DNA of 63,979 nucleotides, counting the filler, from Rhabdomonas costata (taxonomy: Eukaryota), in the NCBI GenBank assembly GCA_019059605.1. It is 53 parts of 53 records of this genome, joined end to end, with 100 filler letters (N's around TTAATTAATTAA, not from the genome) between each part and the next. Parts side by side here need not be neighbours in the genome. Positions count along the whole stretch, not along the records: positions 7,260 to 8,367 come from JAHMHO010028117.1; positions 8,468 to 9,576 come from JAHMHO010028118.1; 51 more parts are not named here. One strand, given 5' to 3'. Below the pieces are notes generated by a model. It ran no database searches and was not told where the DNA came from. It was given only the letters and a program-made list of their open reading frames with translations. Numbering within the stretch: the stretch's first letter is position 1; the number at the start of each line of letters is the position of its first letter. The translations under genes were made by a program, and so were the position numbers. Below are positions 1 to 63,979 of the stretch, in pieces.

Positions 1-319
1 GTTTTGTTGTGCAGCCCTCTGCGGCCCCGCTGTGAGGACTGCACCACAAAATACCGACCCCCCTCCTCCTCCATCAAGTTTCATGATGTAACTTTTGAAG
101 ACTGGTTTTTAATTAGCTGTTGTGACCGTGGTTGGCTGCACTCTTAAGCGGCTGCAACAAACTGCTTGCGGTCGGCATAGCGGAACCACTATGCTTCTCC
201 TTCTGCTTTGGAAAGTTGTAATGTTGGTAATGGTTCAGGATAAAGTGATGGTGGCTCTGCAGCCTTCGACATAAATCGTTGTGTCGGGGGGAGGGGGAGG
301 GTATTAAGTGGTAGCAGCA

Positions 320-1068
320 CCCCCTCGCTGTGCAGGGTGACCAGAGCGCCCCACTGGCAGCCGTGAAGCTGCCCGTCGCAGTCGTGAGGCAGGGGGGAGG
401 AGGTCCGCGCCAGCGCCTCGCCATAGCCCGAGGTAAGCGGCCTTAACAGAAATGGAAAGCAACCAGGCACGAGGTGTGGAGTTTGGACAAGCTCAACGTG
501 TAAGTTTGATGGTGTTCGAGTCTTAATGAAAAACAAGGCTTGCCGACACAGGAGGGGAGTTTGCGATGCATCCGTGGGTCCCATGCGGCAGGTGCGCGCT
601 ATGATGAAAAGTTTCAATATTTCAAGGGGTTTCCTGGAAACGTCGGGGAACCAATCCTGACAGCAAATTGCACAATGTCTCGACACGTTCAACTCACAGG
701 TAATCAAGAATAAATTCCAAAAGGTTCAGCGTTCAGTGATCAAGATTTCAGAGTTTCAAAGTGAACCGGGAGATCGAATTTGCCGCATGCATTCATCCCA
801 GGAGAAACGTACTCACACAAGCGGTAATAGATAAGAGATACCAGCTTCCAAGCAGTGTGCGCCCAGCTTTCCACAGCCTCAGGTTGGCCACCGCCCCCCG
901 AAGATGGCCGTGCGTCGCCTCCTCCCACGTCATCCCTGGCTCCGCCTCTGCCCGCCGAGCGGCTCCAAGGACCAGCTCCGTTGGCAGCCCTTGGAAGGCT
1001 TGCGGGGAGCTCCGCTCCCCGAAGATCACCTCAACTGGGGATCCGTCCACCAGCACTCGCATGCTGCC
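320..1068 (-). CDS. LamG/concanavalin A-like lectin domain protein, spliced fragment (exons 1068-842 and 441-~320; 3' end uncertain)
   Basis: GT-AG splicing gives GSMRVLVDG...LVLGA...HLRGAVANLRLWKAGRTLLGSW|PLTSGYGEALA...DGQLHGCQW. This matches LamG3-like motifs (xxxxDG, L.IG, F.G.I..LRLW, WPL..G.G). Confidence 0.65.
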
Positions 1069-1110
1069 CTGCAGGAGGTCTGTGAGAGAGGGGCAACAGC
1101 ATGACAAAAA

Positions 1111-1210
1111 NNNNNNNNNNNNNNNNNNNNNNNNNNNNNNNNNNNNNNNNNNNNTTAATTAATTAANNNNNNNNNNNNNNNNNNNNNNNNNNNNNNNNNN
1201 NNNNNNNNNN
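1111..1210. other. Artificial contig spacer (44 N + TTAATTAATTAA + 44 N); first of about 52 copies recurring every ~1.21 kb
   Basis: The identical 100-nt N/TTAATTAATTAA/N block recurs throughout (1111-1210, 2321-2420, 3531-3630 ... 62771-62870). The 12-mer places stops in all six frames. Confidence 0.99.
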
Positions 1211-1573
1211 GGGTGTGTGGGAAGCAAAGAAAAGCAGAATGCAAACATTTTTATGTATTATGTAACACTGCGCTGATCCCTTTCTGCTGCGGATTGCTTG
1301 CCACTGAAGATGCATTCTGCTTTTCTTTGCTTCCCACGTCACTCGCTTGCAACATAATCTTACATTAAGTTCGCAACGCCATAACCATTCCTATTTGACT
1401 TTTTTTTTGCAGCTGACACCGCGGCATAGAAGGTTTAGCTCACGTGCAGGGCAGCATTGCCCTACGCAAGGCGGAGAGAAGACAGGCATGCACACTGCAC
1501 CTAGCATTGCGAACCGAGGTGCAACGCCAGCATCCGGCAGCCCATCAGCCCCACCGTGATCGCCAGTCCGCAC

Positions 1574-2293
1574 CGTGTCAAAGGCCAAAGGAACACTCTC
1601 CAAGCTTTCCCGGAAGAGAGCGCCTCCACCTCCAGGGCTGCAGCCCAGCGTGGCCTGAGACCGAGCTTGGGATTGTTGGGCCTGCAGCAGGGCAATCTCG
1701 TGCAGTCTCTGGCGCATCGCGCAGTCCATCACGGAGGGGCTGAGCTGCACCTCCCGCGCAGGGGTCAGTACCAGGGACTGCGTGTCCCCCACACCAGCCT
1801 TGTAGCGTCGAACGTCCTCCCAGACCTGACGCCAGAAGACAGACGTGAAAGTGGACAAATGGGCAGGATGTTTTCACTTGCACTCAACTTGAATTGAGGA
1901 TCCATGCCTTATTTTAACCCAACCACCACCCCGATCGGCGTGAATTACCCGGTTTACGTTCACAGTCACCATCACCCCAGCCGCAAGTGCCAGTTTCTGG
2001 TAGTGGGCACTTCCCAACCCACCTGTCCCTCTCATGTGGTGAGGAGACTAAAGATTAAACTATACAGATGGAAGGAGGCACTCACAGCGGTGGTTAGCCC
2101 AAACTGCCGAAGTGCGTTCAAAGGCACAGAAAAAAAGTAGCGTAACAAAAAGAAGCGTTGCGGACCTTCTGCAGACTACCCACCAGCTGAACTCCTCTCT
2201 CGGAACACGGCTCTTGCCCGAGCTGACTGCGGTTGAGAATATTTCTCACATCGACGTCCACCTCAAGGCAGGTGCACGCAACCCTCGGAATCC
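1574..2293 (-). CDS. REV3: DNA polymerase zeta catalytic subunit, N-terminal region (exons 2293-2166 and 1825-~1574)
   Basis: The spliced peptide RVACTCLEVDVDVRNILNR...VQLVGSLQK|VWEDVRRYK matches the REV3 N-terminal motif CxLEVDxxxxDILNR...LVxSLxxxWEDExRR. Splice sites are canonical and phase 0. Confidence 0.7.
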
Positions 2294-2921
2294 CTGAAGG
2301 AAACAATGCCCACACCCCACNNNNNNNNNNNNNNNNNNNNNNNNNNNNNNNNNNNNNNNNNNNNTTAATTAATTAANNNNNNNNNNNNNNNNNNNNNNNN
2401 NNNNNNNNNNNNNNNNNNNNGGTTTGTTGGGCCTCGATACAGAAGCTGTCACAGTTTGACAATGTGGAAGGTGGGTCACCCTTTCGAGGAGCCTTGGGCG
2501 CGTTTGTGGGGCTGTAGCGAAGCGTGTAATCTGAACAAGCGCACGGACATACAAACGCCACCAACGCCACAACACATGCGGAAAACGAAAAGGTGTTAAT
2601 AACCGGTAACGCTCCTGCTCCCACACCAGACCGGAAATCCAGCAATGCATCGTTTCACCAAACCTTTGTCCTCCTGCAGCGTCACGAAAAAAATCTAATA
2701 GCTGTATGTACCGTATGTTAACAAAATCATTGCCTCAGGATAGCGGCTAAAAGTGAAATTTGACTCAACCGGCCCGCACCCTGGTCCCACTCCGAGCCCA
2801 TATTTCATCAGCCGTTCTCCTTCGCAGCGCAGAGCTACCCTCCCAAGGTCGACCATTGGACCTCACCAAACGGAACTTGACACTCTCATCACAGACCAAC
2901 AAGTCCGCAGGTCACACATGC

Positions 2922-3135
2922 CTGAAGGAACGGCCCATACAGGCCGCACGTACTCCGAGGCGGTGTCACGAAGCAGCCAGAGGTGAGTCATGGGGCCAAC
3001 TCCAGCCCCTGCAAACTGTCCTCCCCACGACAACCCGTCCGCCTGAGTCCCACTGCCGCCGTGGTGGTGCTGCTCCTCAGCGGCAAAGAGGCTGTAGTAC
3101 ATCCAATGGTACTCCAGCCACCAGAGCCGATGAGC
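2922..3135 (-). CDS. Probable exon of an unknown protein
   Basis: GC3-rich open frame (HRLWWLEYHWMYYSLFAAEEQ...LRDTASEYVRPVWAVPS) follows a cag acceptor. No family recognised. Confidence 0.3.
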
Positions 3136-3899
3136 TGCCAGGATTGTGTGGATGTGAAAGTGAGTGAGGGTGCGTGTGTGTGTGGGGGGGCATACTCAGC
3201 AGCCTTGATGCCAAAAGGTGTGTGCGCCATCTTGCACTACTCCCTCCCTTACCAAAAGGTTGGTTTCCCCATAGCCCTTTTCTCCCTTGCAAGGTGATAC
3301 GTCAAGAATTTTCCCATGCTGTTATTAATGATTGCAAAATACTGCCCAATGGCATTTACATTCACGCAGACCCCGCCTCAAACTTCCCTCCACGGTCGTG
3401 CTCATTGTTGCTTGCTCCCACACACGCGTTTGAAAACTCTACGGTTGTTGTTGTCCTTAGAGTTCCTTTCAACCCGTTGCATTCCTCCCTAAATTTAACC
3501 TGCTCCTTCACTGTGTAGTGCATTCAACAGNNNNNNNNNNNNNNNNNNNNNNNNNNNNNNNNNNNNNNNNNNNNTTAATTAATTAANNNNNNNNNNNNNN
3601 NNNNNNNNNNNNNNNNNNNNNNNNNNNNNNTTTGTGTGGGTTAGCTGCACTTCCCTGCAGCGTCATTTTGACTCTTAGCTTTCTTGCAAGAACCCACACA
3701 GATCGTCAAGGACTTTCACACTACCCATGGTATCCCTCTTTGTTTCTTGCTCCCTTGCTTGCTTGATAGCTTGAGGCTCAGTGATTCAGTAATTGTGGGT
3801 TTCGGAAGCTGCATCATCATCCCTTTCGTGTAAGGCTGCTAACGATACCCAGATACGGTTCTGGGCACAGGCGGTAAGAGCAGCAGCTGCACAGCCCAC

Positions 3900-4535
3900 C
3901 TGCTCCCGCTGCTCGTTGGCAAAGATCTGCTCGTCGGTGCGGTAGAACGCCCTCACGGAACGGTCGTGCCCCGCCGTGACGATCAGGGAGGCATCGGAGT
4001 TAACGGAAAGGCAGAGAATGCCCTGAACCCAGTCATATCAGAAACGGTAAACGGAATATGAAGCAGTCGCTGCAAGTTGCGTTGTTCCGAGAAAACCGAC
4101 TCCAAAAAAATGGACCAAAGTCCCTAAGTCCCGGGGCAAGAGGGATTATCCTCAAGCACAACCCACTACCACAAGAGATAGCCGACCCCATAAAGGCAAC
4201 CCTACCAGAAAGCTTCCTTCACAACATCACCAGCATTCACCATTCATCATTCACTCATGCAATCACCAACCAGGATCCATTAGTGTTAGTCCTGCTGACC
4301 TCGGTATGGAAAACCCAGCACGAACCTGGATGTGGCTGCGGAGGATCTGGATGAGCTGGTACGTGTCCGCGTCCCAGTACTTCACCGTGCCGTCCATGGA
4401 AGTAGAGAAGAAGTAGTGCGTGCCGCGGCAGAACCGCACCGCCGTCACGGGCTGGTCGTGCGCAAACAAGGACCTCTTGCACTCCCCGAAGACCAGCCCC
4501 CAGATCTTCAGGTTCTTGTCCATCCCCGCACTCAC
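3900..4535 (-). CDS. UTP12: U3 snoRNP WD40 protein Utp12/Dip2/WDR3 (exons 4535-4326 and 4022-3900)
   Basis: MDKNLKIWGLVFGECKRSLFAHDQPVTAVRF...KYWDADTYQLIQILRSHIQ|GILCLSVNSDASLIVTAGHDRSVRAFYRTDEQIF matches the WDR3 signature KIWGLDFGDCHKSLFAH. Exons are 210 and 123 nt, phase 0, GT-AG. Confidence 0.9.
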
Positions 4536-4846
4536 CTGCGATGAAGGAGTACGCGGACGAGGAGTGCGAGGAGTTCTCCTGGACGTGTATGGAGACGGGC
4601 TGCTCTGCCTGTAGTAGTAAACTGGGTCTCCACTTGTTTTCGATGCGCTATCGTCGGAAGTTGTAGTTAACAACCACTTGCCGCGGACCCTCCATCAGAA
4701 ACGCTCACGTAACGGGATCCGTGCATTACCCCCCCCCCCCNNNNNNNNNNNNNNNNNNNNNNNNNNNNNNNNNNNNNNNNNNNNTTAATTAATTAANNNN
4801 NNNNNNNNNNNNNNNNNNNNNNNNNNNNNNNNNNNNNNNNTGTGGG

Positions 4847-4977
4847 TGTGATGACCACGGAGCAGACCGCACTCACCTTCCCTCCCGAAATTGCTGCTCC
4901 CCTGCATTGTGTAAGGCGTACCAAGCTTGTCAAAGCCGGCAGGGAAGGTGAGTGCGGTCTGCTCCGTGGTCATCACA
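4847..4977. repeat. Contig-terminal inverted repeat (37-bp arms 4847-4883 / 4941-4977)
   Basis: Perfect reverse-complement arms begin at the contig start. Likely an amplification fold-back. Confidence 0.85.
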
Positions 4978-5199
4978 TGCACAGCAAAGGTCTGGATGGC
5001 GAAGTCAATTCCTTGAAAACACCAATCATGCAGGATCCAGAAGAATTGTAACTCCGAATGCGCAAATCAAAATTTGCAAACGCAAACCGAGGACAGAAAG
5101 AAAAGATAGGGAAATACTGGCAGAACTGGAGTTAGAGGACAACACTCCATGCGGAGCAAGCGATAGTTGCAACAGCAGAAGGAGAACCACACCCCGCAC

Positions 5200-5824
5200 A
5201 ATAGCTTCCATATTGATCCGCAAGATCTTCTGCTCATCGACAATTTCCGTCAGCTCCATAATCTGTGATCGAATCTGAAAAAAATACCCGCGAAAAGAAG
5301 ACCGTGATACCGCCAAACAGAAACACCGCAAAAAGGCAGTTACAATGTCTTAACACCATCGACCACCATCGCAGCAGTGGGCTGTCCTGCCAACCACTCT
5401 TAATCTTAAACGAAACAAATGTGTGCGCGTGCGGCGAAAACCACTCTTCACAAAAACCCGTGGAGCGATGGCGAATAGGAGGAAAACTTACGACTTACCT
5501 TATTTATGCTTCAGCAGTGCGGTCTGGGAAGAAGAAGCCACTGAAACTGAACGTCATGAATGACGCAGGATAAACTGCGCCAAAATGAAAAAAGCCAACA
5601 ACTCAAGAACCTTCATGATCATTTGCATGCCCAGGCCGAGGTTCTTGGTGACCTGGAACTTGGTGTTGGAGGGGAATACCATCTCCCTCTCGCGAGGAAA
5701 CCGGGAGTATTTCTCAATGGACTTGCAGGACATGGGATCAATGATGAACACAGTGCCATCCTTGAGCTCCCCGTTGGACTTCACTTTTATAAACTCCTCC
5801 GCGACGCTCTTCGAAAGCGATGAG
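5200..5824 (-). CDS. Mono-ADP-ribosyltransferase (ART, R-S-E clade) domain, C-terminal half (exons 5824-5611 and 5274-5200)
   Basis: xSSLSKSVAEEF...GTVFII...KSIEKYSRFPREREMVFPSNTKFQV...K|IRSQIMELTEI. It has an STS-like motif, an S.FP.ExE catalytic loop and a terminal IxLxEI strand. GT-AG intron. Confidence 0.8.
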
Positions 5825-6164
5825 CTAAGGCGCACAGAGATAGCAAGGGTACGGACAGAGGGATGCGCAGTACTAGTATCCGTATGCATGTTTGTAGTGA
5901 CACTGCTGATCCAAAAAGACTGCATGAACATCACATGTTCAGCAAAACCNNNNNNNNNNNNNNNNNNNNNNNNNNNNNNNNNNNNNNNNNNNNTTAATTA
6001 ATTAANNNNNNNNNNNNNNNNNNNNNNNNNNNNNNNNNNNNNNNNNNNNGGGGGTGGTGGGGCGAATGGAGGAGGTCAAAAACGCACAACCCTTCAACCC
6101 AAAGAAACTACTGACTACTACTACAAACTACTGCTACCATGGTTTGGAGAGAAACAGTGCACAC

Positions 6165-7087
6165 CTTTTTGGCCTCCTCCATTCGCTCCACCAGCTCCGC
6201 CGCCTTTGCCGTGGCCGCCTTCAGGGCCAGTGCAGTCTTCTGGGCCTCCGCTTGTGCAGAGACCAGCTGGGCGGTGAGGTCCTGCACCTGCTTCTCCAGG
6301 GCCTCGCGCTGAGCCAGAAAGTCCGCCTGCTGGGACTCAAGCTGGGCCTCCGCAGACGCGAGCTTAGAGGACAGAGCTTCCAGGGCTTCGGCAGATTCCT
6401 TCTTGAGCTCCGCCAGTGCAGCCTCGTAGTCCTTGGAGCCCTGCAAGGACAGTCATGATTTTCTAGAGGACAGTTGCTTTGTTTCAGATGCTTTTTTGGA
6501 GATGCGAAGTATGTATAAAGCACACTGCGTCTCAGTCGAAAAGGAACAAAGGATATCACAAGCTGAAGAAAAAGTCCCGCTCAAATTTCAACCTCCCATT
6601 CCAGTCCCAAATTGCCCCCACACCATTGCTGAAGCCCATCCAACTAAGCTACTTCTGCTTTGGTAGCGCTGGCGTTCTGGGAGGGAAACGGCAGCCCCCT
6701 GACCTTCGCCTGGCTCTCTCGGCCGCTCTGCAGCTCCGCCTGAAGCTTCTCAATTGTCTGCTGCAGTGCCTTCACCTTGGTCTCAGCCTCGGCCTTCTGC
6801 TTCTCCAGAGCCTTCGCCATGGCCTCCTTCTGCTCCGCCAGCCGCTGCTCCCAATGTGCCTCCACGCCCTGGGCTTGCAGCTTGGCCCCCTCCGCCTGCC
6901 GGGCGACCTCCGCCTTGGCCTCCGCGTGGGCCTCCTTCAGCGCGGCCAAGGCCTTCCGGATCTCCTGCAGCTGCCTCTCCGAGGCCTCCAGGCTCTCCTT
7001 CAGGGAGTCCCGCTCGGCCTGCAGGGCTTGGGAGGCGGAGCTGGAGCTCTGCTGAAGGCCCTTCAGGGTCTTCTCCAGGGCCTTCAC
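6165..7087 (-). CDS. Long coiled-coil protein fragment (exons 7087-6704 and 6440-6165)
   Basis: A/E/K/Q/L-rich heptad sequence. The 384- and 276-nt phase-0 exons are bounded by cag/gt. Confidence 0.8.
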
Positions 7088-7527
7088 CTGCAAACACGAC
7101 GCACAACGCACAGTTGAGAACAAGTTGAGAAAAAGTCCCGCTCAAATTTCAACACCCCCNNNNNNNNNNNNNNNNNNNNNNNNNNNNNNNNNNNNNNNNN
7201 NNNTTAATTAATTAANNNNNNNNNNNNNNNNNNNNNNNNNNNNNNNNNNNNNNNNNNNNTGTTGTGGGGAGTTCAACCCTGGAGACTCTTAAAATATATT
7301 CTTTGGGTCCTTTGCCATTCAGGTTAAAACTGCAGTTGGATAGTGCCGGGGGGGGGGTCACCAAACAGACGGAACCCCTTTCCATGTGAAAAGTGCAAAC
7401 GTAAACTCTCCCCTCAAGGCCCCGGTTATTCTCGAGCCCTTGTAGTCTTTTGTCTTTTGAATTTCTTCCCTCCCTTCTTGAGCGACGTTTCCTCTTCCTC
7501 CTATTCCTCCTCTTCCCTCTGACGTAC

Positions 7528-7657
7528 CAGGGCGACCACCAGGAAGTTGAACAGCTGCCTCGCCGTAGAGTCCCCGGCAATGTGCAGCCACTTCCCGTTC
7601 AGGCAGGTCCGGGCCTGCTCGGCGGGAACTCGCGAGTACCCCACCACTGCCCAGTCC
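7528..7657 (-). CDS. PC-esterase/SGNH-like (GDS motif) acyl-esterase exon
   Basis: ARTCLNGKWLHIAGDSTARQLFNFL matches the CL.GK.....GDS..RQ.F motif of PC-esterase/NXPE/Cas1p-like proteins. Flanked by cag and gtacgt. Confidence 0.7.
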
Positions 7658-7832
7658 CTGAATCACACAAAACCACACAAACCGCACCCAGATATACAAA
7701 CAAGCGGAAGTACCCAGAACACAACGAAGATTACTCCCCATACAGTCCACCGCTAGCTCATCAATTCATACACCGGTCGGCGGTGGTGCACAAATACAAC
7801 AGAGTCGCACCTGCACAAAAACAGCACCTCCC

Positions 7833-7837
<5 letters not shown>

Positions 7838-7864
<27 letters not shown>
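7838..7864 (+). repeat. (GA)n microsatellite
   Basis: Direct reading of a GA dinucleotide run. Confidence 0.9.
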
Positions 7865-7868
<4 letters not shown>

Positions 7869-8521
7869 GACGGGTGCCATAACAGCAATTAATGACGTCA
7901 ATGGCAATGTCATCACGTCCAAATGTATGGAAAATCCCAACTAACATCAATTTGAGGGCTAAGGTTCTTTTGTACATACGTGGCCTCCTGAAACGCTGCG
8001 CCTTGGAGTCGAGTTTTCCTGACCTTTCACCCTCGGCCGGATGCCCGCTGGTGACAAAAAACACAAGGCCGGAAGGGAGTCCCAACCTCAATGATGCCCA
8101 ACAAAGCACATGCGCACCCGAAAACGAAGACCCCCATAAAACGCAAAAACAACCGCGTCGGTGTGAACGTCGCCCGAAAATGCATTCCAGGCCGCGCCCG
8201 ACGGTTCTCCCCTGGGGGAGAACGGCGCCCATTCAACAGGAGTCCGGCAAAGGGAGGTCGCCGCGCCAAGATCGCGCCCCCGAGCCGCTCAATTAAGCCG
8301 TCGCTGATGTAGAAGTGGGGGGTGCTGCCATCCCGAGGATGCCGCCCCTGAAGAAGGACACAACACANNNNNNNNNNNNNNNNNNNNNNNNNNNNNNNNN
8401 NNNNNNNNNNNTTAATTAATTAANNNNNNNNNNNNNNNNNNNNNNNNNNNNNNNNNNNNNNNNNNNNTGTTGGCTGTAAAACTTAAACTATTTAATTTTA
8501 CTATCAATATCAAATATGTAA

Positions 8522-8560
8522 TTTTTACTTTTTCTACATTGTATGTAGAAAAAGTAAAAA
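8522..8560. terminator. Perfect 18-bp AT-rich palindromic hairpin, resembling a Mimiviridae 3'-end/polyadenylation hairpin
   Basis: tttttactttttctacat-tgt-atgtagaaaaagtaaaaa lies ~60 nt downstream of the minus-strand stop at 8621. Confidence 0.7.
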
Positions 8561-8620
8561 CAAAGTCAAAGGCTACACTGAGCAATTACGCACACAAAGC
8601 ATGAACACAAAAAAGAATGT

Positions 8621-9195
8621 TCAGGGCAGACGACCAAAGGCCGGAACTGACCGTTTCCAATCTTCGTATGCCTTTGCGACGTCCGCAGCAATCTCTTGCT
8701 GGTACATCATAAGCATCCGCTCGACACTTCCTCGGAATTTTTTACTATATATATGCTGCCGCACCGGCGTCTTGCCTCGCTTAAAAACTTCAAGTTGGTG
8801 TCGGTATTCGTTTGTGATAAGGACCTTAAAAAAGTCGGTCATCATCTTTTTAACGTTGGTCTTGGTCAAAGACCAAGATTCCAATTCAAAAAACGTGTCG
8901 CGGATATTCTTCAAAAAAAGAACGAAGTCGTCGACTTCTTCGAGTCGGTAATGTTTAACGGTCTTTTTAGACCGTTCTTGCAAAAAAACTTCTCCCAATA
9001 AGAAAGATTACGATTCACAACGTTGATCATCGCGGTCTTAATGGGCTCGCGCATTGTCTTTTGTAGGCTCAGCCAGAGCATGAACTCCATGTGCATATCT
9101 GGCAGCTGGCGGCCCATTGTGAAGCTTGGGAAAGAGCTCGAAAAAGCTTTTGAAAAAGGCTGTGGAAGAAGTGCTTGATTATATTCTTCGCGCAT
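8621..9195 (-). CDS. Hypothetical protein, probably giant-virus; split into two overlapping frames (9195-8911 and 8998-8621)
   Basis: Intronless. ATG at 9195 lies 44 nt downstream of AAAATTGA, and the hairpin follows the stop. The two frames join at a T7 run (8982-8988). Confidence 0.55.
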
Positions 9196-9238
9196 GTAAT
9201 ACAGTATTAGTATATGGAATTTCAAATAAAATAAATTT

Positions 9239-9246
9239 TCAATTTT
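9239..9246 (-). promoter_or_regulatory. AAAATTGA Mimiviridae-type early promoter motif
   Basis: Exact octamer on the minus strand in an AT-rich intergenic region upstream of the ATG at 9195. Confidence 0.6.
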
Positions 9247-9323
9247 TTGTAATCCTACATAATATTTTTATTTTTACATGTATTTTCTGTCACTCTCTTT
9301 TTTTATTTCTTACTTATTTATAG

Positions 9324-9576
9324 ATGGAAATTTTACACAATAATTTATCAACTGATCTTAATACACAAATAAACAATGACATTCCACAATTAAATATTTC
9401 GTCTATACATAATAAATCATATTTTCGTTTTCCTACAATGTCAAAAAATTGTAATCATGTCTCACGTAAATTATCTTGTAATATTAACAATTTATTATTT
9501 CATACAGACAGTCTAAATATTATTCAACCATGTTCTTCTCGTATTCATGTTATTACAGATTCTTTAAATACACCTA
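9324..9576 (+). CDS. Asn-rich hypothetical protein (partial), probably giant-virus
   Basis: AT-rich ORF MEILHNNLSTDLNTQINND... is divergent from the previous gene and runs off the contig end. Confidence 0.55.
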
Positions 9577-9726
9577 NNNNNNNNNNNNNNNNNNNNNNNN
9601 NNNNNNNNNNNNNNNNNNNNTTAATTAATTAANNNNNNNNNNNNNNNNNNNNNNNNNNNNNNNNNNNNNNNNNNNNACTTGAGCATTGACTCCCCACGTT
9701 GTGTCGTAAACGCGCCTTCTTGCCAG

Positions 9727-9912
9727 GCCGGGATGAACGCCTTCCTGAGCAAGCCTGTACCGCGGGGCCTTCTTCAGCAGGTGGTGACGCGGTGGCTGCT
9801 GTACCGGGAGCAGTCGCTGCCCACCCGTGGGGAGTTTGTGATGTCCCCAAGCATGCTGATGATGGCGACGGGGACAGCGGAGGACGCGACTTCACAATTC
9901 CCACACCCGTAA
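9727..9912 (+). CDS. Terminal exon with the C-terminal end of a response-regulator receiver domain (hybrid histidine kinase-like)
   Basis: cag|AGMNAFLSKPVPRGLLQQVVTRWL matches the AGMxxxLxKP receiver motif. Stop at 9912. Confidence 0.75.
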   Translation, partial: AGMNAFLSKPVPRGLLQQVVTRWLLYREQSLPTRGEFVMSPSMLMMATGTAEDATSQFPHP

Positions 9913-12583
9913 AGCGTAACGCGTTCAGATTAAGAGGATTCCAGTGCTGCTCCGCCTTGCTCCAGCTTTTGCTTTGGACCCATGACTCGAGATGTTGGCC
10001 ATCTGTAACTTTGTCGTGTGACTGCGGTCAGGTGCACTCCCTTTTCATTCAAACCCCGTGGACAAGCATTGGTTGGGGATATACCTCCTCCCCGCTCTGT
10101 CGGTTTCTGTGTGAAATTCTGTCTAACCATTGTGCGCGACGCCTGTCTATCCATATTGTCATGTTTTTTGGGCTTTGCGTTGCACCTCTGCTTGCCGCAG
10201 TTGGTTGCCTCCATAAAAATACGGCTTTCTTTGTTCCAGATTTCAGGTCTCCTTTCCCGTCTCCATTGCATTGTTCGGGTGTACCCATCATTCGGGTGTA
10301 AACAAGACGGTGTGTGTCACCCACCCCCCTCCCCAGTTGGTGCTGCTAGTAGAGCAGTAACTTTGCCTATGATCTTCTTTCTGGCCCTCCACGCTCTCCT
10401 CTTCTGATGATCCCGACTACAATGGAACATCCGGGTGACGGTGTGTGCTGCGGATATCAGTGATGCGGGAGCTTTCCTGGTCTTCTCGAGCTTGCCGTCC
10501 TTCAGGCCTTCTTGTTGCTCTTTTTTTTCCTCTCAAGTGCGTGCTTTTAAGATGGACCATGTTTGGGCCACGTTCAGATCTTGGTGGCCAGACTTTTCTT
10601 TGATGCACCCAATACTCCTGTACCTCGTTATTTCGCCAGGTCAGGTCAGATCGTCCCGCTTGCGGGCGCGAGGGCGCCTGTGGAGATACTGACCCCCTCC
10701 TGCTCTTATGTGTTTACACATTGTGCCAGTGTCATATGCTTTCTCGTTCTCCTTCTTACTCTTTCTCAACCTCCCAACCAAACCCCNNNNNNNNNNNNNN
10801 NNNNNNNNNNNNNNNNNNNNNNNNNNNNNNTTAATTAATTAANNNNNNNNNNNNNNNNNNNNNNNNNNNNNNNNNNNNNNNNNNNNGTTGGTTGGTAGTC
10901 CAAAGCTCCTGAATTTTCGCCCGAATTTTAATTTGAGTCTCTCTTTTAACTTTTCTTTTTCTGAACGGGTTTTCAGGAGTTTTCCAGCGTAGAAACTGGT
11001 TTTTACTCTGCATTTTTAAGGTGATCCGATTGGTAGCATTCTGACTTTTTGACTTAGCGAAATAAAAGTGTCCACCGCGATAGAATCAGAACAAAATGAT
11101 GACAACGACAGGATAACATCGTTTGCACACCAAGGCAGGAGGCACCCGCCCAAGAAGCGGGTGCCGAGGAAGCGAACGAGCAGTCTGAGGGGTTCGGGCT
11201 CAAAGTGACGGCAGAGGTGCAGTTCGAGGAGACCGAGACGTTCGAAGAGACGTTTTGCCTCGCAAAGATCTCCACAGAGCACCCTACACCGAACCGCAAA
11301 AAAAAAATCGCGTGCCAGTCTACAGACGCGGGGCAGACGAAGAAACGAAGGATTCTCTCACGGAAGATAAACCGAAGCAGGCGGGTTTTTGTGTGCAAAC
11401 AGGACGCCTCCCGAAACGCTGCGTGGCCGGTCTTTGGGGTCAGCGTTTCCTTACCTTTCACTTTTTCACTTGTGGTATTTTCGTTTTCATTTGAGCCGCT
11501 GGGGAAAAAGTCAACTGGTGGATACCCTCCCTCACTGGAAGATCTAACAAGCGGAAAGATGCCCCCCCTCCCGGAACCCTCGCTTTGCGTCGCCACCAAA
11601 CCCGCTGCAAAAATTCTATTGGCATCACCCACAGTAGGAGATCGCAAGAAAGGGCATGTCTCTTCACTGTTAAGGTTTTTCCACGTGTTGAACATGGGCT
11701 CGCGCCGGCCCTCCTCGGAATACCCGACGCTAACTCAGCCCAACCCAACCACCAACCACCGGGACCATTAATGTCGCATGAATGCTCTTTGACATTAATG
11801 CCTTTTTGGATGTGTGTGTCCATGACATAAATGACTCCCAAATGGTCAGCATTGCGTATCCCCGCATGTTTGGGCTCTCCCGTGATGGCTTGGAAACGGC
11901 CAGAGAGGCCCAATCGTGCGCCACTACCAGGAGAAAAAATCCCATCCACGCACACTGCGGACAGAATAAAGCCACTTCCTGTACCTTCAACACAAANNNN
12001 NNNNNNNNNNNNNNNNNNNNNNNNNNNNNNNNNNNNNNNNTTAATTAATTAANNNNNNNNNNNNNNNNNNNNNNNNNNNNNNNNNNNNNNNNNNNNCCCC
12101 CCCCCAAAAAAAAACGAAAGGGCTCGAGCTTTATGCATGAAACCGTACTCCTACTCCCGGAGTTGCAGCTTTCCGAGAGGCCAGCGCATGTTTAAACCCC
12201 CGAAGAAACATAGCCATTGGAAACTCCTGCAACAAAAACACATGGCACATTCAAATGCATTTGCAAAGACCGGGGATTGATGACAATGCCCCGTCTTGCT
12301 CGTATGTTATTGCCTCGTGTGCGTGTTTATACGGGGCGGGGGAGCAACAATAAAAAACAGCGCCGTAATTACCCGGCCAGAGCATCGTTTTGCATGGCAT
12401 GAAGTTGCTTCCGAGATTTAAAAACATCCATAAAACATCCTTAAGATTCATGTCGTGAGACACCGTTATGTTCCAACCACAATCTCAAAGCGCTCAGCGC
12501 CCGCCCTTCCCAGGCTTTGCACCATGAGAGGAATAGGTGGAAATCGGGGGCCCTCTCTCACAAGGATGGGTGGTTCTGCAAAC

Positions 12584-12726
12584 CGAGTCTCTTCGCACCA
12601 CGCTCCCCATGTGCCATCCGCGGTCTGGGGCCGTGCTCTTGCAAAGTAGGCGTGGTTGGGCTTCAGGTAATCAATGGTGAAGGTTCCCCCGGCGCACTGG
12701 TCTTTCTCCACGAGCCCGTTGTAGAC
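12584..12726 (-). CDS. Fibronectin type III domain exon
   Basis: VYNG...TFTIDYLKPNHAYFARARPQTADGTWGAWCE matches the FN3 LxPxxxYxxRVRA...G.WS pattern. cag/gt boundaries. Confidence 0.65.
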
Positions 12727-13646
12727 CTGTGACGGGAGGTGGGGATCCCAAAGAACCTGTTCTCGGCCCAAAGTCGAGACTTTTTTTTAGCCTGGTGTGG
12801 TTCAAAATAAAGTATATCCAGGATTATCCAGGATTTCGACCCTACTTCCCGTTCCCGAAGCTCGAAGCGAGGTTGTCAGGCATTTCAGCGATAGTAATCA
12901 TCATTTCTTGCCGCTTTACTTTTCCCTTTGGTCCTCGGGGTGCGTGGAAAGGGTATGGAGTTGTTTGGAAACCCACTTAGCAGAATAATTGGGAATCAGG
13001 AATGCATCACGAAAGCCTTGGATTCATTCCACCGCTGGTTCAACCAGGAACACCCCGTAGTAAAACTGTCCCTTGTGATTCTTGCAAAGTGCGTTGCGGT
13101 TGCTCTTTTGAAAAGATTTGGGAGTCACCAGCAGCAAGAGTAAGGGAATGAGAAGGTGGCGCAGAGCATTGAATACCACAAGAAACTACCCAACATAACA
13201 AAAAAANNNNNNNNNNNNNNNNNNNNNNNNNNNNNNNNNNNNNNNNNNNNTTAATTAATTAANNNNNNNNNNNNNNNNNNNNNNNNNNNNNNNNNNNNNN
13301 NNNNNNCCTCCACGCACCAAACAACTAAAATACGAGATAAGAATACCCTTGAGAGGGAGGGTAAAGTTGCCGAGCCAGTTTAGCGTGGCTGTTTTTTAAT
13401 TACGCTGTGGTGCTGCCGTAAAACCTCCGCTGCGTGGGGCACGAAGCGGCGCAAAAGGGATACGAAAGAGCCGCCAAGGGGCACCACAACCGGCCGATAG
13501 TGCAAGGAAAAATCTGACCCACAAGGAGCAAATTCTCCCTTCTCTCTCACTTCCGATAAAGATCCTGCCACCAGACGAAACAAATATTGATCCAGCAATT
13601 TGGTGCCATCGAAATTCGGGGGTGGGGCTCTTGGGAAGCAGCACAC

Positions 13647-14159
13647 CTGTACTGAAAGGTGTTCATGCCCCTGGAGCGGCGGTACGCGTTGAGGGAATAG
13701 AGGTTGGCCCAGATGTAGTAGTTGAAGTAGATCTGAATCAGGTCCGTGCGTTTGCCATTATATATATACACGCTACCAGTGCCGAAGAGACGATGCCCGC
13801 TTTGGCTTGTGTACTTATGTTCTTATGTACTTTTTTTATGTTCTTTGAATTAAGTAAGGAAAGGTCCCCGCTGTGCTCCATGGATAATTCATGGAAACCA
13901 CAGGTAAAATGAAAGGTCTGGAATCAGCGCTTGGTATTGATTTATACACACAAACACATTCCTAGCAAAAAAAAACGACGCAAAAGAAAAACGCCACTTC
14001 GAAACATTATTGATAAACGCAAACAAGACGAACAAACGCAATTGAGAACAGCGGAGAGAAAGGGATTATATTGGCAGGATGGCATACGTCTGGGGGGTTC
14101 CTGTGCCACGGCCACTCCAGAGGAGGCTGAAACTCTGGCAAGATTTGCCCTTTGGTGAC
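13647..14159 (-). CDS. AMPD: AMP deaminase fragment (exons 14159-14088 and 13732-13647)
   Basis: The spliced peptide PPLEWPWHRNPPD|IYFNYYIWANLYSLNAYRRSRGMNTFQYR matches the AMPD motif P.EW....NPP..YY.YY..AN...LN..R..RG.NTF..RPH. Confidence 0.85.
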
Positions 14160-14519
14160 CTGAACGAAAAAGACGAGCCCACACCAGAAAGAAAACCAAA
14201 GGTCTTCCTTCCGTACCATAACGAACAGAATAACCTCAGGGCTGGTCAAATGAGGTAGTGTCGGATCTCAGGAGCAGAGTTCATATATATAGGGTATAAA
14301 CAAGAGGTGGCCAGTCAGTGCATCTGCGGAACGGTACTACCGTCAGAGAAATGACGGTGCAGTTCAGCTGTTTTGCATTTCTGGATAATCGGGTTCACTC
14401 ACACCAGCAAACACANNNNNNNNNNNNNNNNNNNNNNNNNNNNNNNNNNNNNNNNNNNNTTAATTAATTAANNNNNNNNNNNNNNNNNNNNNNNNNNNNN
14501 NNNNNNNNNNNNNNNTTTG

Positions 14520-14609
14520 TTTTTGAAAAATGGCACTACGTCGTCTTTGCACCCTCCTATTTATATATAGATCACACTGCAGAGACGACGTAGTGCCATT
14601 TTTCAAAAA
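14520..14609. repeat. Contig-terminal inverted repeat (~32-bp arms, 1 mismatch)
   Basis: Arms at 14520-14551 and 14578-14609, at the contig start. Confidence 0.8.
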
Positions 14610-15813
14610 GAAAAATCATTGACATCCTGGCACTCAAAAATGCTGTGAAGGACGTTCTTGGATGGTTTCCTGAATCTTTCCTTAACACGACTATGTATCA
14701 CTGATTTTACATCAATCAACGAAATCTATTTTTGCATCAAAGGTAAGTGTCCAACTTCAAACGTCTCTTTGAAACTTACAAAATGTGGAATCTTGCAGCA
14801 GCGTGGCACGGAGAGTGGTTTGATTAAGATTCAGTACGTTGAATGGAATGAGGGAGGCATGCTGAAAAGATTGAGTTGCGTGCAATGCAAATTTACTACA
14901 AAAGCGACTGTCAATATCTCTCTTTTCTGCCCTCTTTCAGTCAGCCGCTTCTTTTCAAAACTACTTGCAGGATGTCTATAACATGACAGAGCCTTTTTTT
15001 TTACACCTTTTTCCGAAGTCAAATCTAGAATCCAATTATAGGTTTTCAAGCAACAAACTTTCTGATATTTTACATGCAAAGCACATTTTCATGGTGATTT
15101 ACAGAGAAGGCAGGGTTTTTATGGAAAAAGAATAATAGAATTCACACTTCGAAACAATATAGTGCAAATAGTTCATCTTCATACCAGCAACAGATCTTAG
15201 GCCACAAACAGAATTTCCCCAGCATATTCTTGTTTGGACATTCAACTGGAACATTATAGTCCCATCATAGGTCATTCAAAAAGCACAACAAACAAAGCCT
15301 AATCAGCAGTGCGACAATGTTGCCACACCATGCTGCACATATCAGGTTTGTCCGTGAAACAATGCGGCGCATTGACACACATCCCACGTTCAAACAGACA
15401 ACTCAAACGATCTGCCCATTCTGACGCTGAAGGCTTCTGGTACACATGCAATCATACTTGAAAGGGAAGGGTTCCGGCAGGCGGAAAACACAATACCGAT
15501 CGCAAGCAGACAACAAAAGCCAGTTGAAGTACGCCTAGGTGGAGTCGGGTCACAATTATCACATTAGAAAAGCGTGCGCGTCAACCAGACAAACCTTCAC
15601 GGCAAGCAGCCAAGAAAACACAACANNNNNNNNNNNNNNNNNNNNNNNNNNNNNNNNNNNNNNNNNNNNTTAATTAATTAANNNNNNNNNNNNNNNNNNN
15701 NNNNNNNNNNNNNNNNNNNNNNNNNGGGGTTTGGGTGACCTGCACTTGTGCGTGGTGGTCTTGCGCCTTCTTCTGTCGTGCTCACGCCCTGCACATCATT
15801 CCTTTGTCTGCAG

Positions 15814-16713
15814 GACGGCAATGGCCGCACGGTGGCCCACTGCGCCGCGGAGGCTTGCAGCTGGAAGACCCTTCCCCTTGTGCTGGACCACAGCGAGGCA
15901 CGTGGGCTGGACCTTAGCGCAGCCACTGAGAGCGGGGGGCACACTGTGTTGCACCTCACGGTGCAGAACGGCGCGCCCTTTGGGGTTGTGGAGAAGCTGA
16001 TCTCCCTGGGAGCCCCCCTCACTGCCAAGGCACTGATTGATGCACCTCGTGCGCGGACATGACACGTGCACGTACACGCACAGGGACACATAGATGCGCC
16101 GTTCCAGGCGAGTCGTTTTGCAAGCCATCTCCCACGGAAGTCCCCACTAGTTTTTCTGTGGGTGGTAGTTGGTTGGTGGGGCAAGACCAACAAAGGGGTG
16201 GGTCACCAGAAAATGTGTGGGCTAATTACGCGCAAGCTTTAAACGTCTGGACGCGAGGACCATTGGTGCGATGTTTGTGTAGGATGGGGGGGGGGGTACT
16301 GGAAGGATTTGTTTTCTGGATCGAGTTCTTCTCTCATTGCGTCGAAGCTAAGAAACGCGTACAAAAGAACGAAATGCTTTTACGATGGGAAACCGTCGCA
16401 GGCAAGCTCATTGAGAACAAAAACCCTGCAAAGAAAGCAAAAAGTGGAAGGCCGAAGGTGGACGCCCCAAGTTTACCTCTGTGTGTAGAGAGGGCGTCAG
16501 CGGTAGAGGTATTTCTCTTCAGGCTCATTTTCTCCCCAGCTGATTGAGTTACGGCCCTCCTAGTCCTTTTCAAAAGCTGTGCCTTTCTCTTTCCCTCTCT
16601 CATGCTCGCTTCAGAACTCCGAGGGGGCCACCCCACTGCACGACGCGGGTTTTCATGGCCGCGCCCAGGCCTTCGCCGCGCTGCTGGCCGCGGGGGCGGA
16701 CGCCAATGCTCAG
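15814..16713 (+). CDS. Ankyrin-repeat protein (exons 15814-16029 and 16615-16713)
   Basis: DGNGRTVAHCAA...GGHTVLHLTVQNG...LGAPLTAK|NSEGATPLHDAGFHG...LLAAGADANAQ. The second exon is exactly 33 codons, one repeat. Confidence 0.9.
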
Positions 16714-17101
16714 GTCGGCGTATGTATGCGGTTGCGTACTACTACTATACTACTTATGTTACTTATGTTACTTACCTACTGTGCTCATTTCTTATTTCCA
16801 GGAACGCCTGCAGAAAAAAAAAGAAACAACCAAAANNNNNNNNNNNNNNNNNNNNNNNNNNNNNNNNNNNNNNNNNNNNTTAATTAATTAANNNNNNNNN
16901 NNNNNNNNNNNNNNNNNNNNNNNNNNNNNNNNNNNTTTTGGGTGGAGTTTTAGGTTGCTTAGCTGCCAATTGCCAGGTCGAATACAACTACATAGTCACA
17001 GGCGCCCCTTAAATGTTGGTCAGCAAAACTATTCGCAGCTAAGCAACCTAAAACTCCACCTGCCGCCGGTGCACACCAACACCAGACTTAGAAGGAAGAA
17101 C

Positions 17102-17852
17102 CTGGAGGTCCCATCAGGAAGATATCCTGCCCCATGGAGTCCTTCTGCATCATCCACCTCAGCTGCTGGAGGACGACCTGGGTGTCCATCAGGTACTTAA
17201 GCTGAGGTACGCGGAAGGGCTTGTTGTTCTCCGGGATGGTCACGCTGGCGTCATGGATGGTCACCGTGCCTGGAGAAGCACAATTATCGATTATGTTATT
17301 AGGAGCACAACAACCGGACACGACGCCACATAGTACTCTGCACAAACAATTTCACTCTGCAGAATAACTCTTTCCATGTGCCAGTCCAATGCCGATGGGT
17401 GCAGTAACGGAAGAAGGGAACATCGAAACAACAATGCTCCCTCCACGTTTTTTGTGGTGCAACAGGGTTAGCGCGTGCACGCAGTTATGAGCTTTGTCAG
17501 TGGCCACACGAATTACGTTACTGTCATGTTTCAGAGTAAAGATAAGGTGCTAATCTTTGTATGCGTTTCATCCAGGACGCAACACCCTCCTGACAGCTAA
17601 TTAAAAGGAGATTTTAGGAAGAAGCAACCGCGGGTAAGCTGGGCACATTCACGTTACCAAACAGATTCACAAAGGAGTCCACAGAATGAGTCGAGCAGGT
17701 GATATTCGTATTTACTAATGAATGGTCCGCGGGCAAAGGAATATGGTACACAGTGAGCAATGGGCCGCGCAAAGCATACCGAAGGACCGACTGGGATGAA
17801 GCCGCAACGCCCATTGCCGCTGAATTGCGGCACGAGCCAAGAAGTAGCGCAT
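17102..17852 (-). CDS. VWA8: VWA8-like mitochondrial AAA+ ATPase, 5' exons (17852-17780 and 17269-17102)
   Basis: The Arg-rich, acid-free presequence MRYFLARAAIQRQWALRLHPSRSF joins in phase 1 to ...QVVLQQLRWMMQKDSMGQDIFLMGPPG. This matches the VWA8 motif LRWxMQKDxLGQDxFLxGPPG. Confidence 0.88.
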
Positions 17853-20557
17853 TCTTCGGTCGACGCCCGCTTTTGGCGGAGCGCAACACAAAGGAGTAAA
17901 ACAGAGGTAATGGAGAAAAAAGGAGAGAAGAGAAGAGAACCCTGAAGGAACAGATACAAGCCTCCTTCCATAAACAAAAGGTAAACTATATTGCAGAAAA
18001 TTCAGTGGTTCTACCAATGTGTCGAGATCTTCTTCCAAACAACAANNNNNNNNNNNNNNNNNNNNNNNNNNNNNNNNNNNNNNNNNNNNTTAATTAATTA
18101 ANNNNNNNNNNNNNNNNNNNNNNNNNNNNNNNNNNNNNNNNNNNNTGTGGGGGTGTGCTTTCGACTGTATGATGTCTGCGGTGTGCTTTGGCTTCCCCAC
18201 TTCTAACAAACACGCGCACTTCATGGGGTGTGAGTGTGCCCTTTGGCCTTTCACAGCTTTCCCCTATTCCCGGCTTGTGCGTAGAAGCAAGGCGAGCACA
18301 GCAACAGCCAAACAGTACGAACAAGGCAAGCCAGCCAAACCTCCTTCCTGTCCTCCCGGGTCTGCTTTCCACGGCCTTTTGGCTCAACTTCTCCAAACTT
18401 GCGAGGCCAACTCGTCGTGTGCTCAGCTCTGCGGCCTTGTCCTCCTCAACGTCGTCCTCCGGAACGGCTATCCTCAGCACCGTCCTCCTGCGCCTTCTTC
18501 TTCTTGTTTTCCGCCGCCTTCGCTGCTAGCACTCTGCTCAAAGCTTCAGCTTGACAGCCTCTGCTCCTAAACTCTCTTTCTGAAACCTCTCCTTTGAGAA
18601 ACCTGCTTTCCACACTCTCTTCTCCACTGGCATTTGCTCTACACCACTGCCTTCTCCAAAAAGCTGTCCTTACGAACTGCCTGCTGCTGATTCGCTTTTC
18701 TACTGCTCTCGCACAGATTTACAATTTCTTGAACACCTTCAAAGCCTCCACTGATCTCTGATCTTTAAAAGGATCTCCTCCGAGCTCCCCACCAACTTCT
18801 GGGACTAACCAAGCTTCCAAGCTACTACGAAAATCTTGTCTGGCTCACCCAGCTGTTTCTTTTTTCTTCTACTACAAAACGTTCTTCCTACGTATGCTGA
18901 GCCGTTACATAGAAGGCAATGATCAGATCTAAGGGGTTTTCGCGTGGGCGGACGCCATTGCGATAGAAGGGTGCTGTCACGGCCCCGGTGTGACAAGATA
19001 GAGAGAGAAGTCATGTGGGTGTGGCTAGAGAAGGTGTGGAGCATTACAGAAGAGAAAAGAGAGGCAATGTCATGAGAGAGAATGGAAGTGAATGATGCAA
19101 GCAAGGAAGAGTGCAGTGAGGGAAGGCGTGGATTCCAGAGCGGATGAGACCAAGAGAAGACAGCGGATGAGATCAAGAGGTGAGGGTAGTACAGTGGATT
19201 TCATGGAACGATGTTGGAGAGGAGAGTTTTTTCTGAGTTTGTTTTCAGCAGGATTCNNNNNNNNNNNNNNNNNNNNNNNNNNNNNNNNNNNNNNNNNNNN
19301 TTAATTAATTAANNNNNNNNNNNNNNNNNNNNNNNNNNNNNNNNNNNNNNNNNNNNGCGGGAAGCTGGTGAGCGTTTTGTATGCCGAGAATGTTTGAGAG
19401 CAAGTCCGCTCTTGTGTTCCACGTTTTTGTATTTGTAGTGGTAATGACGCGCACCATTGTAAGCTTTGGTTTGCGTTACTTCCCATGTTGTGCAGCACTT
19501 CGACAACCTTTGCATGCTTTCTGCTACAGATTTTCTAGTTGAAGCCTGCACTTGGGGTGTGTTTTTTAGGCATTGGATTCGGTGGGGTGAGAGTTTGTTT
19601 TTCTTCTCGTTACTAGCGGAAGTTTTTTTATATGTATTTCGTCGAAAATGACGAACTAGAAAATTTTCTCTAACACCTGCTGGAACTCCTGGGAATCGAA
19701 GTAGGCAACGTAAAAGTGCTATTTGGCCCACTTGTGCCAGAATAAAGTAATCCTGGGTTCTACCCTTGGGTCAAGCAAAGGTCGAGTGAAGCCGGGTGTT
19801 CGGGCGGGGGTCCGCAGGGGTGAGATAACGTCCCTGAGCCCATGGATTTTTTCTAAATACCTTCGAGAGCATTTTCCATTCCAAATTGAACCTTGACTGG
19901 GTTATGTCTCAACGTATTCACGTTGAGACATAACGTTGAGAAATCCAACGCCAGCGAGTGACCAACCAATTAATAACTTGACACCGAAGATCACGTTCAT
20001 TTGGATAATTCTAAATCAACAATTAAAAAGCCGAAGTCACTTGTCATCCACTTTTACTAAAGTTCTCGTATATGGCATTTGTATTGTTCCTCATAATCGG
20101 TATTTTTTAATGAATTGGTCGCATACATAAACGTGACCCTTATTATTTTTGAAAGGAAGCAACAGTTTGCCAATATGAAGAACTAACCAAAAGGAAGTAT
20201 TATTTTCCGTGTAAAAAACACTTTTGCTCCTAAAAAAACTCACATTGAGGTTAAGAATTATTCCAGAGTTAGATTTCGCATTTTCCGCGTTATTCAAATA
20301 GACGCGTCACAGCGGTTGAGCCCCAAGTCCTGAGGATCACGGTAGGTCTCCGTGCGGTCTGGTCTCTGAGTGGCAGATTGACCATAGGGTTTGCCAAACA
20401 CCACGTAGGTAACTCAAATGAGCAGGCCCCCCCCACACACACACACTCACCACAACANNNNNNNNNNNNNNNNNNNNNNNNNNNNNNNNNNNNNNNNNNN
20501 NTTAATTAATTAANNNNNNNNNNNNNNNNNNNNNNNNNNNNNNNNNNNNNNNNNNNN

Positions 20558-20843
20558 GTATTTTTTATCATATAGTGCAAATAAAACTGTATTAATTAAT
20601 AATCCACAATTTTTAAATGATATGTACATCTATGAATCAAAAAAAACAGGATATAAATTACAAAATGAATTAAATTGGAGTTATAGACATGTTATTAATT
20701 ATTTATTTTCAAAGAAATTTGTTCATGATAATGATACAATGTTAATTAAAATTACACATTGGTGTAGAATACATATAACAGATGATCATTTTGCAAATTT
20801 TACAGAGCTACCATTATATGAATATTATTTTAAAATTTATTAA
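20558..20843 (+). CDS. Hypothetical protein, 3' part (probably giant-virus)
   Basis: AT-rich intronless ORF ending at TAA 20843, convergent with the next ORF. Confidence 0.55.
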
Positions 20844-20870
20844 TTAAAAATATATTTCTATATTTTTAAT
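20843..20870. terminator. 12-bp palindromic hairpin between convergent genes (Mimiviridae hairpin-rule-like)
   Basis: attaaaaatata-tttc-tatatttttaat fills almost the entire 30-nt intergenic gap. Confidence 0.6.
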
Positions 20871-20873
20871 AAT

Positions 20874-21667
20874 TCATTCTTTATAATCATTTTCAAAATG
20901 TACAATTCTTGTTTTAGGACGATTTAATAATCCAGAAGATGTTACAGGTCGTTCTTTTATTGTTTTCTCAATGATATCAATATCTGGAATACCTTCACCA
21001 CGATCATATTTCTTTTTAGTTATAACATCAGACATAGGAACACCATCACGTATATATGATTCTTTGTCAATTGTAATACCAGACGGGCTTCCATTGCCAC
21101 GATCATAAATTTGCTTATTAATAATTTCATTAAGAGGTTTAATAACGTCTCGTTCATAATTTTGTTTATATTGAACATCAACACTTGAAGAAATAGGAGA
21201 ACGTTCATAATGTTGTTTTATACAAGATGAACCTTCGTCTGTCATACCAGAAGGACAATCTGGTGAACAAGTACAACAACCGACAGAATGATATCCAGGT
21301 TTACATTTATTATAACAAAGACCATTAACTAATTCTTGATCATCATTACAGATATGTGTTGGTTTTTGTGTATCAATTACACTTGTATTTTTATTATAAC
21401 GTTCACAAGTCATTGTAATATCATTAGTAGTCCAACCTGCAGGACATACCAAATCAGGTTTACTACCAGTATCACGTTTATATGAATCTACTTTACGACA
21501 AGATACACCTTCATCAACAAAATTAGAAGGACATGTCTGCCAACAATTTGAATTTTTACCAATAAATCCTTCTTTACAATAATCATAACATTTATCATTG
21601 ACCATTTCTTTATCATCGGGACATTGATTTTGTTTTTTACAACTAATACCATCATCAATATAATCAT
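20874..21667 (-). CDS. Cys-rich repeat protein (GLCY..C..GY...GC..C...CP.G..D.G..C.K..Y.R) with C-terminal Y(D/E)RG repeats; 5'-partial, giant-virus-like
   Basis: The frame is open from the contig end to the stop at 20874. It is AT-rich and intronless, with repeated Cys modules and ~15-aa YxR repeats of a type I associate with Mimiviridae. Confidence 0.7.
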
Positions 21668-21767
21668 NNNNNNNNNNNNNNNNNNNNNNNNNNNNNNNNN
21701 NNNNNNNNNNNTTAATTAATTAANNNNNNNNNNNNNNNNNNNNNNNNNNNNNNNNNNNNNNNNNNNN

Positions 21768-22495
21768 TTTTTGTGTTCAAGTAATAAAGGGAGCGATGCC
21801 TGATATCCCATAATCCCGAATTTTGCTTTTCTCTTTTTACCGTTACTTCCCGGTAAAGCTGTATTTGCAAGTTTTCCGTTTTGCCGTTCTGTAATCCCGG
21901 AATCCATAGAACCCCAGCAGAATAGTATTTCAGGGTTTAAGGAAAGATCAAACTCAGAATTGTGTGATGTTAACAAAAAAGAGCGCCCCAGGCTTAAGTA
22001 AAGAGTGGGGTCTGAAACACTGCCAAGATACATGTCATAACCGCCGCTTAATAAAAAACTTTCAACTTCATATGATCCTGATAATCCAAACGAGTTGTTA
22101 AAAAAAGTTTTTCTTTGCTGAGATTCAGAACTAAACCAAAATTGAGAATAACTGGCAGATAGAATTAGTTTTTGAGATAAAGAATAAGAGTAGCTTAAAT
22201 AAAGAGTTGTTCCATCCCACTTTTTGGGGGCTTTTGAATAGTATCCAATTGAAGTTCCTGCTGAAAAACCATATGGCAGGTTTACTGTAATCCATGGTTC
22301 GGCTGCAAATTGATTTACTCCGTAATCGCGCATGCTGACATTATAATGTGAGTAACCTGAAACTCCAAATAAAACTACATAGTTGTTTTCAGTTTTATTT
22401 CCCGAATTTAGAGTATCACTGCCCGCAGAAGATCTTGCCGATAAAATAAATGTAAACCCTAATGCAAATAAAAATGACAGTATAATATTTTTCAT
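21768..22495 (-). CDS. Bacterial secreted/outer-membrane beta-barrel-like protein (3'-partial)
   Basis: Sec signal peptide MKNIILSFLFALGFTFILSA is followed by alternating aromatic beta-strands (YLSYSYSL, LSGSY, LSGGYDMY). Confidence 0.7.
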
Positions 22496-22528
22496 AAATA
22501 ATAGAGATAATTTTTATATGCAAATATA

Positions 22529-22876
22529 CTATTTAACAAATGACATTTTCTTAATAAAATTTCCTCCCATGGTTAGAGAGAATAAATATATGTTCCGCTT
22601 GAAAGATTACGTGCATTAAATGTAAGTGTATAATTACCGGCTCCCTGATACTCATCTACAAGGAGAGCTACCTTTTTTCCTAACACATCATATACCGTTA
22701 ATTTTACATATTGCGGGGTTGGAATTGAGTATTCAATTCTGGTAACGGGATTAAAAGGATCGGGATAGTTTTGCTTAAGCTGGTATCCGTCCGGCAGTCC
22801 GGATTCATATTTTACATTAGTTGAAGAACTTTTAATAACAGGCAATTTCTGAAAATCTTTGCCGAGTATTTCTTTT
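22529..22876 (-). CDS. T9SS/Por secretion type A C-terminal sorting domain protein (5'-partial; apparent frameshift near 22575)
   Basis: LKQNYPDPFNPVTRIEYSIP...VKLTVYDVLGKKV..LV...Q.AG.Y...FNA.NLSSG.Y.Y.L is typical of Ignavibacteria/FCB CTDs. The expected tail (..NFIKKMSFVK*) lies in another frame. Confidence 0.85.
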
Positions 22877-25800
22877 NNNNNNNNNNNNNNNNNNNNNNNN
22901 NNNNNNNNNNNNNNNNNNNNTTAATTAATTAANNNNNNNNNNNNNNNNNNNNNNNNNNNNNNNNNNNNNNNNNNNNTTTTGGGTTGCACGCAGCTGCCCT
23001 CTCTGACGCGAACCTTTTGGCGAGTTGCCCACATGATCGCTCCCTTCAGGCAAACAATTTGCCCTGCCTTTTCACATCGCGACTGTTGTTGGGTGCGTTC
23101 AGGTCGCGCTTGCTTGCCGAACGCTTCCGCTTTTTGTGGTATCGTTGTTTATACACTGTTTCGGGAGTGGATAGAGACCGCCTTCGACGGGTACCCCTTC
23201 CTTCTCAAAGGCCACACTTCCCTTTTGGAGTTGCACATAGACGTGTTTATTTATCCCATTTGTTGTTTGTCCTTCTGCTGTCCCTTGCTACGTTCCTGAC
23301 TGGAATTCAAGGCGCCTCTGAGTCTTGGGAGTGGGTCGGCATGGTAAAAGGTGGCATGGCAGAAATATAACCACGTTTCGCCAGGTGAACCATTACCTAC
23401 TTATGCGCGTGCCACATCACAGGGTGTGTCCGCACAAACGGATCCCTTGGGAGCTAACAAACAGAAGCAGCTGTACAGTGGGTGGTGCAGGCAGTGCAAG
23501 GTATTCCAATTCGTGTGCGGGGGGTATTGGGTGCTAAGGCAGGCGGATGCTTACCTCCGTTGCACCCTGCATGCTGACTCGGAGCTGAAGCGGTGGCAGT
23601 GTTTGCAGTGTTTTGATATCTGCCAACAAGGCACTTCGCTGTGAGCTGACGTAGGGTCTCACCCACCGCGGCGCGCACCCGATGGCTTCTTATCCAGGGG
23701 AATTACTGAAAATAACAGGTTGTGTTTTCCCTTGTGTTTTTCTGGCAGTAGGCTTTTTCATTCCTTGGATTTTCTTCCGCACAAACCATGCCCCGGAACA
23801 GTTGGCTTTCCAAGAAGGGCCGCGGACGAGGAGGTGCAAGACGTGCGGGCCAACTGCCTCTGCCCCGCTCGTTGATCGACGCTCACAATTCCACTCAGTC
23901 TTCCACTTCCAATGCAAAGGGGACAGTTTCAGTATTGTGAAAATGGCAGAGGCCCTTCATTCGCGTAACGTCGGCAGTTCTCTGGAGTGTTACTTCCTCA
24001 CCCCGGTTAATTGGTCTCTCTCGGTCAAACTTTTTCATTTTAGATGAACATTGTTGACTTACCTTCCAACCCGATGATCGGCCATTNNNNNNNNNNNNNN
24101 NNNNNNNNNNNNNNNNNNNNNNNNNNNNNNTTAATTAATTAANNNNNNNNNNNNNNNNNNNNNNNNNNNNNNNNNNNNNNNNNNNNTTGGGGTCGTTTGC
24201 TTCGGGCGTGGAAAGTTGCGCCTGCGCACAGGCTGCGCGCAGCGGGCGGGGGGAAGATGGAAGAAGAGCTTTTGAGTGCCCCAGAACTTTTTCTTCACAC
24301 TGCGAAGTGAAGGTCACGTTTCTCTTGTTAGGATTGAGACAGGAGGCAAGGTTCAGAAGTGGTTAAAGGCTTTCCCTTCGCTTTCAGTATGCAGTACTGA
24401 GGTCTTGAGCCCGAGCTGCACTGCCGCTGCGGTCGTCTGGACCATCATTGCTCCTCCAAAGTCAAAAATTAGCAGTCTCACGCATCTGCCCAACCCTGCA
24501 ACCGCCTCCCTCACCTGGCATATTGCCCCGTTTAACCCTAAGAATGCCCTATCATGCTACCCATGTGGCCAGCACCCGCAAACACACCCGCGCAGTGCCA
24601 GGCCACAATAAGTCATGGCACGTGTGCAAGCAGGGGACTACAGCATGGGGGACTACAGCAAAGCCACACCCTCACAAGGGCATCATCGTCTTTCTCTTTA
24701 ACCTTTTGCAATAATGGGAAGAGTTCTGTTCTGAAAACTGGTTGCGCAAAGACCTGGGTTCATTTGATCACAAAGGTGACGGTGCCGAACGAGCTGGCAT
24801 TCTCAAACGCTCAGGTAACAGCTACTCGGAAAATGCGCTCGTCGCATCTTTTATTTCTGATGGCGGGGATTCTTTGAAAAAAACTCAGATGGCGTGTGCA
24901 ACTGCCTTTGACGGGCGATCAACTTTTCGCGCTCGCCTAGCCTGCTTATCTGGGTCATTCACATCAGGCCGTCGGCGACTACCTCAAATATACTCCACAA
25001 AAAAACACCGTCGCGGCACATACGGAAGCAGGGTCGGCCTTTTTCTGGGCCAGCTGTCTCTGCAACATCTGGATCTGGGCGTCCACCTCGGCCAGCTTTT
25101 GCCGGGAGGTCGCCGAGGCGGAAGCCCATAGCTCAGGGTCCACAGGCACAGAGGGCACCCCACCGCCACGCCCACCCGCAGAGGCAGAACCCCTACACAA
25201 AACCCGAGAGCACACGAATACTGGCAAAACAAGAACGGGGGCTCACGGCGATTGAGGCACCGAATCAGAAAAAGCGAAGAAAAAAAACAAAAAAANNNNN
25301 NNNNNNNNNNNNNNNNNNNNNNNNNNNNNNNNNNNNNNNTTAATTAATTAANNNNNNNNNNNNNNNNNNNNNNNNNNNNNNNNNNNNNNNNNNNNGTGTT
25401 GGGTGTGGTTGGTGTGGGGGGGGGTCGTATAATGCAGCCCTAACGGCAGACAGTTTCATCACGGCGAGGTCGACGGCACAGGCCCATGCATCACAAGCCC
25501 AGGTCATTCGGGTCTGGCCTATCTTGTACGCGTGCATCCTTTGGGGATCAGCCTCAGCTGTCGCCCCCGCTTCACCTGGGGACTCCAGCGCGGAATTGCC
25601 CGACCTTATGCGGAAAGGTATGCACTTTCGAGAATCTTGGAACACGACCATTTTGGAAGGCACTTGCGCAGTAGCGCTGGACGTACGAATAAAATGGAAG
25701 AGTGAGTGAATGAGTGTGGGTATTTTTGTTCCTTGTTGTTGTATGAGCCCAGACCATATGCTTTTCGCTTGCCATGCGTTCAATTATTGATCCTGTTGTA

Positions 25801-26729
25801 TTTTTGTTCTTTGTTCTGAGGTATTAAATCGTGTTGGACATCTTGTGGCGGCACAAAGTCCTCTGTTAAACTGAAGCGAAACGAAACGAAGGAAAGGGTG
25901 GTAGGGCAGAGTCTCACGTACCTCACCTCACATTCTCAGGGCTGCCTGAGGAGTACGCCTCTTTCGCACAGGCGAGCCAGGGGGTACGCAAGGCCTTGTC
26001 TGGCCTTTCGTCCACGGCGGACCTGCGGAGGCAAGCCGAAGCCATGCGGTGCGGCGATTCCTCTGTATCGAGAAAACTTACTCCCCGAATTTCAGTGTGA
26101 GGGCACGCCACTTATGACCTTCAGCATTGAGACGGCGCTGTGGTGATGCTTTAGAGACTGAAAAAGGCGCTTGCACCACGTAAACGGTAAAGGACGGAAG
26201 GGGCACCAAGGAAAAGCTAGAGAGAGGGGGGGGAATGATGGTAATGATGGTGTATGTGGGGGGGCGCAAGGTACTGTTGGGAGGAAAGGTGTGTGCGCAT
26301 ACTTGTGCCTGATACCTGTCGGTTAAGATGACGGCCAATTTTCTCGGTTGATGCGTTGCAGGCTACGCCGTGGGTATCAAATCTTCACTTTCCGTCTTTC
26401 CGTTGCGTCTTCTCTGACCACTCAGGGACTACTCTGAGCGAACCTTCACCCTGTTCAGCACCCCCAAGGCTATGCTGGACCCTCACATTGCGCTCATCCA
26501 GAGCNNNNNNNNNNNNNNNNNNNNNNNNNNNNNNNNNNNNNNNNNNNNTTAATTAATTAANNNNNNNNNNNNNNNNNNNNNNNNNNNNNNNNNNNNNNNN
26601 NNNNTTGTGGGGGGAGGGGTCATGCCAAAGTTACATAGGTGAGAAAGGGTGGTGGAAGTCTCAAGGAAAAGCAAAAAAAAAGTCCCATCCATTAACGAGT
26701 GAGCTAATCCCAGAAAACCCAAGGTCTTG

Positions 26730-27045
26730 AAGGACCATCCCTTTCTCAGAAGTTCGTTCTCTCACCAGAAGCTGCTGATGCTGTCGGTACTCTGCAGCGT
26801 GTACTTGACAAAGGTATTTGACTTGAAAAAAAAAGAGCAGACTGCTCATGCTCCCAGTGGCTTCGGCGAAATTACTCCCGTACACCCCACCGTCCAAAAT
26901 AATTTTTAAAAAACCGCTCCACCACCCATACTGCCGTTCATCATTTTTGAGGGAGGAGAGGGCGTTCGACCTGAGCTTCTCCTTCTGCGAGGCTTCGGCG
27001 GTGGACAACTGATGCTTGGTCTGCTGAAGAATCTGGGCCTGGCTC
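26730..27045 (-). CDS. Probable exons of an unknown helical/coiled-coil protein
   Basis: GC3-rich segments SQAQILQQTKHQLSTAEASQKEKLRSNAL and VKYLCQVHAAEYRQHQQLL, with cag acceptors. Confidence 0.35.
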
Positions 27046-28168
27046 CTGCACGGAAGGGGATACCCAGTGCATGCGAACGTCAACATCGACGATGAGAGGA
27101 AACTTGTACACTGTCCTGGTCACCCAAACCAAAGAAAGGAAGCCATTATTGCACAGGTGAATGCGCAGAAATTTCGGATCACGGATGAGGGGGTGCCGGA
27201 TTCATTTCAGATCAACTACCCCACACAGGTGCGAAAGAAAAATGTGCAACCACTTCTTCGGCTTCGCCCTATCTTGAGCTCATCAGTGCAACCATATGAA
27301 AAATATTTTGTTCTCACGTCCATGGTCGACGCGACGCCAGGCTAATGATACCTTACGCGGAATGCGGCGATGCTCCATCCCATCGAAAACTGAAAAAATT
27401 AATGGTATGTCAATCCGAAATTCATCATCACCATAGTGAGGTTCCTCCTTGCACGAGGTTGTGACACATGTATTCCCTGGGATGCTGACAGAAGTTTTTG
27501 CAGGGGATAAGGTGGGGATAAATATATCATCACCGGGAATTCAAATAGAAGCAGTCTTTCTGAATGCTCGGTACCATCTTAGTCGATGCGCGGCCGCAAT
27601 TCACTTTGTGCGGCAGGTGCGGGGACCGATCCGTTATAGGGTCCCCCCCCACGTCCCCCATTTGCTTCCGATCCAAAGTCCTGAAGGTAGCATTTCCATC
27701 GTCACCACAACAANNNNNNNNNNNNNNNNNNNNNNNNNNNNNNNNNNNNNNNNNNNNTTAATTAATTAANNNNNNNNNNNNNNNNNNNNNNNNNNNNNNN
27801 NNNNNNNNNNNNNGTGTTGGTGTGTTTGGGGGTTGTTGTACATTTGTGTATTTTGTAAACGATTGGTTAAAGGTATTGTCCATGTCACCTCAAAAGTGAG
27901 AGGTGTAAAGAGTGTAAGCAAAATGTTTCCTGGGCTTAGTGGTGTTTGGGACAGCAAGAAAGCACAGTTGTTTAGCATGCATTGGAAACTGCTAAATTCA
28001 GTTGATTTTTTTTACAAGCAATGCGGATGTTTTCAAGATGTGCTGTGATAGCTCGCTTCTCACTTTTGAGATGGCTCAGTCATACACTTAATACTGGGCG
28101 AATTTTGTTGGTGTTATCAAGGCCTGTCTTCGATGCTATCTTGTGCGATTGAGCTTGCTTTCCTTCAG

Positions 28169-28922
28169 TGCTGCTGGTGAGCCTGCTCTGGGCGCAGTGC
28201 CTTCCCTTCGCGGAAAAGGACCTCGCGCTGCCCGGCGCCACGCCGGACATCCCCCTGGCCACCACCAGTGCGGGAATCGCTGTGCTTCCCCAGCTGTTTT
28301 ACGGCACGCACTTCCTGGGCTCCTACACCCAGGTCAGCTTGCAGCAGACAGGGGAAACAGAGGCAGGCACAAGGGAATGCCAGGGTCTTGGTTTGCAGCT
28401 CTTACGGGGAAAGGTAGGAAATAAGGCAGACTTCTCGTTGCAAAAGGGGACCACGACGTAACTCAAACGTCAAAGCTGTCTTCCAAGCATAAATGCCCAC
28501 ACACCGCAGTGCTGGCCCCTAAACATCTTCAGGGCCAATACAGAACTTTGATATCGAATCAAGAAAAGGCGAATTCCCAGAAATTTAAACCCCATGAGGG
28601 GAGGGGGGGCCGAATGCTTTTGCTGAATTTTTTTCGGGTTTTTTTTTTCGGCTGGCAGCTCCGGAAGCGCTGACCACGTGGAATTCTATGCACACACTCT
28701 CTTCCAACAGGTCAAGGAGCTGGCCGATGCCGACGAGCTCTTCCCTCAGCTGGAGGAGCTCGGGTTCAACCTGACCCAAGCCATGGGCAGCCTTCCGCGC
28801 ATCCCCCCGCCCTCTCGGGACGCCCCGATGGACGCCACCCTGGGCGCCACGGTGACCTCCCTGGCGGACTTCCAGGGGGATCTCGCGGACACTCACGGCT
28901 CCATGCGGCGCCTGCAGAAAAA
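28169..28922 (+). CDS. Glutaredoxin-like (GRX/SH3BGR-type) domain protein (exons 28169-28332 and 28711-28922)
   Basis: LLWAQCLPFAEKDL...VLPQLFYGTHFLGSYTQ|VKELADADELFPQLEELG matches the GRX pattern xPQxFxxxxxxGGY..L..L...GEL...L. Confidence 0.65.
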
Positions 28923-29092
28923 NNNNNNNNNNNNNNNNNNNNNNNNNNNNNNNNNNNNNNNNNNNNTTAATTAATTAANNNNNNNNNNNNNNNNNNNNNN
29001 NNNNNNNNNNNNNNNNNNNNNNTTTGTTTGTTGCCTCAGCTTTTCTCCCGCCAGTGTTTCCGCTTGAGTCTCTTTACTTGTTCGTTTGGCAG

Positions 29093-30121
29093 GTTCGCGT
29101 GCGCCTGTCCAAGTGGCGTGCCGGTACCCCCACGGCTGAGCCCCGCCCGAGCAACTTCGTGGGGTTGTTCAACCTTCCATACCAGATCACGGAGACCGGG
29201 CTGCAGCTTGTCCTTCAGAAATTCCCAGGCTTCCTCAACGTCCGCCTGGTTTCAACCTTCTCACCCATGAACACCTCCATGTCATATTCACGGGCTGGCA
29301 TACAGAGATGCGTGCCTCATCGGTTCCCGTATCCCATCTCAATTCGCCCCCTTTCCTTCCGGCTGCGCGGGAAAGTGTAAAGGGCCTATTTAGTGTGTGG
29401 TCCAATAGAAGAAATTGTTGCCACTGGCAACCCCCCCCTCCCCCCCATCGTCAAATGCACCGTTTTGCATGAGAATATTGTCCAGACTCCAGGTAGGGGT
29501 CGTATGGAGGGGAGATTTGCGTGTTGAAGCCACTGTTGTTCGCAGTAGAAGACACTGCCAAAGTTGAGGTCCATGCCACATGGCATGGCCCGTGCCACGT
29601 CAAAAGTTTGAAGCAAAAAATTAACCTTATGGTCTCCTGCACACTTGGAAACATCGAGATATAGTGCAAAAGGTGATCTGAACTTACTAGCTTCAAATCC
29701 ACAAAACCAATTACGCTGACATCGTTTGGGAGACACTCTTGAAGTCCAAATGGTCGCTTATTGGTACCGTTTTTCCAACTCTTAATTTTTAAATTGCACG
29801 GGCAGTATTTGTTGAAACCAAGTCTCTCTGTGGAGTCTGTAGATGAACACGGTTCGGGTGGATTCACTTGGAAGAGCAGTGCAGCTTTGGGAACGAGGGC
29901 GGGGGATCGCACAGGTGAACCGGAAGGACGGCGCCTTCGCGGGTTACGCCTTTGCTCAGTTCCGTAGCATCGAGGAGGCCACCGTGTGCCGGGTCGCTCT
30001 GACAGGGCTCACTCTGGAGGGCCAGACCGTCGACGTGAAGTTCGCAACTCAGCCCCATGGCGGCCACCACCACCACCACCATCACCACCGGGGGCGGGCG
30101 GCCGGGTCAACCACCCCGTAA
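29093..30121 (+). CDS. RRM RNA-binding protein, last exons (29093-29248 and 29915-30121)
   Basis: RNP2-like VGLFNLP and RNP1 AGYAFAQF, ending ...VDVKFA and then a His-rich tail. Phase-0 GT-AG intron. Confidence 0.85.
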
Positions 30122-31137
30122 ACACCCAACANNNNNNNNNNNNNNNNNNNNNNNNNNNNNNNNNNNNNNNNNNNNTTAATTAATTAANNNNNNNNNNNNN
30201 NNNNNNNNNNNNNNNNNNNNNNNNNNNNNNNTTTTGCGTGGTTGGGTTGGGTCAGAGGGCTTGCCAGCCAGTTTCAGGTTGGGTTGAAAATCCTTTCTGT
30301 CCATTTCCAAGAAATCATGCAGTGGTGCAAAAAGAGAATTTTCAACTTCAGCTTCAGAATTTGGTTTCCTGGGCAAGCAAGGTTTCCTAGCAAGTTGCTC
30401 GCTTTTCTTCAACAAGGATAACACCTCACAGTTCGTGAACCCATGACTGTGGTGGAGTAAAGGCTGGCAAATCCCCGTGTGCTTGTGCGTCCATGCGAGC
30501 AGAGTAAATGGCCGGAGTAAGTTTTCTGTGCGGCGTTGTGAAGGGTGAGCCTGGGGGGGATAGCTCTGGCAGTTGTGTATATTTTGTTGTTTCATTATCC
30601 CCAACCCCACCGCACCCCCCCCTGATTCACCTTCTCATCCGTATATATTCTTCTGCCTCATCCCCCCACGTGGACTCTTCCAAGCTGGGCTGCCATCCCA
30701 CTCTCTGGGACCCTGGGTGTGTACTGATGGCCAGTGAGTGTGCTTGCCGCATCCCATGAATCTTGGGCTTTGCTCCCAAGTCACCCAACAAACACAAATG
30801 GGTTGTTTCAAAGACGGTTTTTGTACCTGGTCACAACAATATGTTCAAATGGGGGTTAGTGTAATGTGAATATTGTGACGAGGCCAGAACCAAAGGAGCC
30901 TTTAGAGGCTCATTCTTAACTGCTGCGTTTCACAAACACCAGAAAGAGTGAACCAAAAGGTCTATAAGCGCTATGAAAGGATGCAAGGTTGGCGAGTTTG
31001 GTGGTATCCTCCGACCTTGCTATTCACGACAATTGCAGTGATGCGGGAAGTTTCGAGATGTCGCAACTGCAGAGAGACTGAAAGTGCCAACGGGTTATAT
31101 ACTGTGCACAACCTCAAAACAAGGCGGTCTTTTGCGG

Positions 31138-31330
31138 CATCAAAATCGAAAGATTGGTGCTCAGTAGTCCCGATGGATAACCAAACGAAAAATCGAAAGT
31201 CCGGTGCCCCAGGTAGATGCTCAAAATAGGTCGCAGAACAATGTTTTCCGGAAGTCCGGGGCACCGGACTTTCGATTTTTCGTTTGGTTATCCATCGGGA
31301 CTACTGAGCACCAATCTTTCGATTTTGATG
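31138..31330. repeat. Contig-terminal inverted repeat (73-bp arms 31138-31210 / 31258-31330)
   Basis: Perfect reverse-complement arms ending at the contig end. Confidence 0.85.
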
Positions 31331-32110
31331 GCCCAAAAAANNNNNNNNNNNNNNNNNNNNNNNNNNNNNNNNNNNNNNNNNNNNTTAATTAATTAANNNN
31401 NNNNNNNNNNNNNNNNNNNNNNNNNNNNNNNNNNNNNNNNCTGTGGTTCTGCTGCACCTCCTCTGTAAAAACAATGAAATGCAAAACTCAAAACAAATTC
31501 AAACAAAAAGTGACCTTTTAGGTTTTTGTGTTCGGCGTGTGACTTTTCTCCTCTGTCTTTGGATGTGCAACACCTTGGTGATCTGTACCGTTACACTCTC
31601 CACTGCTACGACGGAGGACGTCTGCAGCAGATGGACGACGGCCGATAACCCGAAATGTCCACCTGTAAGACTGTAAGAGCACCGTTTCCCCTGTAGATGT
31701 TGATTCCTCTATACACCCGTGTATATGGTATGTGTATGTACAACTCTTGTCTTCGTGAAACATGACATGAATCTGCACCAACTGTGGATGAGAATGACAC
31801 ACCAGCTGGAGCATCAGCACAACAGTCTGTGAAAAGGCTCCCAACACACCACAAACTTGATTGAACGCAACGCTATGAAAACAAAACATACACTCACACA
31901 CACACACAATCATGGCTCTGATCAGGGATTAAAACGACGAAAGTCATTTTGGTCCGGAGACTTCCAGATCATGTGGCAATCATCTACGCCACAGGAGCTT
32001 TGTGATCATACGCCAGAGGGATCGTAGCGCCAGGCCAGACGTTTGCCGACTGGAAAGATTGTTTTGAAACGCTCAAGAGGCGGCTGTGCGCTCAGACTTG
32101 GGACTATAAT

Positions 32111-32430
32111 GTGGTTTGGATGTTGGGGCAGCTGAAAATGTCAGAAGGAAACTTTCAGTTTTACCATCAGCAGTTTGCGACTGGGATGAATTTGCTGAAG
32201 GGAACGATGTTTGAGAGCGAGACCTTATTGCAGTACGTAAGAGGCTTGGAATGGGACATCCAGGCAAAGGTAACGGCGAAGAATCCTAGTAGCCTTAACG
32301 AGGCCATGGAAAAGGCCTGGGAGTATTTCCGCAAGCCGAGACCCCATCCGCAGGTAATCGTTGCTGTACCAGAGGGTGCAGTTCAAAGAAGCATAGCGAC
32401 TGTGACACGGCAATGGATTTAGACGCCATA
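32111..32430 (+). mobile_element. Degenerate Ty3/gypsy-type LTR-retrotransposon gag fragment
   Basis: L.QLKM..G.F..Y...F......LL...YVRGL...IQ..V....PSSLNEAM..A is followed by the gag-terminal MDLDAI motif in another frame. Upstream frames are broken. Confidence 0.65.
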
Positions 32431-34199
32431 CGAAACGGGTACACCACGTTTTCGGGGAGTACGGCATGCATGACGTCTGTAGAGCGGAGTGCAGCCGGTG
32501 CCACATCCACAGCTTCAAGAGGGGTGTCAGATGTGAGCAGGTTGCGGATNNNNNNNNNNNNNNNNNNNNNNNNNNNNNNNNNNNNNNNNNNNNTTAATTA
32601 ATTAANNNNNNNNNNNNNNNNNNNNNNNNNNNNNNNNNNNNNNNNNNNNGTGGTGGGTGTGGTTGGGTTGTGGGGTCGGTCTTCTCAGCGGTGTGCTGTT
32701 AGTGGTGTTATTTTTTTTCCGGTTTGTGAATGGTCACGGCTATCACCGTCAGACGTATCCGACTGCAGCGGCCTTCAGGGGCGAGTAGACCACCAAGCTC
32801 ATATGTTGCATGTTTTCTGTTGGGCCAAAAGCCAAGTTGTCAAAACTACAGGACCAAAAGGAGGGGGGCCGATACCAACACATATGATGGCAAGCCGGGC
32901 TTTTTTTTGAGCTCAGGAGGTTTTTGTATCACCCGTTTTTCTCCCCTACGCGCAGCCTCACGGCTGCGGACCTGGCTCTGTCTCGGCCGGCACCTGCTCA
33001 CTCGGGTGCGTCTCCCGTCCCCTCCTCTCCCCTCCCTTCGCTTTCGCTTCTCTCCGTTTGAATTCCCTGGCCTCTGCCCGACTGTAACTCGGGATTTGTA
33101 GGGCTCCCTTGGACGCCTGGAGGAATGTTTAAGGTCGAGAGTTTGTACAACAAAGGAGCAGCGTTCTGATTCCCTTCGGTCGCCGGAAGAATCCGCCATC
33201 GTGTCAGCCGTACATTACTGTTTGGCCTCCGAACTTCTGATGCCATTGATCTAAGTTTTCTTCCGCCACTCCTGTCGACTTTCTCGACGGCGACGACCTA
33301 TGGTACATGCTCCCAACACACTATTGGGATTGTGGGAAGAATTCACCAAAAAGCAAAAAAGGAAATAAAAATAATAACACAAACCTCTCTGAAAGGTGAT
33401 CCGCGCCAACAGATGATGGGGCAGCGGAACATACTTTTTTCACGGAGGGTGGGAAGGGCCATTGTTCGCAACGGACAAAGTGTTGCAGCTTTTTGTGATT
33501 GCGCAGGGAACAAGACAAAATGAAACTGGCAAGCAAATGGGGAACAGGGGAACGGGCGGGAGGATAGCTTCTCTAGCGTTATTCATGCAAGCACATGCAC
33601 ACGCACATGCACCCGACTTTTTATGACGCCTTGGATTTATCTATCTTCTCACTGCCCCAAGTCAACAACCCACACACACATGCATCTTAGCTCTGAAGCC
33701 TGCGGAGCTGGCGCGCAGTGGGCTCTCCGCGGTGGACCAGGTGCGGGAACCACCCCCCNNNNNNNNNNNNNNNNNNNNNNNNNNNNNNNNNNNNNNNNNN
33801 NNTTAATTAATTAANNNNNNNNNNNNNNNNNNNNNNNNNNNNNNNNNNNNNNNNNNNNGTGTTTGAAAAAAGCCTTAACCGAAGGCGCGCACACAGAGGG
33901 GGCTCGAACAGAAACGTGGGGTGCCGGCGCATTCGACCACAGGCCGGGACCCTTCGTCTGCCCCACGTGAAATCGCGCAAAAGAAGCTCTGTGTCCTTCC
34001 CCACCCCCGCTCAACACTTGGGCAAAAAAATCCTTATTGGGATCGTTGTGCATTAGATTTGGCACGTCCACCCCCTCATGCTCAAGAATGCCGGGTGCGC
34101 ATCAAACGTCCAATACCGCTGCTGGGGTTTCACCCTCAATGCCGCTACAGTGACCTGTGGGGCCATTTTTTCCCGGATGGTTGTATTTGTGCTCACCAG

Positions 34200-34835
34200 T
34201 CCCGCCTGCATCATGACGGAGAGGACCCCCCGTGGCAGCAGTACCTAAGCACACACCCAACATGGGCGGATCGCGCGGCGGAGCTGGAGATGCACCTCCC
34301 GGTACTGCTGCGGACCTATCAGGCATGTAGGACCAGGGGGGAGGTATGCAGGAAACCCTTCACGATCGGCTGGGAAAGGCTCTTGCAGGGCTTTGCTCGA
34401 CATGTCCGTTGTTTCCCCTCGAGCCTCGAGGAAAAGGAGAGGAGGAGAGGGTCGGTTAGATTGGGGCGTGACTTTTGATTGCCTTTTCTGGTTCCGCCTT
34501 TCCCGAGTTTTTTATCGGGACCCAGTCTGAATTATTTATGTTCTTTTGTTCTTTTTCCGTCCAATAAATTGCAATGCTCTTATTCATATCAGGACGCGGT
34601 TGCCCGGAGGCAGGCTGCTCGGGCTGCGCAGCCATGGAGGGCTTGGCTGTGGGGCTATTGGGTCAGGACGTGGGCAGACGTGTCAGGCTTTCCTCGGCAA
34701 AATTCCCAGCTCTGACACTTCTCCTGACAGTTCTGGTTGTGGATACCAAATATCACCCGTTGTACGTGCAGGAGTGCGGGAACAGAGAATGGCAGACAGA
34801 CCCTCTGGCAGGGACCCCACCCAGTTGCAACTGGT
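34200..34835 (+). CDS. Probable exons of an unknown protein
   Basis: Several GC3-rich cag-bounded segments (e.g. SRLHHDGEDPPWQQYLSTHPTWADRAAELEMHLPVLLRTYQ). No family recognised. Confidence 0.3.
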
Positions 34836-35067
34836 GGGGAGATGCGCGGCCTTTGGCTGTGCTTGAACCTTGTTTGTTTTTGGATTGCCAACTTTTTTTT
34901 TCCTTTTTCTTGTCGAATGATGTGTGGCCTTCATGCACCACAATTTGCCATGGGTCTTGTCGACCAANNNNNNNNNNNNNNNNNNNNNNNNNNNNNNNNN
35001 NNNNNNNNNNNTTAATTAATTAANNNNNNNNNNNNNNNNNNNNNNNNNNNNNNNNNNNNNNNNNNNN

Positions 35068-35192
35068 TTCGCGTAGTCGAGGAGGATGCCCGCCAGCTCA
35101 GTGTTGGAGAGCAACGCGTCCTCGATCCTCAAGGCCAGCGCCCAGTAGATGTCCAGCGTGCCGTGCTTGGCGCGGAAGCCATGTTGTCCTGG
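35068..35192 (-). mobile_element. Non-LTR (LINE) reverse transcriptase fragment, subdomain 2a-3 region
   Basis: QHGFRAKHGTLDIYWALALRIEDALLSNTELAGILLDYA(K) matches the RT motif QxGFR...T.D....L...IE.A......L....LD..KAFD. Abrupt shift to GC-rich codons. Confidence 0.8.
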
Positions 35193-35834
35193 ATTGGGAA
35201 AGAAAGAGGAGGATGCAAGTGCTTCCATTCCCGCAGTCCCAATCTGATTAAAGGTCACATCCAAGGAAGCAAGGTTGGGGAAGAAAGCCGAGGATACTAG
35301 CGCTTGCATTCCCGTGGCCCCGATCTGATTGCTGCTGACATCCAACAAGGAAAGGTTGGGGAAAAAAGGGGAAGCGGCAAGTGCCTGCATTCCATCATCC
35401 CCTGTCTGACTGCTGCACAAATTCAACGAGGAAAGTTTCGGGAAGAAAGAGGAGGCTGCAAGTGCCTGCATTCCCGCGAACCCGATGTTAACGCTTCGTA
35501 TATCCAGAGATCTGAGGTTGGGAAACATGCAGGAAGCGGAGCGCGCAGCCATTTCCGCACCAACTCCAAGCATGTGTTCCAAGACCACCTTACAGCGCAC
35601 CAAAATCATCGCCGCGGAGCAAGCCAGACGCATACCCGGAGCCGCACTTTGACCATCCTTGAGATCTTTGGGGGTTTTTGTGAGGCGGAGTACAACCTTC
35701 CAATGCGGGGCAAGATTCTCATCAACCAAATCTTGAAAGTGCTTGCAAACCAGCCGCAGGCTAAGATGCGAGCTTTGCTCCAGAAACCAAAAGCTTGAAA
35801 TCCAGGAGTCCTCGGATAGGGGGAGGCACGACAT
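35193..35834 (-). CDS. F-box + RNI-like 28-aa leucine-rich repeat protein (intronless; 3' end replaced by RT sequence)
   Basis: N-terminal F-box (LSEDSWISSFWFL...LSLRLVCKHFQDLV) followed by four ~28-aa repeats FFPNLxxLDVxxNQIGxxGMQALAxS. Confidence 0.85.
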
Positions 35835-36282
35835 CTCTCTTTCGTCAGCAAGGTTAAGAAGGCTATGAAGGGAGAAAGTAGAGAAGGAAATTCGCCTGAG
35901 ATCTCCAAGGCCCTTCACAAACTGATGAGCCCTGGGTTCCGCGAATTTCTGGCTCCCTATGTCTTGGCCACATATTGGTTCCATTTCGACAATTCAGACT
36001 CCAGGGCCCTAAAGGGGGCACCTCCCAACCCTTCACCCACGCTCCAACTAACCCAAAATACAACAAACGCATACACTCTCACCGCCTGAAAGTGGAATGA
36101 GATTCCTCCCATTGAGTCCTTCCATGTAAATGCTGTGTCTGACGTACTTGCTTGAAATATTTCCCCACAAAAAACCNNNNNNNNNNNNNNNNNNNNNNNN
36201 NNNNNNNNNNNNNNNNNNNNTTAATTAATTAANNNNNNNNNNNNNNNNNNNNNNNNNNNNNNNNNNNNNNNNNNNNGGTTGG

Positions 36283-36475
36283 TGGTTCTGCTTGTGCTTC
36301 TCCACACGCATCTCCCATGAAAAGTTGGGAAGCAATGAAACCATTGGTTGCCCATGGCAGGCTGATTCAGGGTGTTCCGAAGCACCACCGAAGCAGCCTG
36401 CCATGGGCAACCAATGGTTTCATTGCTTCCCAACTTTTCATGGGAGATGCGTGTGGAGAAGCACAAGCAGAACCA
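36283..36475. repeat. Contig-terminal inverted repeat (82-bp arms 36283-36364 / 36394-36475)
   Basis: Perfect reverse-complement arms at the contig start. They produce mirrored ORFs in the ORF track. Confidence 0.9.
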
Positions 36476-36604
36476 GCAATGTTCAAGCGCAACGCCTGAT
36501 TACACGAAACAAAATCACTGAGCTTGCGCATCACGCAGGCACCGCTCCCTGAAGAGGTAGGCCAAGGTACACACGCACAGCAGTGGGCAAACCTCTGCCT
36601 CACC

Positions 36605-37360
36605 TCCGTGGGCCAGCTGCTTTCGGAAGTTCTGCGTCATCTCCACGACATGGGCATGCGAGAACTGCCGCGGCACCTGCACCACGGGCGGAAGATCCCA
36701 GGCGGGGCCCACCGCGGCCACTCTGCTGAGGACTCCTAACACTGTGCTGAAGTCTTCCGGAGGACTATCGAACGTTTCCTGTGAGTACGAATAAGAAGAG
36801 GATTCTGAACCCCCTTCAATTCATTTCATTTCAACTCAATTCGATCACCATCTGCAAAGTTTCACCGGATAGTGAGGTGTGCTTGTCCACTTGAGCCTAA
36901 AAAGTGGACTGAGTCGCTTTACTTGTTTCGCGCGCGTGCGCGCCCGTGTCACACGAGAGGGTCTCATAGGGTGCATAGGGTACAGCAAGGTTACGAAGGG
37001 TGCGTCCCCCAGGACATGACATTGGAAGAACATGGGAAGTAATACCAAGTAATACCAATACGCAAATTGTGCCTGCGAAAGATAAACCGAAACTGCACAC
37101 GCAAAGGGGCACCCACACCCACAGGGGGTTCCAATTCAGCGTGGGCTCCGCGGACAATGCCTGGGAGAGGCCGCGCTGCACTGCAAACGGGAGGGCCGCA
37201 AAGGCCCACCCAAAGGCCACCGACTTCTCCACCGGTCCTAGGCCCACGTGCAGGCCAGCTGCGGAGGCGATGTCCCGCAGCGTGGCGAACAGGTCGGCGC
37301 TACTTGCCTTGGGCGCGAGAATGAGTGCCCCGTGGACCGTGCCAACCACGCACACGCCGG
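36605..37360 (-). CDS. Probable exons of an unknown protein
   Basis: GC3-rich frames (GTVHGALILAPKASSADLFATLRDIASAAG...; PAWDLPPVVQVPRQFSHAHVVEMTQNFRKQL) with gt donors. Confidence 0.35.
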
Positions 37361-40300
37361 ATGCGAGTAACACAAACACACCCACNNNNNNNNNNNNNNN
37401 NNNNNNNNNNNNNNNNNNNNNNNNNNNNNTTAATTAATTAANNNNNNNNNNNNNNNNNNNNNNNNNNNNNNNNNNNNNNNNNNNNTGTGGTGGGTGTGGT
37501 TGGGTGTTGTTTGGAGCTCAAGTGCTCATGGAAAAGCAATGCCCAAGTGTCGTTTGTGCCTAACCGGAGGAATATGTATGGTCCTCCAAAACTGAAAAAG
37601 CAATCCCGACATGGCAGGAATTTCTCGGTCGGTTTAGGGTGCAGGAGAAAAGGAGCACGAAGCAAGAAAGTAGGAGAGCACTACACCGACACAGATGTTG
37701 GGGTTCGAGGCTTGAACAGCCTGGCTGGGCCAAGATTGACGGCCATTCACCAAAACAGCAGTGAAAACCCAAACCCAAAAGGACAACGCAAATCAGAAGT
37801 GAAGCGGTAAAAAGATAGTAAAGCAGTACACTTGACGAAATGGGGAGGGAAAAGAAGAAAAACCACCTGTGCGGGATGCAATAAAAATTAAGTAAGCAAA
37901 TGCACGGGTCACCTTGATGCCAAGCAAGACCGTGAAAAGGTGACATTTCATTGGTGTTTCATCGGCGGGAAAGGATTCAAGTACGGATGAAGTCTGCTTC
38001 GTGCCAGCACACCCCAATTATTAGCAAGCAAAGCAACACATGATGTGACCATCTGAGAGCAACATCGATGACAAAAAACACGGGTTTCATCGAGACATTC
38101 ATCGATTCCTTTTGGCCTAAAACTTAAGGAGGAGAATCGACCAGGGCAGGAAAAAAGCCTGTAAGCGCCGAGGCAGATTCCCCTTTCTGACCGACTCTCA
38201 AGATCCGCTCGAAAAGCAAAACTTGACGGATAACTCTGCACTCTAACTCTGTCACACCTCCAATCGTGTCCCAGCAACAAGCACAACATCCCCTGAGAAG
38301 ACCCAAAGGTGAGAGGAAAGCTCAAGGAAGGGAAAACCCCAGTCTTGGGATCACTCTCAGCAAATATAAACAATGGGTATCGTTTCCATGCAGCAGTGGC
38401 ACAAATACTTTCTCTAACAGCAAAAACTTCTAAAGGTGAGATCAACTGTTCTTTGTGCTCACATTCGCGCGCTGTGCAGCCAGCCACCTGCAGAACGCGG
38501 TCCCTTCTCCTCCCAATCCTTGATACACCGTCGCACTCCTTTCGCCTTTTTGTTTGGGTGGAAGTAAATCGCACACCGCGCAGAAAGCTTGGTTNNNNNN
38601 NNNNNNNNNNNNNNNNNNNNNNNNNNNNNNNNNNNNNNTTAATTAATTAANNNNNNNNNNNNNNNNNNNNNNNNNNNNNNNNNNNNNNNNNNNNTGTCAT
38701 CGTGTTGGGGTTCGGGTACTGTGGTGTGAGTAGTGTAAGCGTTGCATCCTACGCTACCGGTAACCACTAACCTCAACCACCACCACCGGATGCATGACTC
38801 GGACGCTACAACTTGAGCTGTGGTGACATTGCTGCTACCACTGCCGGTCATTGTACCATCTCAGCCACTTGCCTCTCATGTGGGTTGAGTGGTGACCTTA
38901 GCAATAGGGTATAGCCTGGGGTGTAGGGATCAGCGTAGCACTGTCACTACCCTTACGCTTTACTGCTATGCATCCATAGGTACACGTAACACTACTAATA
39001 GGGTAACATGCCCATACGTTGGTGTTATGCCTACGACTATGGTGGCCATCGGTGTGTGTCAATGGATACATGGGGTCATGAACGTGTGACAACCAGTGAG
39101 GTACGCGCATGACTCGCCCCATGTCAACTAAGCCTCACCTCAGCACCTGCACTTGACCAACCTGTGGCGTTCATGCATAGCCTTAGCTCAACTGTTTACC
39201 ATTGGCCTTCCACGTAGTACTCCACATTCCATTTCCTCGTTTCCTACGTGGGATCTCAGCTTCTCGTGTGTACGCATGTTGGTGTCGTTTTACCTAGGTC
39301 GTAGCTATAAAGCGGGTAGTGCCTCCTTGCTTGGTCTCACAGTCCCCCATAGGTCTCCTATCCAATCACTTCCAGCACGCTCGTCGAAGGACACAGTACC
39401 AAATAAGCCCCTAATGACACCAAGAATGCCTACACAACTAGCGAAATGGGAAAGGGATACGGCATGGTTGACCAGAGACAGAAACCGCTACGCCGACAGA
39501 CCGAAGCACTACGGAACCCAAGACACGCCGAAAGACCATACCAACAGGCTACATGGATAAGGGAAAAGCGAACCCAACCTCCGAAGAGAACCCCAGACTT
39601 CGAACCTCCGAAGAGGTATGCACGAAGCCGAATGCCGAAACCGCCCTCCGAAGAGAGAAGCAAGAACCCGAGACCGAGACCAAAAGCCCAACCACCAACT
39701 CCGATACCCAATGCACCCTCGACTCGCAGACACTAACCCAGACACCCGAACTCAGAACCCAGAACCCAAAGACCGAAAACTAAAGACCAAAACAAAATTC
39801 CAAACNNNNNNNNNNNNNNNNNNNNNNNNNNNNNNNNNNNNNNNNNNNNTTAATTAATTAANNNNNNNNNNNNNNNNNNNNNNNNNNNNNNNNNNNNNNN
39901 NNNNNGCGGGGACCCAGACAACGACATCTTGCGCCCACCCTCGGGGAACATGTACTTGTAGAAGAGGGAAAGAAGGTGGAGGGTGGCAGAAAGGGATGGG
40001 GAGAGTGTGGGACGGGATGTCTGACTGAGATTTTGCGCGTTGCGCTGGTGTCTTCCTTGGTGCCCCCGTGTTTGTTGGGGGGTTTATGCCGGTGACAAAG
40101 ATGATGTGGGCAGAGGTGGGTTGGGGGTATGGGGTTTATCGACGAGATCCAGCCCTTTGTGGCCGCCATATTACTTTTTGGGAAGGTTCGCTGGTGGATG
40201 CAGTGTGCGCCAGTGGCATTCGGAACAGTGATCCTGATCTTTTATAACGACTCTCTTGGGGTGAAGTGGCTCTAGGTTTGGTCGACGTTTAGAAACAACA

Positions 40301-41422
40301 ATCGATGTGGCGGCAGCATGTCGTGCAACCAGCGAAAATCACTCTACCCCTCAAAAATGGCATCAAAAGAAGGAAAGGAAAGAGCGGAGGAAACTATAAG
40401 GATCGACGCTGCAACAGGATTGTATTGTAGTATCATCTGCCCTGATAATCCGTGGTTTTGTTTGGAGCGCGCTGGTTTCTTCTTCACGCAGAGTGTCTGT
40501 CTTTTTTTGTACCTTAATATCTGTGCCTGTCTGTTAACTCCATATATGTGCGTTGTGCATGTCCTCAATGGGCAGCTTTCCGTGTCCCCCTAAGAATCAC
40601 GCCTGACTGCTGTTTTTGGGGGACTTTTTCGATTTCTCACTCGGAGGTTCCACTTCGCCAAGAGCGTTGCCATAACGGACTCACTGACGATGGCGATGGT
40701 TCGTTTTGCGGTTTGAGACCTTTTGCTCCGAGACAAAAAGTGAAAGGCTGGAACCGGAACCATCGCAAAACAAGGATAGCAGCCCAAACCCCAAGCACCC
40801 GAGGAGAGGAGCCACACCTGTCCCTGCGGCACCCCCGTTGGTCACGGGCTCCGGAGGAACGGGAGATTTCTAACAAAAAAGAGGTCACAAGGCACACATA
40901 TACAAAGTGCAAACACGCGTCCGCAACCTCACAGCACAAAGCACGGACCCCCACATCCAATATCTGACATTAAACGACGAGACGTACTCCCCTCGACGTG
41001 GCTGCCCACACACANNNNNNNNNNNNNNNNNNNNNNNNNNNNNNNNNNNNNNNNNNNNTTAATTAATTAANNNNNNNNNNNNNNNNNNNNNNNNNNNNNN
41101 NNNNNNNNNNNNNNGTGGTGTTGTGCCCCGTTGGCGCATCCTTTTCGGCTTCTGTAGCTACTCCCCAACGCCGGACATGCCTCAATGTTCCTCCCCCCGC
41201 GAATCAATACGACTTCTTCTGTCGATCTATGCTGCAGGGTTTTTTGTTTTTCAGTTGCAAAATGCTGTGAGAATAAGCTCTTAAAAATATTCTTTCCTGC
41301 ATGCCAGAATCAGCCCAGCTTACTGACAAATGGCTGTGCTTGGCTGGACTCCTCCAAAGTACACTCTCGACGTGTCCCAGTGAGTGTGTGCGCGCCTGGA
41401 ATTTGGGTTTTTGGATTCTCAG

Positions 41423-42012
41423 CGGCGGTGTGCACTCACCCGTTTGACGTCGCCAAGACGCGCATCCAAACCGCCCACCAGCTCTCCGCCGCGTGCTGCT
41501 GCGACACTGGTGCACCCCCTCCCCCACTGCTTAGTCTGTTTTGCCGTGTCGTTTTAGGGACCGGGAGACTTTTGCGGCGAGGCTCGCGTCGACAGCTCGC
41601 GGCTGAAATCTTCGCATAAACCAGCAGCGAGTGTCAGCATTTCCTCACAAGTCAGACAATTGAGTTTCAGGGGTCACCCTTTGGGCTACCATGTTTTTAG
41701 GGAATCCAAAGGAATGTTAAAGGAAGTGAAACGAGCAACGCGTACAACAAACAGAGCAAATGATGGGTGCCAAAAAGGTGAAAAAATCACGTCCAACGCG
41801 ATATGGTAACTATTAACGCTTTGCCTGCTCTGAATTAGTTATCGCACCCTGACCATCAACCAGCCTTCGGGTGGGCTCATCTATCTCTTGGGATCAATTC
41901 GCCGGGTGGGGTGTGCTCAGTGGCTGGCCCCTCGCCGGTGTGCCAGGCAAAGGTCTATGGCACGCTGAAGATGATCTTCGAGACTAGTGGCGTCCGAGGG
42001 CTCTTCGTCGGG
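41423..42012 (+). CDS. Mitochondrial carrier family (SLC25; Mtm1/SLC25A39-40-like) fragment (exons 41423-41509 and 41921-42012)
   Basis: Carrier signature AAVCTHPFDVAKTRIQ (PxDxxKxR) and ...TLKMIFETSGVRGLFVG. Confidence 0.85.
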
Positions 42013-43810
42013 GTGCGTTTGTTGTTTGTTAGGGTCTTGCGTATTGCAGTGTGTGTGTGGATGTTTTGTGTGAGTTGGGAGGGATATTTTGGTCAAGTGG
42101 ATTAGTTTAGTAGTGGACTATTCCCCTTCAGATTTTTCTGGTTTGGGGGGATTTGATGAAATCCCATGCACCTCCTCACCCCTACCCCCACCCCTAAAAA
42201 TGCAGCTGGCTAGAAGCTGGTGTNNNNNNNNNNNNNNNNNNNNNNNNNNNNNNNNNNNNNNNNNNNNTTAATTAATTAANNNNNNNNNNNNNNNNNNNNN
42301 NNNNNNNNNNNNNNNNNNNNNNNGGGCAAAATTTTGAGATCCATATACCAGGACTCATGCCCCGCCAAGATGCGGGCAGCCACACTAGGATGGAGGGCGA
42401 TGCACGCGCAACCAGATTTATACAAGGAAGTTTGTACGGGTGAGTACGTTGCATAAACGTAACATCCGGCGGGGTGCCCATCTACGGGACAGCCAAGAGA
42501 CCCTCTCATAAGCATGGCACGCAGAGGGCGACGAGAAACGAGAAATAGAGAGAGGATGAGAGAAATGAACGAAAGTACCCTGAGTTGTCCTGCATTCATG
42601 CGTCCGTGCGTGCGTGCATTCGTTCGTTCATTTTGCATCCCGCAATAAATCGAGTTAAGTGCTTAAACATTCGTGGGAAGGCCTGTTGGGGTTGCTGAGG
42701 GTACAGGGTGTTAAGGCTTTGGGGCATAAAAGACTGAGCTCGAGATTAAAAGATTCAGATTGAGCCACCTTTCGCCGCGCGTGAGTTAACCAGATTTTCA
42801 GAGAAATTAACTCACACAGAGCTGGCCCAGTTTTATGCAACCTTAAGCATGAAGGACCCGAACGAAGCATAGCGCGCGTAAAAACCAGTATTGTCATCGC
42901 CTCACAGAATTTGCAACAGTTTTATTTTGGATATTCTGTGTTTGCCTTTCACGAAAACACAAAACACGGTGGCGTATAGGGCCACTGTGCGTTTTTGCGT
43001 GAACCCCCAAGTCAGAGAGGAATCCATACGATGCAGGCAAAGACCTGTCGCGAGGCGCCAAAGGTTGGGACAGATGCGGGAGGCGTCCAGGGAAGATGGC
43101 AGAACCACGTCCTTGAAGTTCACCTGCAGAGTCACAAAGTTGCGGGGACAGTCAGTCACAAGATCGCTGACGATGGAAGGAGAGTGAGTGCCAGCAACAG
43201 GAAAAGAGGGAAGGAGGGATTTCAAAGACTTCTTTATTCTAACCTAAACGTGGAGGAGAGGTCATTGGAGGAGATGCAGGAGGCAAGATCTACCCCTCCG
43301 ATTACGAAACCTCTTGAAAGTGAAAGATTTTGCAATTTAATGCCTGGAAATCCTCCGATATCGTGTCCACAGTGATACATAGCCCATCGCAAGCACGCAC
43401 GTGCGTGACTTCTTCTTGTAGAAAAACACAAANNNNNNNNNNNNNNNNNNNNNNNNNNNNNNNNNNNNNNNNNNNNTTAATTAATTAANNNNNNNNNNNN
43501 NNNNNNNNNNNNNNNNNNNNNNNNNNNNNNNNGGGGGTGTGGGTTGTGTTCACTTTCCAGTAAAAAAATTCTGTTTTTTTGAAGCAAGATATGTCGTAAA
43601 CTCAGAATTTTTTTTACTGGAAAGTGAACATAACCCACATCAAAAGAAGACTCAGCGAATCAAAATGGACGATAGAACTAACTGGAACTCGGTGTGCTCT
43701 GTGTTTCTTCTTCTCATCCCTATTAACGGAGGTCTTCTGAACCTATTTCGTTGACCAGTTCTACTTGCCACCCATCCTTCGTGCCACTGCACCCCACACG
43801 CCTCTCGGCG

Positions 43811-44007
43811 ATGGCCGCAGCAGGGCAGCCGCCGCGCAGCCTGGCGCTGCACTTGTTCCGCTCTCTGCTGCGGAGCAGCCTGGCCGTGGAGAAGGCAGTG
43901 GGCCCAGGCGCGGCCCGGGTGTCGTGGTTTAGCTTTGGGCCGATGTTCCACCCCGCGCAGTTCCAAGACCACAGCCCCGCGAAATACCTCCGGCAGCACT
44001 TCGGAAA
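43811..44007 (+). CDS. First exon of a possible LYR-motif-like protein
   Basis: MAAAGQPPRSLALHLFRSLLRSS...YLRQHF resembles L.LYR.LLR...R..F. Followed by a GT microsatellite intron. Confidence 0.4.
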
Positions 44008-44054
44008 GTGTGTGTGTTTGGGTGTGTGTGTGTGTGTGTGTGTGTGGGTGTGTG
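44008..44054 (+). repeat. (GT)n microsatellite
   Basis: Direct reading. Confidence 0.9.
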
Positions 44055-44743
44055 CTGCTGAGACTGTTTGAGACTGTGAGAGACTCTGTCGTTGCAATGA
44101 CGATGTCTCTTCTGCCAAAAAAAATGAGATACTTCGTGCAAAACGTATGCCGCCCTTCGTATGCTCGTGTTCACGGGAATGGGCGGGACAGGTGGACGCT
44201 GTTGCTGCATGACGTCCCATACGAAAAAAAGCGAATGCAAACCTTCACCTTTCCGCCCCGGCTCTAGCTCACGGTGCGGCCAGCTTTCTGTTCTCTTCCC
44301 CTCGCAAGAACGCACATAACAATTCAAGAGATCCCTGATTGTCTATTTTCCTCTATTTCACCCCTCCACCTCATCTAGCTCACAAAACCAGAAGGATGAG
44401 GACGGTTCCTCCCACATCTGCATCATATTTGCCGCTGCCGTCCGTCTGGGAAGACATTTGTTCGTATAGCGGCAAGATAGTCTGCCCCTTTGGTTTCGGT
44501 GTCTGGGCCTCCATCTCTGCACTCTGGGGCATCAACAATGCCCATTTTGTTGCTGGTATAAATGGTCAGCCCCAATGTCAAAAACAAAAACCTACTCTTC
44601 GATTCTATGCCGTGTCTACGCTCGTTGCGCTATTTCCCCCTCCNNNNNNNNNNNNNNNNNNNNNNNNNNNNNNNNNNNNNNNNNNNNTTAATTAATTAAN
44701 NNNNNNNNNNNNNNNNNNNNNNNNNNNNNNNNNNNNNNNNNNN

Positions 44744-45852
44744 AAACTCAGGGCGCGGACCGCGCGCTCAGCGATCAGGAACAGCGGGTTTTAGCGTCGA
44801 GTGACTTTGTCTGTGACATGTTACTCCATCAACCTGAATGGCTGGAGACACTGCGCAAGCAACCGCCGGTGGCGGACGAGTGGCTGCATTACGCCGCCTG
44901 GCTGCAGGATGATTTGGAAGAGGTGCGCGACGAAGCGCAACTGATGCGCGTACTGCGCCTGTTCCGCCGCGAGACATTGGTGAGGATCGCCTGGGCGCAG
45001 GCGTTGGGCCAATGCAGCACGCAAGAAACGCTGCTGCAACTGAGTGGGTTGGCAGAAACGCTGATCGTCAGCGCTCGCGACTGGCTATACCAAACCTGCT
45101 GCCGTGAGTGGGGCACTCCCTGTAATGCGCAGGGCGTACCGCAACCGTTGCTGATCCTCGGGATGGGCAAATTGGGCGGCGGTGAGCTGAATTTCTCATC
45201 CGATATCGATCTGATCTTTGCCTACCCGGAAAATGGCCAGACCCAGGGCGGGCGGCGTGAGCTGGATAACGCCCAGTTCTTCACCCGTCTGGGGCAGCGG
45301 TTGATCAAAGCGCTGGATCAGCAAACCATCGACGGCTTCGTCTATCGCGTGGATATGCGCCTGCGTCCGTTTGGCGAAAGTGGCCCGCTGGTGCTGAGCT
45401 TTGCGGCGCTGGAAGATTATTACCAGGAGCAGGGGCGCGACTGGGAGCGTTACGCGATGGTCAAGGCGCGGATTATGGGCGATAGCGAAGGCGTCTATGC
45501 TAACGAGTTGCGTGCGATGCTGCGCCCGTTTGTTTTCCGTCGTTACATCGATTTCAGCGTGATTCAGTCGCTGCGCAACATGAAAGGGATGATTGCCCGT
45601 GAAGTGCGTCGACGTGGTTTGACCAACAATATCAAACTCGGCGCAGGCGGCATTCGCGAAATTGAATTTATCGTTCAGGTGTTCCAGCTCATTCGCGGTG
45701 GGCGCGAACCGTCGCTGCAATCGCGCTCTTTACTGCCAACGCTCAGCGTCATTGCCGCGCTGCATCTGCTTTCTGAAAACGATGCTGAACAATTGCGAGT
45801 GGCGTATCTGTTCCTGCGGCGTCTGGAAAACCTGCTGCAAAGCATTAACGAC
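44744..45852 (+). CDS. glnE: Glutamine synthetase adenylyltransferase/adenylyl-removase (partial), Enterobacterales
   Basis: Intronless and open across the whole contig. Contains [32 protein letters not shown] and [17 protein letters not shown]. Confidence 0.98.
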
Positions 45853-47442
45853 NNNNNNNNNNNNNNNNNNNNNNNNNNNNNNNNNNNNNNNNNNNNTTAA
45901 TTAATTAANNNNNNNNNNNNNNNNNNNNNNNNNNNNNNNNNNNNNNNNNNNNTTTGTTGGTGCGTGGCTGCCTGGTTTGGATGCTTATCTGTGGGTGTTG
46001 ATGTGGGCTGTGGTGCTAATTTGGGTATCGTGGTTGCGTCTTTTGGTTCGGTGTCTAGGTTCCGTTGTGCTACAGGTCTCCCTCGCTAAAGTTCGTGCTG
46101 TATCTTGTTGGGTATTTGCTACGTTGCATGCGCGGGCTTGGTTGTGTTTCTTGGTGCAGTGGTTTGTGGGTTCCGAATCGTTTTCTTGGAACTTACATAG
46201 CCACTCACATTGCCTTATCTTGCATTAACGCCTAATTAGTAACTAAAGCTTAATTTTGTACACATCAGTTATATATTCTACTGCTGCACTTCCGTATTCC
46301 GAATAAGCGTACAAGCACTCAAAAATAAGGTCTTGAACGCTTCCTGCGTCTCAAGAGAAGCTTTTCCATGGTTTCCTTTTGATTTTTTATCCCTATTACA
46401 AATACAAATTTCCTATATATGCACTTTCATACAGCGAAACGCAGGTGCAAAGCCGCTGAATTGTGTCTGCTTGTGCACAGTAGCACTTGTGGAGGACAAT
46501 TATTTCTTCCTCACTGGAGCTGCAACGAATACGCTCTCAATTTGAAAATGCGCTATCATGGCACATCCATGGTCTATTGAGACTTCCATGATTTTCTCCA
46601 AACAGCGGAAGATCAGCTCATGTTATTATAATTCTTTCATTCAAAGCGTCTGATATTTTTAAAAACACAGAGCCGTTAAATTTCTGTCTTAATGCAACAA
46701 AACACAAGACCTTGATGTCGTGCAACTTGACATAAAGAAGATGTTTTCCAGTGCATGAACGCCGCACCAGTGGGCTAACCAGCGTTGTGTTGTTGTCTTA
46801 CATTTAAACGCAGTTATTAATAAATACGTATCAATAGCATCAGTCAAACATAAAAACGCATAATGAGGCTGTGACACGCGAAAAGAAGCAAGCTCAAGAA
46901 AACACGTGATGATAGCACGACAAAAAGTGATGGTAAAAACTGAATGCAAGCATAAAAGCACCAGACATAGCACATTTTGGTGTAAACAGGCCAGAAATCA
47001 CGCAAAGCATTCCGGAACAGAGGCGCAGTGCTGCAGCAAAAATCAAACAGCACAAAAAAAANNNNNNNNNNNNNNNNNNNNNNNNNNNNNNNNNNNNNNN
47101 NNNNNTTAATTAATTAANNNNNNNNNNNNNNNNNNNNNNNNNNNNNNNNNNNNNNNNNNNNGTGTTGGTGGCTGAAGTGTCAGCAAGGAGTGCGGGCTTG
47201 GGCACAGGCGTCGTGCACCGGGTCAGCGAGGCTTGAGGCGTGACCCGACGTTGTTGACCTCTGGCCTGCTTTATCCGGGGAGAGCACCCTGAAAGGAAAA
47301 AGGATAGGATCAGGACAGCAGGTTTTTTGTCGTCATCAAACAAAAGCGTTTTCGTGTTTATGAAAAAGCAGCAGGTTTTTTTTTTACAGCCCTGCCTTCG
47401 CCTAGGCGCAGACATGAGTGGTTTTTATGTTCACCTATTTAG

Positions 47443-48270
47443 GGATTTTCCAGAGAGCTCGCCGTTGAGAGTGGAGGTGCACTTTTCCCATTTGGGTCGT
47501 ATCGGCTCGGGGTGCATGGACCGGGAGCTGATATTGACGCGTATGCTGCTGTAAACTTCCCTGTACGTTTAAATCATGTTCGCTTTGGTATTTATGAGTT
47601 TTTTTTCTTGTCACTTAGGGTGGTCGTAGCTCCACGGCACATCGAGCGGGATCACTTTTTCTATGGAAAGGACAATACCTCCCCCTTCCATGAATACCTT
47701 GGTAAACAGCCGAAGGTGTCTGATGTCCAGCCTGTCCCCGACGCCTACGTTCCCGTGATTAAGTTCACGTGGGCAGGCATTCAGGTACTGGGCTCTTTGG
47801 TTTCTGGGTTGACTCCTTTTTATACTTGAAGTTTTCTGAAAAATTAGGATTCCTGAGACATTCGTTTTTGATTTGGGGTCAGTGGGCCTTAAAGAAGAAG
47901 ACAGACAGCAGGGACTCGAAAGGATGCTTGAATGCACGGAGATCTCTGGTTCACCACACGACAGGACAGCAATCTCCCCGCGAGTCCCAGGTGCACTCAA
48001 CGCTTTTCAGCCCCAAATAGCAGAAGAAAAGCTCCCAGGCATCGGCTGCCAAAAAGAGACCCGCACCAATCAAAGGAGACCTGTAATAATAGGTGTAAAG
48101 AAAAAGGAACGTTGCTCCTTCTCAACCCCCGTGCTTTTTGATGGAAAAAGGACAAAGGGCTTCTTTGGAGATTTGGTGCAATGGAAGCACAAATGGAAGC
48201 AAATGGAAGCACGTGCTTGTATTTTGCAGTTTGATCTTCTGTTTGCTCGGCTGGCCCACTCCAACAAACC
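47443..48270 (+). CDS. PAP1: Canonical nuclear poly(A) polymerase, catalytic domain (exons 47443-47540, 47619-47784, 48230-48270)
   Basis: FPFGSYRLGVHGPGADID(A)|VVVAPRHIERDHFF...VPDAYVPVIKFTWAGIQ|FDLLFARL contains all three catalytic Asp. GT-AG introns. Confidence 0.95.
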
Positions 48271-50935
48271 NNNNNNNNNNNNNNNNNNNNNNNNNNNNNN
48301 NNNNNNNNNNNNNNTTAATTAATTAANNNNNNNNNNNNNNNNNNNNNNNNNNNNNNNNNNNNNNNNNNNNTGTGTGGGAGGAATACATCAGCTGCCCAGG
48401 GGTTTCGTCTTACAGACGCGGAGCGTCATGAGCACATTTGCTCTGCGCTGTTGTCGGCGAAGGTGAAGCCCATCTTTAGAAGGAACCCCGCTAAGCACAC
48501 GCTCTAGTTGGCAACGTGTACTGGCTGCTTCCTCGCTGGTCGTGACATGCCTCGCGGTTTTCAGGCTGGCAGCTCTTTCATCCTCGAGGTGATGACGCAA
48601 AGGCTGATTGATGATCGCTCACCATTGCAGCGACGGCTGTGCTTTGCAGTTGGTTGAATTGAGCATGACGCTGGGGTGCTGACAAATCGGGGCGCTGTTC
48701 CTGGAAATTTCAGGAAGCGACGTCGTTTTGTATTTTAGGGCTCGTCGTGGCTGCAACTGTCTGCGAGCAAGTTGCAATGTTTTCTGCAGCACACTTGTGC
48801 ACTGCCTTTCGTTAACATTTGCAACAGCGCTGTTCCGAGACCTTTTTGGCATCCGACAGACGAATCTATATACTGAAGCTTTTCATGGAGATCTGTCCAA
48901 TCATACGGTCCGCAATCTAAACTGACGCCAGCTACAAAATAGTTATGGGAACATGATCTAAAAATGTGTTAAAAATGGCACGCAAAAGAACAGTTCCTAA
49001 AGTAAATAATTGACTAGTGTGACCGCACAACAACTGGTAATGTTGTGGCCAGTGAAGCGCAGCTGATGCATATTTTTTCCTCAGGAAGGCTTGCGCAACA
49101 CTGACTGCTGTTCTCTTGCTTGTTTTGAGGGTTATCAAATCTGTTTTGTCTTGTTTTGTTTTTTCTGGAAGTTCCTCCCTTAGAATTTTTTGTGGATTCT
49201 CCTTTATGCGCTGCTGGCCCTCCTGGTTCATACTCCCTCCTCCCTCCATCCGTTGACCACGCGCGTGGATGAGGTACCGAAAGTCTACGGAGCAAAAGCC
49301 CGGGCAATGGAGCGAGAAAAGAACGCCGCCCGTCTGGTTTAAGCCTCGACAATACGCGCCGGCAAAAAGACCAGAAAAGCGTAAAAACGCGTAAAAGACG
49401 CACAAATCGAAGTCTACCCGCCACCCAAAACAAAAAACACACACCATTTTTTCAGATGGTTTTGGAAGCCCCAACAAACNNNNNNNNNNNNNNNNNNNNN
49501 NNNNNNNNNNNNNNNNNNNNNNNTTAATTAATTAANNNNNNNNNNNNNNNNNNNNNNNNNNNNNNNNNNNNNNNNNNNNTGTGGTTGGTCAGAAAAAGAA
49601 AGCCAATAATCTGATGGGCCTGCCAGCACTTAGAATAGCAGAGTGAGAGAGAGTGAGAGAGAGAAGGGAGGATATGACCGTCGGAGTCTGGCAGCACCCA
49701 TTGAATTAATTGAACACATTTGACTGAGGACTCAACGTTGTTAATTTTCGCAACAACCGAAAAAATTCTATGGGAATTTTTCCGAGAACAGCATCGAATT
49801 TTTTTCTCGAAAAAATCGGATTGGGGAGGAGCCCCAACCCCTCAGGTTTATTGTAGCATGGAGTTCCTTCGTTAGGTGAAGCAACTCACGAAGGAGAACA
49901 TGACGAGCCTGCTTTCCCACGCATGTTCCCAAAAAGGCAGCTCGCTCCAGGCTCAGTCAAATCAAGGAAGCGCTTTCCATTGGAAACAGCACACAGAGCT
50001 ATCCAATCCTCCAATTACCCTGTGGAATCCGCAAAACATGAAAACCGTGAACACCCTGTGCTCGGGCACACCGTCAGCAGGAGGGCCTTTCCCAGAACCA
50101 AAGCCCCACCGGACGCTTTCCCATAGCGTTCCGGGACGCCCCCCCTCCCGCACATGATGACACCATCGTGTCCAGAAAAAAAAACGCACGCGCCTCGCCA
50201 ACGGCATACGAGCAGTGCGAGCAGGGAACTCAACCGCGAGACGGGGGTGCTTCATCTCTTACTGATGAAAAACTGGGGCGCGTCGAGGGTGCGCAAAAAA
50301 AAAAGACAAGACTCCGCTCCACCCCAGAAGCAGCCCGCAAGTGCGGGCAAAGGGAAGCTGAAAACGGGAGAGAAATCTCCATCCTCCCACTCCCTGCAGA
50401 AAGGAAGGTTTTCCTTCCCTAGAAGACTCCAAACAACCGATCCACTGAGGGACTAAGGGAAAGGAAAGGGGGGAAGGAGACTTGAAAAGATGAGAAGCAA
50501 CGCTCTTCACAAAGAGCATTCAGAAAGCATCCGAGATAGTCCCGCGCAAAACAAAAGGGCTGAAGTCTCTGCTTCCTTCAGAGACTGATGACGGCACAGT
50601 CAAAAAGAATCCGACCGTTCGGAGTCTCAAAAAAGCACCAGCCCGCAGCACTGTCTACGCAAACAGTGCACTTTATCTACCACAAACANNNNNNNNNNNN
50701 NNNNNNNNNNNNNNNNNNNNNNNNNNNNNNNNTTAATTAATTAANNNNNNNNNNNNNNNNNNNNNNNNNNNNNNNNNNNNNNNNNNNNGGTGTTTGGGGT
50801 CTTTTCCTTGGTAATGCCAACCGCCCCTTTCACCACTCTCATCCAGCATCTTTGATGGGTCTATAGTTCGTGTTTGCATTTGCCGTGGAAGCCTCCCTCT
50901 TGGCCACCCTCCCTTTCCAAAGACATTCCCAGAAC

Positions 50936-51159
50936 CCGAGGTGCCGGGCCAGGCCAGGGCAGAGGTTGCGGTACATCTGAGCTGCGCCCAGCAGGTACAT
51001 CGAGGTCAGAGAGAATCTGCCCGCTCGTCGAGGCTCGCCCGGCCTGTCCCGCTTGTGGCCGCACAGGACGTCTTCGTCCTCCTCCTCATCATTATCTGCG
51101 TAGTTCTCGGGAGTTGTCTTCCACAGAGGCGAAGCAGCCGCCTCGAGCTCATCCCCCAT
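50936..51159 (-). CDS. First exon of an unknown protein, weakly Rpr2/Rpp21-like
   Basis: MGDELEAA...acidic tract...SMYLLGAAQMYRNLCPGLARHLG|gt. The YL..AA......P.LAR pattern recalls the Rpp21 N-terminal helices. Confidence 0.4.
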
Positions 51160-54100
51160 TACGCGGTCACGCAGCAGAAGGAATGGCGGCGCAACGGGCG
51201 CGAGGGGCAAAAAGCAAAAAGAGCGTGCCCACTACTTCTGAAAGAAGGAACAGCTTGGGTCACTTGATGCTGACTTTCACTTTCACTTTCCTTTTGGCCC
51301 AGACACGGCACAAAGAAAAAAGGATGAAATTTGCCATGTGGGACCGACAAGAGATCCATGGGATGCAGGAGTGCGTTTGTCTATATCCGTCCTCATCCCC
51401 CCTCCCCACACATGCTGAGGGAGGTGCATGCGCTCAGAGGTCGATACAAATAGCTGAGCCGTGAACGTCGCGTACGATCCAAATACATCAGCTTAGCAGG
51501 GGGGACTCCGCGTGCCTTGAACCCCAATACCACGTGCCCAGTGGAAATTCTTATATTTCATTCTAAGAAGACGAAGGGCACCACGAAGGACCTTTCAGAC
51601 AAACGTCAACCCCTGCGCATCTGCATCTGAAGCAAAAAAGCCAACATATCACCGGTGTATTCGTGTTGATGTTTGAGTTGCCGTTTTTTTCCCACTTAAA
51701 ATGCCGCAAGACATACTTCGATCAGCCAAAACCCACTCGCCCTCTTCCGTGGGTGAATTACACGGTCGAACAAGCAGAACGTGACGCGGTCAGTTACAGC
51801 AGTTTTGAAAGAAGAACAGGGTGGGAGGAGATCGGCCGCAACCCACTCCTTCATCTAGGCTCGTGTGCACCACAGAGGTCGTGATGGGCACAGCGACCNN
51901 NNNNNNNNNNNNNNNNNNNNNNNNNNNNNNNNNNNNNNNNNNTTAATTAATTAANNNNNNNNNNNNNNNNNNNNNNNNNNNNNNNNNNNNNNNNNNNNGT
52001 GTTGGGTGTGGTTGGGTGTTTGGGGTGAGGTGGAGTCCGTGCGGAGGGAAGGAGGCTTGCATGCTTCCTTTGAAATTGTATTTGGCTTAACTTCAGGCTT
52101 GAACTTGGACCTGGACTTGTAGTTGGACTTAGGCTGGTGCCTGACTCAGCAGGCCCCGACACGGGTGGTCTTGTTTTTATGTGACTGCAGTTGGATGCCT
52201 CCTTTGCGAATATTGCGGGTACGCTTGGGAAGAGAATCTGATTTATGTCGCGGCTGGGGACTAGTTCAATGCAGCATGAATTCCATTGACAACGGCCTCC
52301 CACGTTTCAGATCTCGTTCAAAGGGAAGTAGAGGTTTTGGGCTTTCCTTTTTGGCTCTTAAAATAGCAAAAATACCAAAAACAGCAAATCAAACCAATGT
52401 TCGCCAGCCTGATATGTGGGGCAGACCTGGGAGTTTATGCGTGGATTAGGGGCAGAGAATTGTTATTTTTTCTTTTTCAAACAAATTTCTCACTTGGCCG
52501 AATGGTTTGGGTTTAGAGGACCGCCTTAACGATGAGTTTGGTGGAAGTAGCACAAAAACACAACTTTGGAGACCAACGGAGCCACTTCCAAATTATTCTT
52601 TTCCGAAAGAAAAATCAAAACCCGCACCTCTCCCACACGAGTTCAAAATCTTCAGAAAGGAGAAAAGCTGGAATTTTTTAGTTGGAATCCTGAGGGCAAA
52701 ACCGAAGCAAGCCTGCGGGTCTGACCGAACTGATGATAAACGTGCCAGCTGGGGTGGTCGAATGGTGGGCGAGTGGGGTGAGTGCATGACATTTGTCAAA
52801 ACTCAGACAGTTTATTCTAAAATGAAAAAATAAAAGGAAGAAAAGTTTGAAGAGGGATCAACCCTTGTGAATTCTTCTGAGTAAGACGAGATGCCGCCAA
52901 TTCGCCTTCGAACCCCCTGGAAAGTCACCGGGGGTTCCACCCCCTCCCTCAGATGCGTGGAGTCCTCATGCCTCCATTGCACACTGTCTGCTTTAGTGAC
53001 CCTGCACCCCAACCAAGGGGTACAGCAGGCTTGCGCTCAAGAGAGAGAGAGAGTCAGAGAGAGAGAGCTCCAAAGGGCCCCGGCCGGAGGATCCCCCAAA
53101 NNNNNNNNNNNNNNNNNNNNNNNNNNNNNNNNNNNNNNNNNNNNTTAATTAATTAANNNNNNNNNNNNNNNNNNNNNNNNNNNNNNNNNNNNNNNNNNNN
53201 TGTGGTTTTTTTATTAGTTTGAACGTGTACTCATTTTGCAAAACTGTTTCAACTTTTGGACGCAAATTTTCTGTAATTGAAAATTTTCTTTTAAAAACTC
53301 ACTGTTTGGATTGTTGCAGAGAATATGGGTACAAATGAGTCTACGTGGAAAAGATATTTACAGTGTCGTCTGCGTGATGGCTTTACTGAACTGGTGTTGT
53401 TATAGTGATTGGACTTGGTTCCAAGTTCTCGTGTGTAGATATGTATGAGGTTTGCTTTTAAAACAGCTTTCTTGAATTCTCGTCAATCGAGACCTTAAGC
53501 CTAATTAGAATCAACCAGGCGTGTTGAGCCCTCCCGCTCTCGTACGAACTTAAGTACAGGGTTTTCAGAGATGGTGAGGTGGTCGCAGAAAAATGACGCT
53601 CTGGTGAGCACAACTCCCCCGCTGCGTTCCGCACCTCTGGGCACCTCTGGGCATGTTCCAGTGGCTCCAACATTCCTGCAGATGCCGCCGAAGACTTTGA
53701 CTAAGAGGAAGCATGCAAGGCTCTGCACCTTTCGTCCAGAATCGGGTGGTGGTCCCTCTGGGCTGGTGTCACTACCTCTGTCCTCGGGCTCTTCTGCAGG
53801 AGAAGGCAAACGGCTACACCAACCTGCTCCGGCTGGCTTCTCGGTGAAGCCAAAAAAACTCCCGCTCGCGCCCGGGCACCGGTCGGAACCTACTTCTCTA
53901 AGGTTAAGGGATAGGACAACGTAGGAGGGGGAGCCGTGTCCTGCGGGAAAAACAGCACCCCCAGCACACACAGAAAATAGAAGGAAAGGAAAGGAAGGAA
54001 GAACCTCGCGGGACGCCACCTCCACGGCGAGCGATGGCGTCAAGGCAACACGGCCCGCCCCTAATAAAGACGAAAAAAAACAGCGACTGCGCTGTACACT

Positions 54101-54654
54101 GTACTCAGCCCCGCCGCCTCTCGGGGCTGAGGGATGTGGCAGCAGCGAGACGGGCGGGAAAACTGCAGACTGGGAAAGAGGGTATTTACCCCAGGGGCCT
54201 CCACAAAGGGCAGGGAAGTCCAGAAAGAAGAGGCAACCAATTCCAACCCCAGGTCCTCCGCGGATGAAGGAGAATAGGCCAAAAGCTGAAAATGGGGACA
54301 CCCCCCANNNNNNNNNNNNNNNNNNNNNNNNNNNNNNNNNNNNNNNNNNNNTTAATTAATTAANNNNNNNNNNNNNNNNNNNNNNNNNNNNNNNNNNNNN
54401 NNNNNNNGGTTTGGGTGAGAAGGGCACACACACACACACACGCAACGCACACAACTATTCTGTTCCTGTCCCTTTCGTGATGAAAAATACAAAACGAAAC
54501 AACAAAAGGACATCCGTCGTCATGTGCACAAGGGCATGCATGAAGTTTCTGTCCTGACCAGAATGAATACGAGAGAAGGAGAACGAGAGGTGAAGGGAAA
54601 CAACTAAGCTGCACCCATACAAACGTTCCGGATCAGTCAGCGCGCAGCACATAC

Positions 54655-55502
54655 CTCCATGAGCATCGGGACGTTCTGGCGGCTGAAATAGCTCAGAATC
54701 TTCAGGTCCAGCGTGGCGCCCAAGTTGTCAGAGTTGCTGACAAACATGTACTTCACACCCTGCACATGCGTGTGCGTGCGTTGGGGAGGGGCGCATCCAC
54801 ATCATGTAAGTCAGTGTGGAATCATAAAGATTTCAATTTTGGCATGTGCGAATTCGCGCATCCAAACGAGTGGGGCGGGAGGTCGAGAATTGTTTGTGAA
54901 CAATACGATCAGTTCGATGAAACGCGAAAGGACAGTTGATGTCCTGTCCATTTCAATTTTCCAAAGAACGGAGGTGAAAGGTGGGTGCTGGGCCGTCGAG
55001 CACGAACCACAGCAGACTGGGTTCAACACACGTTTTCCACGAATAAGGCTAAGCCACTTCAGAGAGGTGAGGAAACAAAGCAGGTGAGGGGAGGGGAGAG
55101 ACACCTCACTCAGGAGTTGGTCCAGCTTTCCAGAGCCCACAAGGGCAGCGTACCTGTGTGCCAGAAAACCACCTCCCATTCATTTCTGTGTCTATTAGCC
55201 CTGGAAAAAACACAAACAAGGATGCATGGAATCACCGAAAAAACTGCGAGCCACAGCGCGGTAAGGCAAGGGTTCCGCACAACGACCCCAACCACTTTAA
55301 GGAGACTTTGCATTGGGTCGTTTTCAGCGGGCAGCCACGGAGTCTTCAACCCCCTTTCCCTTCTCCCTGAAGCATACAAGTCGCCGTGGCCGGGCGGGCA
55401 CCACTCCAGCTCCGAGTTCTTTGACCAGGACACGGGGACCAGGCCCTTCACCGCAATCTTGGGAGCCTTGTTCTGCATCAGCTCAATGTTGGGATCCTTG
55501 GC
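54655..55502 (-). CDS. UGP: UTP-glucose-1-phosphate uridylyltransferase (UDP-glucose pyrophosphorylase) (exons 55502-55378, 55153-55105, 54759-54655)
   Basis: ELMQNKAPKI...EWCPPGHGDL|YAALVGSGKLDQLLSE|GVKYMFVSNSDNLGATLDLKILSYF...MLME contains the PPGHGD and NxDNLGAT motifs. Confidence 0.95.
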
Positions 55503-57250
55503 CTACCCCACCACAANNNNNNNNNNNNNNNNNNNNNNNNNNNNNNNNNNNNNNNNNNNNTTAATTAATTAANNNNNNNNNNNNNNNNNNNNNNNNNNNN
55601 NNNNNNNNNNNNNNNNCAAATCTTAGGCGTCGTGCTTTAGCTAGCAGTGGATTTGAGTGTGGCTGCAACCCACCAGATCAGTGCATCGGAGGCACCATTA
55701 GTTCGTAATAAACTTGCACTTTTTGCAAGGTGACTTTTTCTTATCAGACGTAGTTCTGTGTTTTGGCACTGGTTTGGGTGATGGAACTTTTTACTCCTGA
55801 AACGACGTATGGTTTCCCACGATCTATGTGACAGTCCACCTGTGATGACCTGTTTTTGCAAGATGCCCCTTCAGTTCAGAGAAAGTTGTTCTGATGAGGT
55901 GAGGTGGGATTTTGATAAGGTGGGGTATACATGGATGCAGGCATGATCGAGGGCATGGGTGACCCCTTATATGAGAGTTTCCGGGCTCTGGTCCTCAAGG
56001 AGGATGATCTCGGAGGTGCTCTGTGTGTGTGCGCGCGCATATGTGTCTTTTGTCGCGCCTTTTTTTTTCCAAGAACAGTTAGCTTTTGCCCGATTACGAG
56101 TTAAAGGCTGGCTTTTCGTTTTATCTTCTTGTGGCGGGCGAAATGAGCCTCGAGTGCTTGAGTGCTGCACCCACACGCATACATTTACACACCCTGACTT
56201 ATTAAGAGGCATTTCATTTTCAGTACTTTCCTCAATCTGTCCGAAGGTTTGAACCGGCCTTCAAGAATGCATTGTTGGCATTGCTGGGCGGCTCTCTCCT
56301 TGTTTCTCTGAAAGGTTCGATAAATGTTTGTAGCGTTCACCTAAAGTTGGTTGGTGGCACCTTTTCGGAGGGGCTTCGTTCTTCGTGCACCGGCGTGCAT
56401 CACAGCCCTGGCGGGAATTGTGGACAACCTGAGGAACTCTCTGCTGCTGGGCCAGCTAAAAGCCGCCGGGGAAGGCGGTGTTATGCTTAGCGGAGTGCTG
56501 CACAAGGCGTGTGTACCCACACATTTGCTCGATTCAATGAAGTGCTTTGTCAAGTGGTGGCGTGCCTTTTTCGGTGCCCTTTCTTTCCAATACTGTCGGA
56601 TTTTTTTCAAATGATAACTTTAAGTGTTTCTCCTCATTGGTTGCTTTTTTCTCTGTTTCTTTTTCCGCCCGCTGTGCGAGTTACGTGATGGTTCTCCTTC
56701 TCAGTCCCATGGAAGCTTTCTCTGTNNNNNNNNNNNNNNNNNNNNNNNNNNNNNNNNNNNNNNNNNNNNTTAATTAATTAANNNNNNNNNNNNNNNNNNN
56801 NNNNNNNNNNNNNNNNNNNNNNNNNGGGGGGGTGTGCAGTTCCGGCCTGGCCGCCTGCAGCTGTGGGTGGCTGCACGCCCGTGATGAGCAGGTCGGTCTC
56901 CATCTTGCTGCAGCCCGCTCACCCCGTCTCGGGGAAAGCTATCCCCGCAGCCTCTTCTTTTCCTGCTTGCACTTTCTAACTCAAGGAACTGAAGAAGTCC
57001 CCCTTTGTTTTCTTGTCTTCGCTCTCCCTTCCGTGTGTGGAAAATCGAAAACTGTCACCACACACACATACGCCCACACACCTCGGAAGACTTACCCTTT
57101 AGTCTTACCCTTTAGTCGTCCACTGGCAGCAACATCCAATTGTCGAGGGATTGTGTGAGGCTTTGTGGATCGCTTGCACACGCACACGCTTTGGGGACAG
57201 GGGCTTTGGCTCCCCCCTTTGTTTTGTGTTTGTTTGCTTGCTTGTTGCAG

Positions 57251-57758
57251 ATTCCTGCCGACACCGCGGCAGCCTTTGAGGCCGTCTGGACTCGCCTCTC
57301 TCCTCTCCTGGAGGTGGGGAAGATGTCCAAGAGAGGCACCTGGGATGGCGTCACGGTGTACTCCAAGGTTGCGTGCACGTTATGCGTGTCAGGCGTTGAA
57401 CCTGTGGAACCTTGAACCTCGGGGAGCGCTCTCCCACCCCTCCACCACAGGAACAAAGGCTGAGGCCCTCCCCAGCCTTTGCTGAGCTTATCTTGGCTGG
57501 CTCCCGCTACGATAGTGATAGTGAAATGCCTCCCAGTGGTGCTGCTGCTGCAACCCTTGCGTTATTTTGCCCTGTGAACGTTCGCGCGCGAGTGACTCTT
57601 CCTGAAAACTCAACTTCGTGTCTTGGCTCTCGTCCTGTGGATTTCGATTTTTTTTTCAGCCTGGTGACGGGAAGTCCGTGTTTCGCACGGGGCAGGTCGT
57701 GGTGAACGTCCCGGCGAAGGTGGTCGCTGACATTTTCTGGCAGTGGGACACCTACAAG
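57251..57758 (+). CDS. START/SRPBCC lipid-binding domain fragment (exons 57251-57367 and 57660-57758)
   Basis: DGVTVYSK|PGDGKSVFRTGQVVVNVPAKVVADIFWQWD fits the START N-terminal strands. Phase-0 exons of 117 and 99 nt. Confidence 0.6.
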
Positions 57759-59032
57759 GTACGCCGTCCACCTTTACCCCCCCCCCCTCCGCTCGTACAC
57801 ACACAAACACACCAGTCACAGTCCGACCCCCCGGAAATGGAGTACACTGCAGAACACGAGCCAACGAGCTAATCCCGGCCCGCTGCCTCAACACAAAAAC
57901 ACCCCCGGTTGTCAAGGCGTTCTACAAAAACACANNNNNNNNNNNNNNNNNNNNNNNNNNNNNNNNNNNNNNNNNNNNTTAATTAATTAANNNNNNNNNN
58001 NNNNNNNNNNNNNNNNNNNNNNNNNNNNNNNNNNGGTGTTGGGCTTCAACCTCAGCCTGTTGGGAGGCACCTCCCGAGGTTCGCCCCTCCACCGTGCTCA
58101 AAACATGCGCTTGCATCTTCCTTCATCGTTTTCCCCTTCCTCAGCTCTCAACCGAATCATTGCGAATGGATGCGCGTGCGACGTCAACTTTTCCTTCCCG
58201 ATGTTGTTCCTCTCTGTTCCCTCTGATAATCATACCGCGGAAACCAGAAGTGTTCTCCAGGAGAGATATCACAAATTGGTCCAATGGTCTGAAATATCGC
58301 CATGTCTGACCGTCCTGGAGAAATAGAAAGTACCGCTGGTTTCCGTTTCCAATGGTTGCCCACAGTTTCTGGCCTGGTTCACGACATCCAATTTTACAAA
58401 GCCCGCACATGCACACACACGTACACACGGTGCTTCAAGCTTTTTGTCTCTTGATGTCAGCAATTATCGACTCGGAATTGTCACCTTCTTTCTTTTTGCT
58501 TGCGGCGTTTCAGGGGACAACTCCACTCGGGTAAGGGTGATATTCACCCCTCGGATCGTGATCGGGGGATTCAACTCCTCCGACTGTAGCGCGATGCAGG
58601 TGTCTGCACCCCTTTTTGGTTCTTTCTCTTCTAACCACTTTCTTTCTTTTTGGTGAAAGTTGAGCGACCGCAAGTCGTCAGCTCCCGCTCTGCGGCTTGG
58701 CGTTCAGTGGCTGCGGAGCTGCCTAACCCATTCATGGTGAAAGTGGAGATCGCCTCAAATTGATGGAAACTGACGCTGTTGCCATCCATTTGACCACGAA
58801 AAGCCAGACAATCCATCTCATTGCTTTTTGCCTTCACACCCACTCGTTCAAATTCGAGCGAGCATGTGGTTACAGCCAGCCAAAAATTATCCACCAGGAC
58901 TGGGAAAGGAAATGGAGCAGTTAGGGCTATGCACGCATTTCGTACCGCAATGTTAGCCAAAGTGATGCCCACCCAAAATGGTCGTATCGAATCCGATCGC
59001 GCTGTTTTCCGTATTCTGATTGCTTGTGTGTA

Positions 59033-59138
59033 TGAGAAATTTTGGTGTGCACCTTGTACTGTGGTCTTCAGGTGAGCTTTGGTGAGGCCCTGAGCTCACC
59101 TGAAGACCACAGTACAAGGTGCACACCAAAATTTCTCA
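59033..59138. repeat. Contig-terminal inverted repeat (46-bp arms 59033-59078 / 59093-59138)
   Basis: Perfect arms at the contig end. Confidence 0.85.
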
Positions 59139-59392
59139 CACACNNNNNNNNNNNNNNNNNNNNNNNNNNNNNNNNNNNNNNNNNNNNTTAATTAATTAAN
59201 NNNNNNNNNNNNNNNNNNNNNNNNNNNNNNNNNNNNNNNNNNNGGGTTTTTGTCTATGGAATGTCGCCTCACCCGTCGCTTGGTCAACATTGGAGAGAAG
59301 CGTAGGGCTCGCAGAGCGCTGCATATTTGCATGGCGACGGCCGCTTTCCCCTCCCATTGTTTTTGTTCCGCGCCTGTTCTTTGCCCCCACAG

Positions 59393-59961
59393 TGAGTACG
59401 ATGGGCCGGCCAGTGCACCTGGATCGAAGCCAGAGCCTGGCGCTGCTATTTGAGCCCGGGTTTGTGATGCGAGAGGCCACCGTGATGGTGGTGCGGCTGC
59501 CCTACCACAGCCCCCTGCCGGGCAGCCTGGCCTCCCGAGCCGTGCAGCCCGACCTCGTGGCGATGCAAAGGGTGTGCGTGATTCCATAGGAGTGTGCTAA
59601 CTAAGTGCCCCCTGCAGACGAGGACATCTTCTGTGATTGGTGGTGTGGGTGCGGTGGGGTTGAAGAATTTTGTTCCAGGCGGCGCATTTTATTGTGGATT
59701 TCCGTTCACCCAGTCCGCTGCTTTCATTCTTGTTCCTTCCTTTTTTGTCTTGAACCGCTGCTGATGGTTCCTTTTTTCTCCAGTTTGAGATACGCGAGAA
59801 AGTGCATGCATCCACAGATCGGGAGCAGGCACAAGCAATGTTGTGGTTTTGTAGCTTGACGAGTCCTTCACCTCGTGTGTGCTCAAAATCGTGGGCGACA
59901 CTGGTGGCGTGGCACTTTCCTTCGGAGCGGGCGTGGTGACGGCAACATGGAACTGCTTCAA
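59393..59961 (+). CDS. Class III nucleotidyl (adenylyl/guanylyl) cyclase-like domain, degenerate (exons 59393-59571 and 59855-59961)
   Basis: REATVMVVRL...|LDESFTSCVLKIVGDTGGVALSFGAGVVTATWN aligns by eye to R.VTVLFxDI...F...V...V...GG....F.GD...A.WN. Confidence 0.6.
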
Positions 59962-60695
59962 GTGACCCCCCTTCTTCTGCACCCTTCCTCTGCTCTCCCC
60001 GACTCGCAAGGGAGCCCCTGATATTGTTTTGTTTTAACGCTCAGTCATGCGCATGCATACACATGAACGTGTGGCACAATCGAGCAGACACTGAACGTCC
60101 CTTGCATCCCTTTCTTCAGTGTTTGAGGGAGGGGTGTTCATTGGCCTTACACACAGCGCGATGGACAAAACGGAATGCTTAACACTCTCCGGCTCCTCGG
60201 CCACCGAACTGTGAACGATGGGTCCGGAAGTGGAAGTATGTCCCTTCGGGACTTTGGCGCCTTGGTGGCTCGTTTATTGACCAGGAGGGAAAGGGATCAC
60301 TGCGTTTCAGAATTAATTCAAGCCCCCTTTTCTTTCGAGCTTCAACAACCACNNNNNNNNNNNNNNNNNNNNNNNNNNNNNNNNNNNNNNNNNNNNTTAA
60401 TTAATTAANNNNNNNNNNNNNNNNNNNNNNNNNNNNNNNNNNNNNNNNNNNNGTTTGGTGGGGGTGGGGGGGGAGGAGTCCAGTCCACAGCACTTGGGCT
60501 TTCCGAGCTTTCCGAACCCGGAATTCAATGGCTGGAGTCCACAGTATCGAACCCTCAGTGGATGCAGAGTGGGAAAACCTCAGCATCCTGGTTCAAAGTG
60601 TGTGCACCTAGCTGTCGCGCTCTTGGCGTTCGTACACCCACAGCCTCCAGCCCCCTCTGCTCCTCTTCCCACACAGACACGCAATGACACAGTAC

Positions 60696-60935
60696 CTTGA
60701 CAGTGCTGCTGGAAGGGGTGCCTGAACCAAAACCCAGGGCTTGCGCTCGGGCTAGCGCCGCCGGGCTGTCGTCCACCATCGTCTCCATGGGGACCCAGCT
60801 CACCTTGCTGGGCATCGGTGCACTCTGCGGTACATGGTTACTGCTGGAGGGGCCTTCACCGCAGGCTGCCTGCAGTGATTGCTGGGAATGCCCCAGGTGT
60901 CCTGCAAGAAGGATCTGGCGGTGGATCTCCGTCTC
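60696..60935 (-). CDS. Probable exon of an unknown protein
   Basis: cag|ETEIHRQILLAGHLGHSQQ...SSTVK|gtactg, preceded by a (CAG/CTG)n tract at ~60943-60963. Confidence 0.4.
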
Positions 60936-61661
60936 CTGAGACGCAGCAGCAGCAGCAGCAGCAAAGGAAGCACCCGCACAGTGTCCAGGGGGAATCATGC
61001 AAAGACAATCGCGGAAAGGCTGCAAACTGACCCCTAGAATAAATGAATAAATGGGGAGCTATCTCACAAGCCCCCTCCCCTCGCTCAAAAGTGGGGCGAG
61101 GGGCTCATCTGGCAGGATGGATTACAAACTAAAAACCATTCAAAACAAAAGAAAATACCTCATTGGTGATGATTCCCGCCATGGCAAGCCCCTCAAGCCT
61201 CAACAAGGACTGCAGTAGACTAGCCATAGTCTCTCTCTCTACTTCTCTCTACCTCTCACACTAACTTTGCTAATTCTGATCTCACCACACCACCAGTGCT
61301 CTGTATCGTATACAGAGCGAAACAAAGAACGAAAAAGAGAAGTGATGACAGAAGGGATCTCCGGTCAGAAGAGCAAAAGTCTGGACTGAAAAAGGGCGCT
61401 GCGAACAGTCAATATCAGGATAGAAAGTCTGCCATGAAAGTGACAGGTCACCCCAACCCCGTTTCTGAAGCGGCATAGAATCGATCGAGGGTCGATCCTA
61501 CGTTGCCTTAAGCCAAGCCTTGATCTGGTGGTGGTCAAAGCAGCACCGCAGCTTTGGCTTCNNNNNNNNNNNNNNNNNNNNNNNNNNNNNNNNNNNNNNN
61601 NNNNNTTAATTAATTAANNNNNNNNNNNNNNNNNNNNNNNNNNNNNNNNNNNNNNNNNNNN

Positions 61662-62753
61662 TTTTGGAGAGGGGTATGCTGAGCACGGCGCAGGCCCCGA
61701 CCAGCGCCGGCACGGTGCCCGGGGTGAGGTTCAGGGTCACCGCCGCCGCGGAGCAGGCGCCGTACAGGTACAGTCCCACTCCCCCCAACAGCGCTGTGCG
61801 TACCCCGGCAAGAACATCAACACATATATACACCAAGCGAACCTATAGAGGAGATGCTGGTCGTGTGCCCGCTGATAATCATTACCAAACAGGACCCCCA
61901 GAGTGCACACACATTCTTGGGAGCCACTGTATTTTTTCGGGGGGGGGGGCGTTAAACGTTAAATGCTTCAAATGACATCATCGAGTGGAACAGCCACACT
62001 TTACCCAACCCTCCGTGCTCGGAGTCCCACAACGTGCACAAAGTCCCAAAACGTTTAACGGCGTGAAACGTTTGACCCTCACCCCCCAAAACTATGCGAT
62101 TGTCCTCGTTCTTGATTTCCTGCAACTGCCAAGAAGCTTGGTGGAAAAGAGGCCAACAATAACCCTTGCAAGCCGTCGCCCGGCGCCGACATGATAAGGC
62201 TTAACCTTACACTCTGTAGGCCTTAGGGAAGCAATAACGGCTCACGCAGCCCTCAAAAATGAATTCCACAAGGCTCGAACAGAAAGAAACCCAATATAGA
62301 CCTTCACCGCGAGCTGGAAAGCTTCCAGTGTAATGAAAGGTGAGCAGTCCTTTCACCAACAATTATGGGTCCCGGCCCCCAACAACCAGTGTAGATCAAC
62401 TTATGGCGCGTCCTTTGGTCCGACACCGGTCCCAAAGGACCCCTGAAACTCATGTGGGAAGTCACCCAGTGAATGGGCGAGGTCCACCCTACGAAGTGAC
62501 CACTGAAGATGAGTCTAGAGAAGACTACCGCTGGAAACGACAACAAACGAATTCATTCACATACACACACAACAGCAGCAGGTAAAGTCGACCATAGAGG
62601 ACGGCAATGGAGCCGTAGGAGAGGTGGACCAGGGCCTCGTAGCGGTTGGGGTCCACCATGGTGCGGAAGATTGCCGGGAATAGGGTGTTGCCACTGAACG
62701 ACACCAGAAGTAGCCCCAGGGACAGCGGCAGCCCGCTCCACCGAACAGCTACC
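61662..62753 (-). CDS. Amino acid/auxin permease family transporter, AVT1/VIAAT-like (exons 62753-62593 and 61793-61662)
   Basis: LPLSLGLLLVSFSGNTLFPAIFRTMVDPNRY...LY|ALLGGVGLYLYG...VTLNL...IPLSK matches the Aa_trans pattern G...F.GH..FP.I..SM..P..Y...GY..FG.....TLNL...P.TK. Confidence 0.85.
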
Positions 62754-62929
62754 CTAAAAACCCACCCAACNNNNNNNNNNNNNNNNNNNNNNNNNNNNNN
62801 NNNNNNNNNNNNNNTTAATTAATTAANNNNNNNNNNNNNNNNNNNNNNNNNNNNNNNNNNNNNNNNNNNNGGTTGGGGGGGGGGTACTCCAAGGGCTCGA
62901 GTCTGTGTACTCGTTGTGCGAGTACACAC

Positions 62930-63863
62930 CGGGTCATTGGCTAGTGCCGAGGACAGCAGAGAATTGTTCGCGATGTCCTGCAGCAGCAACACGGGCTGCA
63001 TGCTCAACGGAAGTTGCTGCACATCGTTCATCGGCGCGCTGGTCGTGGGGGGCCTCACTACAAACAGCAGCGAGGTGGGCAGCCCCACGGTGACCTCGAA
63101 CTGGAACACTGCCGTGGCGGCAAAGCTTGAGTGTCGGACATGCAGGGTGTACCTGATTAGCGAGGCCCGGCCCCAAGCGCACATAGCCCACACCCTGTGG
63201 TGTTCCAGACAGTTGAGAGAAGCACGAGCTGCATGTGGCACTGCCCACTCTATGGCCTGTCTTCCTGATGGATCCTTTTGGGGAGGCGAGGCCGACAAGG
63301 ACACCAAGAGTCATTTCGCCGAAGTACTTATAAAACCCCTCAAAATCGTGCTATTGCGGACACAATTTTGGATTTTTCGCTGTTCAGATTCAATCTCAGA
63401 TTCTTGCTCCTCCTCCTCCTCCTTCTTCTTCTTCTTCTTCTTGCTTTTACCACAGTCCGGAGTGTGTTGCGAATTGCCGAGGAAGGGACGAGATTTCCCC
63501 ATGTTGTGACCTCCTGTGTGGAAAAGCGTTGGTATATCGACCGACAGTCCGGTGGAGGGGAGTGCACCTGAGAAACTCGTGGCCAAGTGCTCTGGAGAGA
63601 GGAGAGTGGGGCGTTCGAAAGAGAAGCGGAGCCTTCCAACCACAATACCAGGAAGACATTTGTCCAATAACTATTTCAGCAACTTCCTCATCCCAATTTC
63701 CTAATCTCCCTTCCCTTTGACGCGCATACAAGCCGACGGGTGGGTACGGGATCCACAGCCCCGAGACCACCGCCAGGCCATCTCGGGAGTACACCCCCAT
63801 CGTGCCGTTCATGATGTAGCTCCTGTTCTGGCTGCGCAGCGCCGTAGCAGCGGTGATGGAAGC
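62930..63863 (-). CDS. Extracellular beta-rich/Ig-like repeat protein (exons 63863-63730 and 63152-62930)
   Basis: GLAVVSGLWI..PPVGL|YTLHV...FEVTVGLPTSLLFVVRPP...QPVLLLQDIANN resembles bacterial-Ig-like adhesin repeats (G.A.F..L.I...G.YTL; P..L.F...P; QP.+.+.D..N). Confidence 0.55.
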
Positions 63864-63979
63864 CTGCTCCACCCATCCGTGCATGCCACCACCACTCCAC
63901 CAAGCCCACACATACACGACGATAATCACTTCAAAAGGCGAATAGCAACGAGAAAAAACACTCTGGAAAACAACCCCCC

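Follow-up and report, generated by a model that had tools for sequence, protein, structure and literature searches.

A single 1109-bp contig (positions 8468-9576) from the assembly of Rhabdomonas costata carries on its minus strand a gene of middling GC content, which is set in a strongly AT-rich backbone and is bordered by an octamer upstream and a long perfect hairpin downstream. We put at roughly even the chance that this contig is an Imitervirales-like fragment with an orphan gene that is foreign in composition and broken in frame. Such a giant-virus (Imitervirales-like) origin, already proposed in a preliminary description of this DNA, is the single most likely reading; it is plausible but unproven. 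The hairpin, the spacing of the motif and the AT-biased plus-strand ORF speak for it indirectly, whereas the lack of relatives, an octamer that is close to chance and the mid-GC gene itself speak against it.

A mid-GC gene in an AT-rich backbone

The window, that is the whole stretch of DNA analysed here (63,979 nucleotides, filler included), consists of 53 unrelated contigs of ~1.1 kb with N/TTAATTAATTAA spacers between them, and contig 8468-9576 has such a spacer on either side. A Pfam search with the window's 84 longest ORFs indicates that the assembly is a mixture of eukaryote and bacteria. The eukaryotic domains (WD40/WDR3, LRR, Ty3 capsid and ART) only partly bear out the earlier statement that the contig lies among protist contigs, as bacterial contigs are present as well, one with GlnE (44746-45852) and one of 35% GC with a Por_Secre_tail protein (21768-22876). 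NCLDV hallmark families gave zero matches among the same 84 ORFs. The preliminary description had put forward MCP, PolB, A32 and VLTF3 as core genes by which a viral origin could be checked; in the window these ORFs include none of them, and the 1.1-kb contig itself has neither these four nor D5. There is no tRNA, rRNA or other Rfam family anywhere in the window, and no match to the middle part of contig 8468-9576 in the other 52 contigs (blastn and tblastx). Both ends of the contig are AT-rich, and a host junction is not visible.

Composition along the contig is that of a mosaic. The 3' flank has a GC content of 0.268, the minus gene one of 0.435-0.462, the divergent spacer 0.18 and the plus ORF 0.237, and the steps at ~8565 and ~9196 are abrupt. 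The profile climbs from 0.21 to 0.46 over 8468-8667, and the 5' step coincides exactly with the ATG at 9195. Hence the label 'AT-rich contig', as originally given, suits the flanks, the spacer and the plus ORF (18-27% GC) but not the minus gene (43-46% GC). Strongly AT-biased coding is confined to the plus ORF, with a GC3 of 0.11, whereas the gene that carries the signals has a GC3 of ~0.53 (0.51-0.55 by frame). The minus gene is compositionally foreign in an AT-rich backbone and, given this difference in GC3 from its neighbour, looks recently acquired.

The plus ORF, which is rich in Asn, Ile and Leu, has a GC content of 0.29/0.32/0.11 at the three codon positions and a clear codon periodicity (permutation p 0.00055). 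Its language-model recognition score is low (1068), and 236 of 5000 simulations reach an open stretch of 84 codons. At 0.11, its GC3 is far below the 0.27 of the window's bacterial AT-rich contig, and the backbone has a strong mutational bias towards AT. The features of the contig are collected in the table.

Features of contig 8468-9576
Feature	Position	Strand	Remarks
Perfect AT-rich hairpin	8522..8560	-	18 bp, 3-nt loop; proposed 3'-end processing/polyadenylation signal
60-nt 3' untranslated stretch	8561..8620	-	GC still middling; foreign segment extends to the hairpin
Minus gene, downstream part, frame B	8621..8981	-	stop TGA 8623-8621; GC by codon position 0.51/0.30/0.52
A7 run (T7 on the coding strand)	8982..8988	-	most likely site of a 1-nt frame break
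Minus gene, upstream part, frame A	8989..9195	-	from ATG 9195; GC by codon position 0.48/0.36/0.55
Divergent spacer	9196..9323		128 nt, 18% GC
AAAAAATTGA, containing AAAATTGA and AAAAATTGA	9239..9248	-	proposed early-type promoter core
Divergent ORF, 5' part	9324..9576	+	84 codons, runs off the contig; marks the backbone genome

The minus gene is broken in frame

The minus gene had been taken for one ORF running from the ATG at 9195 to the stop at 8621, but this ATG and this stop lie in different frames. Frame A, which begins at the ATG, meets a stop at 8911-8913 after 94 codons, while frame B is open over 9007-8624 (128 codons) and owns the stop at 8621. Between the two halves of the gene the codon-position GC minimum shifts phase from frame A to frame B, and therefore the break is real in the assembled sequence. 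With one extra T in the T7 run the two frames would join into 191 codons; the alternative site is a second A7 run, at 8913-8919. Either sequencing or assembly made an error in the homopolymer, or the gene is a fresh pseudogene. The protein part encoded by frame B reaches a language-model recognition score of 2829, above the 2300 mark, and is predicted to be charged and all-helical (single-sequence AlphaFold, pLDDT only 50, too low to base a fold comparison on). All 14 Arg codons of the minus gene are CGN, as against 24 of 41 in the window's eukaryotic ORFs.

Two other ways of accounting for the break were rejected. An intron in place of a frameshift was dismissed: just two GT..AG candidates have a suitable length, 35 and 38 nt, neither is AT-rich, and their removal would take out helical coding sequence. 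Followed down to 8490, frame A contains six TGA and no TAA or TAG, a bias explained by frame B having almost no NTA codons. A genetic code with TGA=Trp was discarded, as the codon-position GC pattern moves to frame B past the T7 run and the Trp codons in the real frames are all TGG.

A long perfect hairpin follows the stop codon

The preliminary description had reported a perfect 18-bp hairpin 60 nt past the stop, and this is indeed present. Its arms (8522-8539 and 8543-8560) are 18 nt long, 100% complementary and separated by a 3-nt loop, and 60 nt lie between its end and the stop at 8621-8623. The minimum free energy RNA structure contains a stem of 19 pairs; the 146-nt 3' region folds with a z-score of -4.5, a stability equalled by none of 200 shuffles. 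When the 3' flank was simulated 5000 times under a Markov-1 model, perfect stems reached 14 at most and never 18. The hairpin is far beyond chance. Indeed, only 5 perfect hairpins of at least 10 bp occur in all 53 contigs, and this one is the longest.

Like a bacterial rho-independent terminator, the hairpin is a stem-loop that comes soon after a stop codon. In contrast to such terminators, however, its 18-bp stem has just 3 G-C pairs, the next 8 bases contain 4 T but no T run, and it does not appear among the sites returned by an intrinsic-terminator consensus scan, whose sole listed site is unrelated and falls within the gene. It is not a bacterial-type terminator. When the hairpin was used as a search pattern against IMG/VR, there were 0 matches. 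The arrangement follows the hairpin rule, whereby an AT-rich palindrome lies at the 3' end of a gene, at the sole complete 3' end of the contig. According to the published work, Pithovirus, an AT-rich giant virus outside Mimiviridae, also obeys this rule and, like the contig, combines an AT-rich genome with a hairpin at the transcript end (PMC4402537); the hairpin alone therefore cannot place the fragment within Imitervirales.

A correctly oriented octamer upstream of the gene

An exact AAAATTGA lies upstream of one of the two ATGs on the contig. It appears as TCAATTTT at 9239-9246, which is AAAATTGA on the minus strand, in the sequence context AAAAAATTGA, and is separated by 43 nt (44 in the earlier account, which had placed it correctly) from the ATG whose first base is 9195. 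Both its orientation and its distance are right for the minus gene. As a single occurrence, the octamer is near chance: the probability of at least one AAAATTGA on either strand is 0.066 in the 128-nt spacer and 0.21 over all 534 AT-rich bases. Enrichment of the motif in the matching bin had been suggested as a further check; the window as a whole holds 4 matches to AAAATTGA against 4.66 expected. Direct reading of the sequence found no Shine-Dalgarno-like purine run before either ATG, and a scan for sigma-70-like sites returned 7 against 4.2 expected.

Relatives of the encoded proteins

Both ORFs had been called members of no recognised family, and this stood up to searches of Pfam, PHROGs and NCBIfam, in which frame A, frame B and the plus ORF gave sub-threshold matches only (DUF4269, E 0.035; SigI, E 0.012). 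The best match in a PDB sequence search had an E of 0.51. Word-indexed searches of 5.8 billion proteins found no relative of frame B, nor, among the longer of these proteins, any of the plus ORF. A full HMMER search of 1.84 billion representative proteins likewise found no genuine relative of frame B; three matches with E up to 0.001 were rejected as spurious, being internally repetitive proteins aligned in 5-6 short stretches.

Comparison with viral proteins, which the preliminary description had recommended, yielded no relatives in IMG/VR for any of frame A, frame B and the plus ORF. The same was true of frame B and the plus ORF in scans of JGI metagenomes. A scan of GTDB species genomes gave no genuine relative, and neither tblastn nor blastn found a match in 50,697 phage records and 72,556 plasmids. 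Two matches, to a phage contig in IMG/VR (L001) and to a Eubacteriales MAG in GTDB (L007), were set aside as they extend only around the exact 8-residue search word AKAYEDWK in unrelated proteins of 542 and 415 amino acids. In the ESM Atlas frame B hit only unnamed eukaryotic clusters (score 0.95) and no family, while the plus ORF had no usable match. Frame B was also without a match in the record of locus L005.

Comparison with giant-virus loci

Three papers (PMC5294985, PMC4402537 and PMC5871332) describe the early motif for mimiviruses, CroV and BsV. According to these papers, the early units of Mimiviridae/Imitervirales (mimivirus, CroV and Bodo saltans virus) have an AAAA(A)TTGA core no more than 150 nt before the ATG and, after the stop, a palindrome that is AT-rich but not conserved in sequence; their spacers are short, introns are absent and orphan genes are common. 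In all of this the contig is like them, a comparison that rests on one motif and one hairpin of the target. PMC5871332 further states that BsV, CroV and mimiviruses use AAAAATTGA together with 3' palindromes and that 40% of BsV ORFs are ORFans. The contig is unlike these units in that its minus gene has 43-46% GC, compared with the usual strongly AT-biased coding sequence, and is frame-broken, and in that no protein of the contig resembles a giant-virus protein.

As control loci we used L003 and L004, AT-rich GVMAG loci of 27-28% GC that encode a D5_N/PriCT_2 primase-helicase. They have a motif-gene-hairpin layout like that of the target. At 3 of 6 sites AAAATTGA stands before the ATG, at distances of 33, 37 and 54 nt, and the 43 nt of the target fall inside this range. 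The two loci contain 5 perfect hairpins of 11-14 bp, three of which lie 12-29 nt past a stop.

One further contig of the window, 20558-21667, resembles the backbone of the target. It has 27% GC and a GC3 of 0.08-0.09, and thus shares with the target backbone a GC3 of ~0.1 as well as the use of CGT for Arg and ATT for Ile. CGT accounts for 3 of 3 Arg codons in the plus ORF and 8 of 11 in P0005, a Cys-rich repeat protein encoded on contig 20558-21667, while L003 and L004 mostly use AGA; the preference for ATT over ATA, ~4:1, is common to the plus ORF backbone and this contig. Relatives of P0005 are found on five IMG/VR contigs, three of them named GVMAG, with L003 and L004 among these (best tblastn, 4.7e-24). 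Since these relatives span viral contigs of 27 to 60% GC and also include unnamed metagenome proteins, the family is not necessarily virus-specific. Contig 20558-21667 has two convergent ORFs, between which lies a 12-bp palindrome. This contig is separate from the target, with no known physical link, and the connection between the two rests on composition and a handful of codons.

Discussion

The observations above suggest a model in which the contig would be a piece of an AT-rich, gene-dense and intron-free genome, assembled alongside a protist and bacteria. Its source would be a giant virus of the Imitervirales/Mimiviridae kind, or else a small element replicating with one. On this model the minus strand would form one complete transcription unit, made up in order of the AAAAAATTGA early-type promoter core, 43 nt, the ATG, a 191-codon gene, a 60-nt trailer and the 18-bp hairpin. 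The product would be an orphan and charged protein, predicted to be helical. By analogy with mimivirus-like viruses, the hairpin might be the site of transcript cleavage and polyadenylation. The gene would have been acquired recently and, as assembled, appears to be broken by a missing base in the T7 run. A divergent spacer of 128 nt, a lack of introns and no Shine-Dalgarno sequence before the ATGs are all consistent with a virus. Against this origin, no homology ties the contig to any virus, and a gene of 43-46% GC is unlike mimivirus-type coding sequence.

We consider it unlikely that the contig comes from an AT-rich bacterium or its phage, for example one that was associated with the protist or eaten by it, with the hairpin as a terminator or repeat element and the mid-GC gene as a horizontally acquired island. 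Bacterial contigs (GlnE and Por_Secre_tail) do share the window, and the contig is compact, lacks introns and has orphan genes. The number of sigma-70-like sites and the Arg codons of the minus gene, which differ from those of the window's eukaryotic ORFs, also point in this direction; Arg usage restricted to CGN is found in many mid-GC bacteria. However, the weak AT stem has no T run and is not among the terminator-like sites, a Shine-Dalgarno sequence is absent before both ATGs, and the GC3 of the backbone lies well under that of the window's bacterial AT-rich contig. Nor did PHROGs, NCBIfam, the phage records, the plasmids or GTDB provide a match, L007 and L001 being anchored on the search word only. 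A nuclear or organellar origin, from a second AT-rich eukaryote or from the organelle of the host, with the hairpin as an intergenic repeat, seems quite unlikely. For nuclear DNA a divergent spacer of 128 nt is very short; the protein of the minus gene, a hydrophilic orphan, is unlike organelle-encoded proteins; and the window has no tRNA, rRNA or other Rfam family. There is, moreover, no sign of TGA=Trp, and no relative among the 1.84 billion representative proteins. All of this has to be set against an assembly that is clearly mixed, and against an Asn/Ile/Leu-rich plus ORF and an 18% GC spacer that resemble AT-rich protist or organelle genomes. The start of the contig bears only a loose resemblance to the universal minicircle sequence, and a kinetoplast minicircle, in which a periodic gene of 190 codons would be out of place, was rejected.

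An assembly or amplification chimera, in which a mid-GC fragment of host or bacterial DNA was joined to AT-rich DNA on both sides and the transcription unit is accidental, would need two independent joins inside 1.1 kb, one of them exactly at the ATG, and would have to leave motif and hairpin correctly oriented and spaced for the minus gene. The middle part is, in addition, unmatched in the other 52 contigs, and its Arg codon usage differs from that of the window's eukaryotic ORFs. The abrupt composition steps at ~8565 and ~9196, the frame break, which suggests imperfect sequence, the shortness of the contigs and the amplified sample supposed in the preliminary description would all fit a chimera, which we nevertheless regard as quite improbable. 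The features that favour a giant virus apply equally to a small associated element (a virophage, polinton-like virus or transpoviron) that borrows the promoter and hairpin signals of the giant virus. Such elements are AT-rich and rich in orphan genes. Yet the contig has no homology to anything in IMG/VR and carries neither a hallmark gene nor a terminal repeat, and we judge this source very unlikely; at 1.1 kb such an element is indistinguishable from the virus itself.

If the giant-virus origin is correct, the assembly would hold traces of an unsampled giant virus beside the protist, and 2 of the 53 contigs of the window would derive from that virus. Searching the complete assembly could then bring to light further parts of it and possibly a virus-host pair, and the foreign minus gene would exemplify the very recent capture of a gene. 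The present evidence, comprising a 1.1-kb fragment, orphan genes, one hairpin and one near-chance octamer, is a pointer for binning and no discovery in itself.

A more elaborate version of the giant-virus origin is highly improbable in our estimation. It supposes an unsampled, protist-associated, Imitervirales-like virus with a fresh capture of a cellular mid-GC gene exactly between early promoter and hairpin, the break at U7 being no error but one that the polymerase bridges by stuttering or the ribosome by a -1 slip. A -1 slip on UUU UUU U yields the identical 191-residue product. If true, this version would give a rare view of a captured gene, with recoding, before its amelioration.

A mosaic contig carries a frame-broken gene

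The contig at 8468-9576 (1109 bp, 34.4% GC) is a mosaic. A minus-strand gene and a divergent plus-strand ORF lie 128 nt apart on a strongly AT-biased backbone, and the AT-rich character given in the preliminary description holds for the 3' flank, the spacer and the plus ORF but not for the minus gene (see table). The latter is compositionally foreign, frame-broken and orphan: its GC content by codon position is 0.47-0.50, 0.30-0.36 and 0.51-0.55, and that of the plus ORF is 0.29, 0.32 and 0.11. The 5' composition step coincides with ATG 9195, and the 3' step lies some 55 nt past the stop, adjoining a hairpin.

The minus gene had been described as one ORF from ATG 9195 to the stop ending at 8621. 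In fact these lie in different frames, with a 1-nt shift between them. The upstream part (frame A) and the downstream part (frame B) would fuse to 191 codons if the T7 run (plus-strand A7, 8982-8988) gained one T; a second A7 run (8913-8919) is an alternative shift site. Before the T7 run the lowest-GC codon position is position 2 of frame A, and after it position 2 of frame B. Since this minimum switches between frames, the break is a feature of the assembled sequence, not a reading artefact. Most simply, the missing base reflects either an error in the homopolymer or a recent mutation that inactivated the gene. The same product would arise by a -1 slip on the U run, but recoding is without support, and the GT..AG candidates for an intron whose lengths would suit (35 and 38 nt) were unconvincing. 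Over the 140 codons that follow its first stop (8490-8913, minus strand), frame A contains six in-frame TGA and lacks TAA and TAG. We rejected a code in which TGA specifies Trp, as the codon-position GC periodicity speaks against a single frame; the TGA-only stops arise because frame B hardly uses NTA codons (TTA 0, CTA 1, ATA 1).

To a language model, frame B resembles a natural protein (recognition score 2829 against a mark of 2300), and its predicted fold is all-helical, albeit at low confidence (pLDDT 50). The plus ORF is probably genuine. Its GC deficit at third positions is significant by permutation (p 0.00055), and an open stretch as long arose in 236 of 5000 simulations, although its recognition score is low (1068).

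Features of the contig and of other contigs in the window
Feature	Position	Strand	Remarks
Frame A	9195 to TGA 8913-8911	minus	94 codons
Frame B	9007-8624 (open), stop 8623-8621	minus	128 codons
Plus ORF	9324 to contig end	plus	84 codons; 23.7% GC
Minus gene		minus	43.5-46.2% GC
Divergent spacer			128 nt; 18% GC
3' flank			26.8% GC
Hairpin	8522-8539 / 8543-8560		perfect 18 bp, 3-nt loop; ends 60 nt past stop
Octamer TCAATTTT	9239-9246	AAAATTGA on minus	43 nt between octamer and ATG 9195
Cys-rich ORF P0005	20877-21665	minus	263 residues
Palindrome between convergent ORFs	20843-20870		perfect, 12 bp
WD40/WDR3	4266-4694		Pfam; eukaryotic domain
LRR	35070-35993		Pfam; eukaryotic domain
Ty3 capsid (retrotransposon fragment)	32006-32419		Pfam; eukaryotic fraction, mid-GC contig
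ART domain (NAD:arginine ADP-ribosyltransferase)	5557-5949		Pfam; eukaryotic fraction, mid-GC contig separate from the Ty3 one
GlnE adenylyltransferase	44746-45852		Pfam; clearly bacterial
Por_Secre_tail (T9SS sorting) domain	22576-22875		Pfam; clearly bacterial

A hairpin far beyond chance and a promoter-like octamer

The perfect, AT-rich hairpin reported after the stop is real and far beyond chance. When the 153-nt flank was simulated 5000 times under a Markov-1 model, perfect stems reached at most 14 bp, against the 18 observed; RNA folding of the 146-nt 3' region gave z = -4.5, and not one of 200 shuffles folded equally well. Across all 53 contigs there are just five perfect hairpins of at least 10 bp, and this one is the longest. 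Another of mixed composition (15 bp, 4-nt loop, 19901-19934) lies in a contig of 43% GC that has no convincing ORFs.

The octamer, which lies in the context AAAAAATTGA, is not beyond chance. The exact copy proposed as a promoter motif is there, suitably placed upstream of ATG 9195, but its frequency is near expectation: when the 128-nt spacer was modelled as a Markov chain, 6.6% of trials produced one or more copies on one strand or the other, and the chance rises to 21% when the contig's 534 AT-rich bases are all included. No enrichment was seen in the window (4 matches to AAAATTGA against 4.66 expected).

A second AT-rich contig is probably giant-virus DNA

Only one other contig, 20558-21667, is very AT-rich (26.8% GC, GC3 0.08-0.09). 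It carries two convergent, 5'-truncated ORFs, one of them encoding the Cys-rich protein P0005, which has five unnamed metagenome relatives. When an alignment of these served as query, relatives turned up on five contigs of IMG/VR, of which three bear the name GVMAG; the best tblastn value for P0005 was 4.7e-24, in a small custom database. Two of the loci, L003 and L004, have 27-28% GC and D5-type primase-helicase domains; the other three encode DUF5899 minor capsid P2, DUF5767, ThyX, collagen and UCH, genes common in giant viruses. This contig is probably giant-virus DNA. In L003 (8520-10196) and L004 (9239-11392) a large P0005-related Cys-rich ORF lies about 4-5 kb or less from the primase-helicase gene, which may represent a conserved neighbourhood.

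L003 and L004 served as positive controls for motif and hairpin layout. Together they contain six AAAATTGA sites, half of which precede a correctly oriented ATG by 33, 37 and 54 nt, and five perfect hairpins of 11-14 bp, three of them 12-29 nt past a stop. The motif spacing of our contig fits this pattern, whereas its hairpin is longer and farther from the stop. Arg is encoded by CGT in 3/3 cases in the plus ORF, 8/11 in P0005 and 32/192 in L003 and L004 together, and ATT outnumbers ATA about 4:1 in the plus ORF and P0005, unlike in L003 and L004. These counts, though small, hint that the two AT-rich contigs come from one genome.

Relatives and genomic surroundings

The ORFs at 8468-9576 are indeed of unrecognised family: profile, protein, viral, metagenome and genome searches gave no relatives. 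Pfam, PHROGs and NCBIfam returned sub-threshold noise, and PDB no match. A word search of 5.8 billion proteins found nothing for frame B, and the plus ORF, compared with the longer proteins, likewise gave no match. Full HMMER over 1.84 billion representatives gave three frame B matches (E up to 0.001), which we regard as spurious, being internally repetitive proteins aligned in 5-6 short stretches. Scans of IMG/VR, JGI metagenomes and GTDB genomes and phage/plasmid BLAST yielded no real relatives; matches to a phage contig (L001) and a Eubacteriales MAG (L007) merely reproduced the search word AKAYEDWK, exactly, within unrelated proteins. The other 52 contigs gave no match either. Homology therefore does not decide the origin of the contig. 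For comparison, 40% of the ORFs of Bodo saltans virus are reported as ORFans (PMC5871332).

The window comprises 53 contigs, each a separate piece of 1101-1111 bp, with N runs and a TTAATTAATTAA linker between them, and most have 48-59% GC. Pfam was run on 84 ORFs, namely the longest one or two per contig and the second ORF in each of two AT-rich contigs. No NCLDV hallmark family was found among them, and no tRNA or Rfam family in the window. Eukaryotic and bacterial domains occur side by side, so that the 'protist contigs' of the preliminary description are in part just that, but the assembly is mixed. Contig 44744-45852 (58% GC), a single open frame throughout with GlnE and GlnD_UR_UTase domains (E 3e-96), is a bacterial contaminant or associate. 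Contig 21768-22876 (35% GC, GC3 0.27), with a 248-residue ORF upstream of the Por_Secre_tail domain, looks bacterial.

Origin of the contig

Giant-virus origin is the best single reading, with roughly an even chance of being right, though the evidence for it is indirect throughout. It is favoured by the hairpin, the motif spacing and the likeness to the second AT-rich contig; the lack of relatives and of any NCLDV hallmark among the 84 window ORFs counts against it. AAAATTGA is reported within 150 nt upstream of 45% of mimivirus genes (PMC5294985), hairpin-forming palindromes of non-conserved sequence are described as the polyadenylation signal, in Pithovirus too (PMC4402537), and the kinetoplastid-infecting BsV is reported to combine AAAAATTGA with 3' palindromes (PMC5871332). 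An AT-rich bacterium or phage is an unlikely source: although bacteria occur in the assembly and AGR codons are avoided in the minus gene, the hairpin does not qualify as an intrinsic terminator, a Shine-Dalgarno sequence is lacking, and phages and bacteria yielded no relatives. The spacer is too short for the nuclear DNA of an AT-rich eukaryote, and the hydrophilic minus-gene protein and the lack of organelle genes or RNAs speak against an organelle, making this pair of sources quite improbable. We consider it similarly doubtful that the contig is a double chimera, which would fit the frame break and the abrupt steps in composition; the steps, however, coincide with the start and trailer of the minus gene, and motif and hairpin have the proper orientation. 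A companion element of the virophage, PLV or transpoviron kind would present the same picture on 1.1 kb as the virus itself, and seems the least probable of these sources.

If the contig is from a giant virus, it would be a new representative of an already known kind, and the two AT-rich contigs among 53 suggest binning the full assembly for it. On the model of mimivirus-like viruses, an early transcription factor and RNA polymerase encoded by the virus would start transcription at the AAAAAATTGA core, the transcript would read through the minus gene, and a viral RNase III-type enzyme would cut the hairpin before the end is polyadenylated. Composition suggests that the minus gene is a recent arrival in this genome, possibly a gene capture, because its third-position GC (0.51-0.55) has not drifted to the 0.11 of the backbone. 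All 14 of its Arg codons are CGN, compared with 24 of 41 in the eukaryotic ORFs of the window, which disfavours simple capture from the main eukaryote.
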